This document shows, in pieces, positions 1 through 64,000 of a stretch of DNA of 64,000 nt. The stretch comes from Paramecium tetraurelia (lineage: Eukaryota). Both the position numbers and the translations under genes were made by a program. Positions within the stretch are counted from its first letter, which is position 1, and the number at the start of each line of letters is the position of its first letter. The stretch lies in NCBI GenBank assembly GCA_000165425.1, contig CT868152.1, forward strand, positions 434,001 to 498,000, given 5' to 3'. The notes under the pieces are model-generated. The model was not told the origin of the DNA and did no database searches. It saw only the letters and a list, made by a program, of their open reading frames with translations.

Positions 1-476
1 TGGGAGAGAGATCTACCCAACGGAGAAGGAATGGAATGGTATGCCAATGGATCTGTCTATGTGGGGAGCTTTTAGAACGGAGAAAAACATGGACTAGGAA
101 AAATCACTTTCATCACTGGTGAGGTCTATGAAGGAGAGTTTGAGTTTGATGATTTTAATGGCAGAGGAGTTTATGTAATTTTGACAGTAGATTTATCTAG
201 AGATGGCAAGATGGTAGAGTATATGATGGAAATTGGATTGATGGCAAAATGAATGGAAAAGGTAGGTTGACTTGGCCTGATGGAAGATATTATGAGGGAG
301 AATATATAAATGATAAAAAAAATGGTTTTGGAATATTTCTATTTGCTGATGGTCGTAAGTACATAGGGTTATGGAAACAAGGACTGTAACATGGAGAGGG
401 TGAATTCTTTAAAGGTCTAGGGCAAGAATCTACCAAAGGCATTTGGAAACATGGAAAACTAGTTAAACTTCTATGA
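1..476 (+). CDS. MORN-repeat protein, 5' truncated by the window edge
   Basis: Code-6 translation gives tandem YxGxW/FxxG..GxG repeats ([32 protein letters not shown]). Intron 175-200 (26 nt); TGA at 474-476. Confidence 0.9.
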
Positions 477-875
477 TCTTAACTGCTATAAATTTTTCTT
501 CTTTTTTATTATATTGAGAATCTATTTTTGTATTAAATCACTTAAGAGTTGTTACTCTCTTTAAATACATCCTTTATTTATGTTCATTTCAATAATCATA
601 AGTTAAGTCGACTTTAGAATAATAGAATTTTTTTTATTCTAATTTATTTTGCTATGTGATAAATGGTTGTTCTTTCCCAAAGCGTAACTAACATATGTCT
701 ATTATCAATTATGTATGGATAAAATATTGAGTATACAAATTTTACATATAAAGGCAGTTTTGATTAAACAAAAGAACAATGAAACCATGAAAGTTTATGT
801 ATATTATTATATTATCATGTTAATAATTTTCCCAAATTGATTTCATGAGTGTTCCAATTATTACCTAGTTTATTA

Positions 876-1540
876 ATGTAACCCTAAGACGAGACTTCTA
901 ACTTAGTTGTTCAAATTCAAGAGGAATGCAAAATTGAGATTGATTTCACATAATAAAGAAGAGAGCATTACAATGTATTATCAAAGCGAGAAAAAGATTA
1001 AGCAGTATAAATGCTTGGACCTAATCCTTTGTATGATGATTTTAAGAGGGTAAGCTAGGCAGTTGGAACTACCATAAAAAACCTTAAAAGATGGAAACGT
1101 TGTGGTACGGAGAGAAAAAAAGGTTGCGGTCGTAAAAAGCTTAATCCTCATGCTGAGAAGTAATTGATTGAATGGGTTATACAGAGAGTTCACTCAACAG
1201 GCCGAAAGATCTCCAGACAGGAATTAAGATGCAAGGCTCTATAATTATTCAAAAATCAACATTTTTGTGCATCCAAGGGATATCTGGATAAATTTGTTAA
1301 ATCCTACTAATTAAAACAAAGGATGAACGAGTAATATATAATATATATAAGGATAGGATCTTAAAAAGCATTGGAAAATTAAACACTAAGAACTTCTCTA
1401 AAAATCTATAATAAAATGACATCAAAATTGAGGAAGAACCACAAGCAGATACAGTTAAAAAAGAAGAAGAAGATGATATCAAAATAGAAAATCTTAGTTT
1501 ACAACCCAATAAAAGTTGCTCAGCATTTTAAACCTAATGA
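876..1540 (+). CDS. Bipartite HTH / CENP-B (Tc5/pogo-type) DNA-binding-domain protein without a DDE domain
   Basis: ATG 876. Reads ...TTIKNLKRWKRCGTERKKGCGRKKLNPHAEKQLIEWVIQRVHSTGRKISRQELRCKALQLFKNQHFCASKGYLDKF, matching the CENP-B HTH pattern E..L..W....S...KA..L....F.AS.GWL..F. Intron 1331-1356; TGA 1538-1540. Confidence 0.7.
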
Positions 1541-1859
1541 ATTTGTTTTATATATTGTTATATATCTCATTATTGTTTCTTTAAAGAAAAAAAAATTGTA
1601 TTATTTTTTACTTTAATTTAAGCCTTGAATTTTCTTTTATAAAATGTCAATCAATAATTAAAATATTTACTAGCAATGTAATTGGTTGAGATCAAATTCA
1701 CAATCTGAAATCCATTTTAGAGATTGGATCAGCTTTAAATAATTTACTAGCTTTGGGCTAATATGATAAATAGATTGGGCAAATAAAACTAAAATTTTGA
1801 TGTAATCTAAATAGTCAATATTATGAGTTTATAATATTATTATTAATATTTTGATTAGA

Positions 1860-3762
1860 TCAATCAGTAACAGTGGCAAAAGTCTTATAAATTTGAATAT
1901 CAGTCAAATTACGACTGTGCCTTGCAACACTCTATCTTTTTAATTTGTCAGCTAATTTAACTTTTTCACTCTCTTTTTTGATCTATTCAACTTATTATTT
2001 GAGATTGAGAACCATTTTAGGTGATGCAGCAGGTTTAATTTAAACAGGAACTTATTATTTAGAAATTCTTTCTGTTTGTGCCTCATATTAACTTAATTCT
2101 TATGCCTTAGATTGATTGAGCTCTATGATTAAGAAATCACTTTTAACAAAGCCTGTGTAATTCACACCTCCAAAGATATATAATTTATCATCAATGGCAG
2201 CAGCAGAATGACTACATCTTCCCAAAGTAGAGTACCCTCTAACATCTACTTAGGTCCATGAAAAATTTCTGATTTCTAAGATATGCAAATCATTCAAAAA
2301 TCCTTAAACGTTGATATCATCATTTTTGCCACCATAAATGACAATTTATTTTGATTAATCTACGTATGTCATTGAATGTTAACATCTGCTAATTGGAGCA
2401 CTACCTTTTGATTGAACTTCCTCAATGAACAAAGGTCTTCTTCTAACATCTATCCTAATGAGTTTGTCTAAGTAATGTCCATTAGAGTTTAGTCCTCCAA
2501 AGATGTAAATGCCTTGGTTTTCAAAACTTATATCAGGATCATGTCTATAAAGATCAATAGATTTATGTTCTAAAGCAGAACAAGATTTATGGAATGCGAT
2601 TCCATCTTAAAATACTGGAGCATTAATTTCTACGTTTTACCATCTCTATGTTACAATATCATAAGCAATGAAATCATTCAAATAATGACCTTTCGAATCT
2701 ATGCCTCCTTAAACTAATAGATATCTCCCAACAACTTCAGCTATGTGTGCCTTCCTTGGAGAAACAATACCAGCATGTTGTACAACCTTCACATCATAAT
2801 TTACTAAATTAATATGAGTGACTTCATTGGTTACTTCACACTGAATCCTATCTTCCTTTAGAGGCGAGTATTAAATACCACCAAAAATGATTAGCTAACT
2901 TTTATAGACATTGGCAGTATGGTATGATTTACATAATACTAACTATTTTAATTTTATCGTCGTCCATTTATAGAATTCTAAGATAACATAACTCTATTAT
3001 TATACATTTATCGAATGTTGCTTAACAGAGATCACTAATATGGCCAGCTCCTGATCCTCCATAAAGATATAGTTTCTCATTATAATTTACCATAGCACTA
3101 CTCTCTCTAGATGAAGGATTCCAACTATTACTTTAATTGCTGTAAATATAAACAACAATTTTCTTGACTTCATTAATTAATCTAGATTTTGTAAGTTCAA
3201 TTTATTATTTAATTAATTCTGTTTCCTAACGAACAAGTTCTTAACTACACCCCATTTGCAACTATCTTCTAATCTATTGCTAACGGAATTAGTCTTTGGT
3301 TGAGATAGATGGGTATGATTTGATTCCCTAAGTTTCAAGATGTATTTTTTGGTATTCTTTATTTATTCCATCCAATTGCAACTTTAATTAGAGTTCATTT
3401 TATTTCTTTATTCGATAATAGGCATCTCTGTTATGCAACAATTCCATTTTCTTGGAACTATTTTTTTTTTCAATTGGACTTGCTGCAAATAAAGCCCTAC
3501 TAAAATTATTCCACATTATTTTCGATTAATGAAGGGATCTTTATAACTCATCTATGGCATCTTAATTAAGCTGTTTGAATGAAATAAAGTGAGAATTGTC
3601 ACCCTCTGGATGCTATTGGAGTAATTCTTACCCAGCTTCCTAAACAATTTATTAAAAGGATTCGAGAGGAAGAGGACTCATAATAGCCTTTTTCTATTTG
3701 TACTTTTCCAGAATATCAACAATATTAAGAGAATTTCTAGGAGATGATTCCAAACTACTCAT
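1860..3762 (-). CDS. Kelch-repeat protein with N-terminal helical extension
   Basis: Kelch motifs (SSRESSAMVNYNEKLYLYGG, GRCSHSAAAIDDKLYIFGG). ATG 3762; TGA at 1860-1862. Confidence 0.85.
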
Positions 3763-3777
3763 TTTTTATAAATAATA

Positions 3778-5130
3778 TCATTTTTTCTTCTCCTACTATT
3801 ATTGTCCAACATTAAGATCTCTTAGCACAACTACTTGATTAGTAGCTCTGTTATATTCCCACCCTCCAAATATCAATATGTGTGGACCAATCGAAGTTGC
3901 AGTATGACCATATCTATTTCTCGGAGCATTCCCCTCATACTTGGCCTTCTCCCAACACATTTTCTCAGTGTTCAACACAATCAAGTAATCGATGTCTGGA
4001 GGAGTAGCAAAATTATTTTCACTAACAATATATAAATAGAGAACCTTCTGGCTCCTGAATTCAAGGACCATCCCCCAAATACCACAATATCAGCACCACT
4101 GACATTAGCAGAGTGTCCATATCTAGGAGCAGGAGGAGTTCCACTTACTCTTAGCCTACTCCATGCAAAGTGTTCAGTATCGAGAATTCTGATGTCATTC
4201 AAGTAGCAGCCTCTTAGATGGGATCCATGTCTCGGATTGGCTGTCTTAGGTAATGTCTTAAGAGTTTTATCTTCCTAATAGTAGAAACCTCCTTAAATGA
4301 TTAAATTGGCTCCCACCTATATGGCTGTGTGTCCTTAACGAGGAGTGGGAGAAGGACCTGTACAGGGTGGTTGAGACCAAGCCATTACTTCTAAGTCTAG
4401 GACATAAAGATCATTAAAATAATCAATTCCATTCCAACCCCCAAATATTATCATTTTTGTAGAGGCATACTATGATTAGTTCGGTTATTATAAATACCAA
4501 AGTAGCAGAATGAGCAAATCTAGCACTTGGAGAACCAGATCCTTCAGGTCCTTAATACCAAGTTAATGTTAATGGATCAAGAGCATGTAAGTCTCTAAAG
4601 ACGCATTTTTCTCCCTTTCCTCCAAATATAATAATTCTTTGTCCTGCCAAAACTGCAGAATGAGCATATCTGGGAGCAGGTGGAGTACCTTAAACTTTGG
4701 CTTTAAACCATCTATTTGCATTCACATCCATCTAATATGTGTCATTCAAATATTTATATCCCTCATCCTTATTGGCATAATAATGTCCTCCAAACAATAT
4801 AATAGAAGCTCCACTCAATGTTGCTGAATGACCACCTCTAGCACAAGGAGGAACTCCCTCTATCAACGGTTCTGCCCATTGCCACTTTCTTTAATCAAAC
4901 GGTTGATATTTAAAGCCTACTTAATCGAATATATTACTTTATTAGTCATCCTATTGTTCCTCTGGCTGGTACTCTTAATACTCTTCTTGCTGTTACATAT
5001 CTTACTCTTCATCATCATAATATTATTATCCTTCCATGTCACCATCTTAACCATCCCCTTAATCTTAATCTTCATCATATTGTTCTATATTATTTCCTGA
5101 GTATTACGAGTCTCTATCTTCAGAATACAT
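3778..5130 (-). CDS. Kelch-repeat beta-propeller protein with acidic/Gln-rich N-terminus
   Basis: About six kelch repeats ([54 protein letters not shown]). Two short introns; ATG 5130; TGA 3778-3780. Confidence 0.9.
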
Positions 5131-5164
5131 TATTAAATTTGAATTATTATATAATATATTGATC

Positions 5165-6513
5165 TCACAAAAATAATTCTTCTTCTCTTTTTATCAAATT
5201 GCTTGTAAGATCAATCAGATTAAGAACCTTATTTACATTGTCTCCCCACTCTTATAAAACATCATTTTCGTTCTTTTTTAACTAGTAATCAACTATACCC
5301 TAGATCCTATCGATTTTACATTTCAATAACTAGTTTAAATTTCATTCTCATACTTTCTAATCCATCATCAAACAAATTTCTTCTTCTAACTCTTAAGTGC
5401 TAATTTCTATTAATTCTGTTATTCTATTTAAATAAATCGAATCATAATAAATCTAAAATATTCTCAAATTGTGATGAATCAATTATCTCCTAAAATCTAT
5501 AAGTAATTTGAATAATGCTATACCAACAAATCTTTGCTAATTGTTTTCAATGTTCTCATCAAATATCTCAACAGCCTGAACATTGTGACTTTAAGGGGAA
5601 GTGCTAATCAATTCTGTACCCAAAAAGGCTTAAATTAATTAATTCATATTGGGCAATGCTTCAAGAGCATACTTATAGGTGGAAACAATGGATTGCAATT
5701 GTTTTTACTAAAATATCTATTGATCTGAAATACCTTCTCCTCAGAGTATTAACTCAAAATAGTATACATGGCATAATTTTCTAAGATTGTATTGTAATCA
5801 ATTCTAAAATTGAAATCCACTTTGGTTGCTTCCAATTATCTATTTTTATGCAATGACTCAAGTATTTTTGAATAGGCATGAGCAGTCTCTTTGTAATTAT
5901 TTTCATGTCTATAATAGATAACTAGGAATGAGTAATAGATAATCTTAAGATCTGCAATATTATCATCTTCGATATTTTTGGGTTCAATCTTTTTGGAGAT
6001 GATGAACAGTCTAACATAATCTAATTTCTTGATCATGATTTTCATTTGATAGAGGATGAATTCCAATTTTTCTCTTTTATCCATAGATCCATAGGTTTCA
6101 ACCTAGACTTCCTATAATATTTTGGCTGCATCAGCAATTTGATTGTCATCCTCTTTGTATTGAGTGAGCATCAAGACGCATCGAGCATATTCTACTTCTA
6201 AGTAGATCTTCTTTTCGCACACTTTCATGATGGCATCAATCATCTCCAATTTCTAATTAATTGGGAGTGTCTTTAATTCAATCATAGCCATTTAAACAAG
6301 TTCAATTTGTGCTTTTTTTGGTTGTCCTCTCTTCTTACTGAGAGCCACTATCAATTCATTGAATTTTGAGTATTATTTAGTATCAAAGCAGAGTTTGGCA
6401 ATTTACTTGGTAACCTTCAGTGTTTCGACGAGATTGTTGGCCAATCGAGCTGTCTTTTCTTTGTTGAGAAGATCTTCTATTTGCTTGTCGAATTCATTCT
6501 CTTCAATGATCAT
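5165..6513 (-). CDS. RPN5: 26S proteasome lid subunit Rpn5/PSMD12
   Basis: Signature segments LSKKRGQPKKA, KKIYLEVEYAR and QEVQVETYGSMDKREKLEFIL; PCI-like C-terminus; TGA 5165-5167. Confidence 0.93.
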
Positions 6514-6566
6514 TTGGATTTTAAATTTAATTTATTCAATACCAATCTGAATGAATTATTTTAATA

Positions 6567-9500
6567 ATGATCTATGAAGGCAAATAATCCATCTTCAGCC
6601 ATCAAGATTAGTATGCTTTGATCAGACTAGTGAATTCAGAAGATGATGCAACCACTAAGAAACACGAGGAAGGCAAGATAACCTTCACATTAAAATTGGC
6701 CAAATACTTATCAACCTCAGGAATAGGCGATTATTTGGATAGCATAAATGTTGTTCTGAGCTTCCTCTTACCAGTACTCCATCTGATAGACTGCTCCTCA
6801 TGGGAACAGGGTGGAACTTTTGATGTCGGAGAAGCCTAGCCGTATATAACTGTAAATTCAAATGAATATACGTTCTTAGATTCCGGAATTGATCTGTTAC
6901 ATCTATTTCCTTCTTGATTTTGCCATTAACTTCTACCTTTCAGAAAATAAATTGTTCTTCACTTTCCAAACCACATCGTTAGTCGAATATGTTTCAATAT
7001 TCCCATCCTTACTTGCGAGATTGAACATAATCACTGGTTACAAGTACATTTACTTGTTGAGAGTTCTGCGATTTTTATTGTGCTACAAGTTGGATAAGGT
7101 GTTACAGCGTTAATCTATGGAAGGTAGTAAATAGATTTGATTTAGAGTGTTTAGGCTAGCTTATAAACCAATAGTAACAGTGATGGCAATCATAATCATC
7201 AATTCTTCAATACTATATGTCGTAGAGTAGGATTATTCAATTGTTGAGTACATCTATTTTATGGTGGTTACCATTTCCACCGTCGGTTTCGGTGATGTGT
7301 ATCCGACAACAATTTATGGAAGATTTTCAATTATTGTTGCAATACTCATTATGTTCTTGGTGTTGCCAACATAAGTAGAAATGCTTACACGAGTTTACAG
7401 TTTGCGAAGTCAGTTCGCTAGAAACAAATACATTTCAAAAAAAGAATAAGAGCACATCTTGTTGCTGGGATCCTCGTAGGTAGAAGGATTCAAGACCTTT
7501 TTGAATGAGCTCTATCACAGTGATCATGGTTTGAATGATACCAACACTGTCATCCTGCAACCTTCAGCTCCAACCGAAGAAATGACTCTTTAACTTAAAC
7601 AACCTGCTTTGTCCGAGAAAGTGATCTATTTGGAAGGACATCCACTATAAAATAAAGACTTGGAAAGGTGCAGTTCCAAAGATTGTAATTGTGTGATAGT
7701 TTTGGCTAATAAGACAAGTCGCACTCCCAAAAGGGATGATTATCGCAACATCATTCATGCATTTGCTGTCAAATAGTTTGCAAAAAAATAAAAATCCAGA
7801 AAGGGAGCTCGAGTTTGTTTGTAGGTCTTGCAACCATCAAGCAAAGATTTGTATTTTAATTCTTTAGGTGGCCATGAGACAGACTAAGTCATTTGTGTAG
7901 ACGAACTTAAACTCTATCTTTTGGGAAAGACTTGTCTATGTCCTGGGATCAACACTTTGATTTCTTTTTTAATCCAGTCATCAAAGCCTTCTTATGATAC
8001 TACCAAGTATGACAAGAACAAAGGGGAATGGATTGATGATTACTTATGTGGAATGCAAAATGAAATTTATAGAGTTCCTTTGGAGTCTGAAGCATTTGTG
8101 GGCCTCACTTTTAGTTAAGTAAAAATCATACTCATCTTAGATTTCGTAAGCTATTTACAAAGAATTGAATATCATCTTGTTTGCCTTGGAAGTTGAGTTA
8201 GAATCAGGAACAAGTGTATTTGTGAATCCAGCAGATTATCTATTTGAAGATTACTTACATTATGGCTATGTTATAGCCACAGAGATGCCAAATATCGAGA
8301 AGATCCAACAGACCAAATTCCCTGAATACATTTAAAAGAACTATTGCTTTCCAAATGTGCAAAGATAAGCTAATAATAAAAATGCTCTTCAGTAGGAGGC
8401 AGAATACTTAAAAGAGATATTGAGTGAAGGCATTAAAGATGATAGTTAGAAACATACATCCTATTATTAAGTCAAGCCACAGACTATTACAACTGGACTT
8501 CCAAAGGTAGGGGATTAAGACAAATTCGAGAATCACTTTATTGTTTGCGGGGTTGTTTCAGATATGAAATATTTGATGATGCCTTTGAGGGCGAGATCAC
8601 TCAAAAATATACAACCTATAGTTATTTTAAATTAAGATTTGATACCAACAGAAATCCAATTACAAATTAATAAATTCCCTAAGGTGTATTTTTAATAAGG
8701 ATCTCCTTTGAATACAGAAGATCTCAAAAAAGCTTGTATTTAAAAAGCATCAGCTCTTGTGATTTTGTAAAAATCAGCTGATTAAGAGGAGGGAATTTCA
8801 AATATAGTTGATGCTGACACAATATTTATTTATAAAACTGTGAAACTTTTAAATTCGAATATCAATATAATCACTGAACTAGCTTCAATTTCGACAATAT
8901 CATTTTTGTAGATCTCAAGAAATAATTACGTTTAAAAATATGATTGGTCTGTAAGTGAACCATTCGCTTCAGGGGAAATTTACATTTCTACAATGCTTGA
9001 TACTCTAATTTGTTAGGCCTATTATAATCCATTTATTACCAGCATTTTCGATTAGATGATTTTAGGAAGTGCCTCCATGAATAAGAAAGTATATTAATAA
9101 TTCATATTTCTTAGAATAAAAAACTCTATCAAGCATGCAAATTATAGCAGAGCAATCTCTTTTTGATAAATATCCCACCTAAATATTTAGAGAAAACCTT
9201 TGGTGAACTCTTTGAGATCCTTCTCACAGAACAAAAAATGATTCCTATAGGACTTTACAGAGGAGAGAAAGTTAAAAACAACAATAAACCTTATGTATTT
9301 CTTAAACCCCCCATGGACGTTGTGCTCTAAAGCAAGGATAGGGTATATGTTTTAAGTGCAAAACAACCGAAAGAGCTTGAAACTATTATTGATAATGAAC
9401 CTATTTAAAGATAGGAGAATGCAGCCTAATATTTTAACATTAAATCTAAATTGTAAGGAGAAGAAGGTAGAGTGGACATTGAGTTTTCGAGAGAATTAAT

Positions 9501-9677
9501 GAAATTTAATGATAAAATGAAAAATTTTAATAACGAATTGATAAAAATTAATTAAAACGTCTTTAATCAAGGCTTAATACATGCTGGTAAACATGATTCA
9601 TAATATTCTTAGAATTCATTTCGACAGTTAGGTCAACATTAAAAGGAGAATTAGCCAATCTGAACCAAGCAGTATGA
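6567..9677 (+). CDS. Slo/BK-family potassium channel with tandem RCK domains
   Basis: S4-like YLLRVLRFLL; pore YFMVVTISTVGFGDVYP; RCK motifs LGKTCLCPGINTLI, IITELAS..EPFASG and MLDTLICQAYYNP; several short introns. Confidence 0.92.
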
Positions 9678-9741
9678 TATGTTAAGTTATTTTTAATGAC
9701 TAATATATATATATATATGTATCTATAAAGTAAAGCATTTA

Positions 9742-11303
9742 TCATTTTTATACACTGGTTAATATTGAATAGATGGCATTAATATGACAAAATGTTTGCT
9801 TTTACAAGCTTTTTATGATGAATTCCCTTTAATAACCAAATTATTCAATTTGTGAAATCACTCTTAAATCTAAATTCGTACTGTTTGGTTGTTGTTTTTA
9901 TTATTTAATATTTATCTCTTTCAGCCATTGATGATTCATAATTTCAGTTAACGTTATTCTTAGTTTTGGATTAACATTCAACATCTATTTAATTAAATCT
10001 ATCATTTAAAATAAATTAGTTACCAACTGAATCGTTTGATAAATTTTGTTTCTTCATCTCAATGAAATTTAATTGCCCATTTTAAATGTTATGATTCAAT
10101 TCATTCATATTGTTTCCTTTGAAAGGCACCTTACCAACTAACAAAATGTAGAGAAGAACTCCAGCACTCCAAATATCACTAGCAAATCCCTCATATCCAA
10201 TTTTACTGAATATTATTTCAGGTGCTAAATAGGCTGGTGTCCCACATTGTTCTAATATTTTCTGCCCCTTTATAATCTGTCTACTAACTCCAAAGTCACA
10301 TATCTTGATCAAATCTCCTTAAAGTAAGATATTGTCCAATTTGATATCTCTGTGTAAGATATTATGACTTTGGAGAGTTTAAAGAGCCAATGTCAATTAA
10401 GCAAAGATATTTTTGGCTTAGATTTCTGGGATGGGTTTCTCTTTGGTCCATTTCATCAAATCCCCACCTTCTACATACTCCATTATGATGTAGATTTGTT
10501 TTTTTGTTTCAAATACTTCATATAATTATGCAAACTATTTGTATTGGGATAAAATTTTCATAATTGTTATTTCCTAAAATAAAATCGCATTTTTACTAAC
10601 AACAATCTTTTTTTAGCACTTTCACTCTTCAAAGTTGATTTTTCAATTATTTTCATGGCTACTTTGGCACCTGTCAAAATCTGTATTCCTAAACACACTT
10701 TAGCAAAGGCTCCTTTGCCTATCACATAGCAGAGCTACCTTACTAAGGTTAGAGATTCGGTACCTTATAAAAATCAGGCGTTGAGGGAGGAATTCGCTTC
10801 TTAGTCTTTATCGTATGAGCGATTCTATTTGCCAATATTACTCTCTCTTTCATCACTTCTTCATTTGTTGGAAAGTGTATTTCAGGTAATTGCAGAAAAA
10901 AATCCTAACAATCAAGCAATTCAGTTTCCATTCTCCCAAAATCTGGAAGCATTTTCGGAAACGACTCTTCTTTGCTTATTTAGCTACTTGATCTAGATTT
11001 TTAAGTAGTCTATTAACTGCGTGATGTCGCATTATTCCCGAGATCAATTTTTATCTTTCCTAATTTAGATACCTATTTTGTATTTGACATTGATGTCGTT
11101 TCAGAATTCTTTACTGGCACAGGCAACCTAATAAAGTTATTCTAATTATACTACTTAATGGCTGGGCATTGTTTGCTTACAGATCTAGACCTATCTGTTG
11201 AATTCTTGGATACTTGGTTTGAAATACTTCTAGAGCGTGTATTAGTAGATTATGTGTTAAAATTGATGCATTTAACAGAGATATGTTTTTTCAGTTGATT
11301 CAT
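9742..11303 (-). CDS. Ser/Thr protein kinase, CAMKL (SNF1/MARK-like), with UBA-like tail
   Basis: IGKGAFAKV, VAMKII, HRDIKLDNILL, DFG, CGTPAYLAPE, SDIWSAGVLLY; TGA 9742-9744. Confidence 0.92.
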
Positions 11304-11332
11304 TTTTTATAACAGATAAATTTTAATTATTC

Positions 11333-11785
11333 TCAAAATAACAATAAATCAAGCCCAAATACTACGCAAATCAAGAATCCATTCAATCCTTTAGTCTTAG
11401 ACCAACCACAAAGATTATAACACTCCATTAAATCTTATAATTCAAAGGTCACGGTAGATAATGTACTATTTAATAATGGTTCTTTGCAGTTCTTAAATGA
11501 AAGAGTTTAATTATAGCAAATCTCAAATCTTCCATAATTACCAAAACAATCTTCATTGTGTTTACATGCAACAATCTCCTCTGCACAATTTGTATCAACA
11601 CAATTTTAAGCATCTTCTTGGGGAACAAACTTTTTTAAATTTGATGAACTCAAACCAGAAGTAGTACCTTCATCTGTTACTTTGACTACATCAGGTTCAT
11701 ACTGATCAATGTAATCAGCATCGTCTTAGCCTAACTAACAAAAGGTTTATTAAAAGAACAAAGCAATAACAAGAAATTAAAGCAT
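11333..11785 (-). CDS. Small secreted Cys-rich protein, probably GPI-anchored (150 aa)
   Basis: Intronless 453-nt ORF: signal peptide MLQFLVIALFF, Cys-rich core (CVDTNC..AC...DC..IC..NC..ECYNLC), hydrophobic C-terminus FLICVVFGLDLLLF. Confidence 0.75.
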
Positions 11786-11826
11786 TTATATAAATTACAT
11801 ACATATTTGAGAAATAAAGTTCAAAA

Positions 11827-12833
11827 TCATTTTATCAAAAATTCTTATAATTCTTTCAAATATTGCATTGTTTGTGAGTATTGATCTTTTATGGTCTCTA
11901 TTTCTTCAAATAAATTATTAAAATAATCTTCTCGAATTACCTAAGTAAATATATAATTGCATATGTACTTAATTGACAGATTACTATAATTAACTAAAGT
12001 CATTCATTTATTAATTTAATAAGTCATGAGTTCGTTGCAAATTATAAGTAAGATTGTCAGTTTTTTATTTCAATACTTCTACTTCGGTTAGATTATCTTT
12101 AGACGTTATTCGCTCAATTTTTTTTTAGATTTGAATTGATACATCCAAAAATGACTTTAATGATTAATCAACCTAATAATCCATTTTCATGATACATGCT
12201 AATTATATTCTATAATTCTTTTGTCTGTTTAATTCTTATGGGATTGAAAGGCTTCATCCAGTTATTTCAATTTCAATTCAAATTTCCCTATTCTTTACAA
12301 TAGCAAGGTGAGTTTCTCTTAAATTCCATTAAAGTAATCTGCACTTGATTTATTGTTTTGTTAATACTATCTGTTTGTTTTTTCACTAAGTTAATTTAAT
12401 ATATATACCTCAATTGTAATCTTTCTTCAATCTATTCAAATCTCCTTTCAAATTCATTAAGCAACATAACCAAAGCTGAATCATTGTTATTACTCTGATA
12501 TTTAGAGGCGTTATCCCTCATAGAATCATATGATTTTTTTTAGCACTCCTCCATAATGCTATTCTTTTTTGAATTAAACCTATCATTTTCAATAGATTAT
12601 AAATTAAAAGATATGCTTTAATTTTATGTTTTCATAGGTACTGCATTTGCCTCAATTGAATTAGTGAGTAAATATTAATCATTATAACTCTCATTTTAAG
12701 CTAATTATTTTTCAATCAAGAGTAATTTTTCATCTAAAGTTCTGTTGTTCTGGTTCTAGTTTTCCTTCTGGGTTCTTCTATTAATCATTCTAAATTCATC
12801 GATGCTATTAGCTCTTTAATTTATTTTTGACAT
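11827..12833 (-). CDS. Hypothetical coiled-coil protein
   Basis: Long TGA-free frame from ATG 12833 (MSKINQRANSIDEF) with short introns; heptad-like composition. Confidence 0.6.
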
Positions 12834-12955
12834 ATTTGAATTTGAATACTTATTAATTTATAAATTTTTTAATATTAATTATCAAAGGCATAATTTTATT
12901 CGAAAGAACTTTTTATTTAAAAAAAATAAAAAATACATAATTTTTATTTTTGAAG

Positions 12956-14300
12956 ATGATAAGAAACAGTAGTTCATATAGCATTTAGGAGTCAACATAC
13001 CAAATTTAAAAACCTAGTTCGAATTTAGACATGAATTGTACCAATAAACACTTATAAAAGCTTCAATGTGTTTAAGTCAAGAATTCTAATAAAATAGATC
13101 ATTGAACAAATAATATGCCAATAGATTTTTAGGTGAATGGCATGAGGAGACCTATCGGGTAACGAGAAAATATGTTCCTTCCCAGACAAAAGGATTAAAT
13201 CTGTATACAACCTATTGCACCCCAGAAAATCCAATTGCAACAATAGTAATACTTCACGGGTATGGAGATCATTCTGGTAGATACTTTCACGTAAGATAAG
13301 CCATCATCATTAGGTTGCAGATGAATATGCGAAATATGGGTTTTAAGTCATTTTATATGACTAAAGGGGATTTGGTAATTCAGGTGGCATCAGAAGCCAT
13401 GCAGATATCAAATAAATGCATTAAGATCTAGAATGCATTTTAGAAACAATAGAAAGATCCTAATCAATATTTTTATAATGCTAATCTCTAGGTGCTGCGG
13501 TTGGATTAAGTTTCTGTATTGCAAATCCGTCAATTATCCTCTAAGGAGTCATAGTAGTAAATCCATATCTTTAATTTGCCGAAAAATATGGATTTTTTAA
13601 AAGGATGTTGCTTACTGTAATGAATAAGATAATTCCTGTATAATTTCTAAGTTATTTTAAGGGTCTCATGGTTAATTCCTATATAGATTATGGCCATTGC
13701 AGTAAAAACAATAACATAATCAAGAGTGTTGCTGAGGATAGTCTTGTACAACCCTTTATGAGTATTGGAATGGCTTATAACATATTGCAGTTGGATTCTT
13801 ATATATTACCCAATGCTAACTAGTAAAACATTAGAGTTATTTAAGATTCACTTAACCTTTATTGATTTTACATGGGAAAGAAGACAAAGTGGCCAGTCAT
13901 ATGAATTCAGTAGAATTATATCGTGAAGCAGGATCGAAGGACAAGACATTAAAATTATTTGATAAAGGATTCCACGAACTCCAGAATGATGTAGAATTTG
14001 AAAGAGTGAAAAACGTCATCCTCAATTGGTGTTAAAAATAAATTAACAAAGATAAGAGAATTAGTATTATATCAAAAACATATTTTAGGTTATTTAAGAG
14101 GGCTAAGTCATGGTTTAATTGCCAAGAACAATAATAGTTCGAAATTCTTAGTTCTTTCTTGGATTTTTATATATTTCATGTTAAAAAAGTAAAAATTTGA
14201 AGTATTTATTAGTAAAATGAAAAATCTTGGAAAAATTGCTAAATCTATTTGTATTTTAGCATTGATGATTGCATCTCTTATTGTTCGTATTAGATGGTGA
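12956..14300 (+). CDS. Alpha/beta hydrolase, monoacylglycerol lipase/lysophospholipase family
   Basis: LHGYGDHSGRY, YDQRGFGNSGG, nucleophile elbow CQSLG, LHGKEDKVA, FHELQND. The start assumes a 20-nt intron at 12969-12988. Confidence 0.88.
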
Positions 14301-15083
14301 TTATTGTTTAACAAAATTTTAATTTAATTTAATTTAAAAGTATATCATATAAATTGTTTTATAATTCCTTTTACACTCATGCATTTCACTAAAATCTAAA
14401 AGAATTCAATAGCAGGATTCTATTGCACACATGTACAATACTTGTAAAATTTTATAATGATTGAAATAAAATAAAAATGAGAATGCATTAAATAAAATTT
14501 CATTTAATAAGTTGCAATTCCTTTAAATTAATTATAATTACCAAAAGAGAGCATGTTAATAACAATTATTATATGTTTTTTTATTGAAGATTTTTATGCT
14601 CCAAAAACTAACAATAAAATTCTTAAGAATTATGTTTAGTTTAAATGATTAGAATCAATAGAGGAATTTATTATATATTTAAGATTCTATAAAACCTATT
14701 GAAGTGACGAAACATGTAAAAATATTCTACTCTCTTAATATATTTATAATTCTAATTCATTTTAATTTCAGAATTGCATATCTCTTAAATAGATGATAAA
14801 GTTTTTATTAATAATAGTAGTTTATCTCATTTCTATTGGTATAGATAATAAAGAAACTTTAATGCTAAAATATTATTTTGCTTTTCTACTCTTAGGAGTT
14901 CCATAATGCCTCCTATTTGAAATAAATTATATCGATAGTTATGAGTATCTGTAAAATCAAATTTATACCCCATAATTAGGCAATTTTTTATAAAATAATT
15001 AGCAACTCTTATGTTTAATATTCCTTTGGTTATTTATACTTTAATAATTATTAATTTCTATTAGAATCAGTTTATATCATAAA

Positions 15084-15923
15084 ATGTTATAGAATGATTG
15101 TTTAGAAAATGAAGATCCATAGAAGGAAGAAAAAGAACAATGTATGATTTGCAGAAATATGATTTTGAAAGCTGAATTAAAATAACATTAAATGAACTGC
15201 ATGAATACTTTGTCCTTAACTGATTAGGAATTCTTGGATGAATAATTAGCTCAATTAATTAGAGATTAGAATTTTTTGTCTACTATCTTTACAACTAAAA
15301 AACCCAACGATAGCCAAAACGAAGCTCAAATTGACCCTACTCAATAATAAAAAATAATAGGAGTGGAGATAGAATAAAAATAAGCATAAAATCAGAAATA
15401 AAATGACAACATAATATAAAATGTTTTGGAATCCAATAAAATATCTGAAAAACAATTTAATGTAATTCTTTTTTTATTTTAAGCGATAAAAGAATGCTGA
15501 TTAAAATGAATAATTTTCATAGAACATCCATTTAGATGATATTTTGATGATATAATCATAATAGTAATAAAAAGAATAATAATTAAAATAATAGTAGTAA
15601 TAATAGTAATAAAAATAATAGTAGTAATAATAATAGTAATAACACTAGTAATGTTAATAGTAATAATAGTAGTAATAATAATAGTAATAATAATTGTAAT
15701 AATAAAAATAATAGTAATAATAATAATAGTAGTAATAATTTTAATAATAAAAATAATAGTAATAATACTAATAATAATCATAATAATAATAGTAGTAATA
15801 ATAATAGTAATAATACTAATAATAGTAGTAATAATAAAAGTAATAATACTAGTAATAATAATAGTAATAATAGTAATAATAATATTAATAATAGTAATAA
15901 TAATAGTAGTAATATTAGTTGCA

Positions 15924-16001
<78 letters not shown>

Positions 16002-16974
16002 GTAGTAATAATAATAATTGTAACAATAATAAGAGGTAGGCGATTTATAAAAGAACACTTCATAGAATAAAAAATATGAAAAGCCATAAAATGATTTAAT
16101 GCTATAAGATGAAAGTAAATAATTATAAAATGATCAATTAAAATAAGTAAATTCATAACAATAAAAACCATAGAATAAACAATAAGAAAAAAAATTTGAG
16201 AAGAAGTAAAAACTCAACTTTGGAAACTAAACTATATAAATTGAGCCGAACTTTAATTAATTTGAAAATAAAGATAAAATAAACTATAAAACCGCAAACA
16301 AAGAGAAGATTGATTTGAGGAAAAAAATTGATCAAACAAATTTGTAATCTTATGAACCAATGCTCTTAGCGGCAGAATAAATTAATTCAAAGAAAGAGAA
16401 AACTAATACTGAAAAACAAAATAGTGTAGATGGTGGAAAATAACAATAAATACCAAATCCTATTCCTATTCCTTAAGTTAAACGGACACTCTAACTATAA
16501 AATTAATATATATCTATGAAATATGAAATATAGAGACCATAGACTGTAAATAAAAGCCCTATAAATTATGAATAATAATAAAGATTTGTATAACCACCTT
16601 TTCCACTTTATAGCATGCAATAATAATAGCAACCAAACTAGAAAAAGTTCGAATACATACCTGGTATGAGACTAACAAATTATTAAGTCAATTAGTTAAG
16701 TTAGGAAGATGTTTATGAGTATTTCACTAATTTAGCATTAGAGGAATAGGTTGGATACTAAAGTAAAATCTTCTAGTTAGAAAAAAAAAAAGTTTAAATT
16801 AATGAAGTTGGAAGTTGCCCAATCTGTATGGAGGATATCTAACCTTCGAAAGAACCAAATGATGTGTAATTGGATTGTAAACATTAGTTTCACTTTGATT
16901 GCATTAAAAGATGGCTTTAAACTTAGAAAAATTGCCCGATCTGCAAGAATCATGTTGATTTATGCTTCACATGA
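15084..16974 (+). CDS. RING-H2 E3 ligase with N-terminal C2HC (UBZ-like) finger and long polyQ region
   Basis: N-terminal CMIC..HQMNC; C-terminal CPICMEDI..LDCKHQFHFDCIKRWL..NCPICK; TGA 16972-16974. Confidence 0.85.
15553..16032 (+). repeat. Coding TAA/TAG trinucleotide tract (~160 codons, mostly Gln) with pure (TAA)25 at 15925-15999
   Basis: In frame with the RING gene; explains the spurious poly-Ile and poly-Leu ORFs in the track. Confidence 0.9.
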
Positions 16975-17104
16975 ATAAATTGATAAAAAATATCTTGCTT
17001 ATTATTTTAAACATTATTTCACAAATATGACGTACATTAATTTATACAAATTGGTTCACTATTTTGAATAAACAAATTAATAATATAAATTTTGAAATTT
17101 AGAT

Positions 17105-18373
17105 ATGCAATAGATTTCCCCTGAGGTTGAGCAACATCTTTCTGAATTATTGAAGCCTGTTCTTGAAAGAGTGGAAGAATTAAAAATTAGAGATCAATAA
17201 AATGAAGACTAAATCAATTCACTTGTTGAGGAATTGACTTAATTAAGACACTTAGTTAACTCTCTTAAGCCTTTGAAATCGGAGGAAGAGAAAAGTACAA
17301 TTCATAATCAATATTATTAGAATAAATAAAGCAAGAATAAAAGAAAGATAATAATGGAAATCATGGTAAGCAATATTATTATAAATTCAATTTTATTAGA
17401 AAACAAAAAACCTGATCGTCCTTAAACTGGTGTTGTCTAAAAGAATGATTAAAATAAGGTCAAGGAGCCTCGACCTTAAACAGGTCAAAAACCTTTGAGT
17501 TAAAGTGTAATTGTAGATAAGACAGCTACAACTGAGGCTGATAAAGGTATTTGAATTATATAATTATATAGTAACATTGAAATCTCCACGAGATTCCACA
17601 TAAAAGCAACCAAAACCATAAGGATAGCCATAATAGCAACCTCCATAACCTAAACCAAAACCTTAAAATTAGCCTGATTAGAAAGATAAAAAAGATCAAA
17701 AGGATACAAAACCTCATGGTTAAGGTAAGATTAAATATAATATTTAAAAGAACAACCTCAAAAATAGGCATAGCCTCCAAAAGATGAAAAAAAAGTAGAT
17801 AAGCCAAAATAAAATAAATAAAATCCTCCTGTCTAACCAGAGAAAACAGAAAAGCCAAAGGAAGCTCCAAAAAAGTCAGATAAGCCATAAGACTAAAAAG
17901 GTAATGGTTCATCAAAAAATCAACCCAAAACAAATGATAAAAAGGCAGAACCAAAATAAGATGATAAGAAAATAGTAAAAAAAGGAAAATAACCAGCTGC
18001 TCAAACAGGAGATTAATAATAAACAGATGAACAATTTTAATAATAATAATAGGCTTCTTAAGTCAATTAAGAACCAAATTCAGCTGAAAAATTATCAAAA
18101 GAAAACCATTCAGAATAGAATGAGTAATAATAAGAAAACCATTAGGAATAAAATGAATAATAATAAGAAAACCATTAAGAGAACCATTAAGAAAATCATT
18201 AAGAAAATGCGAATAATGGATAAGATGTTGAATAGCATGCACAAGAACAACCCTAGGGGGAATAAAATTAATTTTAGAGCCAAGAACACTAAGAAGAATA
18301 AATTTAATAAGAAAATTAGGAGAATAATTAACCAAAAGAAGAACCATAAGGTTAAGAACAAGAAGTAATTTGA
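17105..18373 (+). CDS. Hypothetical low-complexity Q/K/E/P-rich protein with N-terminal coiled coil and QENH repeats
   Basis: ATG 17105 MQQISPEVEQHL; repeated RPQTG and (Q)ENHQE motifs; short introns; TGA 18371-18373. Confidence 0.65.
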
Positions 18374-18444
18374 GCTTATATAAATTATAAGTACAACAAT
18401 ATAATGTCTAAGTATTTTAATTAATTTCTATTTAATCAACTTTA

Positions 18445-19027
18445 ATGTCGAGCCTAAACTAAATTACTCGCTTTTCAGAACAAGAATCTTTAATGGATAT
18501 AAAATCAGAAGTAAAAGTAACAAGTAAATTAGTTCATGAGAAGAATCAACAAAAACAATATGAAAATGGAATTATCTGAAAGAAAGCATGATGATGGCTC
18601 TTTAGAAAAATCAATCAAAATAACTCCTATGACTACAGGAGACTTCATAGGAATATGGGCTATTGCAATCTTAAAGAGTTTATTTCTAATATGTTTTCTT
18701 TTGATGGCCTATGAAATATATTAGGATATTCAAGCTCATATTGATATTTAAAAAACTAAGGTTTTAATAGAAATGAAAAATTGTGCTGCAGAATTTGATT
18801 AAAATTAATGTTCAGAAAATTACTTAATTGAATCTATGTCTGAAAAATGCAAGGAATTAGAAATCTGCAAAAATTACAATATAGAAATGAAAGTTAGAAC
18901 ACAATAACTTTGGTTATAAGTCATAGGAAATTCATTTGAAAATATGTTCAAAGCGCTTTCTCTAAAAACTTGTATCATGATCTCTTTTATAAGCATCATA
19001 ACTAGTATTATATTTATTAAAAATTGA
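18445..19027 (+). CDS. Brr6/Brl1-like nuclear envelope protein
   Basis: Two hydrophobic segments flank a four-Cys luminal domain NCAAEFDQNQC..EKCKELEIC..R..FENMFKALSLKT; intron 18511-18532. Confidence 0.75.
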
Positions 19028-19323
19028 TCATTCATTTATTTCTTTATGTAAATAGTCCTTCCACAAAATAATGTTGTTGCTTTTAAATTAAGGATGTACT
19101 AAAATTATTCTCATTATGTGTTTGATTTTTATATTTTATCCTCAAAATCAACTAGCAAGACGACTTATGAGAATTCAAATATTTCGAATAAGTATGAAAT
19201 TGTTATAAAATTCTATTTTTTAGAAGAATAAAATTAAAAACAATCAAAATTAGAAGGAGATTAATTTACCATCTCATATTTTAATAGAATTAAAATTATA
19301 TAATATTAGCCATTATGTTTATA

Positions 19324-20638
19324 TCAAACAAATTACTTTAAATAATTTCTGTAAGGCACGCTTGGTCTTCTAACACTATGACATAGTAAAAGACTTGCTG
19401 TAAGAACATTTAAAGCGTTAAATTGATGGATACTTCCTGAATGAACTTAAACCTAGAATAATAGTGCTGCTTACCTAATTGAGCAACGCAACAATTCCTG
19501 TGAGTAGTTAATAATTTAGAACTCCATAAAGGGCATAACACATGTACCTTGCTTGTTTTGGAAGATTGCTCTTATATGCTAAATAAGTAATATATGATCC
19601 AAAGGTGTATGTTAAATATGCAGCATTCCTATGGTTGAATTGTACCCTAAAATATAGTTAGCTATTATTACATCACAACATTCTCAAAAAAGTTCTTATA
19701 AAATGGTGATGCTTTAAATAAATTGGCTGGAACTATTTATCCATTCATAGTTGGCCATGTATTGAAAACCTTTCCTGCATCTATACCTGCCATAGCAGCT
19801 CCAGTTAATAAATTGATGGCAACTAAATGAATCAAACCAATTCCAAGTCCTCTGAATTTAAGGTGTGTTTTATAATTTTCTGGGGTTATTTATAAATGTT
19901 GGGGTTTTTTAAAAAGAGTGGCAGCATTCCATATTAAAAGAGAATATAATGACAAAGCCATTGATAAATGCACTGTAAGTCTATAAGTTGAAACTCTGGG
20001 CTTTTGTTAATACTCAGGTTTGGGACGATCTAATCCTGATTTGACCATCCACCATCCAATTAAGCCTTATAATAATCCAAGTCCACCAATGGTTCCAAGT
20101 CTTTTTGCATACTATGGTTTAATCCATTTCATAGCTGTAAATGCAGCTAAGGGTAATACATAAAGAGCTCCCAAAGTTGATCCAGATACTCTATGTAAGT
20201 ATTCAACAATAAAGATTTTCTTGAATTTCTCTAAATCAATAGGAGTATGTTAATATTCTGGAAACTGTTTGTAATAGTCAAATTCCTTCTCCCAATCGGC
20301 TTGATTTCTTGGGTATGCGTATTCTATTGGTTTCCATTTTGTCATAGATAACCCTAAATATAATTCAACATATATGAACCTGAATGAGTAAGTCTAGTGT
20401 ATCCACCTAACAAGACCATAAAATACACTCCTCCTGCACAAAGAAGCAACCATCCTCCCAATAGCCATCTTTTTGATGGATCTACCCATTCATTGACTGG
20501 GTCTTCGAAATGAGCATTTCTGTCAAATTTTGCATTCTTACTAGCTTCAGCATTCGAGAATTTGTAGAATCTATTATTTTACAGAGGCTTTAGAGTTGTG
20601 GTTAAATTTTTGAATGTTCTTATTCTTGAAAATAGCAT
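19324..20638 (-). CDS. COX15: Heme A synthase (cytochrome c oxidase assembly factor)
   Basis: LGGYTRLTHSGLSMTKW, WEKEFDYYKQFPEY, EYLHR, QGLIGWWMVKSGL, PRVSTYRLTVHL; basic N-terminal presequence. Confidence 0.95.
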
Positions 20639-20696
20639 AAAAATGATATAAAATTAAAATAAAGACTAGATCTGTATTAATAATTAAAAATTAATT

Positions 20697-21005
20697 ATGG
20701 ACGAGCCAAGCGAACAAGAAATTGACGAACTTTAAAATTAATACTTTCAGGATAAGATGTTTAGAGTTTGTGCAAAAGCTGTTATTAATGATGATGCATA
20801 TTTTAATAGATTATATGAACCAGAATATTTGCAAGGTTTAGCTGATAGAGCAAAAGACTAAAAGGAGAAGAATGATATTCTTAACCAAAAGAAAAAAGTA
20901 GAGTTCAATTAAAATAATGTAAAAGAAATGTTTTATTAATGCTTTAATCGATACTTCTATGTTTATGGTGTATTACAATAAGTAGCCCATGCAGAAGAGG
21001 ATTGA
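20697..21005 (+). CDS. 102-aa protein, possible divergent small-Tim-like helix-loop-helix
   Basis: Intronless ORF with MFRVCAKAV...MFYQCFNRYF, two Cys only. The family call is inference. Confidence 0.55.
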
Positions 21006-21867
21006 TAATCTAATAAAACTATTAATAATTTAATTATTCTCTCTAAATCATTCACAAGAGCAATCTTAATTCTAATATGCAATATAATTAGAAATCATAT
21101 ATAATAATATATTTTATTCTTTAACAACAATTTTAATACATCTAGATATTTCTTATTATTTGAGTTACTAAGAATTCTTTTTCAATTTCAAATTTTGGAA
21201 AAATAATTATAAAATACGCATTACAATTTTGAATGAAATGTAAAAATACTTCAATTTAGTTATCTGATGTTTATTGATTTAGAAAATGACAATCTTATAT
21301 AATACTAATTTAAACATAATATGTTGAGAGAATTCATTATATTTCACAGACTTTCTTTGAAAATATCAAAAGCTACTGTAAGAACTTTCTTAATTATTAA
21401 GGTATTACGTATTGCTCCTTATGTATAAACTAATGATTTATCCTTTTGGTAAGAGACAGCATAACTATTATTTTATTATCTTAGGTAGAAGAACAAAAAG
21501 TAAAAGTAGGACATAACTTCATTATTGATATTAGATATAATATAGTTTAAAGAAGTTTCTAATTTAAAGTTAAGATTAGTCAATTCTTCATAGGTCCTAT
21601 TTTAAAAACATACTTTCTCGTAGATTTTCTTGTAAATTTAGTTTATAAATTAGTATTAATACTATCCCTTTTAATGATCTTATTTATCTTGAATTTCTAC
21701 AAAATTTTATTTAATATACTTTTGCTTTCCTTTTATCTGTCTAGTTACATTAGGTTGTTGTTGCCAGAATTGGTTTACTATAAGGTAAGTCATAACGAGT
21801 GTACCTCAAATTAAATTTAATAAGAATAGAGATTGAATTTTATTATTTCATTTTATAATAATGGACA

Positions 21868-23240
21868 ATGAATTAATAGATATACCAATTGATTATGATG
21901 AACCAAAACTAGACTCATAAGAATCATACCAAACATAATTGGAATAAGTGTCTTAAATATTTATACCCACCTCTCCCAATACTCTAAGTTGAATCTTCTG
22001 AGAAATCCAATATTCATAAAATCAGCTTCCACCTTACAGAATAAGTCTAGTAGAGCTACACTTAATATTACGAAAATATTTCTTATTAGCTGTGGAGTTA
22101 AGTAGAAGAAGAACCTGCTCATACAGTACAAAGAAAATATACACATTTCGAATGGTTGAATGCAGCATTAAAGCGAGAGTTCCCAGGACTTTTAATTCCT
22201 GCCATTCCACCAAAAACAGTTTTAGCTAAAATTAATCTAAATGAGCATACTTAATTAGTGAGAGAGAAACGATATAGAGTATTTTATTTATATAAAATGT
22301 TAGCAATTGGCAGAATTTTTAAATAAAATCAAAGATCACCCTCAATTGTAAGTTAGTAGTAAATTTCAAGTATTTCTAACAGCATCTTAAGATGTATAAA
22401 TATATAATAGATTTACAGGTCATGCAATAAGAACTCTTGGAATTGTCATAATATCAAACATATGTCCATCAAATAGGATCAGCCATTGCAAATGCTGGAT
22501 CAAAGGCATATGATCTTGCCAAAGGATCTTTTAACTACTTAAGCAGCTTCATATACAATGGTTAATAGAATTCCCAAAAATAAATGCAATACCCTGAATT
22601 AGAGATTACCCATGAAATCAAGGAATGCTTTGAAAGTTGGGAAGATGTATAGAATTATCTAATTATTTAGTTATTGATTGAAGAATAATAGAAGGTTAAA
22701 AGAATATTTGAATACTACTAAAATATTGTTAACATTAAATTAGAATAAAATGATGAAACTAAAAAAGTCATAAGTTCAATGAAGGAACTCGAACTCCCTT
22801 AACTGGAAAAGGACATCAAAAAAACTGAAGTTAGTTGCTACCTCAATGAGACGATCTTAAATGATATTAAATTAAGTGTAATCTTCAAATTAGAGGTACA
22901 TATCTCCTTTTAAGTAGCTCTGTATTTTGGATTTAGATGAAGCCGTTGGAATAATTAGGAGGCGATCTGATTTGATATATTAGATTCAATAATAAATCAA
23001 AATGCACAATCAAATTGAATCTTTTAATGGTATTTTGAATTATTTACTCAAGAAAAAATTTAATATAAGGACTAGATCAGAGAGAACCAAAAAGTACTTA
23101 AAATCTTAGAATCGAACTTTTAGAAAGATATTACGAGATTTGCTAATTGGCTTAACAATTATCTCTAATAATTAATTAAGAGTTATAATGAATAGTTTTA
23201 AAAATTGTATAAAGAATAAAACAAAAATTGGAATGAATGA
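21868..23240 (+). CDS. PX-domain (sorting nexin-like) protein with C-terminal coiled/BAR-like region
   Basis: TVQRKYTHFEWLNAALKREFPGLLIPAIPPKT; start codon uncertain; TGA 23238-23240. Confidence 0.8.
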
Positions 23241-23257
23241 TTATATTTATTATTATT

Positions 23258-24913
23258 ATGAATATTAGATAATTAGACAACATCGTTTCGTGGCTTCTTT
23301 CTAAATTCAAGTCTTCGCCCTATAGATGGAACGAATAATAATTGAATTCCTTTTGTGAATCCGTTGGATTGTAATGGGCTGTGTCAATAATAACCGTATA
23401 TGACTTCATCAATATGTAGGTATAAGCTGCCCCAAAGTAGAGATCTTACAATAACTAAGAGGCACACACTCATGCTAACAAACTATAAATCCCTCTGTTA
23501 GATGCCTGTACAAGATAGTATGAAGAAATACTCGAATTGTGCAATGCTTTGGGCATTTATAAATTGATTAGTCATTCTATGGATATCAACCTTTATTATC
23601 AGATTTAGAAATTAAAGATATGGTCCCTTATAGTCTTGAAATATCAGCATTATAGAGAAATGTTTAAGAAGCATTATGGATCCAAATTCTTTTCTACTTC
23701 TAAATGTAAGAGTTGTACTGCTGAAATCAGTTGTGCATGTCAGATATTAAACAATTTGCTATGTGAAATTGAGATCTACATTAAAAGTATATATGAGCTG
23801 CCCAGTACTCAAAATCAAAACAGAAGATGTTCGATGTATATAAGTTCAGACATAATCAATTTATTGTTGAAATCTATTTCGCATCTGCCTTCATATGATT
23901 AATAACCTCTATTTTGGGACATGGATGATATTAAAGTTCTATTGCATGTAATTAAATTCCAAGATTATTACTAATTGCTATTCTAAAACTAAATAGACGG
24001 ATTCATTCTACTAATTTTGGTCAATCCCCCTTTTAAGGGAGACAATTTATTTTTAAAATGTTTATTGATGAGTTAACAAAATTAAACACAGAAATCATAA
24101 AACTTACTCTATTAAAATCGATAAAGTATGGTCAGAAATACAATGTAGACAGCAAGCAAGTATCATTAAATAAATTAATTTCTTCATTTATTACATTATT
24201 TATTACAGATATTGAGTTTAGCTGCTTACAAAAACTAGGAATCATACACTGAATACAAACAATTGGGATAAAGAAAAGTAAGTCAAATCAGATGGATATC
24301 CTTATACTATTTTACAAAAGACTCTCAAGTCGGTTAAGCCAATAGAAAATCAACACTTACTGATTAATTTATGAGATCATCAAAATCATATGGAAATGTT
24401 GAAGGCCAAATGAAAAATAGGAATAAAACTGAGACTTTGGATTAATTTGAAATTAAGATTATGGTGACCGATCAAAGTTTAGAATAGATTAAAAAATAGT
24501 TTAGTCAGCCTAATGTTACACACTCTGCCTAAACATCACCATATGTTTAGAGAGATACAAATTGGATTAAGTTTAAAAATTAAACTGTTAATTAATTTAA
24601 TGTTGAAGATAGTGTTAATAATAGAAGTAGTTCATTTTTGATGTATATTGTACTTATAATTATTTAAGACCAGATACTGATGGCAATACAATTGAACAAG
24701 AAAGGGATAGACTGAATACAGAAACCCATGTTTAAATTGAAGAAGACATATTATCAGGGAGTAACGTTAATCAGTCATAAGAAGAACAGTCATAATAATT
24801 ATCTAATTAGGAAGAAGAACAGCAAGAACTTAGTGATTAAATGCAATAATCAGTTGCATTCATGGCATAATCAATATTAATTTAATAATCTTAATTATTA
24901 TAATAACAATAAC

Positions 24914-25005
<92 letters not shown>

Positions 25006-26073
25006 GATATGGGTGAATCTGTTATATTAGGTTAAGCTACAGTGATGTCATAATCTACAATGTTGCAGTAGTCAGTAATGATTTAATAACCAACAACGAT
25101 GTAATAGTCAGTTATGATGTAATAATCTGTTATAATGTAATAATCAACAATGATGCAATAATCAACGATGCTAGAAAAGTCAATCTAAATACAATAAATA
25201 ATTGAATAATAAGATAATTAACGAGTAGAGTACTTATTATAAAATAATTTTTAGATTTAATAATAAAGATCAATCAAAGAAAAGATATTGGAAAGAATAG
25301 AAAAATTAACTCTTTAGCCATTGTTTGATTTATTTTAGCTTTAATCATAAACCCACTTGAAATTGAAATGTGACGAGCAATAAAAAGTAGATAATTTAGT
25401 TAAAATTAGTTAAAAGTTGTAAATATCTAAGGAGCAAGTTTTGGCAGGAATGAAGATTGCACGTTTGCCTTTACAGATCATTCTAAAATTAGCAGCAAAC
25501 ATTGCTAAATATATTATAAAGATAGTATTATTTTTAAAATAAATTGACAGAGACATTTTATTTGGTTGATGTTGGATCAAAAGGTGGTACTTTTATAAAA
25601 ATAAACCATAATTTTGTAATTGAAAAAGATATGTCAGTGTATATAGGAAATCGATTTGCATTTAAAATAATTGACATTAACACAGAGACAGGATTCTTGG
25701 AAGTCAGATATGAGCATGAAGGAACAGCAAAGCACAAATAAATATAATTAAAAAGAGGTGATAAGTTTTTAATAGGGAGAGAGAAATCTAAAAATAATTT
25801 TACATTTATGCATTCTTAGTAAGTTTTATCATAAAGAATATTAGATGCAACAGATTAATGAGTGCAAAACATATGGAAATCTATTATGATTATAATTTTA
25901 AAGCGGGATCAGTTAAGTTAATGATAAACGATTTGGAAAGCAAAAATGGAACTTGGTTGAGATTGAGTGAAAAGCAAGTTGTTAGTGCACCTTTTCATTT
26001 ATAGAAAGGAGTAAAATTTAATCTATCATTTGAATTGATGTTCGATGTCTTTGAATTGGTGTGTGATGTATGA
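23258..26073 (+). CDS. SAM-like / polyQ / tandem FHA-domain protein
   Basis: SAM-like WDMDDIKVLLHVIKFQDYYQLLFQNQIDG; FHA1 FGRNEDC..ISSKHC..DVGSKGGTF; FHA2 IGRE..MSAKH..DLESKNGTW. Confidence 0.8.
24901..25005 (+). repeat. Coding polyQ tract (35 Gln codons, mostly TAA)
   Basis: TAA TAA CAA TAA CAA (TAA)n in frame within the FHA gene. Confidence 0.9.
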
Positions 26074-26108
26074 TTAGTGATTTATTAAAAATATACATTA
26101 AAATAATT

Positions 26109-26979
26109 ATGAGTTAGAAATTAGAAATTATTGGAAGAAAATTGGTGGTAGTGCTCGCAGCCAGTGTTTATTCTATCCATTATTGGATTAATTTTAATCT
26201 ATGGATAACTGAAGAGTTAAGCATACTATTGTATGTACATATGATTACTTTGAACATCGTTTTCTTAATGCTTTTCTGGTGTTTTATAGTCATGCTTATA
26301 ATCGATCCAGGAAGACCAAAAATGTAAATTGGCAGTATAAGATAGTGCAGATGAATATATTTAATCCCCGTTCTCAAAGAAAGTATACTGCGATAAGTGT
26401 AAATGCTAAAAGCCAGAGCGTTGTCATGTATAATTTCAAAATAAATTTAAGCATTGTTCAATTTGTGATCGCTGTGTGTTATAAATGGATCATCATTGTC
26501 CATGGATAAATACATGTGTTGGCTATTAGAGCAGAAAATAATTCATATTGCTCTTATTTTATGCATTGTTATTTAATTTCATTACAGTAGTAAGTACAAC
26601 TAAAACATATTTGCTTTCATTTAGATTTTCAATTTTTAATATGATTTATGCATTGGCTTGCATAGGTAACTACGTTTTGGTATTTTTGCTTTTTAACTTT
26701 CTTAAATATCACATTGAGTTATTATAAAAGAATCAGACAACTCTAGAAGATATAATTAGTAAAAATAATTAAACTAATTTTAATTTCTATGATATTGATC
26801 CTCATACAAATGTTACCTAGATTTTTGGATAAAATAAATCCTTATGGTTATTTCCAATTTATTCTGGTGTTGGATGTAATGATGGACATACATTCCCTAA
26901 AATTGATTATAAGGGTATGTAAGCTTCTTCTCCGCAAGTTGTTTCAGTGTAAGAATTCAATTTATCATAGCTTTTATGA
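26109..26979 (+). CDS. DHHC palmitoyltransferase
   Basis: DPG motif, [43 protein letters not shown]. Confidence 0.95.
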
Positions 26980-27209
26980 ATAATAGTATGTAAGTAGCGA
27001 TAAAAATAAAAATGAGAATTCAAATATTTAAACTATATATAAAAGAGGAACTGAGAAATAGAAAATAAGCGAAATTAAAATGAATTGATTCACTCTCTTA
27101 TTAATTTATTTTTCTTTCCATAAGAAGAAAATGTATACATAAATCTCAAATATAGATTATCTTATTTATAAATATTATGTTTTCTTTATTATTTGTAACA
27201 CAATTAAAT

Positions 27210-28015
27210 TCATTAATCCTTAATTGCTTTTTTAACTAATTCTATTTGTAATCTTCTCTTTTTTAATTAATCTGCAGTTAGCTTTATCTCTTTCTTTGGG
27301 ATAGTTTGCTTTAACTTTAAAGTTCTTAATTTAATACTCTTTTTAAATATATCATCTTCTTTTTCTACAACTCCTTGGTTAAATCCATATTAATCAACTT
27401 CGACCTCTGGCTATTTTATTACTTCTGGTAAATTGAAATTTGCAATTGTTTCCCTAATTGTTTTCTCTAACTTTTGCTTTTCCTCCTCAACATTCCCAGT
27501 TCCTTCAATCTGCTATTTTGTTTGTTCTCTTGATTTTTCAAAGTATTCCTTCTCAGCTTACTCATCATCTGAACTGCTTTCTTATTAATCTTACTTTGCT
27601 TCCTTTCTAATCAATTCTAAGGCAATCAGGTCAAGCAGTTAGTTTTGTGAAATCATCTCTGTTTGAAATAATTGAAAATCAAATAAACAGATATATTGGA
27701 TGATAGTGTCCTAAGCATAATTTTTCAACAATTCTTTAATATTCTACAATAGTTTCAATATCAAATACTTTCTTATACTTTTCCTAAGACTCATTTGATA
27801 TATATTTAATCGTAATTGGTTACAAAGACTCTTGAAATTTCTTTAGATAATTTAAAATTATGATTTACTTTATGCAATTCTTATTGCTAATTCAAATTCT
27901 ACTAATTGTCTTAAAATTGAGATGAAAATTAGTAAACAAAATTCTTATAAGCTGTCTACCACTCTTTGCTACTCAAAAGTCTTATGATATCTAAATCCTA
28001 TGTAGTTGCTTTCAT
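27210..28015 (-). CDS. BART-domain, CFAP36-like ciliary protein
   Basis: LLSSKEWQTAYKNF...DFQLFQTEMISQNQLLDLIALELI resembles the CFAP36/BARTL1 N-terminal domain; TGA 27210-27212. Confidence 0.55.
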
Positions 28016-28490
28016 TTTGTAATTTTTTATAAATAAATAAATAATATTTTGGAAGATTTCTTCTAATAAGTAAAGGAGGGATCAATAATAATTCTTAAGA
28101 TTATTTAATTTATTTGAAAAATCATTATAATATAATCAAGATTCTGCATAAAATTTAAATAAATCTCATAATAAATGATTTAAGGTTTGACTCTTTGATA
28201 TGGGATTACACACAAATTTATTACACTTTTATCAATCAAGTAAATATATATATCATCTTCACTGAATCCCCTTTAATATTCAAATCTATTGATAAATTTA
28301 TTGCAAAATGGATTATGATTATGTTAAGAATATGGATAAGTGAAATTATTAAATGGTAACATATACGAATACAAATTTATTTAATATATTAATTTTGATG
28401 AATAATTTAATTTGAAATATTATGTTTAACTCATGAGTTGAAAATCAAATAATTGCACCTCTTATGAAATATAAATTTTATTTATATTTT

Positions 28491-29042
28491 ATGAGACATC
28501 AAAATAATCACATTTAGAACCTACATTTGATTGCTGCAAGACTTAGCGCTGCAAAATCTACTTAAAAATCCTTCTTGAATGAAAGTTGCTAGATATTAAC
28601 CTAATAAACCAATTTATCAATCAATTAATCATTTAGCAGTCCTAAATATGTGTCCAATCAACATTCGTTTATATTACCGTAACCAGTTAATTCAAGCATG
28701 AGCATGAGAGACACCTAGTAGAGTTACAAATGTAGTTCTCCATCAATGAGAGTGCAAACAGAAAAGAATGAGAAGGATGATAAAAAACAGTAATAATTTA
28801 TTGAAGCGACCTTTAAATTATTAGCCTAAAACGAAAAGTTAGAGAAATTGATAAGTTAATAAAATGAAATGCTTCAGATGTATAGAGATGATAAAAAAGA
28901 ACTCGAAATCACAATTAAGAGATTGAATTAAGAAATTCAGTTTCTCAAGGACACTAATTATAAATAAGTCTCTTTGTTAGAAAAATAATTAAAACAAGTG
29001 AAAGGAAACTCGTATTATCTTCCCAAAAAGCTTTTCAAATGA
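28491..29042 (+). CDS. Hypothetical protein with C-terminal coiled coil (183 aa)
   Basis: Intronless 552-nt TGA-free ORF, MRHQNNHI...LPKKLFK. Confidence 0.65.
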
Positions 29043-29375
29043 AAGTTCTATGATAATTTTATTTATAAATTTTATTGTCTAAAAAATGAAAAAATCTAAT
29101 TTTCTAGAAATAAGCTGTAATTTCATATAGATTTATAGTTTGTTAATAACTGACTCAAAATTTTCATAAGTGACTTTATACATTCTATAATTTTGGTTTA
29201 TATTATTGATAAGAAACCCATTACTTTAGAACTCTTGAATCTCAACCCTTTTAGAAAACAATTTGTCCATTATCAAAGTAAAGAGTCAATAAAAAGGTAG
29301 TTATTGATTCTTATTATTAAGAATTGGAATCGTGCATTAAAATATATATTTTATTTTTAATTTAACATTATAGGA

Positions 29376-31239
29376 ATGGGATAATTTTTAAGTTCTCAAT
29401 GTTGTGAAAAGAAAGTAGAGCCACCTAAGTCTCTGTTATAAGAAGGCTAATTGTTGAACTTAAACCAAGATTATCAATACTTTTTTAGTTAAGATTGGTT
29501 TGGAGTTGACAAACCATAATTTGAACCATAAAAATTCATCTTCATTTATCCTGGTTATAAGGAAGACTAATCATAAATGGAAAAATTTTGGTCGAAAGCC
29601 GATACAATAAATTTAAGACATGGAGAATTGGTTAGGTAAAAAGGAAAAGTTTTGAATAAGAAATGGCAATATTTATTTAGAAAGTAATGACATTCAGTAA
29701 TCAATAGAGGTGTTCCATGTTCCTTGGCTAAAAAAATAATATTGGATACTTTTAGATTGACTTATGTTGATTGCGAAGCAGAATATTTATCTGCTCTGAA
29801 GGTTGTATTCAAAAACAAATAAATTCCTAAAACATTTAAGAATGTACCTCTTTTTGGTTGTAATACAAACGAGGATGATGATGAAGAATTTAATTACTTA
29901 AATGAAAGTGAGAAGAAAATCTAATTAATACTGAAAGTGTAGATTTTGAATTAATAAGGAATGGAAGCCTTAATTAGGTTACTTTGGATTGTGAACAATT
30001 TAAATCATTTCTTGGAATATAACCCAATGCTCCTCCATATAATAGTTATGCTTTTAATATTCTTAAGTGAGGCTTAGACTTATTGTGTATTGCAATTTAT
30101 GATTAAAGATTCATAATAAAGTTTAACTGATAATCAGACAAAATAATAACTACGATGGCATCTCATTATGAATGAGGAACATTTTAAAGAGTAATCATTA
30201 AATATATGAATAGAACAGCCACCACATTTTATGAAACAGTGAGTAGAAGAAGTAAAACATTTAGTACTATTTATTAATTGATGTAAAATATGCACTTTGA
30301 TTCATTTGAATTATTTTAAGAGATGTCAATTAGTTTAATGTTAACTTACTTACCATTTTCTGCTATCTTAAAAATATTCATCATTTATCTAAATGAAGGA
30401 ATAAAGATATATTTTAGAATGTTTTATTCTGTTTTAAGATATGTTGCAGATGATATAAAGTCATGCAAATCAAGCTCTAATTTAAAATCTATTTTAAGAA
30501 AGAAACTAATGAATTTAAACATAGAAGAATAAAACAATATTATTAAATAAGCATTTAAATTAAGTCTAAGTGAAAGTGAATAAGTTAAATCCTTTATGAG
30601 AACAACAGTCTCCTACACTAAAAATTAGCCTTGTTATTTACCCATACCATCTCAGGCATCAGACTTAATTACAAATGAATAGGCATTTATAGATATATGA
30701 TATTTAGCTAGTTTGAAATATTATGGGATTGGATGTCGAATATGTACAAATTAAGTGATCCATTTTTAATATTTGCCTCGAAGACTGATGGGCATTCATT
30801 AAAATATTTGTACACAAAATGCCAAGATTTAAATGACTATCCAGTTCTCTTGGTGATCTAAACAAATTAAAATATTGTACTGATTTGAATTATTATAATA
30901 GATATTTGGTGCATTTTGTGATAAGATGTTGGCTGTGAAGAACAAGTATGTAGGCTCTGGTGAAACCTTCCTCTTCACTTTGTCACCAGAAGAGAGAAAA
31001 TATAATCCAACATCAGGTAATAAGGATTTTATGATGTGTGCTCCAGACTATTTAGCATTTGGAAGTGGAAAGTAGTAGATTATTTAATACTTAGAAATGG
31101 ACCAGCATTTTAAATTGATTCAGAGTTGAATAGAGGGTTTACTTATCAGAGTGATACTTTTGATAATCCATTGTTCACAGACTAGAAAACTTAAAATAGA
31201 TTCAAATGCTTATGCATTGAAGTTTATTATCTAAAATGA
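29376..31239 (+). CDS. TBC-like plus TLDc domain protein (TBC1D24-like architecture), predicted N-acylated
   Basis: MGQFLSSQCC start; TLDc motifs FASKTDGHSLKYLY, IFGAF, YVGSGETFLFT, IDSELNRGFTYQSDTFDN. Confidence 0.85.
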
Positions 31240-31256
31240 TATTATATATATTATAA

Positions 31257-32106
31257 ATGAAATATATAGTGTTAATATTTTTACTTTAGCTTTTCTCATT
31301 AAGTTTATCTGAAGTTGTCGTAACACCTAAAATTTAATGCAGAGCATAGGAGTGTGAGGGTGATAACTTCTGTTTTTAAGGGTATTGTACATCTTGTGAA
31401 ATTACTAGAAGATAATGTATTTGATTCAAATTATTCATTTAAAGGGAATCAAGGAAAACCATTATGGGGAACCAAAGTTGGCGAGGCTATTAAAGTGCCT
31501 GCATATTCTAATTTCGGAGATCCAAATGTTTTAGACACTAAGAAAGATGAATTTTTAGAAGACTCTAAAAGAATTTTTGGAGAAGAAGTATATGTCGGAT
31601 AAAAGTAAATTGTTGTATTTATTTGAAGATATTAATGCGTTCAATTTGCCAGACGATTTTGGATCGTACATTATAATTCAACCTTTGGATCTGTTAATTA
31701 TGCTGAATAAATATTTTACCTTTAGCAAGCATATAATTTTAATACAAAGCAATCCTTACAATTAAAGAAATTCTAAAACGGAGATATCCACCCTCCCTAA
31801 TAAGGTGACTTATTGATTTGGAAAAAGGATGAAGAAGAATTTCCTTATGGACATGTTGCAATCGTTATTTCTGTTGAAATGGAATCAAGTTACCCTCATG
31901 TGTTGATAGCAGAATAAAATTATGATTAATCATGGGATGCAAGAAGCTTTTCCAGAGCATTAAGACTTATTAAAGGAGAGAATAATGAAATTACGATTTC
32001 CAATAATAGATAGATCTTCCCAACAAGAGAGGATTTGAAATGTAGAGATACTGAAGTTACATCTTAAGGTGTTATTTTGGGTTGGGTTCGTTTGAATATT
32101 TAATGA
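31257..32106 (+). CDS. Secreted CHAP-domain cysteine amidase (glutathionylspermidine amidase-like)
   Basis: Signal peptide and Cys-rich N-terminal module, then GQKYQCVQFARRFW, GDLLIW, PYGHVAIV, IAEQN, ILGW; two short introns. Confidence 0.88.
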
Positions 32107-33124
32107 ATAAATTTATAAATCAAAATACTATTGAAATTTATTTTAGATGCTATGTTAGTTATATTTAAGTAGCTCTAATGATCTATTTTATGTAATTGTA
32201 GCAATTATTAGAGTTTCAATTTTTATTATAAAAAGAATGTATATAAATTCTTTTCATATAATACTTATAATTTTAAGTTTGATACTAAAAACAAAACCAT
32301 AATTATACTTTTCAACGACCAAGAAAGGAAACAATTATTGATTCTTGCATTTAAAATGGAGAGATAATAAGACTACCAAAGATTTACCAAATTATTTTAT
32401 TAAAAAACTATCAAGGTTAAAGTCATTTATAATTTTGGTTCTAAAATTTCTACGAAAACAATATTATCTATATTTAAGTACATGAGATTTCATTATTACT
32501 CTATGAGTATTTTATTTAATGATATTTTTTCATTTCAATATTTGATAAACTCTTTATTAAATAATGATTCTCCATCCATTAATTTTAACGACAATCTTAT
32601 TTTTTAATTTTTACTAATAAAATAATTTGTTAATATTTCAATAATTTAATATTAATGGGTTTCTTATGTTTGAAACCATTGTCACTCATTTTCCTTTTAA
32701 GTAATAAGAGGGTCTTCATTTCAAGAAATAATTTGGTTTGCTACTTGATTACCAAGAATTTTAAGTTCCCAAAAATAATTTAAATCAATAAAAGTTATTG
32801 TCGCATAGAGTTTTGAGTATTTTTAGTGGATCAATACCTTCCAATATAATTCTGCATGGAGTCACGAAGAATTTAGCTAATTTAAAGCATTACATTATTC
32901 ATAAGAAAATGATATTTAAATGCTTCGACTATCCTACTATATAGAATATATACTATACTAATTTGAGGTTAAAAAGAATTGGACAATTAAATGACAAAGA
33001 AATCGTACTTTTGATATAATACTATTGCTTATTATTATTAAATTGTATGACGCATTATCAAGAGATAAAAGTAAACTGATAGAAGGGTATTAAGCTTTAA
33101 TATTTACTACAATTTCATTAACTC

Positions 33125-33548
33125 ATGCCCATTCTTGCTGATTTAAAATATTAAGTTGAACTTTAAATGAAGAAGACTTAATCTAACAGAGTTGCCCCCA
33201 GTCCGAAGGAGAAAGTAATGCTCTTGACCCGTATTCTCTATGAAAAGAAACCAATTAAAGAAGTAATTTCATATAAATAACAATTTATAGGCTTGTGAGG
33301 AGTTACGAATGTCATATGCCTGGGGTAAGGCCATATGGTCTGAGCACATATCCCAATATAATAAATCAAAAAAACTATATAAAAAAAAAAATGATTCTCC
33401 CAAAACTCCCCCCAGCGAGACAGAATAAATCACTAAAAAGGTCGCCGGCGTCAAAATGCTTCCTTAAGGACAACACATCAGCAAAAAATTCCACATTCAA
33501 ATTTTAATTCATGGGAATCCTGTCGTCTCTAAAAAGAGTTTTGATTGA
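33125..33548 (+). CDS. Small HTH-type putative DNA-binding protein
   Basis: KEKVMLLTRILYEKKPIKEACEELRMSYAWGKAIW after splicing one 28-nt intron; TGA 33546-33548. Confidence 0.6.
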
Positions 33549-34553
33549 GAATAGAAAGCCGGGCTGCACCTTGCTTTCTTGTATTTTCTTAATTCATGCT
33601 TTCTCGTTTATTCTCCTTCTGGAGAATTTACTTCTGAACAGCATAATTATTTTTTATCAATTTTATAATTTTATTGACCTAAATATTAGAAATGGTCTTT
33701 AGGCATCTTAGGATTTAAGCTTGAAGAAATTCTATTTTATTAATCAACTCCATTGTTATATATCCTCAAGTCCCAAATCAATTGATTATTCAAATTTCAA
33801 GTTATGCTAACCCAAAGTTAATAAGATTGTTCTTCAATATCCATTAGTAATTATCATTAAAATATCAAAATAAAATGTATCTTTCTTAATTTGATATTAA
33901 CCAATTCAATTTTAGAATACTAATAGATTATAGAGTTGAATAATTTTCTAAATAATGAAACCATTTTTTATTATCATAATCACTGTAGTATTTTTTCGTT
34001 ATTATTAGAATATCTACTTAAATTCATTATTATTAAATGTTGAATTACATCACAAAATATCTTTATTATATTAATTTATTAGATAAAATAAATGAAATTT
34101 ATATGTTATTTTTAAGGAAGGTTAGAAATATACATTCACGATTACAACAGTATTTTCATAAGACTAGGCTTGATAATCATTATTCATAAAGCTCTAGTTT
34201 TGATGAAATACCTTAAAACCTGTTTCTAAAGTCAAAACATCTGTATTATTGTTATACTATTGAAAAATATTTTCTAAATTTAAAGCAAAATAAAACTGAC
34301 CCCCACTTTTTCATTTAAATGATGAACAAACTATTGAAAACAATCCCTCTAGTAAAGAAGCTAAAAGTTATTATCAAAATAAGTGATGTAATGATGTGAA
34401 AATGACTTCAACCATGAGAAGGGTTAATGTATATAAAAGTAAGGAATAATTAGTTTGCGTTGATAATTATTGCTAACTTAAGAAAATTGAATACAATTTT
34501 TGGATTAATCTACAATAAAATATAGATGATATTGGGTATTAGATGTATCCAAA

Positions 34554-37500
34554 TCAATATGTTTGTTAATATAATAATTTCAATTAATTCGTCAAATTTA
34601 TCATTGATTTTATTTCTTAGAAATTGTAATTATACATCTTTTGATCATCTAGATTTTTCGGAATTTTCAAAATCTTTTCTATTTCGTCCAATTTATCTAG
34701 AGTATAAGCTAAGAAACCATCCATATTTATTTATACTTTTGTTAATTTAATAACTTGAATCTTCTGGATTTTTCTAAATTGCTGAATCATAACATTCTAA
34801 TGCCTCTTCAAATCGTGTCATTTAATCTAAAGTATTGCCTAAGAAATCATCCATATTATATGATACCTTTGCTGTTATAATAACGTGAATCTTCTGGATT
34901 TTTCTAAATTGCTGAATCATAACATTCTAAAGCCTCTTCAAATCTTTTCATTTTATTTAATGTTAAACCTAATAAATCACCATCAATTATACCTTTGCGA
35001 TAATAAAATTCAGAAATCTCTGGATTTTTCTAAATTGCTAAATCATAATTTTCCAAAGCTTCATCGGTAAAGTTCAAACTTTCTAGAGGAATCGCTAAGA
35101 AATCATCAAAATGTATTCATACCTTTGTTAATATAATATTATGAATTTTCTGGATTTATCTAAATTGCTGTATTATAATTTTGTATAGCTTCTTCAAAAT
35201 GCTTCATTTTATTTAATGTCGTAGCTGAAAGATCATCTATATTACATTATACCTTTGCCATCATAATAATCAGAATTTTCAGGGTTTTTCGAAATAGCTA
35301 ATTCATATAATTTCAAAGCCTCTTCAAATCTGCGCAATTCAACTAGAGTAAAAGCTAAGAAATCGTCCATTTATAATTATACCTTTGCGATAATAATGCT
35401 CAGAAATTTCTGGATTTTTCCTAATTGCGGAATCAAAATATTCTAATGCTTCTTTGAATTTTTTCATTTCATATAGAGCACTAGCTAAGAAATTATCCAA
35501 ATTATCATACCTTTATTAATATCATATACTAAATTTTATTGATCGTTCTGAATTGCTAAATCTTAATTTTGCAAAGCTTCTATATAACGATTCATTTTCC
35601 CTAATGTCAAAGCTAAAAGATCATCTATATTACATTATACCTTTGCCATTATAATAATCAGAATTTTCAGGGTTTTTCGAAATAGCTAAATCATAAAATT
35701 TCAAAGCTTCTTCAAATCTGCTCAATTTAACTAGAGTATTAGCTAAGAAATAATACATATTTAATGATACCTTTGTTGAAATAATACATTGAATTTTATG
35801 GGTTTTTCTAAATTGCTGAATCATAACTTTGCAAAGCTTCTTCAAAACGATTCAGTTTATATAATGTAGTAGCTATGTAATCATCGATTTTTAATTCTAC
35901 CTTTATGATTATAATAGTCGGTATTTTCTGGATTTATCTAAATTGCTAACATATAAATTTTCAAAGCCTCTTCAAATCTATTCATTTTATGTAATGTAAA
36001 AGCTAAGAATTCATCCAAAATTGATTATACCTTTGTGATAATAATAGTCAGAACATTTTGGATCTACCTAAATTGCTAAATCATAATTTTCCAAAGCTTC
36101 TGAAAACTTTCTCATTCTATCTAGTGTATAAGCTAACAAATCATTCATATTGTATTATACCTTTGCGATAATAATAATCAGAATTTTCTGGATATTTCTA
36201 AATTGCCGAATCGTAATTTACCAAAGCTTCTTCATATCTCTAGACTTCATTTAAAAATAGTAGCTAAGAACTTTCAAAATGTAAATTGTACCTTTGTCAA
36301 ATATAATGCCTTGAATCTTCTGGGTTTAGTTAAATTGCGAGATCAAAATTTACCAAAGCATCTTCAAATTTGGATTAATCTAAATTTGTTTTCAAATATA
36401 TTGAAAAATAATGAAATCGCTAGGTAATCATCTATATTTAATTTTACCTTTGCCAACCATAAAAGTCAGACACCTCTGGGTCCTTCTGAATAGCTAAATC
36501 ATAATTTTCTAACGCCTCTTCAAATCTTTTCATTTTACTTAGAGTATTTGCTAAAATTCATTCATTAATAATACCTTTGATATAATAATACCTGGAAATT
36601 TCTTTGTTTTTATAAATTGCCAAATTTGAATTTTCCAAAGATTCTTCAAATAGATGCATTTTATTTAATGTAATTGCTAAGTAATTATCAATATTGAATT
36701 CTACCTTTGCGATTATAAGAGTCAGATATTTCTGGGTTTTTTGAAATAGCCAAATTATAATATTTCAAGGCTTCCTCAAATCTTTTCAGTATATCTAGAG
36801 TATTTCCTAATAAATCTTCCATAATATAATATACCTTTGTTATTAATAAGGATAGGATTATTTGGATCTTTCTAAATTGCTAAATTATAATATTTCAACG
36901 CCTGATCAAATTTTTTCATTTCGTTTAAAGTATTTGCTAAGAAATTATCCATATTAAATGATACCTCTGCAATTATAATAACATGATTCCTGTGGATTTT
37001 TGTAAATTGCTGAATCATAACATTCTAAAGCCTCTTCAAATCTTTTCATTTTATTTAATGTTAAACCTAATAAATCACCATCAATTATACCTTTGCGATA
37101 ATAAAATTCAGAAATCTCTGGATTTATCTCAATTGCTAAATCATAATATTCCAAAGCTTCATTTAATCTGTTCATCTTCTCTAGAGGAATAGCTAGGAAA
37201 TCATCAAAAAATGGAATCATACCTTTTTTAATATAAAAATAAGCATTTTTTGGATTTTTCGAAACGACTGATTTAATTGGAGCGTACTAATCGAAATGAT
37301 ATATATTAAATCGAATTTTGGTGTTGCAGTACACATTTAATCGAATTTAATTTTTCTTTGCTTATGAATCTTTGGCTAATTTTCTCTAAACTTTATTTAT
37401 TGCTACTTTTAATTCTTTGTTGTACTTTTATTGGCTTTACATAGTTTTTATAGCTATTTGTATTTTAGATTTATTTTTTACAATTCCAAAGCAAGCCATT

Positions 37501-38168
37501 ATTCTTTTTGGATTTTATGAAACAATTAATCTTGAATTATTGTTAAATGCAATAAAATCATAAAAATTATCGCAGATAGATGCTTAGAATTACTTAGATT
37601 AATTAGATAATAAGGTAGATCCGTTTAAGTGACATTTCAAAAGATTTTCTTATTACTACTAAGTATTTCTAATACTAATATTTTCTAAAGAGCATTCTTT
37701 ACAGTCAATCTTCATTTCGATTAATAAATGAAGAGAATTTGATCCACTCTAAATGAATCTCATATCTAAGGCAGTTAGATGAACTAAAAATCTGAGAAAT
37801 TCTATAATTTTCTTATCAAATGATATTTTTATGATGAGATCCTTTTTAATTTCTTCATAATTATCTGTTGAGTAATTTTATTAATTAAATTCATGATCCC
37901 TAATTTATTTGAGAACATCAGTTATTCTCTTAATACTAATTTCTGAATTGAAAGTCTATTCTTTATTAAGCAGCAATAAATTATCGACCTTTTATCTTTC
38001 TATTTACAAAAGGATTTGATTTTGATCTTATGAAAGAAATTCTAGGCAGTCTTAAATTTTCTCTTTTTTTAATACGTAAATGAGGATAGGAAAGAATACT
38101 TTATCAAGATCTTTAGATAAAATCAACACCTTATACAACTCTTCAACTCTCTCCTTTTAGCAATACAT
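34554..38168 (-). CDS. Multi-exon TPR-array gene (about 20 TPRs, three frameshifted central exons) with in-frame upstream WD40/pentapeptide-family-like domain; possibly a pseudogene or two genes
   Basis: Repeat consensus A.TL.KM.RFEEAL..YD.AIQKNPE.S.YY..K. Twenty GT-AG phase-1 introns between 34709 and 37222. ATGs at 37499 and 38168 are in the same TGA-free frame. The 3' end is uncertain. Confidence 0.8.
34709..37222 (-). repeat. Tandem array of ~130-bp units (102-nt exon plus 24-30-nt intron)
   Basis: Donor positions 34736, 34866, 34992, 35122, 35252, 35382, 35510, 35640, 35770, 35900, 36030, 36160, 36291, 36447, 36574, 36704, 36834, 36964, 37090, 37222. Confidence 0.95.
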
Positions 38169-38621
38169 CAACTTTTAAAAAAAAAATATATTGAATTCAA
38201 TCACATTATTATGAGTTTATAAAACAAAATCAAAATGGTATGTTATTTAGGACGACACGTAAATTTTAAGAGGTTTGAGAGATCTATAAATTTTAAGAGG
38301 TAAGAAAGCCCCGAAATTTTAGCAACTTTTACCCAATATCTAGATTCTCAGTTGTGCTTTGAAGGGTGCAGGAGAGTTACACTTTAGGAGGCCAAATTTT
38401 TTTTTGTTTATTATAAATATGGGAAAGAACGAGAAAATCATCATTTAATATATAAATATAGAAGATAACTTATGATTTTTAAGGAGATACAATGTAGATG
38501 TTATATAATTATTAATTTAATTGAAAATTATAAATGTATGTTTATATAAAATAATAAATATCTTAAGATATTTAATTGTTATTAATATCAGTATAAATTA
38601 TAAATGCTTATTTTGATAATT

Positions 38622-40226
38622 TCAGTCGGCGCAATCATTTGCAAATAGACTCAAGAAGTCTTGGCCTAAAGAAGTTTAGAAGGGGACTTTAACAGGTATC
38701 TTAGCTTAATTTTTATTAAGTTAAGAGCTATTATTATATTTTATAACTATTTAAGGTTCATTAGCTCTAAATCCATGAGCTGAGGTAATTTGATTATTTA
38801 AAGGGGAATAGCTTATATTTTATAATCCAATATTGTTGAATTTTATATTAGCTGATTAAGGATGCTTATAATTGACGTTTGCTTTTTCTAAAGATATTTA
38901 ATTTCAATACTTCCTTCATCAGTGTGATATCCATCTTTGGATTGAAATTTGTTAAAGTTGACTTTGTTATTCATCTTGAAAAAGCCAAGATCAAATTCAT
39001 CAAGATCATCATTAAAATTATTGTTAACTAAGATGGAATAGAAAATTGATTACCTTTATCATCAATCTAGGCATACATATTCTTAATGGGAATTTCATGA
39101 TTGGCTAAAGAATCCACAGCCTCCAGAGGTAAATCTAATCCAGTGGCTTTAGGAGGAGTTTTATGCCTCGAAGGAGGGCGATCATTGTTATCCAAATTAT
39201 CTAGTACATGATCGGTTGGTTTTCTTCTTTATCCTGAGCGGATGGAGAGGATATCCTAAAATAAAAGATAAAGATACTTTAGGGGAATTTAGAGAGTTAG
39301 CAATGATAGGCATAACTTCTTAATTTTCTGAATCATCTTCTTGGATAATATTGGCTTAATAATCAAAGAGCTGAAATTCTGAATCTTTTTTTTCTGTTGT
39401 GTTTTCCTAAACTTCATTGGTTGAATTGGCAAATCTTTTTCTTCGGGCTCCTTCAGATGTTTAAGGTCTGTTTAGAGTGGCAGTTGCTTTCCTCATACTA
39501 ATTATAGGTTCCTCCAATTGTTTCTGAACAAATGATTTGTTCTTCTAGATGTGAGGCTCTTCCTGTTGTTAAGTTGGAAGTTGCAAGTTGTGATCTCCTT
39601 CACTGTCAGCATCATTGGATTCATTTGAATCAATATCAATATTATCAACTTCCATTATTTCAACTTCATCATTGTCTCTAGGTGTTAGTTATGGATCCTC
39701 ATAATTATAAGCACGGATGTTATCACATTATAGTTTAGGTTCAAAAGTATTTAATTATTATGTCTATGGTCTACTCTGCTGTTCACAGGAGTGAAATGCT
39801 CTTGAGTTTTATTGAGTAAAGGTTCTGGATGGTTTTAATGAGGCTACTCCACTCTTTGGTACATCATCATACCTTTTTTCAACGCTCCTTCTCTTCATCA
39901 TTCCTTAAAATGAGCCGGCATAGATTTTTGAGATCTATTAGATGTTGTTTTAGTAACTTTTAGGAGGCTATCTAATTTAGGATCAATGGTACTCACATTG
40001 CTTTAGTGTATGGGTTAGGAGTCTAATGAGAAACTGTGATCAATGGTTGCTAATATGGACTCTTCAAGGGTAATTTATCTTTTCTGGATTGTTGTGGTGC
40101 TGTTCCTCCTCTTTTAAGATTTTCTCTAAGCTAAATTAACTCCTGATGCAAATACCCTTAATTAGCAAACCAACTTAAGTAAAATGGCTGTTATTATTGC
40201 TCTTTCTAACTTTTTGGCTTAAACAT
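38622..40226 (-). CDS. Hypothetical low-complexity protein
   Basis: MFKPKSQKEQQ start; long coding-like frame with short introns; ends GQDFLSLFANDCAD-TGA. Confidence 0.65.
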
Positions 40227-40275
40227 ATTAATAAATATGAAACTTGAATCCAAGAAAGAAATTCTAGCAAAACTG

Positions 40276-40767
40276 ATGCAAAAAGTCCCACTTATACGTG
40301 AGCATAGACTGAAATTAGGTTAATAAGTTAGATACCCTATAACTTAAAGTCCTATGAATGTAACTCCGATCATGGCTTCAAGGTAAGCAGAAACAATCAC
40401 AGATACTTCGACCATTTATCAATTAGTACCTGGGTTCAAGATTAATAATTAATCCACTTATAGATTGCATGGCAGTTCTGGGAGGAAGTATCAGGATAAA
40501 TCTTGTTCAATCACAAAGTTTAAAACATAGCCTTCCTTTTCTCTGAATTCTACAATTTCTAGGATTTATCTGTCTCCAAGACCAGCAAAATCTTCCAAAT
40601 ACAAAAAATTTGTAGAAACATCACACACATTTAGAAAAAATATTCCTCGTCGAGCAATTGTATTGCAGTCTAACAAACAAGATTGCTATCATTAACCTTC
40701 TTAATGGAATCTCGAAAGATGGGACACAAATGATGATAGAAATGAAAACAAATCATTTATTTTTTGA
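40276..40767 (+). CDS. Hypothetical basic Ser-rich protein (163 aa)
   Basis: 492-nt TGA-free ORF, divergent from the previous gene. Confidence 0.6.
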
Positions 40768-41077
40768 TTTATACTGCATCTTCTTAAAATAAATCTAATA
40801 ATATTAATAATGACATTTTTCTCACTACCATTAATAATATATAATAAAAACCGACTAATTACTGCACCTTTTAATTTTGTAATACAAAGATACCCTTTAC
40901 TTCCTTCACATATCTATATTTACAATACATTTAGGATTTTAAATAGGAGAAAATATTTTTCAATAAATAAAATAGAATAATAAAAAGTAACTAAAGATTG
41001 AATTTAGAATTAATTACTAACATAAACATTAAGTGTTATTTCAAAGATATAATTTTATAAAATTAGATTTAATATTA

Positions 41078-43341
41078 TCATTCCTAATTATTTAAAAATT
41101 CTAGAAAATGTAAATCCTTTTCTTAAATTTATCTAAACTTTATATCTTCAACTTTTTCGATCTTATTTCCTAAATTTTTTTCAAAATTTGATTACTCTAT
41201 AAGTTTTGTTCTGAATACAATCTCATTATTTTATTTTTAAAAAACAACTTCCATTAATTTTTAAGGCGAGTCTTTTTAAAGATCAATCTCATCAACTTTT
41301 AAAATGTGATTATCATTTGTTTTGAGAATTTTTCGATTATTTAAGTAATCAATATGAAATTCTTCGAAATCTTTATTTAATTTCTTAACGTTAGAAACTA
41401 GCTATAGTGAACTTCTCCTTTAAGGTACTTAAGGAGGAATATCACATTCATGATTTAGTGAAATGGCCATAGCGTTGTTTTATTATTTGACCTTATTAAA
41501 CGAATTGGATAGAGCTCTATCCTTCATTTCCTTATTATCTAATGGATCAGAGTAGGATAATTTGTTTGAGTAATCTGTATAATAACCCATATCTTACAAA
41601 ACCAATTCAAATTCATTTAAAGTATTATATGAGTTTTCATCGTTCTTATCCTAAATATTCTTTTTCTCTTTGAATTCTTCACTCTCACTAATATATGATT
41701 CTGAATTAGATTCTGAATCTGCATTTTAAATTGGGATGGTTTCGAATTTATTTTGAGTTATTTCTAGATAATTTTATTTTGGAGTTGAGTTACTCTAACA
41801 ATTAATAAATATATTGTTAGTTTATTCATCAATTCCATCTTCTTCTAAATATTTGGCTTCCTCTACATCCAGGGCTGATACAATAAACCTTTCTTCAAAT
41901 TAAGGACTGCTAGGATCTTCTCCTAATTTATTCTTATGTCGTTCCTCTAGTTTCATTTAATGTACCTTCAATGTTCTCCAATTATGAGAAACCATCAATT
42001 ATTCTTCTATCTATTTCAAATAGTCAAAGTATGGCAAGAAATCTCCATCCTTAATTAACTTAAGGGACAATTTTTATTCAAATTAATAAATTTAATTGTC
42101 TATTTATCTATGATGTTTTTCATGTATTTTATTCTTTAATATTAGTTTGGATGCCCAATATGGATGGTAGTCGTTTAATGCCCTATCAAAAATGAACTAA
42201 ATCATGTTGTTCACATAAGATATAAAGATATCTGATTTATTAAATTTATGCATTAAACTAAATATCAATTCCATGATATTTGCCTTGTCAACCCTTTCCC
42301 ATAATTAGATATCTGTGATTCTGACTAAATTATCAACAATCTAAAACGAAATTATGATATTTTAATACTTCAACCAACTTAATGTTCAATAAGCCAACCT
42401 TAGTTTAATATAATAGTGATTGATTCAAAGCTAATGCTATTATTTAAACATCAAAAGACTAAAAGAATTCAGTATTTCTAAAATTTTATATAATTTCTTA
42501 AGTCTCTGGTTCTTCCAATTAGATATTCTACATATTCATTGAATAATAATTCGATACTAATGATAAAATATGAGCAGCATTCTTCTTTGTACTGTTAAAA
42601 TATATATATTTTACATATGATTGATTTCATCCCGAACAATTATAGAAAGCATTTTCTTTTGAATTTCTCCTTTTATGATAGATGATACTTGAGCATCATT
42701 TATGTTTCTAATCATTATTTCATGAACAATGAAGGTAAAATTGATAGCACTAAAAGAATCAAAATTTTAAAATATGACAAAACCTGCTTTTAAAAAATCA
42801 AGTTATTATTAGTTAAACCCAAACTCATAAAAGATTATTATGATCTAAGCAACGCTATTAACATGTATAAACGGGAGAAAGGAAACAAGAAAGTTAGGTC
42901 TTTGAAATTGATCAATCACGAATTTCTTGTCTCTTTCCTTCATCAACTCTAATAATCTGTGAGCTATTCCCCATTAAGTATCTGGTGCTGTCTTTCTCCA
43001 TCTCAAATCAAATATAACTTCCCAAATAACCTATAATAACATCTGATTATTACTTCTATTTATTTCATTAGAGGCTCTAATTTCATGTCAATAATCTCAA
43101 AGATCTTAGTAATCAAGTCGCTATAGATAGCCAAGTACTCAGCTTAAACCTTTTCATAGTCAACAAACAAAATGTCAAATATTTGCTTCACATTCCTAGA
43201 AAGAACATCAATCGCAAATGGATCGCTCGCTCTCAAATATTTCATAAATGCTTCCATATTCAAAAGAATTTAAAGGTTTGACTAACTGTAAGCAATAATT
43301 TCCTCAATTTCGCTCAAAGATGAGTTTTTTGTTAAGTACAT
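41078..43341 (-). CDS. SAPS-domain-like (Sit4/PP6 regulatory subunit-like) protein
   Basis: Helical-repeat protein with GLLNIKLVE and IMELIFSLMHKFNKSDIF segments and an acidic disordered tail; the family call is by resemblance. Confidence 0.5.
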
Positions 43342-43468
43342 TTAAACTATTAATTACGAACAAAAATAATTTAATTGTTATGAAAGAATATGGATTATTA
43401 TAAATGATAGAATTTTAGAATTATTTATTCTAAACAAAAAGATCTTATGAATTATTTTTATTTTTCAT

Positions 43469-44531
43469 ATGGCCTAACCCCATTAACACTGTCTATATGA
43501 TGGTCATTAGAATAGTGCCATATTGGGAGTTTGTCTCAATGCATCGTGTTAGAATAAAAAACCCTATTGTCATCATTGCATTTCTTAATATCATTCATCA
43601 CACGTCAATGATCTTAAAAATTTTGACCAACTTAAAATTTGGTCTAATTAGTTGAATTAATCTTACTAAGAAATCTAGAGTACATCTTAGGAAATCTAAA
43701 AACATTTATTGACCTTGGCAGACTAAATGAAAGGCTTGTATGTAGACCCCAACATCAACTTCTCTGAATGTAATTTAACAGACTTAGAACACCATGTCTT
43801 GAAATTGATTAACATCCAATAATTATCGAATTCTCTTTTACTTTCAAATCTTTAAGAAATCAACTCGAAGATAAATTTTGCGAAAGCTGGAGAAAGTCAA
43901 ATAAAAGGCAGCGCATTATAACTATCTCTAATTCAAACTAATTCTTAATCAATTATAGATAATACCTCTGCAAATTCTATTATTATATAACCTGCGAATC
44001 ATACTAATTTTCGTTTCTCTGAGTAGCTAACCTTCAAAGGTATCGCAATTCAAGAGAACGGAAAGAAAGCCGTATGCACTGGATTAGAATGGGGTTTTGC
44101 ATTGTGTGAACCTGCCATTCCTAAATGTGGGATTTCAAGATTTGTTTTTTAAGTATCTCACAGCAATGTATGTAACATATATGTTGGCGTATGCCATAAA
44201 GATAAAATTATTCAATCTAATTATTCTCCTATTTCATTTTAATAATTAGGTCATGGCGCTTACCTTATTTTTAGTACTGGTTTAATACTATCCCATTTGT
44301 AAGCTGAAATTAACTATTAATTTAAAGGATTCTCTTATTCAAATAATGATATAATAATTATGGAAGTTGACATGAATAAATAACAAATTCTATTCACTCA
44401 TCAATAAAAGTAATAATAAATTGTAAATGAATTTCAAATATTCTTAGGCTATGAAGTTAGATGTTACATAAGACCTATATCCATATGCAGAATTATGTGT
44501 TAGTTCGTCCATTTAAATCATTTAGGTTTGA
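43469..44531 (+). CDS. B-box-like zinc finger / coiled coil / SPRY-like protein
   Basis: CLYDGH..GVCLNASC..YCHHCISQYHSSH; C-terminal FALCEPAIPK..IYVGVCH..GHGAYLI..DIIIMEVDM..DLYP. Confidence 0.7.
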
Positions 44532-44931
44532 TTAATAATTTATAAAAATATCATGCAACCAATCATTTTTATACATAAAAAAAATAAAAATCTTAGAAAA
44601 AGAAGTTTATTCTAAGTAAAGATATAATAAAATATATTTTCATAATCTCCAATAAATTAAGAATTATTTCTATAATTTATTAAGATTTATCATGTGTTCT
44701 ATAAGTATTTATAATTTTCATAAATCTTACTAAACAAAGAAAAATAAAGTGATATGATATAGAAATTATAATTGTGATCACTTTCTTCGAAATCATTTTA
44801 TTATTGTCAGGGATTGATTCAAAATAGTATAATATTTTTCTTCTAATTTATATAGGTTAATTAGTTTTGAGTTTCTTATTTTGTGATGAAAATTAATTAG
44901 ATAAATAATTTGCATCAATAGTTGTGAACTG

Positions 44932-46137
44932 ATGATTGCTCCTGAAATTTTATCCGATAAGGTATTAAATATGATAATATCATGCTAGCCAGAAGACCAA
45001 TATTAGAGACTAGAGAAAGCTGTATATTAATTCATGTATAATTTATATAGATGATTGAATTGTTCAAATATGATAATTTACTTAACAATGAATACCTGGT
45101 TAGAAAATTCGAGACTGATATTTTAAAACCCGATTGGTATTTGCTATAATATGTTGTTGTGTAAAGAGAGAATTCAATTAAAAGTCAATATGTATAAAAT
45201 GAATTGAATACTCGCAAGAAATATCATTTAATTTTAACAGATGTATAAAAGAGATATTAAAATTTTAGATTTTAAATAAATATAACAAATAATTATGGAA
45301 TTTTGATCATCAAATGTTAATCATTCGTCCTTACTTTCCAACAGAGAGAAAGAGAATATAAATAAAAATACCAGTTTTGAATGTAGCTCTCATTAAAGAA
45401 ACACTGTAAAAATCTGGCTTCACAAAAGAGGAATTAATTTATGAAGAAGACATTTATTAAGCTGATAAAACATATGTAAAATTAATAGTAACATCTTAAA
45501 CTGAAAATTATGCAATAGGCATTTTTGATTTTTTGATGTCAAAAAAGGCAGAACTTCAAATTGATTCAGTTATTATGTAAAATGTTGATTACTTGGATGA
45601 ATTTCATAAATAAATTAATGCTAAAAAATGCTCAATGATGACCAAGAAGATCGAACAATAAGACAATGATTAATAGGGATATAAGAGAAATGATTAATAT
45701 GAAGAATAAGATAAAGAATTCGATAGGTCTTATCAAAAATCTAGAGCAAGAGGCAATAGACAAAGAGGAGGAGGAAATTATGGATATTATAGAAATGATA
45801 AAGATGATGACAGACATGAAGAGAAATATCACAATAGGGAGAAGGGAGATAGGAATGAAAGAGGAAATGATAGAAATGATAGAAATGACAGAGGTGGAAA
45901 AGATAAAGATAGAAGAGGAGGTTAAAGAGATAGAGGAAATAATGTATTTAATTTAAGTTATCTTAGTAATATGTGTAAAAAAATGATGTTCACCATTAAT
46001 AATAATAGTAATAACCATAATAATAATATTAATTAATACCTAAGGCAGTATTATAGAAGACACCAAAATAAAATATAAAACCAAATGCTTTGAATGCAAA
46101 TGATTTCCCTGCTCTAGATTCTGAATAAAAGAGCTGA
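44932..46137 (+). CDS. La-related (LARP4-like) RNA-binding protein
   Basis: Divergent La motif RLEKAMIELFKYDNLLNNEYL; RG/RD-rich middle; C-terminal LNANDFPAL. Confidence 0.55.
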
Positions 46138-46227
46138 GTTATATGAGTAATAACTCTATAAAATTATTTTATTATTCAACGTAATTTTTCTTTTTTTAAC
46201 ATCTCATTTTTTTAATAATTTAATATT

Positions 46228-47191
46228 ATGAATCATAGAAAGAGTTTATCACCGTTTAGTGAAAAAGTGAGAGTTATTTAATTTACTTGTTTAAGATTGG
46301 AGTTCCTTTACCCATTAGTTAGTGAACCCCTAAAAGTGATAGTGTGTGAAAAACATACCTTCATTGCTAAACCTTAAGATCAAAGATGTGCAATTGTTAA
46401 CTAAGTACAAGATAACAAATTATCAGACATAAGCTATTGAAGTTTTTAATCATAAAATCAAAATTGAAATCTAAAACTTAGGGACCTCGCAATTAGACTT
46501 GAATACTTACTAGGCCTTTTCATTGGAAAAAGTTCCAATTTATGATAGAAAAAATCAGAAACAATTGATTGGATTCCTATGTTTTAAGATAGATGAAACA
46601 TCGAAAAAGAGCACTCCAAATACTAGCATTTAAAACTCAAGAGAACAATCATTAAGTAATTCAATAAATTAAAATAGATTTTGGTTCAAATTTATTTACC
46701 ATTGCATTTAGTGATTAATCACAACAATAAAATTCTAAGTAACAAAATTCAATTTAAAAGTATTCTAATGAAGAAATAAAGAGAAATATTGACTAAATCG
46801 CTCAAATTTATGAAGAAATGAGCAGAGAATAAAATTAATTACTATAATAGGACCTAAAATTAAAGAAACTGGACAATGAAATTAAAGATTTGAATTAGTA
46901 GTTAAAATCCTTGCATGATTAAGAGCATCACTTAGATTTATAATTTAAAAAATTATAAACTCAATCTCCATAATTATAAATGTTGATTAATCAAAAAATA
47001 CAATAACAATACTCAATCCTAACTTTTAAGAAGAAATAAGAAAATCCAATTTAAAAATAATCGCCCTCATAAATAATTAGAACTGAGCAAACTAGTCAAA
47101 GATAGAAGAAAACTAATGTTCTTCCGTAATAAGTAACAATTAGTTTAATTGAATAAGAAAAGTTTATGAAAAAATAAAATAAAGAGCCTGA
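46228..47191 (+). CDS. Hypothetical coiled-coil protein
   Basis: Coding-like frame with heptads (IDQIAQIYEEMSREQNQLLQQDLKLKKL); boundaries approximate. Confidence 0.5.
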
Positions 47192-47357
47192 AATTCCAGT
47201 TAATATGTCTATACCCTTTTCTTTTAATGAATATTTTAGTTTATTCAAAAATTGATTCTACTTTAAATCATTAATGTATTATTTCTACTATTAAATATGA
47301 ATAATAAAGGCTTAACACATTGGAATATTAAAATATTATACTACTATTAATATAGCC

Positions 47358-47966
47358 TCATGCACCAATAGCCAATTTGGATCTAGCAGCCTATTTTCTT
47401 GATTAACGAGCAACAACTTTATTATTTGCTTCTTTCTTAACATTTTCATCTTTCTCAGCAGCCCAGATTTCAACGTGAGCATTAGATGATAAGAATGCTA
47501 TTAAAATAAATCATAAAGATTACGATTAATTCTTCCGTGTGCTCTGTATGTTCTACGTCTACCCTTTTAAGCTCTATTGACTTAAACATGATTGATAATC
47601 AATTTATCATTAGTCAAGTTCTTGACTTAAGCATTAGCAGCCAAATTTTACAAGAGTGATAAAACAATTCTCACACTCTTTTCAGGCCATCTACCTGTAA
47701 TTAATTTATTATGAATCTATACCTTATGATCTGCCGAATTCTTTGGCTTAACCTGTTCTGCCTACACCTCCATTAAATCTGGTGAATGGAACACATCTAT
47801 TATGTTATAAGACATCTTGTAAATATTTGAGTGCTTAAGCAAGGGTTTATCCTTTAAGTGCTTTAGCTACTTCATATGTATTCTTAAAGTGAGTTCTTAA
47901 ATCACTTGCCCTAGCCTTAGCGGACTTTTTAGCAACTGCTGGCTCTCTAGCATATTATTTGCCCAT
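47358..47966 (-). CDS. RPL17: 60S ribosomal protein L17 (uL22)
   Basis: [53 protein letters not shown]; two short introns. Confidence 0.97.
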
Positions 47967-48207
47967 TGAATCCTTTTTTAATTAATTAAATTTGTTTTTT
48001 CAAATTCATTATTAAATGGAAATATGATAAATAATTTTATTGTTAAAATAATGATAGGATGGACTTTTTACACAGAGATTTAACCAATATATTATCAATC
48101 AAATGATAATAAATTGGATAAACCATTTCATGAATTTCAAAAGAGAGAGATTAATACTTGTTATTAATTTTTCTAATGAATAGTTATATAACAATAGTTC
48201 ATATTAG

Positions 48208-49229
48208 TCATTAAATTTTTTTATTAGATTATCTATTTTTCTCATGATAATCCTTGGTTTCATCTGATGTTAAATTTGTAATAGACTTTTCAGTAGTTTT
48301 ATCCTTTTAGCTACTCATATAAGAATCATAATTTAAAGAATATTGAATGCTTTCCAAATTTTGATGCGTGATTAGAAAACTAGTTTAACAGGCAATATTC
48401 AGTTAATCTATAGATTAAGATTTCTTTCTTGATTCTAAACATCCTTTTCGATTATCTTCTTATTCTACAATTGAATTTTCGTTTCTTGTTTCACTTCTTT
48501 ATAGTCTTTCTATAACTTTATTTTATTTCTAGATGGGCGAGCAACCCTTTCTTTACTATTTTGAAGTTGAATTTTAACTCATTTTACTAAATGACTTTTA
48601 TATTGATGGCAAAATGAGACTATTATCATTTGACACCAAAGAATTACAGAATTTGTTGCATAGTTATTACTCTTTTGTTTTAGCACTAAGTTAATATATG
48701 AATTATACCTCTGTATTTCTTCTATTAATTCTTTTTCTTATTTTTTTAATTTACTTATTTCGAACATCTTTTTATTAACAATTAGTCTATTCATTTCCAT
48801 TTCTTATAATTATCTTTCCCTAACTTCCTTTATTTTTTTTTCTTAATATTATTCTCTTCTTTTGGTTACTTCTGAATTAAATTCTTCTATCAATTTTACT
48901 CTCATTTTTTTCTGTTAGATTTCCTACATTTTTGATTATTATAATTGGGTTTCTGTTTTTAGCCTTTCATTTCTAAGATAAATTCCTTCTTTCTCCACAA
49001 TTGGCTTGAATTGCTCAATTACCTGTTTTCTATCTAATCCCAGTTATTCTTATAATTATGTTATTGGTGACTTCTAGAATTTAGGAGAAATCTATCTCAG
49101 ATCCTTTAATTTCGTCTATAAAAGAAAATTCTTTTAATCAATGTCTCTTAATTAAAATTTCAAAGAATTAACTCTTTTTTTGACTTAATCATATTCTTGA
49201 GTAACTTAAACAAAACCTTGCTTATTCAT
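48208..49229 (-). CDS. Hypothetical coiled-coil protein
   Basis: MNKQGFVQVTQEYDQVKKRV; K/E/Q-rich frame with one intron. Confidence 0.55.
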
Positions 49230-49299
49230 ATTTAATAATAAAAATAAACAAATGAGATGTTATAAATTCTAATTTCTAATTTTGTATTTTTTCTCGATT

Positions 49300-50713
49300 A
49301 TGATTAATTCTAATGTCTAGTAGATTCTGCATAAATAAATTAGTTTTTATTAAATTAGAAAAATTTCCTAAGTTGCTAATTATTTCTAATTTAATCTGTT
49401 ATAATTTAATTCATAAATTGTTTAGAATTTTTTATATCCTTGTTGTCTTCAATATTATATAGTTCTTGGTAATAACATTTTGGTAAACAGAAATATCTTC
49501 TGTGTTAATCCTACAACGTTGCAATTTTATTTTTGGAACACTTTTTGAGAATTGTATTTTTGAGATGTTCAATCTTAGTTTATTTAAGAATACTTTGGTT
49601 AAATATAATATGTAAAATTAATAGGTTATATAAATTATTTAAGGAATACCAAAATTTATGAAAAGCTTATCAATATAGAATATGAAACAATCACACGAAT
49701 AGCCCTTTTTATCGACTTTGGAACTTTTTAAAATTATTTAAAAGTTTTTCTTCCTGATTTTGGGATTATTAATTATTTGCCTGAGAATGCTCCTTACTTT
49801 TAAGGAGGTATCTATTAGAAACAAAATCCTTAAGCTTTTGATTTTATTCTCCAATATTTATTCCTTTTCTACTTAATGATCTTTAAAAAGTAGCCAGCTT
49901 TTAATCTGTATTAATACCTCTAATTTATATTGAACCAAATCCATTTTATTTATGATTTATCTTATCATATTCTTTATCAAATTTGACCATATGATAGCCT
50001 ATATTCTGACATAACTATTTTATCTCTTGTGCTTACACATCATCCTTTATATCTTTCAAATTCATTGAAATAATAGTTATATTGTTATCTTCCATTTAGA
50101 TACATGATTTTGGATTAGTATTGTGTTAGGATGGACTCTATGATCTTTAAGGGTAATTCATCATGCGTCTTTTCAATTCTGAAATGTGTTGTTTACTTTC
50201 ATCATTTTATGCTTTGGGTCTCGACTTAACATTCTCTGTTTTATTTAATCGCATTAATTCTTGTTAATGTATTGAATAGTTTTCCTTTTCGCCCTTTGAG
50301 AAATTTATTTATTTGGTTGATTGTCTTTCCTAAGATTTGGATTCCTTTGATGAGAGCACTTAATTATCGTCTTGTAGCGTTAATTTATTAGGATTGATTA
50401 TTTTTTCCTTTGTAGATTGCACTACATGTTAACTTTTGATAATTTCATTAAAATCATAGTATGGTCTTTAATTTATGACTTTAGCAAAGTTATCTCCACC
50501 TAAAATAGAGGATGTATTCCTTTAATTTTTTTTAGCATGTTTTACTTCATTACTAGTAGTTTAGCAATTTATTGTGATATCGGTCTTGGAATTAAATTGT
50601 TGAGTGTCCCAAGCCAACAACTTTGTAGTATTTGAAATAGATCTTGGCCTCACTTATTTTGGTTAATCTTAATAAATAGGATTAATCACTCTTCTTGAGT
50701 CTTAATATTGCAT
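49300..50713 (-). CDS. Hypothetical protein, 3' end unresolved
   Basis: ATG 50713 MQYQDSRRVINPIY with a long TGA-free frame; exon structure below about 49650 is ambiguous. Confidence 0.45.
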
Positions 50714-50807
50714 TAATATATTCAGTTAAAATTATCATTAATTTATGTTTATAAAAGTTGTTGTAATTCATAATAATAATAAAATTAATGTAACATATAA
50801 ATTACTA

Positions 50808-51835
50808 TCATTTTCTTCTTTAAGACCACTCGATCATTTTATACAACTTCACATATTTTGATAAATTGCCATCCCTTAAAAAGCATGCTAATCCTTATAT
50901 TAAATGAATTTACATTAGTTATTAGTTGAAACATCTTGAAGTTAGAAATCGAGTTCATCATCTTCCATCAACTCCTCCAATTTGGTTTTCTTGGTCTCCT
51001 TAGTTTCAACTTTCTTATCTTTTTCAGTCTGTTGCACTCTAAAGAAATCAGCAAGATCTTATTCATCCTCTGTCTTCTCCCTGAATATAAGCATGAATAA
51101 TACTAAAGACTTCTGGAATAATATTGGTTGATTAATCTCTCGATTTTTATCTAGGCTAAATCTAAGTTCAATTCAGTCTTTTCGATTGCTTCAAATTCAA
51201 TATCCAATTAGACTTATTCTTATTGTTCTTTCTTTTTATCAAATTATTCCTTTTCTTTATAATCCTTGGTTTTCACGTCTCCTATGGGAATCATAAAGGA
51301 TTAGCACAAATCTTTTAACTATACAAATAATCATCAATTTTACAGTATATAAAATGCTCTTAGCCTGGATTGCTGTTTCAATTGGACATACAATGGTGAC
51401 TCTAAGATTATTTTATTTTTTTATCAAATCTTTAGCTTAATTAACCTTCAATTTCAAATCTTACATTGTGATAGTGTGACTTAATTTAAAATGTTGATCA
51501 TTCAATTTTTATTATTCCTTAATCTTTACAATGTCATTCATGAATTTAGATGCAAGTTCATCAGAGTAATCACACACTTTGCATAAAGCAGGCTTAATTT
51601 CTTGATTGATCATGATTAAGTCTTAGCCCAATTTATCTGCCTTTTTCCTAGCCTCTTCACATGCAAAAACACCAATCAATTTATTTTAGGAATCCAACAA
51701 TCTAACATCACCAAAGAAATTGATGTCTTCATTTGCTAAACTAGGTTTAATCTTGAGTAAAGTAGAAACTTTATTTATGATGTTGGCATTAAATTTGTAC
51801 TTTCCAAAACAATATCCAGGCACCTTTCTAAACAT
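50808..51835 (-). CDS. Mitochondrial translation initiation factor IF-3-like
   Basis: Presequence-like N-terminus, then NEDINFFGDVRLLDSQNKLIG..EARKKADKLGQDLIMIN..PALCKVCDY (IF3 N-domain). Confidence 0.8.
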
Positions 51836-52226
51836 AATTTAATTATATTATTTCTTAAAATGTTAAACACTATTGAGATTCTCTTCTTAATCGATATAAT
51901 ATATTCATTCAATTATTTTGTAAAAGTGAATAATATTTTATATCCATTGATAGCTGTGGATTAAAAAAAAGAAAATATCCCTTTGGGATTTGATGCATAT
52001 AAATATATATTTAATATTAGTTCAGCTATCGTATTGAATTCATTGAATTTCATACTGACGTGTAAAATTTCATCATTAATTAAAACTTAATTTTATTATT
52101 AAAAAGAAGTGAGAAAGTTTTTTTGAATTTAAATGATGAATTTAGAGCTACTTTTTCTAATTTTAATTTGATTTGATTTTATATATAGATATAAATTATA
52201 TTTTGTATTTTTGAATAATATTACTC

Positions 52227-54118
52227 ATGTAACCAACAGAAGTACATTTTATGCTATAACTCAAGGAAACTCAAGTATTAAGTACATCTCCCAGAATGAA
52301 AACAGATCGCTTTGTCAGCACACAAGCTGTTGCCATGAGATCCATTCAAAAAGCGATTAAGTAATTTTGAGATTCATACTAGAAAACAAGACTTGTCTTT
52401 TATTCTTGGTTCCTTTAATAATTATTAAGGGGGATCATAGCAATAAAACGAAAGCGTAAGTAACTTATTGATTTTTAGTTATAACTGTTTTAAATGGAAG
52501 AAAAGGAAGTACATTTAAAATTAGGAGAGCTCAGGAAAGAATTTGATACATATCATACGACGTCGATTAATAAGGAAAAGGAGATAACTCAATTCAAAGT
52601 AGGATGAGTGATTATACTTTAGGATCAACTGTTAAAATTGAACTTGGAAGAATCAGAGTTAATAAATAATACATCAGATTTAACAAAAGAATTGGAATGC
52701 TCTAAAACTGATTATGTGTAAGCCAAACAAAGATTTGAGGAAAGCCAAATGAGTGAAAAATCCTACAACCACATTATAAATAGATTAAAGCATGATGTCC
52801 TATGTTTTAGAAAGAAGTTAAATGAGATGGTCGACGTATTTGAAAAGAAGAAAACTGAAGCCAATTAAGCCAGTGCAAAATAATGGGAATCAATACAACT
52901 AAATCAAATGACTAGAAAGTTATGTGATGAAATGATGAATGTATTTAGAGATTTTATTAAAATAGAATATTGAAATTGAAAAGAATAATAGACAAAGACA
53001 AATAGCATAATACAACAAGCAAATTAAGGCGTAATTAATAGCGAAAGAGAAGAGAGATGAAAGAATGATTAAGTAAAGAGAAATAGCAGAACATGCCAGT
53101 AATGATAAGGATGCAAGTGAAGTAACCGATTATAGAAATATTTTGTATAGAAAAAGTGGAGAAAACTGTTGTTAGTACATAAAGTAGTCCACTCCTTATT
53201 GAAAAATAAAATGGAGAAGGAAATGGAAAAATTCTAAGTTGTAGAAACAGCATTCTAAGAAATTAAGACAGCCACAGGAATATCAGAGGCCTAAGAAATA
53301 GTTTAAAAATTTTTAACCAAAGAATCTACATATGGTTCACTTTTGGGAACTATTGCAGAGAATGAATAGAAAATAGAACTATTGAAAAAGGGTAAAGAAG
53401 ATCTAAGGTAGAATTACTCTAAATTTTAGAAAAAAATTATAATAATTAAAAGATAGTTTGTAAATTATGGAGATTGATGCAAAACCTCCAAAGAAAGGAA
53501 TAGATTCAGAAATATATAAATAATTTTATAGTATTGATGATAGAGCAAAAAAGGCAGAAATAATGAAATAAAAATTGTATGTTTGGAGTATTAAGATGCT
53601 TGGCAAAATAGAGAAAGCATCTATGTAGTTTTTAGATGAGAGAACAAACTATTATCATATTTATCCAAGAGGCAAGGATGTTGAATTATTTGAACAACTT
53701 CAAAAGTTAATCTATGAAGATGTAGATTAAGCTAGGCCTGAAGTAATTCAAAGTATTATAGAATTAGGAAATATTATAAATAATTGGGGAAGTTAATAGG
53801 TCAAATATTAGAAATGATACGTTGAAGGAGGAATATCAAAAAAAGAACGTTAGAATTAAATATAAAAAATTAACTTAAAGAGAAGCTCTTAAAAGGACTA
53901 AATCAATGGATTCCAAAGCTGATTTAAGTAATAGAAGTTTTAGTTAATTTGGATAATCGAGTGATTCAAGTGCAGAACAATCATATTATGAATCAGAATC
54001 AGAAGGAAATACTATAGATGAAAATAGTGAGAAGAACCATTTTAATTATTTAAGGGATGAGGCAAAATAAGTTAAAAAAACAAAGAAGAAGGATGATGGA
54101 TCAGATGGGAAGAAATGA
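52227..54118 (+). CDS. Coiled-coil protein, outer dynein arm docking complex family-like
   Basis: ETAFQEIKTATGISEAQEIVQKFLTKE motif typical of ODA-DC coiled-coil proteins; many short introns. Confidence 0.6.
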
Positions 54119-54167
54119 TAAAGGCATTATTTAATCAATTATATAAAATTAATTTTTGAGTTATTAA

Positions 54168-55578
54168 ATGAATCACTAAAAGGAGAGTGAATATGAGGAT
54201 GTAATTAGATTTGTATTTATATGTAGTCTGATAGAAGTCAATAAAGTTAATCAATTTAACAGAAAAATAATGAAAGAAAATTCAGAAAAATTGAAAAGTT
54301 ATAATCTCTAATCAATAAACCATTTTATTTATTGACTTAGGAAGAAATTAACAAAAGGAGAATACTATCCAAAGTATCTGATCTTATGGTTAAAACCACT
54401 AATGCATCCTAATTTCTATAACCAATTAATCAATAGAAAAGTAGTGATCATAAGTTTTAGCTTAACATTAATCATCTCCAAAATACTTCAATTCCTAAAA
54501 TACCACCAACTATAGCAGATTCTGAGAAAGATTATGTTGATTATTTGATGATGAAAAAGTGTAATCCTATAAATATATAGAACTTATAGAAAAGTAAGAG
54601 GAATAGTTGAGAAAATAAGTGACTAAAAAATAAAACTTAAAAGAAAACTATGATTAATTATGGCAATAACAAGAAGATATATCAGATAAAGAAATATAAG
54701 ATCCCTTTAATGTTAGTAAAGCATTGAATATAGTGCATAAGAAGGAACTTTAGAAATCGGATGAGAGAATTTATTTTGATAAGAACTCATCCTCTGTCTA
54801 AAGCAATTCGAACTTTCAATCTTTAACTAATTCTAGGTTAATTCTTATGTAAGATCAAGATATAAATGAAACTGAAGTATATTAATCCTTTAATTTAGTT
54901 TAGAGAACAATAAGCAAGGAGAACTCTCAAAAAAATGAAAACCAGAAAGGTTATAAATATTGTTTAAAAGGCTACCAAAAAAATTTATAATAAGAAAGAA
55001 GAGTAAATTTAGAAGGAGTTAATTATGCATTAAGTTTATAAACAAATGAGTAAAGACAAAAAAAAGGAAAGCATAAAATCAATAGATAGTGTTTTTAGAA
55101 ATTGTACTAATTTTTGATTAACTTATTAGCTTAAAGTGAATAAACTTTATTATAATCCTAGAATCATTAAAAAATGATTACAAATAAATTACTGAGTGAA
55201 AAAACATTTTTTTAGCCAAAGAAATTAAGTGAAATTAGACCAATTTAAAGTAGGGTTCAATTAAGTCACATTATCTAAAAATAAGACTCTAGAATTGATG
55301 ATACACCTCCTAAATTTCAAAGTAGAAATATAAGTCTCATTAATGATAAAATTGCTAATTTAGTATCGCAGATTGATTAAATCTAACAAAAGGAAATTGA
55401 TTAAATGACCTTTATAAAATAACTAGAAAATGAGCAAGATCTATATCAGACTTATAGGTAGTCTCTTTAACCAGATTAAATTTAAGATACATTAAAATCA
55501 CTCTTAGGTCCAAGTAACAATAATTATCGAAAACCTTTTAAGTTTAGTAATAAAAAATTTTTTAATCAGGTTTTATGA
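54168..55578 (+). CDS. Hypothetical protein
   Basis: MNHQKESEYED start; coding-like frame with short introns; TGA 55576-55578. Confidence 0.5.
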
Positions 55579-55917
55579 AATTTTATTCGTAGATTTTAAA
55601 TATTAACATAATTATTATATTATAATATTAATCCTAGGCTAATAATGATGATTTAAGGTAATTGAATTAGTAAGGCATCTTGGATTAATTTTTGAATATT
55701 TGAAATCTAATTTTACTCATATATCAATAGGTTATATAAAGTAAAAAGGAGTTATCGTATTATGTTTAGAGAATTAATAGAATATTTTAAGATGATCAAT
55801 TGAAAAAGAAAGGATTTTAAAACAATTAATAACTTTGATTTTTGAAGAAAATTTTATCTTTATATTTTGTTCTAAAAGTTTACATAATTAAGCCAAGGTA
55901 GAATCTTCATAAATATT

Positions 55918-56457
55918 TCATGACATTATAAGTAAATTAACTAAATCATCAGTTTTGATAAATCCATTGTGTTATTAGGTGATTTCAGAGACAACCGTAT
56001 CGAATTCTGTTAAATTTAAAACATCTCCAATTTTAGTAATGATTGATTTTATTTCTTTGACATCAATATACCCAGATTTGTTTTTTTCAAATATTTTTAA
56101 AGCATTAATAATTACTTATTTATTTGGCTTGCGATTTCTTACATTATAACAAGCTGTTATAAACTATTCAAAATTTAAAATTGATGTTTTTTTGGGATCT
56201 AAATAATTTCCTAATTCTCTAATTTCAATTGTCGTAACCAGGTATCCAATGGCTCTCAAAGCAAACCCTAAATCTTCACGCTAAATTGTTTTATTTCCAC
56301 TTTTATCAAAATAAACAAACATATCCATTATTTATTTGAGTTCCTGAGGTGTAAATGCCTTTTTTGCAGTTTCAGCATCAACTTTGTTAAATTTTAAATA
56401 TGGAGTAGATAATTTACCTCCTCTTGAGAAATGAGCAAAGTTATTTTATGTTTACAT
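55918..56457 (-). CDS. Calmodulin/myosin-light-chain-like EF-hand protein (179 aa)
   Basis: Intronless; FVYFDKSGNKTIQREDLGFALRAIG and LKIFEKNKSGYIDVKEIKSIITKIGD; EF loops degenerate. Confidence 0.85.
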
Positions 56458-56492
56458 AAAATAAATTAATTATTGCTTATTTTCTCACTAAA

Positions 56493-57216
56493 ATGCAATA
56501 TTAATAAGATATCGTGAATCATTATCATTCAATAATTGAATTATATTATAAAGAGGCAGAGCTAAGTGATGAAAATAAAAGGATAGAAAATTAAGCAGCA
56601 ACTAAAATTTAGCAATGGTATAGAATGCATGTAAAGAGAATTAAATATCTTAAAATTAGATATGTAATTTTGCAATCAATTTTATTAGAATACAATTTAT
56701 ATACAAAAGTTTGCTAAAGGTTATCTGGCTAGAATGTTAATGAAAAGAAATAGCGATAATAGATTTAATGAAAGAAATCTTAAATACTTTAGCTATTAGG
56801 CTACTTAAATCCAAAGATATTTTCGTGGATTTCATTATAGAAAATATTATCTAAACTGGGCTACAAGAAAAGAATACTTGTCCTTCTTGAAAAGAAAAAA
56901 TGAAACGTTTTTGGAAGAACTCAAGAAAGTGGAAAAGGAGGAGGCTTAATAGTTAAGAATCAGATAAGAATAACTAGCCAGGACTGAATTCGAGTCTTTG
57001 GCTCGTAATTTGCATCATCTTTCGTCTACAAAATCGATTTCAGGCATCTACAGTCGACCTTTTGGAAATAGGGATATTGTCTTTGATATGGATGTTGAAA
57101 GTCACTTGAAGATTGTATTTCATAGCAATTATGAATGGGAAAAGTCATAATAGATGTCAAGGTATACAAGAACCAAGAAGTTGAGTATGCAAACAAAATT
57201 AAAGCCTTTGAAATGA
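56493..57216 (+). CDS. SPATA17: IQ-motif protein, SPATA17-like
   Basis: Three IQ motifs (AATKIQQWYRMH, IQKFAKGYLAR, ATQIQRYFRGFHYRK) and LHHLSSTKSISGIY. Confidence 0.8.
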
Positions 57217-57345
57217 TGATATATGTTACGTTAATAATCTAAGATCTTGTTGATACTGTTTAATTCTTGCGCGTTTGAGTTTCAGTGGGTATCACTAACT
57301 CAAATTTTATAATTGAGACATGATTCATAAATATTTATATCTAGC

Positions 57346-58303
57346 ATGATTATTTTATTCTTTATTTCTCTTATTACATTTGTGAATTCCCTATCATTGA
57401 AATCTGTTCTTATGGCAATAGATTGTGGAGGATAAGAATCATTTAATTCAAAAGAAGGATTTCTTTATTAAGATGTATTAACTAATTGCTATTTGAGGAT
57501 TAATATTTTAGTGGGGATTCAAGAGTCTCTGATTACACATATAATGATGTTGTTTATGATGGAATTGCGTATACATTTACTCCAAAAGTTTATTTTACTG
57601 AAAGACACGGCAGCTCATTTGATTATAGCTTACCAATAAATAAGAATGGACAATACACAATAATATTGTAATTTGTAGAAGTAAGTGCTTAATCCATAAA
57701 AGTTATACTTTTAAAATGAGGGAGAAAGACAATTTGATATCTATATTGGAACTAAAAGAGTCATACAAAATTTATCTATTATTGACAAAAAGCATTAAAA
57801 GGGATCTGCAAAGGAAGTGTTCATTTACATTGAAATTAAATAAGACACAGTTTTCCACAATGATGAAGAATGCACCAAAGGGTATGTGAATTAGCATATA
57901 ACAGATTCATTAATGGAAAATTGAAAATTGGATTTAGAAAAGGAGCTGCTGATTTACCTAAAGTCGATGGTATCGTGATTGTCAAAGGTCATAATGCTGG
58001 AGAAGAAGAAAAAAAGCACTTAATTGATAATTGGGAATAAATGTTAGAAGAAAATAGAAAAAAGGAAGCAGAATTATAGAGAGCAGAACTAGAGGCTTAA
58101 AATATGATTGTACCTGATTCAGTTGATCCAGAAGTATTTTATTTCTACTAATTTCATCTCAGGAAGGGGAAGGGTTAATTTCATTCTTATTGTCACCTAT
58201 TGGAATAGGAATCATAATTTTTGGAATGTTTGTTTTTGGATTGCTAATATTCACAGGTGAAAATGAAGATTAAAAAAACAAAAAGAAAAATAAGTCAAAA
58301 TGA
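57346..58303 (+). CDS. Malectin-like ER glycan-binding membrane protein
   Basis: Signal peptide, AIDCGG, YFTERHG, ILQFVELYFQNEGERQFDI, C-terminal TM segment and basic tail. Confidence 0.85.
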
Positions 58304-58499
58304 TTATCGTATTAGTAAATATATGTAAGCAGAGTAGATATGCAATTATGTAATACTTTTTATTGAATCCATGTTATAATTGTATAATCAGCTTATGTAT
58401 ACTAAATATTGCTGATATATAAACTAAATAGAAGTATTTCTTAACAGGAAAACCGTTTTATATTAATTTCTATTTAGGTTTTATTTGATTAAGGCTTTT

Positions 58500-61300
58500 C
58501 TTTTTTACTGTTAAATGCGTATGCGAATCCATTTAAAGAATTTATATTCTAATTATCAAGGCTTCCTATTTTGCATCCATTTAATTTTCTTGTAAAAGAA
58601 GAAATTTATTAAATATCATTGAATAAAAAATAAATTTTTTTAACTTTATAAATTAGGTTCATCTTAAAAATCTTTAAATTAACTTATTTAAGAGGATGTT
58701 AATGATGCTTCCATAAATATGTTAAGATATTTATATTGGATGTTTAATTTTATCCATACCCAAGAATTTTTTTTAAATTAATAATTTTGGCTTAGACATT
58801 AAACAATTTAACTGTATTTATAAAAAGATGAAATTGTTAATACTTATAATGATAGCATTCCAATCCATTCTTATTTTGTTTATATTCACACTATAATCCA
58901 TGAACCTAAAATAGACTTGATTTACTTGATTCCTTCATTCCTTTTAATTTATTGAATTTCTTTTGATGTACTCTCTTTATTCGCAAGATTTTATCAAATA
59001 AATTAGAATTACGAATTCTTTCTCATATATTTTTATACTATTTATATAAACTATTTGTTGAATATATTCATTTTTTTCTAGAACTTCTTTCTCTTTCAAA
59101 TTAAATGATAACTGGCTTTAATTAAACAGGTCTAAACATTATTTTTTATTCAAATGTTTCGGTAGGTTTTAGTTTCACTTCAGATTATTGGATTTCTTTA
59201 GAGAGATTCTCTTCTTTAGAAATTTTACTAATGAACTCTATGTTTTAATTATACATAGCACTTATGGTGGGTTAAATTACTGCCATAGTAACTTATTATT
59301 AATCCTATTAATTATTAATTTTTTATGGAGTAATTTTGGGAGGGCTTAAAGATATCCCTATTTTTTGTTCTAATTGTAAACGAGGGTTGAAACAATCATC
59401 CTCAAAAAATACTGTATAATTAAGATTTTTCTATTTTTTCTTTCCCATTAAAGTGATATGAGCACACTAACCTCAATTTATTCACCAAAGATTTTCTTGT
59501 ATCTTTGAGTAGAAGTCACTAAATTGTAGTACACATATTAAGCACTTTTATCTTCTATCATTCTTAAGATTATAACAAGCTTGCCTTAGTAGCAGCCTAG
59601 CTCAATCTTCTTGAATTAGATAAAAGACTTATCCTTAAACCGCAATTCATAAAAATTGAATACTAATCAATGAAAAACTCATTTAGATCTATTTGATCGA
59701 TGGCATGCTCATCAACATTCACAATAATAATTGATTTCTATGATTCCCATTCTTAACCAACGAGATTGCTGTTTATGTATAAATTTTATACTTTTTCTGT
59801 AATGCTTTAGGCTCTATTTTAATTGCTTAATTAATCACATATGACACTGTATTCACCAGAATATTCCTCAAATGATGAATTTGGTTTCAAATATCTATGT
59901 TTTTCAATATTATTGAGATTCTTCTATTATGAACCTACACTTACTAATTTATTCCTATTTTATTAAGCTAATCTATACTCATTTTCAGATTGGATTGTAA
60001 ATTCCGTTTGAAGCCCTAAATTTAGAAATTGATTGGGACAAAAATCAATCATTTATTTTGTGATTTGATACATTAAGAAAAAATAATTATTTATATAACT
60101 TCTTTTTTTGTAAATAAGCCTAAATAGAGAATTTGAAATGCCGATCCTTATGATTAGAATAATTGGCATAAATTAAACCAGAATTATTAAACCATTTAGT
60201 GATTGAAGATGGCAAAAAAATCAAAGGTTTTTTGATATTTCTTACAATAATAATATTGAAGTTGCTTCTATGAAAGTAATCCATTCAAATAATTTAAATT
60301 GTTTGTAACACCTGAAAAACTTATTTCTAGGAAATCCGATTGTGATGGTGTTGTTTTATTTGAATAACATAATCCTTATTATATGTAGCATCCTGATCAA
60401 GAATTCAAGATGTTTGAATTTTGAAGCAAGAATTTCTATATTTCATTGCGATCAGTAAATAAATTAGACATTTGGTGAAGCAATCATAAATTTAGGCTGC
60501 CAGAAATTTAATCAAATTAGAAAACTCTACACATTTACAAAAAAGAGAATTATAATTTATTATATCCAAACAACATGGAAATAGATTATTTTAAGAAAAT
60601 ATCATAAGTTGTGTTATTGAAGAATGGATACTCATAAGAAAAAAATCATTAGCTTGTGACTTTTTGTGGAAGATAATTACCAATTTAGTGATAGATCTAT
60701 TATAAAATAAAAAAATGTGAACAAAAATCCTGAATAACTAAAAATGGTAAAAATAAAAAAAATATTTTTATGAATAAATTTATATAAAAGTATTTTTACT
60801 TATTATTTTCTTTTTATATTGCAGATTTCATTCAAATTTTGTGAACAGAAAAATAAAAGATAGAAAAAAAGGAGAAGGAATTGTTACTAAAATTAGATAA
60901 CAATAAGAAATAAATGGAGGAGAGCAGCAGAAATAATTACAAAAGGAAAAACTCTTATAATAGAATTTAAGAGGATTAGATAAAGAAAATATAAATCCAT
61001 TAAAGATATAACTATTTACAAAATGAAACTCTCTGTCTCATTAAATGATATAGTAAATCTAGATTTATACAGATATCATTTAATAGCAATTTTGGAGATA
61101 TTAAACTCATTAAAATATAGGAGATAATAATTTTAAATCTACACCATTTAATAACAGAAGACTATATAAAGATAAAGATGAAAAAACTTTGCAAAGAATG
61201 TTGATTAACATTGAAAAGTTGAAATCTTAATAATAATTATTATTTGAAAATAAAAAATAAAAATATGACAATAGACAAGATTTATAGCAATATTTCTTAT
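58500..61300. pseudogene. Gene-poor interval with decayed coding-like fragments
   Basis: Coding-like patches (minus strand ~58.5-60.0 kb, plus strand ~60.1-61.3 kb) interrupted by TGA and frame changes I could not resolve with canonical introns. Confidence 0.35.
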
Positions 61301-61344
61301 TATGTTATTATTTTGTCAAAAGTTGATATATATATTTTAATTTA

Positions 61345-61821
61345 ATGGGCAGTGCCTGCAAAAACATGAAAAATACGCAAGATCTAAAGTAAGTTTACAT
61401 GAATTAAAATGGACCATTTAAATAACTGAAGAGAGCTCATTTTCAACATCCTAAGTAAATTATGGATTTCTAAAGCTCTCATTCAATCTGTTCTGAAAGA
61501 AACTCATCCTAATGCTCAAAAACCATAGGAAATATAAATACTTCAAGTTGTATTTAGATGACACGAAGAGACAATCGTTTTTTTACTAAAAGAGTTAGTA
61601 GTAGTTTAAATCACAACAGTTTAAATTTTCTCAAAAAAGATGATCTAAATTCATAATCTGATTTATCTGTAGAACTAATTGACAACAATTAACTTACATT
61701 AATAGTACCTTATCATACAAGAAGATCGTGGAGTAGAAGAAGAGTTACCACTAAATTTGATTTATTAATGAAAGTGAAAAATAACAAATACCTAGAAAAA
61801 TATACAAGGAGGTAAACGTGA
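61345..61821 (+). CDS. Hypothetical protein with N-terminal MGxxC acylation motif (158 aa)
   Basis: 477-nt TGA-free ORF beginning MGSACKN. Confidence 0.55.
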
Positions 61822-62675
61822 GATTCTTATAATTTTTCAAATCCTCTTTTTTATTTATTTGTAAAATATATAAAAATATAATCTTTTAATAAATGTTACT
61901 TTAGTGGTTTACATATAAATCCAGATAATCTAATTATGTTGGATGTCAAAATTTCTGTTAAAATATCATATTAAGAAATTCAAATATATTGATAGTAATA
62001 ATAAAAATATATGTGAATTAACATAAATACACTCTTTGGAATGTGAAAAACACTATAAATAACAAGAATATTTAATTGAAATATCTAGCAGGATTCTAGA
62101 GTTGTTGTCTTTTGTGAGCTTACGATTTTAAGTGTTAAAAAGTAAATGCTACTATAATTAGATATTTACAATGTTATGTTCAAATAAGTTATAATAGTGT
62201 TTAAAACAATTTTTTTAAAGAAACAGCTTATAGAAAATATCGAATTATTAATATAACATTCATTTTAACATCCTATTTAATTTGATAAATGTGATCTTTA
62301 AAGTTGTAACATTATGTATTTAATTATAAAGCCATCTTCTAATTACAATTAATATATTGTTTTTGAAATTTACAAAACAGAAGGAATGTAAATTTGTATG
62401 AAATATCTGCTAAAAATTTTAAGAAGTTACTTCTTTCAGCAAATACATTATTAATACTATATAATTTTATAATTTCAGGATTAAATGATTATTTCTGAGA
62501 ATTTAAGACTAAACGTAATACCAAGTTTTAAGAAGTGAAAGGAAATATGGTTAGACTCCATGAGATTAAAAAAGTAGTTTTAAGCAAAAGAACTTGATGT
62601 TATTGTAAATGCTGATAGTAATTATGAGTATGAAATTATAAATAAATTGATTAATTAAAATAATAAAACGTGTTT

Positions 62676-64000
62676 ATGATGTTAGTAATACTCTTGATGA
62701 TCATGCAGACGTTTGCATCTAATATTGATGTTTAAATTTCTTATATCGATGCTTCTTTAATAAACATTCATTGGTGTAGCGATACTGTATTGGCACTAAC
62801 TTCAAAAGGATCTGTATACAGAAGTGATGATCGAGGCCGTCAATGGACCAAAATGTCTGAGATTTTTCATCGTAAAGCACTAATTTAGCTTGAGGATGCT
62901 GGTGATAGAGTTGGAATAGTAAATAATTTGGTTGCAAGTCCTGTTGATAAATAACTCATTCTTTTTACAGGCACCGATTAAATTGCATGGATATCACTTG
63001 ATTGTGGTAAAACTATCACAGCAGTTAATGCAGGTAAGTAATTGAGGGAATATTAATTTCATCCAATTGAGAAAGATTGGATTCTTGCCTCTGCATGGAA
63101 ACAATGTGGTTCAGATGAACTTCTTGCTGGTAAACCTTGTGTCTCATACAAGGAACTTTTGTTAAGTCAGGATACAGGAATCACATGGCTGTCCATAGCT
63201 ACTTATGTCAATCAATTTACTTGGGGTGTTAAAAACAAAGACATGGCCAAGTATACTCCAAAAGAACGAATTCTAGCATCATTTGATCCTCAAGGAAGAG
63301 GACATTAATCAATCAGTAGTTGGAATATGGATGCAAATTTATATTACAGCGATGATTTCTTTCAAACTCGTACTTTAAGTGTACCAGCAGGTTCTAGATT
63401 TTTATTGACAGAATCCTTCCTATTTGTAGCTAAAGTCACATCATAATATACCTAAGAGGTTAGTTTATATGTAAGTGGTACTGAATTAGGATAATATAAA
63501 TATGCAATTATCGATGCCGATTCAAAATTATTAGAACACTCTTATAGTATTTTGGATACCTCAGAAAATCAAGTTTTCATGGTTGTTAATCATTTGAAGC
63601 CATCCTCTCCTTTGGGGGTAATTTATATAAGTGACTCTACTGGTACAAGGTATTCTAGATCTCTGGAGAATGTGGCCAGATTAGAAAACAGTGCAGAGTT
63701 CTATAGAGTTCAAGGATTAGAAGGAATTTATTTGGCTAATGTTTATGCTGAAGATCAAGCTAAAATATATTCTCATCAAGTCTTAGAAGCTATGGAAGAA
63801 GGATTCTATGCTTAATAAAATGGATTTAAAGATGAAGACTTGAAGAAATACAAATAAACAAGGATTACTTTTGATAAAGGTGGTTAATGGGTTCCATTGA
63901 AGGTATAATTATTAAATTTATGATTAGCCACCCACAGTTGATGCAGATGGAAAACCAATTAATTGTAATAAGTGTTAGTTACATATTCATCTTAGTTAAG
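62676..64000 (+). CDS. Sortilin/VPS10-domain receptor, 3' truncated by the window edge
   Basis: Signal peptide; Asp-box motifs YRSDDRGRQW, ISLDCGKT, LSQDTGITW, ITFDKGGQW; IYISDSTGTRYSRSLEN; RVQGLEGIYLAN. Confidence 0.93.

What the first reader, a model, noticed from the sequence alone, without database searches (positions are those of the whole stretch)
34709..37222. One-TPR-per-exon cassette array: candidate exon-shuffled recognition system
Seen: 19 internal exons, 16 of exactly 102 nt (34 codons), all flanked by phase-1 introns, mostly 28 nt with a shared ..GATGATTTCTTAG-like 3' end. The duplicated unit is therefore exon plus intron (130 bp). Symmetric exons can be added, lost, skipped or swapped without frameshift. 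Established parallels: fixed-length-exon LRR arrays in Tetrahymena and exon-shuffled repeat receptors in the brown alga Ectocarpus. Inference: a diversifying ligand-recognition gene family in Paramecium. I cannot confirm whether it has already been described.
Basis: partly seen in the sequence, partly recalled or inferred. Interest (0 to 1): 0.85.

Follow-up and report, generated by a model that had tools for sequence, protein, structure and literature searches.

The report
Paramecium TPR gene of exon-intron cassettes
A Paramecium gene encodes its protein-binding TPR repeats one per tiny exon, in a tandem array that grew by copying a 130-base exon-plus-intron unit, but this copy is broken in the middle and looks almost unexpressed, so it is a neat but fairly ordinary case of repeat-gene turnover.

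Summary
On the minus strand of a Paramecium tetraurelia macronuclear scaffold there are 20 phase-1 mini-introns and 19 internal exons. Sixteen exons are exactly 102 nt, and each encodes one 34-residue TPR period. Exons and introns were duplicated together as a 130-bp unit.

Four findings are new:
- **Annotation.** The gene starts at 38168 and its 5' part is already annotated as a 590-aa "tetratricopeptide repeat" protein.
- **Unique head.** Its first 184 residues are a domain otherwise found on Paramecium WD40 proteins, one of which has a NACHT domain upstream. Only this 1 of 128 relatives carries TPRs.
- **Broken centre.** Four indels and in-frame TGAs interrupt cassettes 6-8. Both flanks stay stop-free: 0 TGA in 485 and 425 codons.
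- **Weak RNA.** The one RNA run laid showed almost no locus-specific reads, no splice joints and no cover of the 3' tail.

My best reading is a young chimeric, partly decayed member of lineage-specific repeat families, built by unequal recombination of symmetric cassettes.

The "diversifying recognition family" idea is not supported here. It is also not excluded, because no genome, strain or germline comparison was possible. The closest parallels are the Tetrahymena 90-bp LRR exons and the Ectocarpus 126-nt TPR exons.

The parts
37617..38168 (-). Start codon (38168) and head domain, residues 1-184. It is homologous to the region between the N-terminal module and the pentapeptide/WD40 repeats of a Paramecium protein family.
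   Evidence: tblastn of 7 WD40 relatives gives 40-62% identity over 38168-37605/37617. phmmer finds 128 representatives; the best non-self hit is P0122 at E 1.7e-58 and 60% identity. Pfam finds no family.
37270..37616 (-). Orphan linker, about residues 185-299, with no detectable relative.
   Evidence: A search with residues 224-315 found only the locus's own protein: 1 hit among 38 candidates. There is no tblastn match to WD40 relatives and no cassette-profile match.
37223..37269 (-). Partial cassette 0. This is the last 47 nt of the first exon, matching cassette-profile positions 56 onwards. It marks the junction where the TPR array begins in mid-unit.
   Evidence: nhmmer hit 37269-37193, model positions 56-130, E 6.3e-8. 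It also coincides with the left edge of the 84% duplicated block at 37264.
34709..37222 (-). Cassette array of 20 phase-1 mini-introns and 19 internal exons, 16 of them 102 nt. Each exon encodes 34 residues, one TPR period.
   Evidence: Pfam TPR_1 gives E 9.5e-15 and 4.9e-12 on two-cassette read-throughs.
36161..36550 (-). Damaged centre, cassettes 6-8. Exon 6 has +1 nt near its 3' end. Exon 7 has +25 nt in its first third and +1 nt near its 3' end. Exon 8 has +1 nt near its 5' end. The TPR reading frame is lost here.
   Evidence: No combination of GTA..YAG introns of 19-45 nt restores a TPR frame.
36297..36299 (-). In-frame TGA in exon 7, where the annotated 590-aa protein (P0002) ends.
36792..37264 (-). 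5' copy of an internal segmental duplication, running from partial cassette 0 to the start of exon 4.
   Evidence: blastn self-comparison gives 84% over 477 nt against 35164-34694. Intron 2 and intron 18 are identical at 24 of 24 positions.
34694..35164 (-). 3' copy of the same duplication, running from the second half of exon 16 to the start of the last exon.
34554..34708 (-). Last exon: a 51-residue non-repeat tail plus the TGA stop.
   Evidence: Translation. No protein in the database carries this tail. RNA depth is zero here.

Best explanation
**What it is.** This is a macronuclear gene of Paramecium tetraurelia on the minus strand (38168 to 34554). Its TPR solenoid is written as tandem 130-bp cassettes. 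Each cassette is a 102-nt exon (one 34-residue TPR period, starting at TPR position 8) plus a phase-1 mini-intron of about 28 nt.

**How the array grew (inferred).** The array grew and was patched by DNA-level unequal recombination or gene conversion between cassettes. The intron travelled along as a passenger. Every exon is a multiple of three and every intron has the same phase, so any in-register gain or loss keeps the reading frame. After splicing, the product would be an ordinary TPR protein-binding scaffold.

**What is special about this copy.** It is a one-off chimera with three parts:
- a 184-residue head borrowed from a Paramecium WD40 family, at least one member of which has a NACHT domain upstream of the head;
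- an orphan linker;
- a join made in mid-cassette to the TPR array.

It is also partly decayed. Four indels and in-frame TGAs in cassettes 6-8 cut the frame. At most the annotated 590-aa 5' product (head plus about 6 TPRs) can be made. The 11 downstream cassettes are a still-open relic.

**Shown versus inferred.** The anatomy, the homology of the units, the lesions, the uniqueness of the chimera and the very low RNA signal are shown. The recombination mechanism, actual splicing at this locus and the birth-and-death status are inferred.
For: **Anatomy**
- 20 of 20 introns are phase 1 and 16 of 19 exons are 102 nt.
- Removing the introns gives a gapless TPR register. Pfam TPR_1 scores 54.2 and 45.6 bits against a cut-off of 27.8.

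**Evidence that the introns are real and precise**
- The spliced 3' half has 0 TGA in 425 codons, against 18 and 28 in the other two frames.
- The 5' half has 0 TGA in 485 codons, against 10 and 18.

**Co-duplication of exon and intron**
- Inner intron identity is 66%, against 35% for random sequence.
- Exon identity correlates with downstream-intron identity, r=0.45.

**Mosaic recombination**
- Mean exon identity is 70%. Cassettes 2/18 and 12/15 reach 92% and cassettes 1/17 reach 85%.
- An 84% block of 477 nt links the two ends of the array.

**Lesions**
-. The annotated protein ends at the exon 7 TGA.

**Chimera**
- 128 head-domain relatives were found. None but this locus matched the locus-derived TPR profile.
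- 47 of the 74 relatives of at least 250 aa carry WD motifs.
- Of the 26 others, Pfam finds 0 with TPR, 16 with WD40-type domains, 3 with pentapeptide only and 7 with nothing.
- Relative P0128 has a Pfam NACHT domain at 36.9 bits, above the 26.7 cut-off.

**RNA**
- 66 reads were laid, and 40 of them were only 95-99% alike.
- Depth was at most 6, there were no joints, and depth was zero on 34400-34720.
Against: - Both halves are free of stops over 910 codons. By composition, P is about 1e-4 for the 3' half alone. That is unexpected for an old pseudogene.
- The four indels cluster in about 0.2-0.4 kb. This pattern also fits two separately maintained genes, or a functional gene with a decayed insert.
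- Only one RNA run with raw reads was laid, and only about a third of it was read. The condition is unknown, so conditional expression is not excluded.
- No DNA run was laid, so the four indels were not independently re-verified. 16 runs hold at least half of the stretch's sampled words, but where the missing words lie is unknown.
- The TPR check on the 47 WD-motif relatives used only a profile built from this locus. It was not done with Pfam.
Confidence: 0.6

Rival explanations
1. Two genes made by fission of one array. Gene A would be the head plus six TPRs with a short out-of-frame tail. Gene B would start at the Met in exon 9 and carry about 11 TPRs plus the 51-residue tail. The decayed cassettes 7-8 would serve as the spacer and promoter region.
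For: - Both flanks are TGA-free (0 of 485 and 0 of 425 codons), while four indels cluster between the 3' end of exon 6 and the 5' end of exon 8.
- The public annotation already treats the 5' part as a gene that ends in exon 7.
- Exon 9 has an in-frame Met.
Against: - No database protein carries the tail: 122 candidates, none at E<=0.1.
- No P. tetraurelia TPR protein matching the 3' half appeared among the 120 best hits.
- RNA depth is zero over the tail and 3' flank in an oligo-dT library.
- There is no in-frame ATG between the TGA at 36299 and exon 9.
Confidence: 0.2
2. The locus would be a working member of a diversifying ligand-recognition family. Cassettes would be swapped, added, lost or skipped to vary binding specificity, as proposed for the Ectocarpus NB-ARC-TPR and Tetrahymena LRR genes.
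For: - The cassettes are symmetric and show mosaic identity.
- pN/pS is 1.02 in the three youngest pairs, against 0.66 over all 120 pairs.
- The most variable residues are TPR positions 2, 9, 12, 6, 23, 15 and 5. Several of these are the ligand-facing helix A positions, as I recall them from the TPR literature.
- The head comes from a family with a NACHT member, and NACHT proteins are the usual chassis of innate-immune receptors.
- Inactivated cassettes inside an array were also seen in Ectocarpus.
Against: - This gene has no NTPase or other signalling domain.
- The architecture is a singleton.
- The frame is broken.
- There is almost no RNA and no joints, and hence no sign of skipping.
- There are no cassettes on the opposite strand or elsewhere in 64 kb.
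- The pN/pS value rests on about 31 differences and equals the neutral expectation.
- The variable positions are those of any TPR family.
Confidence: 0.12
3. The gene is intact and functional over its full length, and the central damage is only apparent. The cause would be either assembly error in a repeat or unusual processing. With introns 7 and 8 retained, exons 6-8 total 390 nt and stay in frame apart from one TGA.
For: - 103+28+128+28+103 = 390 nt, a multiple of three, with a single in-frame TGA at 36299.
- The flanks are stop-free.
Against: - A length divisible by three has a one-in-three chance of arising by accident.
- The retained-intron reading gives non-TPR junk and still hits a TGA. 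The only stop-free paths need an ad hoc 34-nt intron.
- Introns 7 and 8 keep canonical GTA..TAG ends.
- 16 runs from several studies hold most of the stretch's exact 31-letter words.
Confidence: 0.07

Closest known systems
Tetrahymena group II/III LRR genes with arrays of exactly 90-bp exons (Xiong et al. 2019, PLoS Biol, PMC6564038; passages read)
   Same: - It is a ciliate.
- Each solenoid repeat unit is encoded by a fixed-length exon whose length is a multiple of three.
- A single intron phase runs throughout.
- The arrays have many introns, and exon plus intron expand together.
- Young arrays are still recognisable at nucleotide level.
   Different: - The repeat here is TPR, not LRR, and the exons are 102 nt, not 90 bp.
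- The phase is 1, not 2, and the introns are about 28 nt rather than about 56 bp or longer.
- Here only one locus was seen, not a demonstrated genome-wide class.
- That paper reports that P. tetraurelia LRR genes lack a fixed-length exon peak. In the passages I saw it does not examine Paramecium TPR exons.
Ectocarpus NB-ARC-TPR loci with one TPR per exon (Zambounis et al. 2012, Mol Biol Evol, PMC3341825; passages read)
   Same: - TPR repeats are encoded one per exon.
- The exons are symmetric.
- Inactivated repeat exons carrying frameshifts or stops lie inside the array.
- There is high gene birth and death.
   Different: - Ectocarpus exons are 126 nt (a TPR plus a linker) with long introns, and they sit on an NB-ARC NTPase.
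- Here the exons are 102 nt with no linker, the introns are 24-30 nt, and the gene has no NTPase.
- In Ectocarpus the dead exons sit inside introns and are skipped. Here they lie in line and break the frame.
Paramecium head-pentapeptide-WD40 family, including NACHT-containing P0128 (P. pentaurelia, UniRef name 'NACHT domain-containing protein')
   Same: Residues 1-184 are homologous: 60% identity to P0122 and 47-49% to P0128 and P0032.
   Different: This gene has no NACHT, no recognisable pentapeptide repeats and no WD40. Instead it has an orphan linker and a TPR array. None of the other 127 relatives shows TPRs.
Other Paramecium TPR proteins, such as P0003 (P. tetraurelia, 856 aa) and P0052 (P. 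octaurelia, 439 aa)
   Same: They have the same 34-residue unit, '..TL.KM.RFEEAL..YD.AIQKNPE.S.YY..K', with K|A junctions. P0003 carries a 9-residue insert, GSIFLHLQI, exactly at one K|A junction. That is what a retained 27-nt phase-1 intron would give; this is my inference from the protein alone.
   Different: They have different N-terminal regions and no shared tail. Their DNA, and hence their exon structure, could not be examined here.

Membership tests
TPR repeat proteins (Pfam PF00515 TPR_1 and clan) | A 34-residue helix-turn-helix period with conserved small and hydrophobic positions (8, 20, 27 and Pro32), present in tandem. | tested here: met
   TPR_1 gives E 9.5e-15 (54.2 bits) and 4.9e-12 (45.6 bits), against a cut-off of 27.8, on two-cassette stretches. 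Across the 16 intact cassettes, A/G8 is present in 16 of 16, A20 in 15, A27 in 16 and P32 in 14. Single exons alone score 25.0 and 22.7 bits, below the cut-off.
Fixed-length symmetric-exon repeat arrays (Tetrahymena LRR type) | Runs of at least 3 exons of exactly one length, a multiple of three, with one intron phase. | tested here: met
   There are runs of 5 and 11 consecutive 102-nt exons, and 20 of 20 introns are phase 1.
Fixed-length symmetric-exon repeat arrays (Tetrahymena LRR type) | A genome-wide class, visible as a peak in the exon-length histogram and shared by many genes. | not testable with these tools
   No genome is held for this window. One metagenome pattern scan returned 2 chance loci without TPRs.
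Exon-shuffled NB-ARC-TPR / STAND candidate receptors (Ectocarpus type) | A STAND NTPase (NB-ARC or NACHT) in the same protein. | tested here: not met
   Pfam finds nothing in residues 1-315 (best is DUF7838 at E 0.14). The 450 nt upstream of the ATG are not coding-like, and the next upstream ORFs are unrelated.
Exon-shuffled NB-ARC-TPR / STAND candidate receptors (Ectocarpus type) | Signs of shuffling: inactivated or inverted repeat exons in and around the array. | tested here: inconclusive
   Cassettes 7-8 are inactivated in line. No cassette lies on the opposite strand or elsewhere in 64 kb. Mosaic identity is present.
Exon-shuffled NB-ARC-TPR / STAND candidate receptors (Ectocarpus type) | Positive selection on ligand-facing repeat positions. 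| tested here: inconclusive
   pN/pS is 1.02 for the three youngest pairs (5.8 synonymous and 25.2 non-synonymous differences) and 0.66 over all 120 pairs. This cannot be told from relaxed constraint.
Paramecium head-pentapeptide-WD40 family (one member, P0128, with NACHT) | The head domain. | tested here: met
   phmmer gives E 1.7e-58 to P0122. 128 representatives score E<=1e-3 and 88 score E<=1e-10.
Paramecium head-pentapeptide-WD40 family (one member, P0128, with NACHT) | Pentapeptide repeats followed by a WD40 propeller. | tested here: not met
   There is no Pentapeptide or WD40 Pfam hit. tblastn homology stops at 37617/37605.
Expressed, spliced gene (precondition of the functional claim) | RNA reads specific to the locus, with joints at the 20 introns. 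| tested here: inconclusive
   One raw RNA run gave 66 reads, no joints and zero depth on the tail. Many reads are from paralogues, shown by loose ends at 35062 and 36004. All reads lie in one orientation. Splicing is supported only indirectly, by the stop-free spliced frames.

The most novel reading that the evidence does not exclude
Paramecium may have a genome-wide class of 102-nt phase-1 TPR exon cassettes. Together with WD40 arrays, these would act as interchangeable sensor modules on NACHT-type and kinase-type chassis. That would make a ciliate NLR-like repertoire diversified by cassette recombination. This locus would then be a caught-in-the-act swap of a WD40 sensor for a TPR sensor.
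Probability: 0.1. Interest if true: 0.8.

Novelty: new member of a known kind. Interest (0 to 1): 0.38.

Why it matters
If the 102-nt cassette is general in Paramecium TPR genes, it would be a third, independent case of solenoid repeats built from fixed-length symmetric exons. The other two are the Tetrahymena LRR genes and the Ectocarpus LRR/TPR genes.

It would also be a clean example of introns multiplying by tandem duplication of an exon-intron unit, with 20 homologous introns in one gene, in a genome with some of the shortest known introns.

The head shared with WD40 proteins (one of them NACHT-bearing) hints that Paramecium swaps repeat sensors between chassis.

As it stands, this single locus is broken, nearly silent and a singleton. 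Its main value is as a pointer to a cheap genome-wide test.

Tried and rejected
1. **Rescue of the frame by alternative splicing.** I enumerated all GTA..YAG introns of 19-45 nt from exon 5 to exon 9. This gave 12 candidates and 3 stop-free paths. All three retain canonical introns, need an ad hoc 34-nt intron and yield non-TPR sequence. A looser search gave only contrived paths.

2. **Retained germline element (IES) as the source of the exon 7 insertion.** A TA-bounded 28-nt stretch exists, by eye. Removing it leaves 100 nt rather than 102, and the ends fit the IES end consensus poorly as I recall it. This was not pursued.

3. **A NACHT domain upstream of this gene.** None was found. The N-terminal 310 residues of relative P0115 also gave no Pfam hit. 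The NACHT link rests on P0128 alone.

4. **Cassettes in other organisms.** One metagenome pattern scan returned 2 loci with no TPR motif, so these were chance matches.

5. **Contig runs X17, X18 and X20.** They yielded only 35-59-nt pieces on conserved cassette parts and nothing on the unique flanks. They show that paralogous cassettes exist in those runs but say nothing about expression or splicing of this locus.

6. **Search with the 51-residue tail.** No hit.

7. **Earlier findings of this scan.** Four look-ups found nothing relevant.

8. **Literature.** The searches found no paper describing TPR exon cassettes in Paramecium. Subscription journals and bioRxiv supplements were not visible.
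Full report
**1. What is there**

The window is macronuclear DNA of Paramecium tetraurelia. Its translation is identical to a deposited 590-aa protein, P0002, named [quoted passage not shown] by NCBI and "Tetratricopeptide repeat" by UniRef. Residues 1-402 of that protein map to 38168-36963 on the minus strand. GC content is 19-35%, and reading frames need the ciliate code.

The finding's coordinates are exactly the first base of intron 1 (37222) and the last base of intron 20 (34709).
- There are 20 introns. All begin GTA; 19 end TAG and one ends CAG.
- Intron lengths are 28 nt (15 of 20), 24 nt (3), 26 nt (1) and 30 nt (1).
- There are 19 internal exons. Sixteen are 102 nt; exons 6, 7 and 8 are 103, 128 and 103 nt.
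- Every intron splits a G|CN or G|GN codon, so all are phase 1.
- 17 of 20 intron 3' ends lie within two mismatches of GATGATTTCTTAG.

**2. It is not chance, and the unit is exon plus intron**

- Tandem Repeats Finder reports periods of 130, 260 and 390 over 34692-37264.
- A nucleotide profile of the cassettes recovers the 19 cassettes at E 3.7e-20 to 6e-32.
- It also recovers a partial cassette 0 at the end of the first exon (37269-37193, model positions 56-130).
- Nothing else in 64 kb on either strand reaches E<1.
- The inner 22 nt of the 28-nt introns are 66% identical pairwise, against 35% for composition-matched random sequence. That is close to the 70% mean identity of the exons.
- Exon-pair identity correlates with identity of the downstream intron (r=0.45, 66 pairs). 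It does not correlate with the upstream intron (r=-0.02).

**3. The protein repeat**

Each exon encodes 34 residues of the form A/G-x-T-L-x-K-M-x-R-F-E-E-A-L-x-x-Y-D-x-A-I-Q-K-N-P-E-x-S-x-Y-Y-x-x-K.
- Pfam TPR_1 scores 54.2 and 45.6 bits on two-cassette stretches, against a cut-off of 27.8.
- Exon residue 1 aligns to profile position 8. The intron therefore sits in the Gly/Ala-8 codon inside helix A, and an exon is a shifted TPR period, not a structural TPR unit.
- The most variable residues are TPR positions 2, 9, 12, 6, 23, 15 and 5. This is the usual picture for TPR families, as I recall it.

**4. Indirect evidence that the introns are spliced precisely**

- With introns removed, exons 9-19 plus the tail have 0 TGA in 425 codons. 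The other two frames have 18 and 28.
- The first exon plus exons 1-5 have 0 TGA in 485 codons, against 10 and 18.
- Sixteen of the 20 introns have lengths that are not multiples of three.
- Three of the four multiple-of-three introns (1, 2 and 18) are stop-free. The deposited protein retains introns 1 and 2 as 10- and 8-residue inserts.

**5. The array is a mosaic**

- Most cassette pairs are about 70% identical. Cassettes 2/18 and 12/15 reach 92%, 1/17 reach 85% and 18/19 reach 84%.
- Introns 2 and 18 are identical.
- A 477-nt block at the 5' end (37264-36792) matches the 3' end (35164-34694) at 84%. Its left edge coincides with the point where the array begins in mid-cassette.

This is the signature of DNA-level unequal recombination or conversion between 130-bp units. 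It is not the signature of recombination confined to introns.

**6. The centre is broken**

Aligned to the majority cassette, the lesions are:
- exon 6: +1 nt near its 3' end;
- exon 7: +25 nt in its first third and +1 nt near its 3' end;
- exon 8: +1 nt near its 5' end.

With canonical splicing the frame hits a TGA nine codons into exon 7. No set of GTA..YAG introns of 19-45 nt restores a TPR frame.

If introns 7 and 8 are kept, the 390 nt stay in frame but still contain a TGA at 36299. That is where the deposited protein ends.

**7. The head**

The gene starts at 38168, and Pfam finds nothing in residues 1-315.

Residues 1-184 are homologous to Paramecium proteins that continue into pentapeptide and WD40 repeats.
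- Seven such proteins from five aurelia species (tetraurelia, octaurelia, primaurelia, sonneborni and, via the next search, pentaurelia) match at 40-62% identity.
- An exhaustive search finds 128 representatives.
- Only this locus matches a TPR profile, 1 of 128.
- 47 of the 74 proteins of at least 250 aa carry WD motifs.
- Pfam on the other 26 finds 16 with WD40-type domains, 3 with pentapeptide only, 7 with nothing and 0 with TPR.

In long relatives the head is internal. P0128 (P. pentaurelia, 1922 aa) has a Pfam NACHT domain upstream of it at 36.9 bits, above the 26.7 cut-off. P0220 has a kinase domain.

Upstream of our ATG there is no coding-like sequence and no NACHT. Residues 185 to about 299 have no relative at all.

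The locus is therefore a unique chimera: head, orphan linker, then a TPR array joined in mid-cassette.

**8. RNA**

Of the runs found, one oligo-dT RNA run with raw reads (X24) and three contig runs were laid.
- X24 gave 66 reads. 26 were at least 99% alike and 40 were 95-99% alike.
- Depth was at most 6 and there were no joints.
- Depth was zero over the tail and 3' flank (34400-34720).
- All reads had the first mate on the + strand. That fits minus-strand transcripts in the usual stranded protocol.
- Loose ends at 35062 (19 reads) and 36004 (4 reads) show that many reads come from paralogues. The 36004 reads read, by my translation, as a K|A exon-exon junction of a paralogue.

Paralogues are therefore transcribed. 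This locus is at best barely transcribed in that sample.

**9. Selection**

pN/pS is 1.02 for the three youngest cassette pairs, based on 5.8 synonymous and 25.2 non-synonymous differences. It is 0.66 over all 120 pairs. This fits relaxed constraint as well as diversification.

**10. Reading**

The best-supported account is a TPR array built and remodelled by recombination of symmetric exon-intron cassettes, in a young chimeric gene that is now partly decayed (confidence 0.6).

- The stop-free flanks and the clustered lesions keep a two-gene fission model alive (0.2).
- Against it, this gene lacks any NTPase, is a singleton architecture, is broken and is almost silent. None of the decisive tests could be run, because no genome is held.

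**11. Comparison with what is known**

- Tetrahymena has arrays of exactly 90-bp LRR exons with phase-2 introns that expanded clonally. The same paper says P. tetraurelia LRR genes lack such a peak (passages of PMC6564038).
- Ectocarpus NB-ARC-TPR genes have 126-nt TPR exons and inactivated exons inside the arrays (passages of PMC3341825).
- A 2026 survey of ciliate introns notes the narrow intron-length range of Paramecium and the scarcity of multiple-of-three introns. It does not mention TPR (passages of PMC13685798).
- Searches for Paramecium with TPR, exon shuffling, NACHT or "102 bp" found no description of this architecture.

I file it as a new member of a known kind.

**12. Surroundings**

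The neighbouring ORFs are unrelated. One is a DHHC palmitoyltransferase, one is ribosomal L22/L17e, and several have no family.

Noticed in passing
window 36382 and 34512 (minus strand): The 14-mer TAGATTAATCCAAA occurs twice: inside the 25-nt insertion of exon 7, and about 40 nt past the gene's stop codon. It could be chance in AT-rich DNA, or a trace of how the insertion arose.
   Followed up: no
window 37193-37222, 37067-37090, 34969-34992: Introns 1, 2 and 18 have lengths that are multiples of three and contain no stop. If retained they would add 8-10 residues without triggering a stop. The deposited protein P0002 retains introns 1 and 2. Introns 2 and 18 are identical.
   Followed up: partly
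protein P0003 (P. tetraurelia, another scaffold): A 9-residue insert, GSIFLHLQI, sits exactly at a K|A repeat junction. That is what a retained 27-nt phase-1 intron would give. It hints that a paralogue has an intron at the same codon (inference from the protein only).
   Followed up: no
proteins P0128, P0220, P0157 (relatives of the head domain): The head-pentapeptide-WD40 module of Paramecium sits behind different N-terminal modules. P0128 has NACHT (Pfam). P0220 has a protein kinase domain (Pfam). P0157 is named 'Protein kinase domain-containing protein' by UniRef. Many other members start directly at the head.
   Followed up: partly
window 43451-44752 (+): A 433-aa open frame has a Cys/His-rich N-terminus that by eye resembles the N-terminus of TPR protein P0003. 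Pfam gives only a weak, sub-threshold match to an unrelated family.
   Followed up: no
window 26254-26979 (+) and 47096-48094 (-): These are ordinary neighbours: a DHHC palmitoyltransferase (E 4.9e-22) and a ribosomal protein L22/L17e fragment (E 2.1e-12).
   Followed up: yes
window 15552-16032 and 24867-25170: Long ATA/ATAATA-type simple repeats lie in a stretch where GC falls to 0.19 (14001-16000).
   Followed up: no

What the first reader, a model, noticed from the sequence alone, without database searches (positions are those of the whole stretch)
37500..38168. WD40/pentapeptide-family N-terminal domain fused in frame to TPRs: possible sensor-domain swap
Seen: ATG 38168 opens a TGA-free frame continuous with the TPR exons. 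It encodes ...KIRDHEFNQQNYS..IIEFLRFLVHLTALDMRFIQSGSNSLHLLIEMKID..LENISIRNT. From recall, this GSNSL..L..M.(V/I)D..ENI.I.NT motif precedes pentapeptide and WD40 repeats in a greatly expanded Paramecium family, some members NACHT-containing. Here the pentapeptide part decays and TPRs follow instead. Established: fungal NLR-like proteins interchange WD40, TPR and ankyrin sensors. Caveats: no P-loop is visible, and frame continuity across the short linker could be chance.
Basis: partly seen in the sequence, partly recalled or inferred. Interest (0 to 1): 0.7.

Follow-up and report, generated by a model that had tools for sequence, protein, structure and literature searches.

The report
Young chimeric TPR gene in Paramecium
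A piece of a gene from a large Paramecium family of immune-receptor-like WD40 proteins has been joined in frame to a tetratricopeptide-repeat gene, giving a one-off, intact but barely expressed hybrid that lacks the nucleotide switch a true receptor would need.

Summary
The fusion is real, but it is not an NLR sensor swap in the functional sense. The minus-strand frame from ATG 38168 runs open into a TPR array. Only 38168-37617 (184 codons) comes from the WD40 family. It is the helical segment that follows the winged helix in Paramecium NACHT-pentapeptide-WD40 proteins, taken from a subfamily that had already lost its NACHT domain, and it is cut in mid-pentapeptide. From about 37616 the sequence is the native leader of TPR-array genes, minus their own start codon. 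Independent DNA contigs bridge the junction. They also show that the array's frameshifts are reference errors, so the gene reads as one 1,020-codon frame with 20 introns. Of 98 family loci examined in the genome, 78 continue into WD40 and only this one is an intact TPR form. Both halves are missing from the four duplicated (ohnologous) segments, so the gene arrived late. RNA coverage is sense but only a few reads, so one transcript is not shown. Best reading: a young recombination product of two fast-turnover repeat families, under relaxed constraint. The surrounding NACHT-WD40 and 102-nt-exon TPR families are more interesting than the fusion itself.

The parts
38169..38218 (-). 5' flank shared with WD40-family paralogs (probable donor start region)
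   Evidence: L002 and L006 align from 38218, about 50 nt upstream of the ATG; 38140-38600 finds only itself in the genome
37617..38168 (-). 184 codons from a NACHT-less member of the NACHT-pentapeptide-WD40 family: post-winged-helix helical bundle (about residues 1-160) plus the first part of the pentapeptide repeat
   Evidence: 52-61% aa identity to close paralogs; 37%, E 2e-28, to the post-WHD region of full-length L084; AlphaFold mean pLDDT 85.8, eight helices in residues 2-151, residues 165-184 mostly below 50
37583..37616 (-). Junction: about 10 nt of filler or TPR exon-1 remnant, then a 24-nt remnant of the TPR family's first intron, read through in frame (acceptor AG kept, no GT at donor distance)
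   Evidence: Alignment with five TPR-gene leaders; bridged with 0 differences by X1 contig record 7, 37515-38053; the intron-remnant reading is inferred
37223..37582 (-). Native leader (exon 2) of the TPR-array family, leading into the first partial repeat; contains the internal ATG at 37499
   Evidence: DNA profile from five other TPR genes hits 37571-37500, E 8.4e-6; leader found before TPRs in 7 other loci
34709..37222 (-). TPR array: 20 phase-1 introns of 24-30 nt and 19 internal exons, each one 34-aa repeat (102 nt; one of 126 nt)
   Evidence: Pfam TPR_1; five single bases absent from the X1 contig restore exons 6-8
34554..34708 (-). Last exon and stop codon (TGA at 34556-34554); total frame 1,020 codons
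37003..37125 (-). 123-nt tract identical to 35027-34905, spanning exon, intron and exon: recent gene conversion or unequal crossover inside the array
   Evidence: Mismatch list

Best explanation
A young, lineage-specific chimeric gene. SHOWN: the 5' part of a NACHT-less pentapeptide-WD40 gene (start region, ATG, post-winged-helix helical bundle, part of the pentapeptide) is joined in frame to a TPR-array gene at about its first intron, so the TPR gene lost its own exon 1 and start codon. The unit sits at a site where none of four duplicated segments has either half, and it reads as one intact 1,020-codon frame. INFERRED: it arose by ectopic recombination or end-joining between two mostly chromosome-end, fast-turnover families after the last genome duplication. 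It is transcribed weakly from the WD40-family start as one mRNA. The product, if made, acts as a TPR binding scaffold, and the helical domain rides along under relaxed constraint. It cannot signal as an NLR by itself because it has no NTPase.
For: Sharp homology boundary at 37617. Leader homology just downstream, in the TPR frame; 7 other leader-bearing loci have TPRs next and no helical domain before. Junction bridged and array intact in independent DNA contigs. WD40 is the ancestral continuation: 78 of 98 loci, 79 of 150 profile hits, and the closest relatives from a sister species (P0159 at 68%, P0003 at 65%). Absent from segments C58, C236, C225 and C446; C58 has 1.1 kb where the window has 6.45 kb. 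No second copy of the linker in two protein searches. Tip dS about 0.19 and tip dN/dS 0.88 (bootstrap 0.54-1.70); 22 of the 26 paralogs score lower. RNA depth 0-0.67 over the unique linker.
Against: No read or read pair is shown to span the junction, and no splice joint of this gene reached the 3-read threshold, so one mRNA is inferred. An intact 1,020-codon frame, 20 canonical introns and only frame-preserving indels fit selection on the fusion as well as youth. The dN/dS interval is wide and the branch includes time before the fusion. The leader profile hit has a high composition bias (19.5 against a score of 20.9), and three of its five training leaders were first found with the window's own linker.
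Confidence: 0.7

Rival explanations
1. A selected sensor swap: the hybrid is a functional NOD-less TPR sensor, decoy or helper. Its helical domain lets it dock onto full-length NACHT-WD40 proteins, and it feeds them a new specificity.
For: Donor family is NACHT-based. The frame is intact over 1,020 codons and the helical bundle models confidently. The array shows recent repeat homogenisation, and its most variable sites are TPR positions 2, 6, 9, 12 and 23 on a fixed scaffold, with pN above pS at 6, 9, 12 and 23. This resembles fungal NLR repeats (PMC4986451, passages).
Against: No NTPase. Singleton among 98 loci and 150 profile hits. Pentapeptide cut and altered. Tip dN/dS near 0.9. Overall array dN/dS is 0.59, not above 1. 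Near-silent in two poly(A) libraries.
Confidence: 0.15
2. Two adjacent units: a dead WD40-family fragment lying in front of a TPR gene that starts at ATG 37499 from a cryptic start site, with the shared frame a coincidence.
For: An in-frame junction has a 1-in-3 chance. There is an ATG at 37499. Linker depth falls to 0-0.18 in 37522-37672. Decayed family fragments are common (6 of 98 loci look like debris).
Against: The 80-110 nt upstream of 37499 are coding leader in other TPR genes, not promoter, and their start codon lies further 5', in the exon missing here. An ATG at that position is not conserved. No pile of read starts near 37500, though depth is too low to see one. The public annotation models one gene (P0002), which is a prediction only.
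Confidence: 0.13
3. Assembly artefact joining two repetitive loci.
For: Both families are repetitive, and the reference has five single-base errors nearby.
Against: X1 contig record 7 covers 37515-38053 with no differences and more than 100 nt on each side of the junction; record 6 covers 37096-37541. 17 of 24 listed runs hold half or more of the words of 36000-38400.
Confidence: 0.02

Closest known systems
Fungal NLRs with interchangeable WD40/ANK/TPR repeats, including Podospora NWD genes (PMC4986451; abstract and passages read)
   Same: The donor family has a NACHT domain followed by highly similar WD40 repeats; the TPR array shows internal homogenisation and variable sites on a fixed scaffold.
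   Different: Fungal swaps keep the NOD and recur many times. Here the NOD is absent, a pentapeptide spacer lies between connector and sensor, and the TPR form occurs once.
Tetrahymena 90-bp-exon LRR genes and species-specific LRR/TPR/WD40/P-loop genes (PMC6564038; passages read)
   Same: One repeat per symmetrical exon, recent clonal expansion of exons, and the same domain types among young ciliate genes, with an immune role suggested there.
   Different: Here the unit is a 102-nt TPR exon with phase-1 introns of 24-30 nt in Paramecium; the passages seen describe no such fusion.
Paramecium TPR and WD40 repeat expansions noted through duplicated IESs (PMC3464196; passage read)
   Same: Reports expansion or recombination of TPR domains and WD40 repeats in this species.
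   Different: One sentence only; no mention of NACHT, of the connector domain or of cross-family fusion in the passages seen.
Public annotation P0002 (590 aa, labelled P. tetraurelia, 'Tetratricopeptide repeat' protein)
   Same: Already models the N-terminal segment and TPRs as one gene.
   Different: It stops early because of reference errors, reads two introns as coding, and does not recognise the chimeric origin; the corrected frame is 1,020 codons.

Membership tests
NLR / STAND receptor | NACHT or NB-ARC NTPase with Walker A/B | tested here: not met
   No NTPase family in Pfam scans of P0001 and P0002; the ATG lies just after the position of the winged-helix motif
NLR / STAND receptor | Winged-helix motif before the connector | tested here: not met
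   Motif absent upstream in the window locus, present in 23 of 98 family loci
NLR / STAND receptor | C-terminal superstructure-forming repeats | tested here: met
   About 20 TPR units
NLR / STAND receptor | Ligand-triggered oligomerisation and signalling | not testable with these tools
   Needs biochemistry
Paramecium NACHT-pentapeptide-WD40 family (donor of the 5' part) | Post-WHD helical connector with GSNSL motif | tested here: met
Paramecium NACHT-pentapeptide-WD40 family (donor of the 5' part) | Complete pentapeptide repeat followed by WD40 propellers | tested here: not met
   Homology ends at 37617 and no WD40 follows
Paramecium 102-nt-exon TPR-array family | One TPR per 102-nt exon with phase-1 introns | tested here: met
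   18 of 19 internal exons are 102 nt and one is 126 nt after the X1 differences
Paramecium 102-nt-exon TPR-array family | Conserved leader exon 2 | tested here: met
   Profile from five other genes, E 8.4e-6; no hit below E 0.6 in the 39 WD40-family loci of the control set
Paramecium 102-nt-exon TPR-array family | Own ATG in a 37-40-nt exon 1 and a spliceable intron 1 | tested here: not met
   Present in five of five training genes; replaced by the WD40-family segment here
HD2/ARM connector of solved STAND structures | Structural match | tested here: inconclusive
   Best Z 6.1 (rmsd 5.5, 134 aligned, Utp C-terminal domain), within the background range for helical bundles; the assignment rests on position after the WHD motif

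The most novel reading that the evidence does not exclude
Paramecium runs an NLR-like recognition system: dozens of NACHT-pentapeptide-WD40 receptors, a larger set of NOD-less derivatives, and exon-cassette TPR arrays that diversify by repeat conversion. This gene is a captured instance of new specificity being made, in which a TPR array is grafted onto the connector domain to give a NOD-less sensor that pairs with a full-length NACHT partner.
Probability: 0.12. Interest if true: 0.75.

Novelty: new variant of a known kind. Interest (0 to 1): 0.38.

Why it matters
It is a clean, datable example of two expanded repeat-protein families in a ciliate recombining into a new intact architecture, with an intron remnant turned into coding sequence at the junction. 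It also draws attention to a NACHT-pentapeptide-WD40 family (at least 23 loci with the winged-helix motif among 98) and to 102-nt-exon TPR arrays. My nine literature searches found no paper describing either in Paramecium. If the hybrid or the NOD-less members work with full-length partners, this would give an entry point to non-self recognition in ciliates. As it stands, one barely expressed singleton does not show that.

Tried and rejected
Pseudogene by frameshift: the reference has exons of 103, 128 and 103 nt, but the X1 contig lacks five single bases there, and one of one X24 reads agrees at 36404; rejected as reference error, on one DNA run. Second fusion at C24 (L026): a broken, rearranged connector fragment lies about 280-355 nt before a TPR exon across an N gap, and has no leader hit; counted as debris, not as support. 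X19 as a second species or as RNA proof: its contigs are identical to the window, its RNA label is a guess, it also covers upstream DNA (38248-38408), and it passes the junction by only 26 nt; not used. Fold searches of the helical domain gave no Foldseek match at E up to 0.001 and no Z of 8 or more. The Atlas gave only pentapeptide look-alikes, and its structure rows were under TM 0.4. A single-sequence model of residues 1-315 was uninformative (pLDDT 32). Genome searches with the linker protein and with two leader DNAs found only themselves at useful E-values, so the leader census is incomplete. Non-TPR Pfam hits on the N-terminal part and linker (PARP_reg, DUF7838, IgD2_Trs65) were below cut-off. 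No convincing terminal inverted repeats around the insert. Three look-ups of earlier findings were empty. Passages of PMC9004412, PMC3710099 and PMC13059789 were not informative. No complex prediction was run. Branch dN/dS rests on pairwise distances only, so it is approximate.

Full report
Setting. The window reads with the ciliate code and has 24-30-nt introns. It lies at G000:C169:434001-498000. A public protein labelled Paramecium tetraurelia, P0002 (590 aa), is 100% identical over the query, so the public annotation already treats the segment and the TPRs as one gene.

Observation. The minus-strand frame from ATG 38168 is free of TGA to the first TPR intron at 37222 and carries the quoted peptides. 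This alone is weak: the chance of no TGA in the 131 linker codons is about 0.14, and two of the three frames are open there.

The 5' part. DNA 37500-38170 has 42 matches in the genome, self included, and none of the others extends past query base 554, window 37617. Close paralogs are 52-61% identical in protein and continue into pentapeptide and WD40 repeats. Ten of 11 longer database hits are WD40 proteins. A profile search returned 165 proteins, of which the best 150 were classified: 79 WD40, 65 with tails under 80 aa, 5 other, and 1 TPR, which is this gene; 3 have an upstream P-loop. Genomic loci, merged by shared 80-mers, gave 98 groups: 78 WD40 next, 11 neither (5 look like divergent propellers by eye, 6 like debris), 7 at an end or gap, and 2 TPR. 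The two TPR cases are this locus and a broken fragment on C24 across an N gap. Two groups merge near-identical copies. In 23 of the 98 a winged-helix motif lies just upstream. A full-length member on the same scaffold (L084, an open frame of 2,221 codons) has NACHT at 38 bits against a cut-off of 26.7. Its region starting 3-4 residues after HKSIQEF aligns with the window segment at 37%, E 2e-28. The NTPase part of P0021 also resembles NACHT clusters in the Atlas (0.96, NACHT on 52% of members). So the segment is the connector between NOD and sensor, which became N-terminal in a subfamily that lost the NOD. It models as eight helices (mean pLDDT 85.8) with no convincing solved match. Counted by hand, 33 of 39 close paralog loci lie within 20 kb of a contig end; this locus is about 82 kb from the end.

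The junction and linker. Homology ends after the GGATCT at 37617. Bases 37613-37504 match the 5' ends of other TPR-array genes. Five such genes have an ATG, a 37-40-nt exon 1, a phase-1 intron of 24-25 nt, and then the conserved exon 2. A DNA profile of these five, without the window, hits 37571-37500 at E 8.4e-6. In 241,549 control bases it hits three further TPR loci at E below 0.01 and none of the 39 WD40-family loci (best E 0.6). Caveats: composition bias is high, and three of the five were first found with the window's linker. A protein profile that includes the window finds the leader in 7 other loci, five of them training members, each followed by TPRs and none preceded by the connector. 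In the window the intron's acceptor survives at 37583, there is no GT at donor distance, and the 24-nt remnant is read in frame (inferred). The ATG at 37499 lies inside this coding leader and is not a conserved start.

The array. There are twenty GTA..YAG introns with one TPR per exon. The reference has frameshifts in exons 6-8, but an X1 contig covering 36072-37032, with no substitutions, lacks single bases at 36253, 36283, 36299, 36404 and 36457. Without them the frame is 1,020 codons, stop at 34556-34554, against 528 in the reference. This rests on one DNA run and one RNA read. A 123-nt tract is identical between exons 1-2 and 17-18. Across 16 exons dN/dS is 0.59, with an invariant scaffold and the highest variability at TPR positions 2, 6, 9, 12 and 23.

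Reality and age. X1 record 7 bridges the junction with no differences. The duplicated segment on C58 has 1.1 kb where the window has 6.45 kb, and neither it nor the segments on C236, C225 and C446 carry TPR or connector sequence. The unit therefore most likely arrived after the last genome duplication. Two protein searches with the linker included found no other protein covering it (1 of 95 candidates, itself; 6 hits of 849, none over the linker). These searches are word-based, so the absence is moderate evidence. The closest relatives of the 5' part, from a sister species, continue into pentapeptide and WD40. Tip dS is about 0.19 and tip dN/dS 0.88 (0.54-1.70), higher than in 22 of 26 paralogs.

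Expression. Two poly(A) runs were laid, of which about 33% and 42% were read, with 58-nt reads. Of 489 and 819 laid reads only 27 and 50 were at least 99% alike; most are cross-mapping paralogs. Over the unique stretch 37220-37672, depth was 0.24, 0.14, 0 and 0.67, 0.25, 0.18, all in the orientation expected for sense RNA, and zero over 38126-38578. No start pile near 37500 and no splice joint of this gene passed the thresholds. This is a few reads: weak sense transcription, and no decision between one and two transcripts.

Mechanism and verdict. Shown: an in-frame DNA chimera of a NOD-less WD40-family 5' end and a TPR gene lacking its first exon, intact and inserted late. Inferred: ectopic recombination or end-joining between two fast-turnover families, a single weak mRNA, and a TPR scaffold with a passenger helical domain (0.7). 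A selected sensor, decoy or helper is possible (0.15), two separate units less so (0.13), and an artefact is unlikely (0.02). It resembles fungal NLR repeat swapping (PMC4986451, abstract and passages) and Tetrahymena exon-cassette repeat genes (PMC6564038, passages), but it fails NLR membership for lack of a NOD. PMC3464196 notes recombination of TPR and WD40 repeats in this species (passage). Nine searches showed no paper on this fusion or on Paramecium NACHT-pentapeptide-WD40 proteins. The library lacks most subscription journals and no supplements were read, so this does not prove that it is unpublished. The STAND domain order (NOD, winged helix, connector, sensor) and the reading of HKSIQEF as the winged-helix motif are from my own knowledge.

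Noticed in passing
window 34384-34533, + strand: A decayed second TPR-family leader (ATG, early TGA, intron-like stretch, exon-2-like sequence, then a TPR-type intron-like stretch) faces the 3' end of the main gene; leader profile E 3.6e-6 with high bias. Possibly the remains of a convergent or inverted TPR gene.
   Followed up: partly
window 35667-36097: X1 contig record 4 has 27 extra letters against the window, the size of a short germline-limited IES; position not given.
   Followed up: no
window 36253-36457: Five single-base reference errors truncate the public protein model; frameshifts seen in paralogs on this assembly may also be errors.
   Followed up: yes
L084:2665-9327 (G000:C169, scaffold end): Full-length member: long helical N-terminus, NACHT, winged helix, connector, pentapeptide, WD40, in one open frame of at least 2,221 codons.
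   Followed up: partly
L183-L187, L196, L201, L205: Divergent members in which connector and pentapeptide are followed by degenerate propeller-like sequence without frame breaks; probably older, conserved branches of the family.
   Followed up: no
L026 (G000:C24:283176-284277): Scrambled WD40-family debris next to a TPR exon across an N gap at a scaffold end; could be an independent, dead juxtaposition.
   Followed up: partly
L028:4160-4530: Another TPR gene whose leader is preceded in frame by unrelated open sequence rather than the usual short exon 1; possibly a second kind of 5' capture, at a contig end.
   Followed up: no
window 37648-37662: The QQQQE that replaces the family's SLLGA looks by eye like a compensated +2/-2 indel pair, which would hint at selection to keep the frame.
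   Followed up: partly
window 37193-37222, 37067-37090, 34969-34992: Introns of 30 and 24 nt; the first two have no in-frame stop and the third is an identical copy of the second. Such introns are disfavoured in Paramecium (recalled), and the public model reads the first two as coding.
   Followed up: no
window 31261-32106, + strand: Gene with a QCVQFARRF motif resembling CHAP/glutathionylspermidine amidases (recalled); the duplicated segment on C58 appears to carry an extra tandem copy.
   Followed up: no
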